From positions 1-16,850 of the forward strand of contig JBBQPO010000127.1 in assembly GCA_038217285.1 (NCBI GenBank): DNA of 16,850 nt, written 5' to 3'. This document shows positions 1 through 16,850 of the stretch, piece by piece. The stretch's first letter is position 1; each line of letters begins with the position of its first letter. Both the position numbers and the translations under genes were made by a program. Below the pieces are notes generated by a model, which worked only from the letters and a program-made list of their open reading frames with translations, was not told where the DNA came from and did no database searches. The DNA is from Chthonomonadales bacterium. GTDB lineage: Bacteria; Armatimonadota; Chthonomonadetes; Chthonomonadales; Chthonomonadaceae.

Positions 1-141
1 ATTTATGGCACTCTGGTACAGCGAACGGGCTATACCTAACACGCCATAAATTCCTGGCAATACGTTCGCGAAATGCTTTTTGATCTCATTTGCCTTCGAT
101 GAGGCCGCACTTGAAGGTTCAATTTAGTCTAAACGTCAATC

Positions 142-558
142 CTTGCTAAGGTGCGCTATAACCGTCTGATCGATATTTTCCTCGGTATCACCGCGTATTC
201 TCTTCAGAATCACCTCCGAACAACGGTCAAGGGCATAGGGCAAATCGAAATTGACGAAATCTATGTCGGCATTGATCGGCAGGGACGACAATACGTCTTC
301 CCTATGCAAGCGAAGGGGGGAAACGATCAGCTTTCCGTCGTGCAGACTAAGCAGGATATGCGTTGCTGCAAGGAAAAGTTTCCGAACCTGATATGTCGGT
401 CGATTTCAGCACAGTTTATGGCGGATGCGTCCATCGCCATATTCGAGTTGGCGCTGGAGGACGATCAGGTGAAGGTCGTCGAAGAACGCCACTATAAACT
501 CGTTTCGGCTGACGAGATTAGCGTTGCTGACCTAATGTCCTATTCGCACAGAACATAG
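142..558 (+). pseudogene. C-terminal remnant of a putative restriction-type PD-(D/E)XK endonuclease, 5'-truncated
   Basis: Reads LAKVRYNRLIDIFLGITAYSLQNHLRTTV...GQIEIDEIYVG...PMQAKGG, with a D...QAK nuclease-like motif. This matches the C-terminal half of an endonuclease family I recall next to C5 DNA methyltransferases. An in-frame TAA at 130-132 lies just upstream, there is no good RBS before GTG 151, and the region is AT-richer than the rest of the window. Confidence 0.6.
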
Positions 559-648
559 GATATACGGGAATTTTTATCCTTATCGTAGGTTCTCGGGAAG
601 ATCGCTTGTAGCTTTACCTCTATTCGAGGTGAACTGGGAGAAATAACG

Positions 649-1410
649 TTGATAGGACAGCGGGCATTGGAATCTCAGAGAACGAATCAAGGCGCAAGTT
701 CCGATTTCAAATCGGCAACGCCGCCGCCGGTTCCTTCCGAACTTCTGGCCTATGTGCAGGAGACGTTTGCGCCGGAGACGGCGGCGTTGCGGTCCCTGAC
801 AGCAGCGGCACAGAGGGCGGGTATGCCAGCGGGCTGGGAGATTACGCCGGATGTCGGGCGACTGTTTCAGGTGCTCCTGCACTCGGTAGGAGCGCGCCGG
901 GTGCTGGAGTTCGGCACGCTTGGCGGGCATAGCGCGTGGTGGCTAGCGACGGCGTTGCCGACGGACGGGCAGGTCGTCTCGATAGAGATCGATCCGACGT
1001 GGGCGGCCGCCGCGCGGCAGGCGCTGGCCGATGTCGGGATTCCTGCGGGAAAGGTGGAGGTGCGCGTCGGGGCGGTGAAGGAGACGATCGAGCCGTTGGA
1101 GCGCGAGGTGCGGGAGCAGCAGCGGCCTTTCGATGCGGTGTTCCTGGACGCGGATAAGGCTTACTACCCCGAGTTGCTGGATTGGTCTACCCGTGTCCTG
1201 CGTCCGGGCGGACTGCTGCTCGCCGACAACGTGCTGCGCTCCGGCTCCTGGAACGGGCAGGGGCTACTCGATCCCAATGCCGACGACCCGCGCATTCTTG
1301 CGATCCGCCGCTTCAATCGCCTCCTGGCCGAACATCCGCACTTTACCGCGACTATCGTCCCGATCCGTGCCGGAATCGCAGTCGGGGTCTACCGACCGCC
1401 TACGCCGTAG
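649..1410 (+). CDS. SAM-dependent O-methyltransferase (caffeoyl-CoA/catechol OMT-like, Methyltransf_3 family)
   Basis: Motifs VLEFGTLGGHSA (SAM binding), SIEID, FDAVFLDADKAYY and LRPGGLLLADNVL. Start uncertain (TTG 649 or TTG 667). Confidence 0.9.
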   Translation: MIGQRALESQRTNQGASSDFKSATPPPVPSELLAYVQETFAPETAALRSLTAAAQRAGMPAGWEITPDVGRLFQVLLHSVGARRVLEFGTLGGHSAWWLATALPTDGQVVSIEIDPTWAAAARQALADVGIPAGKVEVRVGAVKETIEPLEREVREQQRPFDAVFLDADKAYYPELLDWSTRVLRPGGLLLADNVLRSGSWNGQGLLDPNADDPRILAIRRFNRLLAEHPHFTATIVPIRAGIAVGVYRPPTP

Positions 1411-2065
1411 CCAGGAAGACGGGGCGGCACCAGGCTCCGGAGTGTCCGCGCAGGTTGATCGGCAACGCCATGAAGGTCTGCGGCATCGGGAGTTGGTAGA
1501 CTTCCGGCGGGAAACGCAGTTCCTCCACGATCCAGATACCGTGTCCGAGCAGCGTCGTGTGTACGGTCGCGTCGTTCTCTTTGTCCCATCCGCCGATACC
1601 CCAGTGATCTACGCCCAGGCCGCGCACACGCTTCTCCACGAGCCAGTCTGCGGCAGCAGGGGCCAGCTTGGGCGCTTGATAGAGCCAGAGATCGGAGCGC
1701 TCCCGTATGTCGCCCCAGCCTGTCGCCATCAGCACGATGCGGTCGGGGGGCAAGTCGGAGGGCAGGGCGGCGGCGAGAAGCTCCGGCGTGATCCAGGCGC
1801 TCGGCGCAATGCCTCGCAGGTCGGCGATGTGGGCCGGGCCGGTGAAGGCTTCCAGCGCCAGCGAGTCGATGGCTCCGCCGCCGGCGATTTTGTGCAGCGG
1901 GGCGTCGAGGTGGCTGCCGGTATGGCTGGCCAGGGTCAGCGTCTCCCAGTGCCACTCCGCCCGGTCGTGGTCGGAGGTGACTTCCGAGCGAACCGGCGGA
2001 TGGGCCGGACAGTTGGGGCCGCCATCGAAAATCGGCTGTGAAAGATCGATAAGGCGCAAGGACAT
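1400..2065 (-). CDS. Cyclase-family metal-dependent hydrolase (kynurenine formamidase KynB-like)
   Basis: Motifs IDLSQPI, HTGSHLDAPLH (HxGTHxDxPxH), LMATGW, GLGVDHWG, HTTLLGHGIWIVEEL and ALPINL...GAWCRPV. ATG at 2065 has GGAGA 5 nt upstream. The longer 2455 start in the ORF track overlaps the HIT gene and is rejected. Confidence 0.9.
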   Translation of the reverse strand: MSLRLIDLSQPIFDGGPNCPAHPPVRSEVTSDHDRAEWHWETLTLASHTGSHLDAPLHKIAGGGAIDSLALEAFTGPAHIADLRGIAPSAWITPELLAAALPSDLPPDRIVLMATGWGDIRERSDLWLYQAPKLAPAAADWLVEKRVRGLGVDHWGIGGWDKENDATVHTTLLGHGIWIVEELRFPPEVYQLPMPQTFMALPINLRGHSGAWCRPVFLATA

Positions 2066-2327
2066 CTTTTTCTCCATTGGGGCAGGGCTACTGGAAGAGT
2101 GTTTCCGCGTCCATGGCGGGTTTCCCTTCCCAGGGAAGGGCCTTCGCGGAAACGCGGAGAGCAGTCGCCCGTTCGTTCGTGTGCCCAAGACCGCATTCCT
2201 CTCGGCTGACAGAGGCAGAAGAAAAAGGAATCCCCTCTCTCGACGCCGAATCGGACGAGACAGCGGAGGCAGCGGGCTGCAAGGCCGTCGCGCTTCCGCA
2301 TCCACTCTCTGAAAGAGGCCACTCCAA

Positions 2328-2849
<522 letters not shown>

Positions 2850-2881
2850 CCTTCATCAGTTATGCGGTGAGGAGCAGAGTG

Positions 2882-3553
2882 TTGGAAGAGAACGACGACA
2901 ATCAGGAACCGGCGGAAGCGCAGGGCGAGGCGAAAGCGATGCGGCTGGCGCGGGTGGCAGAGCGGGCCTCCGTCTGTACGGCCTGCGACCTGGCGAAGAC
3001 ACGGACGCATGTGGTGTTCGGAGAGGGCAACCCGGAATCGCCTTTGATGTTGATCGGGGAAGGACCCGGACAGAATGAGGACGCGACCGGTCGGCCCTTC
3101 GTCGGTCGTTCCGGCGTACTGCTGGACGCGTGCCTGCGCGAAAACGGCATCACCCGCAAACATATCTATCTCTGCAATGTCATTCGCTGCCGCGCCTGCA
3201 TGGTGGAGGCCGGACGCCTGAAGAACCGCCCGCCGACGCCGGTGGAGGCGCAGGCCTGTTCGACATGGCTCGACCAGACCATCGAGATCGTCCAGCCGCT
3301 TGTGATCCTGTGCCTCGGCGCACCGGCTTCCAGCACCATCATCCATAAAGGCTTCCGCATGATGCAGGAGCGCGGGCAGTGGTTCGAGAGCCGGTATACC
3401 CGCTATGCGATGGCCGCTCTGCATCCCGCCTACATCCTGCGTCAGGAGGGCGAGGCGTACGAAGCCTCCCGTCGCTCTCTCGTCACCGACATCGCCGCAG
3501 CCCGACAGAAGGTGATTGAGGCCAAAAAAGAGCCGAAGATGACTCTGTTCTGA
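2882..3553 (+). CDS. Family-4 uracil-DNA glycosylase (4Fe-4S)
   Basis: CTACDL (Fe-S CxxC), VVFGEG, IGEGPG.NED..GRPFVGRSG, later Cys ligands (IRC, AC) and LHPAYILR. GAGGAG at 2869-2874 favours TTG 2882 or GTG 2879 as the start. Confidence 0.93.
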   Translation: MEENDDNQEPAEAQGEAKAMRLARVAERASVCTACDLAKTRTHVVFGEGNPESPLMLIGEGPGQNEDATGRPFVGRSGVLLDACLRENGITRKHIYLCNVIRCRACMVEAGRLKNRPPTPVEAQACSTWLDQTIEIVQPLVILCLGAPASSTIIHKGFRMMQERGQWFESRYTRYAMAALHPAYILRQEGEAYEASRRSLVTDIAAARQKVIEAKKEPKMTLF

Positions 3554-3554
3554 A

Positions 3555-4829
3555 TCAGGGTTGGGCCGGAAGCTTCGTCGGTTGTTTGTGCGTCGCGGGG
3601 CGGGTGAAGGTGTCGCCCAGGCGGATCGGGATGCCCACGAACCCGCCGTTCGAGAGCGTGAAGCGACCGTCCTTGACCCCGGCGGCGTAGTCGGTGCGGT
3701 CGGCGTTTCCGGTGGCGTCGTGGGTGAAGCGGGCTGTCAGCAGCTCCGACCACTGGCCGTCTTCGGTCTCTATCCACTGGTTGCCGAACTCTGCCAGACG
3801 CCGTTTTTGCCCGTTGGCGCCGCCGAAATTCTCGTTGAAGGAGTAGAGGCCGCGCAGCGTGTCGCCGTCTTTAGGGGCGCGGAAGCTGGCGATAAGGCCC
3901 CAGGCCTTGCGCTCGGGAAAGTAAAAGTAGCCGCTGTAGATAGTGTGCGTTCCGTCCGGTCTGGCGGTGACCAGGAACCGATAGGTTGCGCCCGTCTTCC
4001 AGGGATAGACGAGATGGCTGTGCCCGCCCGTCCCCTCGTTGCCGAAGTCGCTCGCCACGACGTCTTTGCCCTTCGCCAGCAACTGCACCCGGTCGTCCGG
4101 CAGGACTTTGCTGCGGTCCACGCCTTCGTTGCCGCTATCCCATATCGAGAAGATGATGCGCCGCTCAGTCGGACTGTTCACCTGGATCCCGAAGTAGCCG
4201 CGCCGGAACCCGCAGGCCATGTAGTAGGACCAGATCGGGTCGGTCTTGACGGTGACTTCATTCGTGAAGGCGATGACTTTCGCCCCGACCGGAACAGGGT
4301 AGCCGAGATGCACGGAGGCGGCGTTGCGCCGCTCTTTCAGGTTGAAGTGCGCCTCCTCCACCGCAGGCCCGCCCAGGATCAGAGCCTCGACCTCTCCGAA
4401 CGTCTTGCCCTCTTTCTGCACACCTTGCAGCACGAACCGGCAGTAACCAGGGGCATCGATCTCGACGGCGTCGAAAGCGATCGTCACGGCCTCGTTGCCC
4501 CGGCCTACCACCAGCGCTGTCTGCGTCTTGCCCGCGATCGTCAGGCGCAGGGTCACAGCCCGCGTCTCCGGCAGGCGCAGCTTGACCGACACATCGAGCC
4601 GACCGGTGGTCTTGATCTCCCCGTACCAGACCACGCTCTGCTTGCTGTCCGTCCACCCGGTGACGCCATGCTCCTGCGTAAACTCCAGCGCCTCCGCATC
4701 CGGCTCACTGTAGGCCGTAAAGCCCGGTACACGCAGCTCGGCATCCTCCTGCCGCGCTGCTTGCGCCGAGATCGACAATACGCTCCATACGGCCATACTA
4801 CAGACCAGAAACAGCCACTTTACGGTCAT
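3555..4829 (-). CDS. Secreted DUF3472/DUF5077-domain protein
   Basis: Signal peptide (MTVKWLFLVCSMAVWSVLSISAQA). Motifs RNAASVHL, YYMACGF.RGYFGIQVNSPTERRIIFSIWD, FGNEGTGGHS and YSFNENF, which I recognise as DUF3472. Confidence 0.85.
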   Translation of the reverse strand: MTVKWLFLVCSMAVWSVLSISAQAARQEDAELRVPGFTAYSEPDAEALEFTQEHGVTGWTDSKQSVVWYGEIKTTGRLDVSVKLRLPETRAVTLRLTIAGKTQTALVVGRGNEAVTIAFDAVEIDAPGYCRFVLQGVQKEGKTFGEVEALILGGPAVEEAHFNLKERRNAASVHLGYPVPVGAKVIAFTNEVTVKTDPIWSYYMACGFRRGYFGIQVNSPTERRIIFSIWDSGNEGVDRSKVLPDDRVQLLAKGKDVVASDFGNEGTGGHSHLVYPWKTGATYRFLVTARPDGTHTIYSGYFYFPERKAWGLIASFRAPKDGDTLRGLYSFNENFGGANGQKRRLAEFGNQWIETEDGQWSELLTARFTHDATGNADRTDYAAGVKDGRFTLSNGGFVGIPIRLGDTFTRPATHKQPTKLPAQP

Positions 4830-4856
4830 GAAAATAGATTCCTTGCTGATTGAGGA

Positions 4857-6230
4857 TTATGGGATGTGCGGTTCCGGCTGGGAAGCAGCGGCAGTCTCTT
4901 CGACGAACCGTTCTTCCGGACTGGGATTGATCGGAGGATCGCGGCGCAGGAGATAGGCGGCGAAGGCGGCGGCGAAAAAGAGCCCGGCAGCGGTGTAGAG
5001 GCCCGGCTTGAAGTCGCCGTGGGACCACGTCTTGAGTTTGCCCATAAGGAACGGACCCAGAAACCCTCCCAGATTGCCGACCGAGTTGATGAAGGCGATG
5101 CCTCCCGCCGCCGCCCGCGCGCCCATGAGATTGGTGGTCAGCGCCCAGTAGGAGCCGGCGGCGCTGCGTTCACCCAGGACGTTGAGGGAGAGTGCGACGA
5201 CGGTCAGGCCAGCGGTGGGGGCAAAGACGCACGCAAGAAATCCGAACCCTGCTACGATATATCCGAACATCACATGATACCGACGTGCTCCGGTTCGGTC
5301 CGAATGGGCGGCGGCAAAGACCATCGCGATCGCTCCGACGAGGCCGGGGATGCCGGTCATCAGCACGACTACCGGGTCTGACCAGAGACCGCCGCTCCGA
5401 AACTTGAGCAGCGCCGGCCCGAAAAAGCCCACGGCATTTCCGGCTGTCGCGGTCAGTATGAAGATCAGGCAGAGATGTAGGATTCGGGGCTCCATGAGCG
5501 CCACCCGGAAGGAGAGATGTTTCACCTGCTGCCCGGTGCGCTCCTCCTCGATAAGGCTCTCGGTGATCCACACCTTCTCTTCCGGCGACAACCACCCGAC
5601 ATCCGTGGGACGATCCGGCAGAATCTTCAGGACGACAAAAGCCAGCAGTACGGAGGGCACCCCCTCCACCAGAAACAGCCACTGCCAGCCGGCCAGGCCG
5701 CCAATACCGTTCATCTTGAGCAGCAGAGCGCCCAGAGGTGTGCCGAGTAAGCTGAGTATGCCGTTGAGCGCGAGAAAACTCCCGAGAACGCGTGCACGCG
5801 CCCTGCCGGGTACCCAGTAGGTGAGGTAGAGTAGGATTCCCGGATAGAACCCTGCCTCCGCCAGACCTAGCATAAAACGCAGCGAATAGAAGCTCATGGG
5901 GGTGTGAACGAACATCATCGACGTTGAGATCGCCCCCCATGTCAGCATGATGCGCGCGATCCAACGGCGCGCGCCGACGCGCTGCATGATCAGGTTACTG
6001 GGAACTTCGAGCAGAAAATAGCCGATGAAAAAAATGCCAGCGCCTAATCCGTAAACCTCATCATTGAAGTGAAGATCCTTCTGCATCGTGAGCGCGGCGA
6101 TACTGACGTTACCGCGATCCATGAGATTAAAGAGGTAGAGAATGGCAAGAAACGGTATCAGCCGCATCAGAACCTTTTTGACGATAGCATTCTCGATGGT
6201 CTGATCACGCGACGGCTCCAGTACGGTCAT
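4857..6230 (-). CDS. MFS transporter, anion:cation symporter family (TtuB/phthalate-permease-like)
   Basis: Motifs DRGNVSIA, GIFFIGYFLLEVPSNL, GARRWIARIM, LRFMLGLAEAGFYPG, GWQWLFLVEG.P and AFINSVGNLGGFLGP; about 12 hydrophobic segments. ATG 6230 has AAAGGG upstream. Confidence 0.93.
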   Translation of the reverse strand: MTVLEPSRDQTIENAIVKKVLMRLIPFLAILYLFNLMDRGNVSIAALTMQKDLHFNDEVYGLGAGIFFIGYFLLEVPSNLIMQRVGARRWIARIMLTWGAISTSMMFVHTPMSFYSLRFMLGLAEAGFYPGILLYLTYWVPGRARARVLGSFLALNGILSLLGTPLGALLLKMNGIGGLAGWQWLFLVEGVPSVLLAFVVLKILPDRPTDVGWLSPEEKVWITESLIEEERTGQQVKHLSFRVALMEPRILHLCLIFILTATAGNAVGFFGPALLKFRSGGLWSDPVVVLMTGIPGLVGAIAMVFAAAHSDRTGARRYHVMFGYIVAGFGFLACVFAPTAGLTVVALSLNVLGERSAAGSYWALTTNLMGARAAAGGIAFINSVGNLGGFLGPFLMGKLKTWSHGDFKPGLYTAAGLFFAAAFAAYLLRRDPPINPSPEERFVEETAAASQPEPHIP

Positions 6231-6472
6231 GCAAATCCCTTTCCGGGGAGAACGTCGGCCTGCACGGGCCGGACTCCACAAAACGCTGGGGAGATGTCCC
6301 TACGTACGCCGTTCTTCCGTCCTTTTCCTCCGAAAGGCCCAGAAGCAGTTCAAAACACTCTTGCCAACCGCACGGAGCAGATGATATCAGGACACCGACT
6401 GCCACGGGTATACCCTACCTCGATTCCTTTCCCCTAACCCTCCCCATGTCCCAATGTGCATCAACTGAATTG

Positions 6473-6515
6473 CCGATTTCATAAGAGTTGAAATCGGAGG
6501 GCGATTCGTGTCACA
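6473..6515. promoter_or_regulatory. Candidate operator(s) in the divergent MFS / DUF5693 intergenic region
   Basis: Perfect 9-bp inverted repeat CCGATTTCA-N7-TGAAATCGG (6473-6497), followed by GGCGA-N6-TCACA (6500-6515), resembling the CRP-family consensus TGTGA-N6-TCACA. Confidence 0.35.
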
Positions 6516-6599
6516 ATCCTGCGTCGGCGCGCGAATGCCCGCAGGTGGACGGCGCGGACTTCGCGCCTCTTTTCAGGAAGATGGTCGGTCAGAAAACGT

Positions 6600-8666
6600 A
6601 TGCAAAAATCTCTGCGTGGAATCTCTGGAGTATTGACGGGGCTGATCGTCCTTGGAGTGCTCGCTGGCCTGGTGGCGGCAGCGAAACGATTTCGTGTGGA
6701 GTCGCATAATCGGCGCGTCGAGATCGCGCTGGAGTGGCAGGAGGTGACCCAACTGGCGCAGGCCACCACCGGTCATCCGATCCCCGATCTGCTCCGCGAA
6801 TTTCATACTCAGGGCGTCAGTGCGCTTGTTCTGCAAGAGGAGACTCTGACGACTCTGGAACAGAGCGGTGCCCTGCGTCTGGAACGCGCCGCGCAGCCCA
6901 ACGGCGTTGTCGCCACCTATGTCTCCCTCTCCTCCCCCGAACTCTTACAACGCATCAAAACGGCCCTGACGGCGCGGAATATCGTGCTTGCCACAAGCCC
7001 TCTGCCTCTGACCGCAATCACTCCGACCGTATTTTCGGCCTCAAGGATGGACGACGGACGTCCCAAAGCAGACCTCTTTGTGCCGATGGACTATGCAAGT
7101 CTGCGGACGCTGGGCCTCGGTCTGCCACCGGAAGGTGTGGCGGCTGCGCGAAACGCCGGGCTGCGCATTGCGGGGCGCATCGGCAACTTTGCGGGCGTCA
7201 GCGAGAGCAGCGCGCAGAATGTGGTGCGCAACCTGGTCCAGCAGGGCGCGACGACCGTGATCTTTAGCGGCGAAGAGGCGCTCGGGTATCGCGGCCTGGA
7301 AAAACAGGTCGCCAACCTGTTCCGCTCCCCGAACGCACCCGCCGTGCCGCACAAAGACGACGAGACGCCTCTGCCACCACTGGGTATCACGTATGGTGCG
7401 GTCGAGTTCGGCAAACAGAAGGGCGACGAGAAGCTGAGCGCGTCCCTACATGGAGATTTTGTGCGCGTACACAGCATCCAGGCGGCGGAGATGGGTCAGG
7501 TCGACGAGGAGGAGGCGGTCGAACGGTTCGAGAAAGCTGCCCGCGAACGCAACATTCGCTTCTGCTATGTGCGGCTCCTCACCTATGCCGGCAAAGATCC
7601 GGTCGAGGACAACGTCAAGTTCCTGGGCAAGATCGCGCACGGGATGCACCGAGGCAGCGTCCTGACAGGCGGCGACCTGAAATTTGGAGCCGCCCGACCG
7701 TACGAAGAGACAGGAGTCTCTCCCCTGCTCTTCGCGCTGATGGGCCTCGGGGTGGCGGCCGGAACCGTCTGGATGCTGAGGGCGGCGCTGCCGCTCCCCG
7801 ACTCTGCGGCGGCCCTGCTGCTGGGCGTTCTCGGGGTGCTCTGTCTGCTCTGCGCGTGGCGGCTGGACGAGACGGGGCGAAAGCTGGTCGCCCTGCTGGC
7901 CGGTATCGTTTTCCCGACGGTCGCCTGCCTGCGGACCTTTCCGCGCCAGGGAACCTCCGTCCGCTCTCTTGCGCCAAACGCCTGCCTGAGCGCGGCCATT
8001 GGCGGTATCGTATGGGCGAGCGGCATCACTGCCATCGGCATTATCTACGTCGTCGGACTTCTGGCTTCGCGCCCGTTCATGGTCCACGCCAGCCAGTTTC
8101 TGGGCATCAAGGCGCAGCACGCCGTGCCGCTGCTGCTGGTCGCACTGGTGGCGGTGGCAGGCGGCGTGACGCTCCCGGAAGAGACCTGGGTGCGCTGGAA
8201 GGCGCGCGCCGCCGGACAGTTCCGCGCCGCTATGCAGGAGCCCGCACGCTTCGGCCTGTTGATTGTCGGCATCGTCGCGCTGGCCGCCATTATGTTGATC
8301 GTCGCGCGCACCGGCAACGACGCCGGGGTCGGTGTCTCCGGAGCGGAGCTTAAAGGCCGCGCCATTCTGGACCGTATCCTGCCCGCCCGCCCCCGTACCA
8401 AAGAGTTCCTGGTCGGGCATCCGCTCTTTATTCTCGGTCTGGCCTGGTGGTGGCGCGGTCGCCGTCGCCTCGGCCTGCCCTGTCTCGTGTTCGGCAGTCT
8501 CGGGCAGGTCTCCCTGCTCAACACATTCTGTCATATCCATACGCCGCTCGTGATCTCGGTCTGGCGGGATGGGATCGGGCTCGTCCTGGGCATCCTGCTC
8601 GGAGCCGCCGTCTTCCTACTGGTGGAGCGAGTGATGCCGCCGCCGCGCGAGAGGAGCGAGGCGTGA
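6600..8666 (+). CDS. DUF5693 family integral membrane protein (csaB-associated)
   Basis: N-terminal TM plus R.RVE..NRRVEI, then VEFGKQKG, VRVHSI, KAARERNIR, a C-terminal multi-TM region with QFLGIKA, RTGN, RPRTKEFLVGHP and GQVSLLNTFCHIHTPL. Directly upstream of csaB, as is typical for this family. Confidence 0.85.
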   Translation: MQKSLRGISGVLTGLIVLGVLAGLVAAAKRFRVESHNRRVEIALEWQEVTQLAQATTGHPIPDLLREFHTQGVSALVLQEETLTTLEQSGALRLERAAQPNGVVATYVSLSSPELLQRIKTALTARNIVLATSPLPLTAITPTVFSASRMDDGRPKADLFVPMDYASLRTLGLGLPPEGVAAARNAGLRIAGRIGNFAGVSESSAQNVVRNLVQQGATTVIFSGEEALGYRGLEKQVANLFRSPNAPAVPHKDDETPLPPLGITYGAVEFGKQKGDEKLSASLHGDFVRVHSIQAAEMGQVDEEEAVERFEKAARERNIRFCYVRLLTYAGKDPVEDNVKFLGKIAHGMHRGSVLTGGDLKFGAARPYEETGVSPLLFALMGLGVAAGTVWMLRAALPLPDSAAALLLGVLGVLCLLCAWRLDETGRKLVALLAGIVFPTVACLRTFPRQGTSVRSLAPNACLSAAIGGIVWASGITAIGIIYVVGLLASRPFMVHASQFLGIKAQHAVPLLLVALVAVAGGVTLPEETWVRWKARAAGQFRAAMQEPARFGLLIVGIVALAAIMLIVARTGNDAGVGVSGAELKGRAILDRILPARPRTKEFLVGHPLFILGLAWWWRGRRRLGLPCLVFGSLGQVSLLNTFCHIHTPLVISVWRDGIGLVLGILLGAAVFLLVERVMPPPRERSEA

Positions 8667-9829
8667 GCCTGCCGATGCGCACAACTTCGGAGGTTCGGGT
8701 CGCGCTTTCCGGCTATTACGGCTGTGGCAACGCCGGCGATGAGGCGGTTCTGGCAGGGATTCGAGAGGCGTTCGCGCGTCAAGCTGGGGATCGAGTGCGC
8801 CTTGTCGTCTTCTCGCAAGACCCGGCGACCACCCTGCAGATGCACGGGCTGCCAGCGGTGCAGCGTATGAGCCTGACTGCCCTGCGCTCCACGCTGAAGC
8901 AGAGCGACCTGCTGATCTCCGGAGGAGGCAGTCTGCTGCAGGACACCACCAGCATGCGCTCCCTCCTCTACTACCTCTGGGTCGTACGTCTCGCTTATGC
9001 GCAGCGTGTGCCGGTGATGTTCTACGCGCAGGGCCTCGGCCCTTTCCGCCGTCCGCTCTCCCGAGCCCTGGTGCGTCTGGTCGCCAATCGCGCCGACTAC
9101 ATCACCGTGCGCGACGAACCCTCCCTCCGCTTGCTGACCACGCTCGGCGTCCGCCGTCCGCCCATCGAACAGACCGCCGACCCCGCTTTTGCCCTGTCAC
9201 CGGCCGCCTCGGAGGCCGTGGAGGCGCTGTTCCAGGCCGAAAATCTGCCTTCGGACGAGCCTCTGCTCGGGGTGGCGCTGCGCCCCTGGGGCGGATCAGG
9301 CGAATCCCCGCTCGATTCCTACGCCGCTCTGCTGCTCGATCTGCAGCGCCGCACCGGCCAGCGTGTCGTGCTGCTTCCCATGCAGTCGCCCGGTGATGTC
9401 GTCTTCGCAGAGACGGTCGCCGCGCTTACCGGCAATCCTGCCGCCTTTCCTGTGATTCGCCGAATCTATCCGCCCGCGGTCCTGCTCGGCCTCGTCGCGC
9501 GGATGCAGGCGGTCGTCGCCATGCGTCTGCACACGCTGATCTTCGCCGCGCGTACTGCGGTACCGCCCTTCGCGCTCGCTTATGACCCCAAAGTGGAGAA
9601 CCTTATGCGCGGCCTCGATCTGGCGGACTCCCTGGAACACTGGCGTGGATTCGAACCTGCCGAAGTGGGCGAGCGCGTGGCGGCCCTGCTGGTAGAACGC
9701 CCGGCCCGCGTCATCGCCCTCCGCGCCCGCACCGCCCACCTGGAACGTCTGGCTCTCCGCAATGCCGACTGCGCCCTGTCCCTCCTTGATGCCCGCCCAC
9801 CCGAGAGGCGTTCCGCTTCTAAAACCTGA
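8663..9829 (+). CDS. csaB: Polysaccharide pyruvyl transferase CsaB
   Basis: Motifs SGYYGCGNAGDEAVL, LISGGGSLLQDTTS.RSLLYYL, YAQGLGP, ITVRDEPS, TADPAF, AMRLHTLIFA and YDPKV. GTG start overlaps the DUF5693 stop (GTGA at 8663-8666), with GAGGAG RBS. Confidence 0.93.
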   Translation: MSLPMRTTSEVRVALSGYYGCGNAGDEAVLAGIREAFARQAGDRVRLVVFSQDPATTLQMHGLPAVQRMSLTALRSTLKQSDLLISGGGSLLQDTTSMRSLLYYLWVVRLAYAQRVPVMFYAQGLGPFRRPLSRALVRLVANRADYITVRDEPSLRLLTTLGVRRPPIEQTADPAFALSPAASEAVEALFQAENLPSDEPLLGVALRPWGGSGESPLDSYAALLLDLQRRTGQRVVLLPMQSPGDVVFAETVAALTGNPAAFPVIRRIYPPAVLLGLVARMQAVVAMRLHTLIFAARTAVPPFALAYDPKVENLMRGLDLADSLEHWRGFEPAEVGERVAALLVERPARVIALRARTAHLERLALRNADCALSLLDARPPERRSASKT

Positions 9830-10047
9830 TCTCTCCTGGACGCAACCAGCCGGACTGTTTTCAGCCAGCAGGGCAGGGAGGAATAAAACCGGTTTAAATC
9901 GAACTTTAACGGTGACGAAGGTTGACGCGTGGAGTCTGCGCAGATCGAAAGCCTGCCGGCAGGTAAATTTCGAGCGGTGTTGCCTTGTTCTCGCTGTTGA
10001 GAGGTCGTTGTTGAGATAGTCTAAACAGACCGTGGAAAGGCGAAAAC

Positions 10048-10458
10048 GTGTCGTTAGTGAAAACCCTGATAGTCGATGACCATATGGCGGTAAGAAATGC
10101 CTTACGTCTATTGATCGAAGAGGAGCCTGACCTGGAATGCGTTGGGGAAGCGGCCAATGGCCTTCTGGCGATGGAGGCCGTCCGTACCCTTACCCCCGAT
10201 CTTATGCTGCTTGACATCAATATGCCGGAAAGAAATGGACTGGAAGTTCTACGCCTGCTGCGTACCGAGAAGAACGACATCCTGATCGTCATTCTTTCCA
10301 ACCATACCGATACCCACTACGTCGATGCCGCCATGCGATTAGGAGCCAATGCCTTCGTCGGGAAGGACTCAGGCTTCGAAATCTTACTGGAGGCCATACA
10401 GACCGTCCTGACCGGAGCTTTCTTCGTGGACCCGGGAATACGCCCCGGCACCGCCTGA
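10048..10458 (+). CDS. Stand-alone response regulator receiver protein (NarL-type receiver, no output domain)
   Basis: Motifs LIVDDH, VGEAANG, PDLMLLDINMP (phospho-Asp), VILS and AFVGK. Ends after the NarL-like linker AIQTVLTGAFFVDP with no HTH. Confidence 0.88.
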   Translation: MSLVKTLIVDDHMAVRNALRLLIEEEPDLECVGEAANGLLAMEAVRTLTPDLMLLDINMPERNGLEVLRLLRTEKNDILIVILSNHTDTHYVDAAMRLGANAFVGKDSGFEILLEAIQTVLTGAFFVDPGIRPGTA

Positions 10459-10472
10459 AAGCAGAAAACCCG

Positions 10473-10515
10473 AAGAGGGCCGAAAGACACAAAATGTCTT
10501 TCGGCCCTCTTTTTT
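10473..10515 (+). terminator. Rho-independent terminator, probably bidirectional
   Basis: Perfect 17-bp stem AAGAGGGCCGAAAGACA / TGTCTTTCGGCCCTCTT with a 5-nt loop, followed by a T run, lying between two convergent genes. Confidence 0.85.
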
Positions 10516-10530
10516 GCCTGTCGCGTGGGA

Positions 10531-10917
10531 CTAAAACATTTTGCGCCAGAAGGGCTTCGGTTGAGTCCGAGCCTTGACGGCTCCCCGCAGAATACCGATG
10601 AAGCGGGAAGCGAGATAGAGGCCCGCCAGCGCCGTGCCCACGCCGAGCACCTGACTTCGCGCCGCATTCGCGCCGATTTCGGCCTGCCCCATCGTCTCCG
10701 AAACGCGCTGTTCCACAATGTCGAGTGAATCAGAAACGTGTCCCACGGTATTGGCGGCGATGTCCCCGAGATCGAGAATCTCGTCGTGTGTGTCCTCCAA
10801 AAGCGGCATCACTTTGCCTAAAACGCTTAAAAACACGAAGCCTGTCATCAGCAGCGCCACAATCGCGCACACAAACGCGATACAGGAGACACCATACCAA
10901 AAGACGCCTGGATGCAT
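10531..10917 (-). CDS. Small membrane protein, DUF948/YoxC-like (TM + helical region + C-terminal hydrophobic/basic tail)
   Basis: N-terminal TM (VFWYGVSCIAFVCAIVALLMTGFVFLSVL), an acidic amphipathic helical middle, a second hydrophobic stretch and a basic tail. Flanked by a terminator and an ECF-type promoter. Family call is based on architecture only. Confidence 0.65.
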   Translation of the reverse strand: MHPGVFWYGVSCIAFVCAIVALLMTGFVFLSVLGKVMPLLEDTHDEILDLGDIAANTVGHVSDSLDIVEQRVSETMGQAEIGANAARSQVLGVGTALAGLYLASRFIGILRGAVKARTQPKPFWRKMF

Positions 10918-10995
10918 TCCTTTTCCCCCATTCCCGACATGCCGGGACACTCATTGTAATGTTATGGTGCGGTAAACCAACCATATTATGCAGTT

Positions 10996-11021
10996 GACGC
11001 ACTATTAGGAGGGAATGTTCC
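10996..11021 (-). promoter_or_regulatory. ECF-sigma-type promoter for the DUF948-like gene
   Basis: Minus strand reads GGAAC-attccctcctaatagtg(17)-CGTC-aa, about 80 nt upstream of ATG 10917. Confidence 0.65.
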
Positions 11022-11068
11022 GTTTTTCGCCGCTCGCTCTATCGCGCTGGCGCCAGGCTTGAAACAAG

Positions 11069-11094
11069 GGAACCCTGCCGCAGACTTCGTCGTC
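11069..11094 (+). promoter_or_regulatory. ECF-sigma-type (autoregulatory) promoter
   Basis: GGAAC-cctgccgcagacttcgt(17)-CGTC-tg, about 57 nt upstream of the ECF sigma ATG at 11152. Confidence 0.65.
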
Positions 11095-11151
11095 TGCCAC
11101 ACAACGGCGCAGTTTTCGCGCCCAAGCCATTTTTGCGATAGGAGATACTTC

Positions 11152-11784
11152 ATGTTGCCAGTCCACGACGAGGGTGCAACAGGCGGGCCGCAGTTGCACT
11201 GCGATACCGCCGCAGAGTTCGAGCAGTTGTTTCATCGCTCGTACACCCGTGCTTACAATGCCGCCTATCGGTTGATGGGCAACACCAGTGATGCAGAAGA
11301 CCTGACGCAAGAGGCTTATGTCCGTGTTTGGGCGGCGTTTGATCGCTACGACCGCACCCGCCCCTTCGAAGGATGGCTGTTTCGCATTCTTTCCAATCTG
11401 GCGATCGACCGCTGGCGACGCAGCGCCGGGATGACGGTCTGCTCCCTGGATGCGGCAACCTCCGGCGGCGGCTCTCGCGCTCGGGGTGGGCGCTTCCCCG
11501 ACAATGATGGAGGAGCCTCTCTGCTCTCCTGTCTGGCCGATGAGCGGCCCAGTGTACTGCCCGAACAGTCGCTGATGCGCGCCGAAACAGGCCGTAAAGT
11601 TCACAACGCTCTCTCCGCCTTGCCAGGTGATTATCGGCAGGCCGTCGTGATGGCGGACATCAAGGGCTATAGTTATGAAGAGATCGCGAAGCATGTGGGC
11701 TGCCCGGTCGGAACCATTCGCAGCCGTCTGCATCGAGGCAGGCAGTTGCTGCGGCAAAATCTGATCCAACTTCAGGGAGACTGA
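11152..11784 (+). CDS. ECF RNA polymerase sigma-70 family sigma factor
   Basis: Region 2 (AYRLMGNTSDAEDLTQEAYVRVW...FEGWLFRILSNLAIDRWRR) and region 4 (LSALPGDYRQAVVMADIKGYSYEEIAKHVGCPVGTIRSRLHRGR). AGGAGA RBS before ATG 11152. Confidence 0.95.
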   Translation: MLPVHDEGATGGPQLHCDTAAEFEQLFHRSYTRAYNAAYRLMGNTSDAEDLTQEAYVRVWAAFDRYDRTRPFEGWLFRILSNLAIDRWRRSAGMTVCSLDAATSGGGSRARGGRFPDNDGGASLLSCLADERPSVLPEQSLMRAETGRKVHNALSALPGDYRQAVVMADIKGYSYEEIAKHVGCPVGTIRSRLHRGRQLLRQNLIQLQGD

Positions 11785-11789
11785 TTCTT

Positions 11790-12305
11790 ATGAGCGATAC
11801 CAACGGAGAAGATCCACTGCTGCGCACAGCGCAGGTCCAGCGGGATCGATCCCTGATCGCGGCAGACGCGGAGCAGAGTCGCCCGCAAGGGACGAAAAAC
11901 GAGCGCGACATCGCTTTCGATAGCGCGGTCAGTCGGGCCGCACACAGAGATGTCGCCGAGTTGGTGGCGCGAAACGAGGCCTACAACAAGTCTCAAGCCG
12001 ACATAGTGGCCACGAACCGGGCGAACTACGCCGCGCTAGAGGCCCGTTCCTTACGCGCAAACCTGCTGGCAGAACGCAAAAGGGCTTCCAATGCGAATTT
12101 CGGACTGGGGATCGTTTCTGTACTGCTGCTGGCAGGACTGATCGCCGGAGGCGTCTGGTACTTCTCCTCCCAGAACAACGCCAACACGACGGCATCGGCA
12201 GGTGTTGTCGCGGCATCGGCATCGACTACAAAATCGAGCGATGTCTCCGCCCCTGACAGAACGCCTGGAACGATCAATGTCCCGGCCACTTCTGGCAATC
12301 CGTAG
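11790..12305 (+). CDS. Single-pass membrane protein of unknown function; candidate anti-sigma factor
   Basis: Starts 5 nt after the sigma stop with a GGAG RBS. Charged helical N-terminal ~100 aa, one TM (FGLGIVSVLLLAGLIAGGVWYF) and a Ser/Thr/Ala-rich tail. Confidence 0.7.
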   Translation: MSDTNGEDPLLRTAQVQRDRSLIAADAEQSRPQGTKNERDIAFDSAVSRAAHRDVAELVARNEAYNKSQADIVATNRANYAALEARSLRANLLAERKRASNANFGLGIVSVLLLAGLIAGGVWYFSSQNNANTTASAGVVAASASTTKSSDVSAPDRTPGTINVPATSGNP

Positions 12306-12438
12306 GTTTACCCGACTCTCAAACAGAGCATACGGGGTTAATGAGGGGACAGTCGCTCCCCACGCATATCGGCAACACAGCGGGAAGGCGCGACACCAGA
12401 TCGGCCTTCCCACTGTTTCGATCAAGGACCAAAACATC

Positions 12439-14247
12439 ATGAGACCATCTCACTATACTTCTCACCACTCCCCCCGAAAGGCGGGATCCTCCCCGGCTCT
12501 CGGCACAATCTGCCGATCCGGTCTTGGCATCGGCGCACTGCTGCTCTTGAGCGCAGGCAGTGTCGCGGCCCAGCGTATCAATGTGACCGTCAACGGCTCC
12601 CCCGTGGAGTTCGCAGGGATGGGGCCGATGCAGGTGCAGGGCCGCACCCTGGTTCCTGTCCGCGGGGTGCTGGAGAAACTGGGCGCGGAAGTGGCCTGGG
12701 TGCCTTCGACCCGCTCCGTCATCGCCAGTACGCCCAGCATGGATATTCAGCTCCACCTGGGAGACAATCAGGCGACGGTAAACGGTAAATCGGTCAAGCT
12801 GGATGTGCCCGCGCAGGAGATCAACGGTCATACGATGGTTCCCCTGCGGTTTCTGGGTGAGGCTCTGGGCGGCACCGTGAAATGGGACGATGTGACCCGA
12901 ACCGTCACCATCGTCACCAATGGGCAGACAACGCCGAACGGGCAGGGCAATAATGGCCAGGGCAACAATGTGCAGGGTAATAACGGGCAGGGTAACTCGG
13001 TCACCGGGGGCCCAACGCGTACGTCGCCTGGAAGCAGCGCCGAACCTAAGATCGCGGCGATAACGTTCAAGGCCGACGACTGGTACGGATGGCTGCAGCC
13101 CGGACATAGCGTCAATATCGAGCTGACCGGAACGCCGCGTGGGGAAGCGACCTTTCGCATACCGGGACTGACCGACGCGCTGCCGATGAGGGAGACGGAG
13201 CCAGGCAAATATGTGGCCACCTGGACGGTTCCGACCACGAAAGTGTTGCAGTTAAAGGACGCCTCGATCCTTGGAGAGCTCAAGATCGGAGATAAGAGCG
13301 CGCCTGCTGTGCAGGCCACAAGCCACCTCTCCGTCGATTCGAAGCCGCCGACCATCCTGGACCGCCTTCCGGAGCCGAATACTCGCGTGAACTCGGATCG
13401 GCCGAACATATCCGCCGTCTTCGAAGATGCGGGCAGCGGCGTCTGGCCGCCGTCGATGCGCCTCCTCGTGAATGGCCGCGATGTCTCTAAGGAGGCCAGA
13501 GTGACCGCCAACTTCGTCAGCTACACGCCTGCCGAATCTCTGCCTCCCGGTGAGACGACCGTCGTCCTCGCGATCAACGATAAAGCCACCAACGAAGCCA
13601 GAGTAGAATGGAAGTTCGATGTTCTCTCTGCGAACACGACTGCCGGAATCCGCAGCGTGAAGCAGAACGCCGGAAAGACGCTGGAGCCAGGGGATGTCCT
13701 GCACGTGGAGATGGACGGCGTTCCGGGCGGAATCGGGACGTTCAGTCTGGGCAACATCAAAGGAGTGAAGCTCACGGAGTCGCCCGCCGGCCACTATGCG
13801 ACCGACTACACCATTCGCAAGGGCGACGATGTCCAGAACGCCACCCTCGCCACGAACCTGACCCTGCCCGACGGCCAGAAATTCACCCGGCAGGCCGACA
13901 AGGCCGTTTCCGTCAATACCGGAAAGCCGACGGCCCCGGTGATCGTCTATCCTAATAAGACGGATGCACTGGACAGCCCGCTGGTCATTCGCGGCAAAGC
14001 CAACCCCCATGCGCAGGTGCGGGTCAAGGTAGACTACTCCAGCAAACTCCTGGGCCTGCTGCCAGTGCAGGGGACGGCTGCGGATACGATTGTGACGTCA
14101 GACAAGAACGGCAACTGGAAGACAGACCCGATCGACCTGAACAATCTGCTCTCCAACCGCAACGTGGACTATACCATCTCCGCGACCGCAATCAGCGCGA
14201 CGGCAGAGAAATCGACCCCGACTCAGTTCCGCTTCCGCCTGCGCTAA
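12439..14247 (+). CDS. Secreted/surface protein: copper amine oxidase N-terminal ('stalk') domain plus several Ig-like beta domains
   Basis: Signal peptide (...GIGALLLLSAGSVAAQ), then INVTVNG...GRTLVPVRGVLEKLGAEVAW...ATVNGKSVKLDVPAQEINGHTMVPLRFLGEALGGTVKWD (stalk domain) and beta-rich C-terminal modules. AAGGA RBS before ATG 12439. Confidence 0.85.
   Translation: MRPSHYTSHHSPRKAGSSPALGTICRSGLGIGALLLLSAGSVAAQRINVTVNGSPVEFAGMGPMQVQGRTLVPVRGVLEKLGAEVAWVPSTRSVIASTPSMDIQLHLGDNQATVNGKSVKLDVPAQEINGHTMVPLRFLGEALGGTVKWDDVTRTVTIVTNGQTTPNGQGNNGQGNNVQGNNGQGNSVTGGPTRTSPGSSAEPKIAAITFKADDWYGWLQPGHSVNIELTGTPRGEATFRIPGLTDALPMRETEPGKYVATWTVPTTKVLQLKDASILGELKIGDKSAPAVQATSHLSVDSKPPTILDRLPEPNTRVNSDRPNISAVFEDAGSGVWPPSMRLLVNGRDVSKEARVTANFVSYTPAESLPPGETTVVLAINDKATNEARVEWKFDVLSANTTAGIRSVKQNAGKTLEPGDVLHVEMDGVPGGIGTFSLGNIKGVKLTESPAGHYATDYTIRKGDDVQNATLATNLTLPDGQKFTRQADKAVSVNTGKPTAPVIVYPNKTDALDSPLVIRGKANPHAQVRVKVDYSSKLLGLLPVQGTAADTIVTSDKNGNWKTDPIDLNNLLSNRNVDYTISATAISATAEKSTPTQFRFRLR
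12937..12996 (+). repeat. 4 x 15-bp in-frame tandem repeat encoding N(G/V)QGN
   Basis: AACGGGCAGGGCAAT / AATGGCCAGGGCAAC / AATGTGCAGGGTAAT / AACGGGCAGGGTAAC in the linker after the stalk domain. Confidence 0.9.
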
Positions 14248-14276
14248 AAACGTTCCGGCGAAGCCAACCGGGGCAG

Positions 14277-14311
14277 AAAAAACCTTCACAGCGCGATCCG
14301 CGCAGTGAAGG
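14277..14311 (-). terminator. Hairpin with A-run on its left side (minus-strand-oriented terminator)
   Basis: AAAAAA-CCTTCAC-A-GCGCG-ATC-CGCGC-A-GTGAAGG, giving a stem followed by a U-run on the minus strand. Confidence 0.55.
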
Positions 14312-14326
14312 CCGTCTGGACCGCTA

Positions 14327-14398
14327 TGTGACGTATTTCACGGGGAACTGGTGACCGGGTTCACAGTCCATACGGTCTCTTAAACGAACAGATAGAAT
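14327..14398 (+). promoter_or_regulatory. Promoter-like block: two GTGA-N6-TCAC boxes, an overlapping ECF-like GGAACT-N16-GTC motif and a TAGAAT -10 hexamer
   Basis: TGTGA-CGTATT-TCACG (14327-14342); GGTGA-CCGGGT-TCACA (14350-14365); GGAACT (14344-14349) with GTC at 14366; TAGAAT at 14393-14398. Confidence 0.45.
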
Positions 14399-14404
14399 GG
14401 GCGA

Positions 14405-14557
14405 AAAGTCTAAGTAGTTGTCTCCCTCCGGAGACGATGCACTGTTGCATCTACCTTGGCGAAGCGGGAGATCCGCTTTGCGGTCGGGTGCTGCATCATT
14501 GCGCCCGGCCAGTACAGAGCCGCAGTCCTTTATAAGGACTGCGGCTCTGTACGTTTT
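14405..14557 (+). ncRNA. Candidate structured small RNA (unknown family)
   Basis: Consecutive hairpins, several using G-U pairs that work only on the + strand, between a promoter-like block and a 19-bp stem plus T-run, in a gap between convergent genes. Confidence 0.45.
14512..14557 (+). terminator. Perfect 19-bp hairpin plus T-run (terminator or REP-like palindrome)
   Basis: GTACAGAGCCGCAGTCCTT-TAT-AAGGACTGCGGCTCTGTAC-GTTTT; it also lies 38 nt beyond the DUF1501 stop on the opposite strand. Confidence 0.75.
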
Positions 14558-14590
14558 CGCTGCGGAGAGAGGCCCCGATTGAGGGCAAGG

Positions 14591-16036
14591 TCAGGCGAGG
14601 ATCGGCTTGACGATCGTGCCATAAACATCCGTGAGACGGTAGTAGCGCCCGCCGTACTGGTAGGTCAGTTTCGTGTGGTCGATGCCCATAAGGTGCAGAA
14701 TGGTGGCGTGCAGGTCGTGGACATGCACTTTGTTCTCGGTCGCGTGCCAGCCGAACTCGTCGGTCGCGCCATGCACCAGGCCGCCTTTGATGCCGCCTCC
14801 CGCCATCCACATCGTGAAACCGAACGGATGATGTTCGCGCCCATCGGAGTTTTCGGCGGTCGGCGTGCGTCCGAACTCGCCGCCCCACACTACCAGGGTG
14901 TCCTTCAGCAGCCCCCGCGCTTTCAGGTCTTTGAGCAGCCCCGCGATCGGTTTGTCGGTGGCGGCGCAGTTCTCGCGCAGACCGTTTCGCAGGTTGCCAT
15001 GCTGATCCCAGAGCTGGCAACTGCTGCGTGTGCCGGTCTGCGTATGGTAGACCTGGACCATGCGAACGCCGCGCTCCACCATACGCCGCGCCAGCAAACA
15101 CTGCTTGCCGAAGATCTCCGTCGTCTTGTCGTCCATCCCGTAGAGTTTTTTGGTCTCCGCGCTCTCGCCATCGGTATTGAAGGCCTCCGGCGCTTCCGTC
15201 TGCATGCGGTATGCCAGCTCGAAGGCGGCGATGCGGGCGTTCAACTGACTCTGCTCCGCGTGACGGTGACGGTGCAGATCGTTCAACTGCCGCAGGGTAT
15301 CGAGCTGATCCCGCTGCCGATCCGAGGAGAACAGCGGATTCTTCAGATTGGCGATAGGATTGCTCAGATCGTTGACGAGGGTGCCCTGATAGGCGGCGGG
15401 AAGGAAGGAAGAGCTCCAGAGCGGCGCGCCCTGCGCAGGCTGTGCAGGGCTGATGACGAGGAAGCCAGGCAGGTTCTGGTTCTCGCTGCCGAGGCCGTAG
15501 AGCAGCCACGAGCCGAGACTGGGCCGGGAGAACGCCTGCTCCCCCGTGTTCATCTGCAGGCATGCGCCGTTGTGGTTGATATTGTCCGCGAACATCCCGC
15601 GGATCACGCATAGATCGTCCACGCAGCCACCGACATGCGGGAAGAGCTCGCTCACCTCGGTGCCTGCCTGCCCGTATTTTTTGAAGGTGAACGGCGAGCC
15701 CAGCAGATTGCCCGTCTTGGTGCGCTCCAGCGAGGGCTTGGCGAACGGCAGCGGCTTGCCCATCTCCGCGGTCAGGCGCGGCTTCGGATCGAAGGTGTCC
15801 ACATGGGAGGGTCCGCCCGACATGAAGAGAAAGATAACGCGCTTCGCGCGCGCCGGGAACATCGGCAGCTTCGGCGCCAGCGGATTGGCGTCCGCAGAAA
15901 CGGCGCCCGCTTTCGCCTCCTCGGCCAGAAGCCCCGCCAGCCCGAGCATTCCAAAACCGTTCGCGAACCCCTGCAGCATCTCCCGCCGCGAATAGTAGGC
16001 CGGCAGCCGATCGTGTTCCGGATCGTTTCGTTTCAT
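14591..16036 (-). CDS. DUF1501 domain-containing protein (Tat-exported, sulfatase-like superfamily)
   Basis: Tat-like SRREML...GFGMLGLAGLL, then AKRVIFLFMSGGPSHVDTFDPKP, RPSLGSWLLYGLGSENQNLPGF, CLLARRMVERGVR.VQ, WDQH, TLVVWGGEFGRTP, GREHHP, WMAGGGIKGG..HGATDEFG, HVHDLHATILHLMG and RLTDV.G. Confidence 0.95.
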   Translation of the reverse strand: MKRNDPEHDRLPAYYSRREMLQGFANGFGMLGLAGLLAEEAKAGAVSADANPLAPKLPMFPARAKRVIFLFMSGGPSHVDTFDPKPRLTAEMGKPLPFAKPSLERTKTGNLLGSPFTFKKYGQAGTEVSELFPHVGGCVDDLCVIRGMFADNINHNGACLQMNTGEQAFSRPSLGSWLLYGLGSENQNLPGFLVISPAQPAQGAPLWSSSFLPAAYQGTLVNDLSNPIANLKNPLFSSDRQRDQLDTLRQLNDLHRHRHAEQSQLNARIAAFELAYRMQTEAPEAFNTDGESAETKKLYGMDDKTTEIFGKQCLLARRMVERGVRMVQVYHTQTGTRSSCQLWDQHGNLRNGLRENCAATDKPIAGLLKDLKARGLLKDTLVVWGGEFGRTPTAENSDGREHHPFGFTMWMAGGGIKGGLVHGATDEFGWHATENKVHVHDLHATILHLMGIDHTKLTYQYGGRYYRLTDVYGTIVKPILA

Positions 16037-16048
16037 GTCGTGGACCTT

Positions 16049-16850
16049 TCAGTCGATGTAGAGAAACTCGTTAGCGCAAAGGAGAAGCTGGCAGTACTCT
16101 TCCCACGGGCGCAGGTTACTTTCAGCAGGACTCTTCACGCTCCCCGGAGCCAGCGTCTCTTTCGCCGCGCGGGCGAGGAAGGTGAGGCCGATCACGATCT
16201 CCTGCGGAGTCGCCGGACGGCTGTAGAGCAGCAGGTAGGCGCGTTGAATGCGGGCAGAGCTGTTTTGCGGATCGACGGTCGCGAGACGCTGTGCCAGCAG
16301 GTGGGTCTGTTCGAGTAGGAACGGATTGTTGAGCAGGAACAGGGCCTGCGGGGCGACGGTGGAGACGGTGCGGCGCTCCACGCTGACGCCGGAATCGGCG
16401 GCGTCGAAAAGCGGGCCGAAGCCGGAACGGTCGGAGCGAACTGTCATCAGATAGAGGGTGCGGCGACCGGAGGTGAAGTCACGCGTCGCGACTCCGCCCA
16501 TCGTCGTGTCGAGGTGGCCGGAGACCGCGAGCACATTGTCGCGCATCGCCTCCGCCTCCAGACGATGCCGGCTCATGCGCCCGAAGAGGCGATTGTCCGG
16601 ATCGGTCTTCAGAGTCAGCGGCAGCGGGTCCGAGGACTGCTGGTAGGCGCTGGAGAGCATCATCAGCCGGTGCAGTCGCTTCATGGACCATCCGCAGGCG
16701 TAAGGGCTTCTGCCCTGAACCGGCGCGACGAAGACCGACGCCAGCCAGTCGAGCAGCTCCGGATGCGTGGGCCGCTCGCCGAGAAAGCCGAAGTTGCTCG
16801 GGGTACGGACGATGCCCTCCCCAAAATGATGCTGCCAGACCCGGTTCACC
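16049..16850 (-). CDS. C-terminal part of a DUF1553 (PSD1) domain protein, typically DUF1549/planctomycete cytochrome c-fused; runs off the window
   Basis: VNRVWQHHFGEGIVRTPSNFG..GERPTHPELLDWLA, WSMKRLHRLMMLSSAYQQSS, DPDNRL, RLEAEAMRD..LAVSG.LD, PQALFLLN and NEFLYID; canonical position upstream of DUF1501. Confidence 0.93.
   Translation of the reverse strand, partial: VNRVWQHHFGEGIVRTPSNFGFLGERPTHPELLDWLASVFVAPVQGRSPYACGWSMKRLHRLMMLSSAYQQSSDPLPLTLKTDPDNRLFGRMSRHRLEAEAMRDNVLAVSGHLDTTMGGVATRDFTSGRRTLYLMTVRSDRSGFGPLFDAADSGVSVERRTVSTVAPQALFLLNNPFLLEQTHLLAQRLATVDPQNSSARIQRAYLLLYSRPATPQEIVIGLTFLARAAKETLAPGSVKSPAESNLRPWEEYCQLLLCANEFLYID

Follow-up and report, generated by a model that had tools for sequence, protein, structure and literature searches.

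The 343-nt gap between two convergent genes of this Chthonomonadales bacterium contains a conserved and structured element, which keeps no coding frame, bears the marks of an RNA on the + strand and is preceded by promoter-like motifs. We propose, with a probability of roughly 0.6 and from comparison of sequences, that it is a separate gene, whose product would be a non-coding RNA of about 140 nt, transcribed from its own ECF-type promoter and acting in trans. An earlier note on this DNA had suggested an independent structured RNA on the + strand belonging to no known family, and the comparative evidence supports this suggestion.

Genomic context

The window, i.e. the whole stretch of 16,850 nt that was analysed, holds the gap at positions 14248-14590. 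It is bounded, just as the earlier note had described, by the stop of the stalk protein (14247, +), which carries a Cu_amine_oxidN1 domain, and the stop of the DUF1501 gene (14591, -). The surrounding features are as follows.

11152-11784, + strand: ECF sigma factor gene (TIGR02937 sigma70-ECF, 108.3 bits with a cut-off of 42.9; Pfam Sigma70_r2 and r4_2)
12202-14247, + strand: gene of the Cu_amine_oxidN1 protein of 681 aa, the upstream neighbour, with its stop at 14247
14284-14310, + strand: hairpin CTTCAC-A-GCGCG-ATC-CGCGC-A-GTGAAG, directly 3' of the Cu_amine_oxidN1 stop
14591-16036, - strand: DUF1501 gene, the convergent neighbour, with its stop at 14591

The gene order was the same at 7/7 loci: ECF sigma gene, unannotated ORF, Cu_amine_oxidN1 gene, the element and the convergent DUF1501 gene. 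This count includes two metagenome contigs for which the sigma gene lies outside the stretch covered, and G002 and L048, where the contig stops short of DUF1501. The sigma gene stands about 3 kb upstream of the element and belongs to the same conserved cassette, which is composed of the sigma factor, a putative anti-sigma factor and the Cu_amine_oxidN1 protein. In the alignment, a strong hairpin follows directly after the upstream stop in 7/7 sequences, and its sequence is unrelated between loci. In the source genome the upstream transcription unit probably ends at this hairpin (14284-14310), which has a T-run on the minus strand (14302-14287).

Occurrence in related genomes

The element was kept in four of the five genomes of one Chthonomonadaceae genus and in two metagenome contigs, which gives seven sequences; a search of the remaining 63 genomes of the class did not find it. 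In a BLAST search of 61 genomes, the clear homologues all belonged to this genus (G003, G002 and two contigs of G001). The covariance model R1 showed the same distribution when run on 42 genomes from the family and on 68 from the class. The source genome carries the element in a single copy. A pattern scan of metagenomes gave five loci, among which two were full-length homologues (127.6 and 126.2 bits); the other three matched a string of 24-26 nt from helix P3 only and were discarded.

Several weaker matches were also set aside. BLAST matches of 35-52 nt in G011, G005 and G025 were not supported by the covariance model, which gave no match at E <=1 in L013 and L014 and only 6.0-6.1 bits (E 0.85-0.9) in L025. 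In G062, a covariance match of 32 bits falls on the terminal part of a 113-aa ORF and its terminator, and the 3' end of this ORF looks by eye like the tail of a PII-type protein. Beside the Cu_amine_oxidN1 orthologues at 15 further loci of the family there was no match beyond terminator-like hairpins, and no similar sequence was present in plasmid and phage collections.

In G004, the remaining genome of the genus (73% complete), no sRNA was detectable with the covariance model. It carries the sigma cassette, followed by a co-directional gene instead, and its best DUF1501 match is 69% identical, compared with about 89% for true orthologues. The sRNA and the DUF1501 gene are either absent together from G004 or unassembled there.

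Secondary structure and covariation

The predicted RNA and its parts in the source genome are as follows.

14416-14557, + strand: predicted sRNA of about 142 nt (covariance model R1, 160.3 bits), with both ends predicted
14419-14436, + strand: P1, 5' hairpin of 7 bp, UGUCUCC/GGAGACG (TTGTCTCC/GGAGACGA), with the loop CUCC
14437-14458, + strand: linker of 22-24 nt, constant in length and variable in sequence, 58-75% pyrimidine, with a CUACCUYGG-like end
14459-14481, + strand: P3, 9 bp with the loop GAGAU (GCGAAGCGG-GAGAT-CCGCTTTGC)
14482-14510, + strand: P4, 10 bp with a 9-nt loop (GGTCGGGTGC-N9-GCGCCCGGCC), which abuts P3 and P5 with no spacer
14512-14558, + strand: P5, terminator stem of 19 bp (stem 14512-14552) with a 3-nt loop and the tail GUUUUC

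The 5' end would lie 6-8 nt past the GTC of the -10-like block, at about 14416-14419 and just before P1, and the 3' end was placed from the terminator tail. Such a start gives an RNA length of about 140 nt (about 14416-14557), which is more likely than the 150-180 nt estimated previously.

All the stems quoted in the earlier note are present at their positions, including the perfect stem of 19 bp with TTTT, which has a 3-nt loop and is followed by GTTTTC. RNAfold gave -97.4 kcal/mol for the + strand of 14377-14557, compared with -56.4 ± 4.5 kcal/mol in 200 shuffles (z -9.2, 0/200 as good). The earlier note had named the fold without the 19-bp hairpin as the point at which its reading might fail; without the terminator (14416-14511), the fold of the + strand reached -52.9 kcal/mol (z -6.1), and 0/200 shuffles were as good.

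The comparative set was composed of the seven sequences, which come from a single genus-level clade and share one syntenic site. RNAalifold on these sequences predicted the four helices P1, P3, P4 and P5, and each of them is formed by every one of the seven sequences folded singly. Among 307 cells, 95.1% were paired, compared with 89.2% in shuffles (0/500 match the observed value) and 32-46% in slid controls. Compensatory change was found in 16/44 pairs, a number that 0/500 shuffles reached. Conservation and covariation in relatives, which the earlier note had proposed to look for, are both present. The shuffle figures overstate the case, because the seven sequences are close kin at one site.

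The contribution of the helices is uneven. P5 holds 12 of the 16 compensatory pairs (12/18 in this helix) and its stem is kept in 7/7 sequences; any terminator would show such change. In P1, 2/7 pairs were compensatory and 89.8% of cells were paired; in P4 the corresponding values were 2/10 and 97.1%, with seven G-U cells and two A-C cells. P3 had compensatory change in 0/9 pairs: its stem and loop are almost invariant, 6/9 pairs never vary, and among the three single changes two stay paired as G-U or U-G and one breaks the pair. Because there is no compensatory change in P3, its conservation could reflect a DNA palindrome.

A GC-rich stem followed by a U-run is the pattern of an intrinsic terminator, and P5 in the source genome shows both. 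The number of U in the 9 nt past the P5 stem ranges from one to six across homologues, so the terminator tail is weak in several of them. P5 is located 38 nt from the DUF1501 stop and therefore probably closes both convergent units. Among the DNA contigs of four runs, one from run X2 spans 14277-14650 and has six listed differences, one within the RNA (14531, in the P5 loop) and five in 14553-14597; as a single contig, it was given no weight.

Some parts of the fold drawn previously did not extend to the relatives. The second hairpin, GATGCA-CTGT-TGCATC (14436-14451), exists in the source genome, where part of the linker forms it, but only 59.5% of its cells were paired in the seven homologues and 116/500 shuffles did equally well. 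Likewise, the stem proposed to close the 5' region can be drawn in the source sequence, but it was 68.8% paired, showed no covariation and overlaps P3, with which it is in conflict; a shorter variant of 4 bp was 77.8% paired, again with no covariation. The supposed anti-Shine-Dalgarno loop CUCCCUCC is in fact the 5' arm and loop of P1, and it is different in the other six sequences.

Between P1 and P3, the linker varies in sequence and keeps its length and its pyrimidine-rich composition. In the mechanism that we favour, the linker would be the candidate seed, which may pair in trans with purine-rich ribosome-binding regions of target mRNAs, in the manner of the sRNAs of the sigma-E response in E. 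coli, while P1 and the three 3' helices would make the RNA stable. Genes for Hfq and CsrA are both encoded in the genome. RNAduplex of the first 45 nt with 24,348 SD-bearing starts, calculated with no shuffled control, gave inflated and featureless energies, from which no target emerged.

An independent sRNA might instead work as a sponge or platform for a protein through the invariant P3-P4 part rather than by pairing of the linker, a reading that we consider rather unlikely. The stem and loop of P3 (GCGG-GAGAU-CCGC) hardly vary, and neither does most of P4; such constancy beside a variable linker would suit sequence-specific recognition; the presence of CsrA and Hfq genes is also in its favour. 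Against it, there is a single GGA-like loop motif, while Csr/Rsm sponges carry many. An RNA of the Csr/Rsm sponge type was itself rejected, as only the P3 loop (G-GAGAU-C) resembles a GGA site.

Predicted promoter and transcription unit

Upstream of the predicted start, and again before the sigma gene, motifs of the ECF type were found.

14385-14391, + strand: -35-like block CGAACAG (AAC core), in which GAACA (14386-14390) is invariant in 7/7 sequences
14407-14413, + strand: -10-like block AGTCTAA (GTC core), in which GTC (14408-14410) is invariant
11068-11096, + strand: promoter of the ECF sigma gene by motif evidence, GGGAAC-N17-CGTCTG

The promoter-like block pointed out in the earlier note seems to be well founded: GAACA and GTC do not vary in 7/7 sequences and keep the same distance from each other. 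The arrangement GAAC-N18-GTC is kept with no indels in all seven, and the sequence of the spacer varies; by chance, 0.0065 occurrences are expected per 100 nt of one strand. According to PMC8103513 and PMC6648896, ECF promoters are marked by AAC in the -35 and (C)GT(C) in the -10 element. Upstream of the sRNA, the -35-like block has AAC and the -10-like block GTC, at ECF spacing, an agreement at the level of motifs. At the sigma gene, AAACAAGGGAACYCT-N13-CGTCTGC is invariant in 5/5 orthologous loci, which is again GAAC-N18-GTC.

Genome-wide, GGAAC-N17-CGTCT was observed 58 times, compared with 14.5 expected and 9-30 in scrambled controls, and the spacer profile of GGAAC-Nx-CGTC peaks at N17 with 172 sites, compared with 88-137 at other spacings. 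The motif class is real in this organism but generic. A scan of 14000-14800 found no sigma-70-like promoter. TAGAAT at 14393-14398 was dropped as a promoter element since it is not conserved, and by eye the conserved bases fit neither a CRP arrangement of class II nor a sigma-54 promoter.

In the proposed mechanism, transcription would start from CGAACAG-N16-GTCTAA under an ECF sigma factor and end at the 19-bp hairpin, which would also terminate the convergent DUF1501 gene. The first candidate for this regulator is the neighbouring ECF sigma factor encoded 3 kb upstream. The two promoters have different flanks (CGAACAG and AGTCWA for the sRNA, GGGAACYCT and CGTCTGC for the sigma gene), so the link to the neighbouring sigma comes from proximity and spacing only. 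GAACAG-N16-GTCWA occurs 11 times in the genome, and by eye only the site at C129:11270 is promoter-like; it precedes the gene of a glycine-rich small protein and not a sigma gene. No specific sigma factor could therefore be assigned.

The mean pairwise identity along the locus shows two islands of constraint between decayed spacers. It was 79% at the end of the upstream gene, 51% in the spacer after its stop, 66% in the 90-nt promoter block, 73% in the RNA, 39% in the spacer before the DUF1501 stop and 89% at the DUF1501 end; both flanking spacers are unalignable. As only the promoter block and the RNA are conserved and the flanking spacers have decayed, an independent unit is supported, and the upstream unit having its own hairpin after its stop at every locus points the same way.

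The element could also belong to the 3' UTR of the sigma/anti-sigma/Cu_amine_oxidN1 operon, produced by read-through with no promoter of its own and perhaps serving as a cut-out sRNA or a stability element. At 7/7 loci the element immediately follows the Cu_amine_oxidN1 gene, on the same strand, the operon carries its own ECF-type promoter, and read-through is plausible because the post-stop hairpins mostly have no U-run on the + strand. Such a UTR would not need the conserved 90-nt block that separates the hairpin from the RNA, with GAACA and GTC at fixed spacing and two boxes; furthermore, the spacer adjoining the upstream stop is not conserved (51%), and G004 has an orthologue of the Cu_amine_oxidN1 gene with no element. 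On this evidence we regard a UTR origin as unlikely, with somewhat less in its favour than the protein platform above.

Upstream inverted repeats

Two inverted repeats of the CRP/FNR type precede the -35-like block; no strand is assigned to them.

14327-14342: box 1, TGTGA-CGTATT-TCAC-G (core 14328-14341), at about -83 to the predicted start
14350-14365: box 2, GGTGA-CCGGGT-TCACA (core 14351-14364), at about -60 and 20-21 nt before the -35-like block

The boxes are 23 bp apart from centre to centre. Both halves of box 2 are kept in 6/7 sequences; in box 1, the left GTGA is kept in 5/7 and the right TCAC in 4/7. GTGA-N6-TCAC occurs three times in the window, compared with 0.21 expected, and 0/200 shuffles reach three. 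Genome-wide, the 14-mer core is not enriched (86 compared with 79 expected), and the perfect form TGTGA-N6-TCACA was found 11 times with 3.1 expected. Six of these 11 perfect sites have no overlapping ORF of >110 aa, and by eye four of the six have TTGACA/TATAAT-like hexamers downstream. The only other clean tandem pair of such boxes in the genome is at C36:19305. In addition, a gene on contig C2 encodes a CRP-family protein with the helix ARETVSR, which we take to resemble the RE..R recognition helix of E. coli CRP, and a perfect TGTGA-N6-TCACA stands just before this gene. A CRP-type input to the sRNA promoter is plausible from these motifs, and the two boxes would then perhaps be a second input beside the ECF sigma factor.

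The region might also contain no functional RNA, only terminators or insulators between convergent genes together with palindromes that bind protein as DNA (P3 and the TGTGA boxes). It would suit this reading that the plain terminator P5 holds most of the covariation, that P3 is a near-perfect DNA palindrome of 9 bp with no compensatory change, and that TGTGA boxes are DNA sites. Yet the strand asymmetry (20 G-U cells and six A-C cells) and the compensatory changes in P1 and P4 indicate RNA, P3 can still form wobble pairs after two of its three changes, and DNA sites at the 3' ends of both neighbours would have nothing to regulate. We find this explanation improbable.

Strand and coding capacity

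The earlier note had seen in the G-U pairs a hint of RNA structure on the + strand, and the homologues agree: G-U cells outnumber A-C cells by 20 to 6, or by 16 to 3 if P5 is left out. In the source genome, the three G-U pairs of P3 and P4 are real. The + strand is 11.6 kcal/mol more stable than the minus strand when the terminator is removed (11.6-15 kcal/mol overall). The excess of G-U and the energy difference between the strands together place the RNA on the + strand.

A functional transcript from the minus strand, either a 3' UTR of DUF1501 or an antisense RNA, has very little to recommend it. The minus strand also folds well, with -82.5 kcal/mol for 14377-14557 (z -7.7, 0/200 shuffles as good) and -41.3 kcal/mol for 14416-14511 with the terminator removed (z -3.3, 0/200 as good), and the source genome has a minus-strand terminator with a T-run at 14302-14287. 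It is the less stable strand by the margin just given, the G-U preference is opposite to it, the promoter-like motifs are read on the + strand, and the T-run, as read from the alignment, was not seen in other homologues.

A small protein encoded in the region is hardly credible: a 32-codon ORF (MHCCIYLGEAGDPL...) and a 54-codon ORF overlap it in the source genome, but across the seven sequences no ORF was found that keeps its frame and start, G001a and G001b have no + strand ORF of >=25 codons over P3, indels in the linker shift the reading frame, and substitutions are of the pair-compensating kind.

Relation to known small RNAs

A search of the whole window with Rfam 15 (4227 models) gave no match at the gathering threshold, in agreement with the view in the earlier note that the RNA fits no known family. 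Down to E 10 there were only hairpin look-alikes (mir-2059, 23.7 bits with 90 needed) and Pxr, and the six homologous loci gave no Rfam match at E <=0.1. Pxr sRNA (RF01812), which came nearest among the sRNA-type models, is similar in being a string of stem-loops of comparable total length; at 19.7 bits, with a gathering score of 80 and E 0.33, the element is not a member of that family. A literature search over titles and abstracts found no described sRNA of Armatimonadota and none for Chthonomonas non-coding RNA. The element would represent a new RNA family that Rfam does not contain, an sRNA of known kind confined to a single genus of uncultured bacteria.

For a poorly studied phylum with few cultured members, this would mean the gain of an RNA family, and the case offers readable parts, namely a promoter, candidate regulators and a structure. 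Its practical reach is small, since a single genus of uncultured bacteria has the element. Should the ECF dependence hold, ECF stress responses that combine a protein arm with an sRNA arm would reach well beyond Proteobacteria. The cassette of sigma factor, anti-sigma factor, Cu_amine_oxidN1 wall protein and sRNA would also be a compact system for heterologous testing.

The closest parallel may be found in the sRNAs of sigma-E. According to PMC6648896 and PMC8103513, GGAACTT and GTC are the motifs recognised by sigma-E, which drives MicA, RybB and MicL. The element shares with these RNAs the short structured form, the terminator hairpin and a promoter-like region with AAC at -35 and GTC at -10 (PMC6648896, PMC8103513). 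RNAs of this kind pair with their target mRNAs, usually together with Hfq, and an Hfq gene is present in the genome. By analogy, the element would be the non-coding part of a regulon for ECF envelope stress. Unlike MicA, RybB and MicL, to which it has no similarity in sequence or structure (no Rfam 15 model matched), the Armatimonadota RNA is physically linked to an ECF sigma cassette, a difference from the sigma-E sRNAs of Enterobacteria, and it has two CRP-type boxes and three abutting 3' helices.

More speculatively, the RNA might be the non-coding arm of the ECF sigma/anti-sigma envelope module itself, with a promoter that joins ECF stress signals and cAMP/CRP nutritional signals, and with the invariant, coaxially abutting P3-P4 part as a dedicated dock for a protein, the pairing being left to the fast-evolving pyrimidine linker. 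We put this extended version forward tentatively and think it doubtful as a whole.

ErsA of Pseudomonas and GsrN of Caulobacter are sRNAs that depend on ECF or general-stress sigma factors. The likeness to them is that a promoter for an alternative sigma factor would drive a trans-acting sRNA; the Rfam scan gave no sign of homology. Meanwhile, Spot 42 and CyaR are CRP-regulated sRNA genes, and the element resembles them in having TGTGA-N6-TCAC boxes upstream of an sRNA promoter. It differs from these two in having no homology with them and in the position of the boxes, which stand at about -60 and -83 of a promoter of the ECF type and not of the sigma-70 type.

Predicted promoters and terminator

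The ECF sigma gene of the cassette is preceded by its own predicted promoter, as follows.

11068-11096, + strand: predicted promoter of the ECF sigma gene, GGGAAC-N17-CGTCTG
11152, + strand: ATG start of the ECF sigma gene, with the RBS AGGAG

The element was unchanged in all orthologous loci (5/5), and judged by its sequence it is a classic ECF promoter of the type found at self-regulating sigma genes. More conserved blocks, TATGCAGTTGACGCA and the palindrome GGAATGTTCC, were seen 5' of it, within positions 11000-11160 of the window.

Elsewhere in the same genome (G000), contig C129 carries at position 11270 the sequence GGGAACAG-N15-CGTCTA, about 60 nt 5' of a small glycine-rich ORF reading MAESRTQNEIDNAV...GGAGGAVTGAVA. 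By appearance this is a further promoter of the ECF or general-stress type.

The hairpin at 14284-14310, 3' of the Cu_amine_oxidN1 stop, has a T-run on the minus strand (AAGGTTTTTT), and in the window's genome it resembles a terminator that would act on transcripts running leftward through the gene of the predicted structured RNA (sRNA). The T-run was absent from the other homologues of the sRNA locus when their alignment was read.

Cassette in related genomes

In one MAG of the same genus, G001, the complete cassette with the sRNA occurred twice, in conserved synteny, on separate contigs, C480 and C536 (stretches L031, L029 and L050). Their Cu_amine_oxidN1 proteins showed 78% and 71% identity to that of the window, and C536 carried an extra Cu_amine_oxidN1 ORF of 227 aa. 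The contamination of this MAG is 3%, and the two copies may come from separate populations binned together or from a genuine duplication.

In G004, also of this genus, a terminator hairpin comes after the Cu_amine_oxidN1 orthologue on contig C550 (L065 3291-3460), and then a 211-aa gene in the same direction, in place of the sRNA and the DUF1501 gene. The G004 assembly had no DUF1501 orthologue of >69% identity.

Putative cell-envelope genes

Positions 6600-9829 of the window encode a DUF5693 protein next to a polysaccharide pyruvyl transferase (PS_pyruv_trans), a pairing which we take to suggest secondary cell-wall polymer modification. Together with the Cu_amine_oxidN1 protein, the pair fits a cell-envelope theme for the neighbourhood.

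CRP-type boxes in the genome

G000 encodes a CRP-family regulator (251-aa ORF, helix ARETVSR) on contig C2 at about 5370-6160 (L053 968-1761), with a perfect TGTGATGTCAGTCACA 23-70 nt upstream of its start. This box suggests that the regulator is self-regulating, with a working TGTGA-N6-TCACA regulon in this genome of Armatimonadota. Besides the tandem boxes upstream of the sRNA promoter, the sole clean tandem pair of GTGA-N6-TCAC in the genome was at C36:19305-19341, with a spacing of 22 bp. As judged by eye, a UvrC-like gene ends on one side of this pair and a downstream gene starts on the other.
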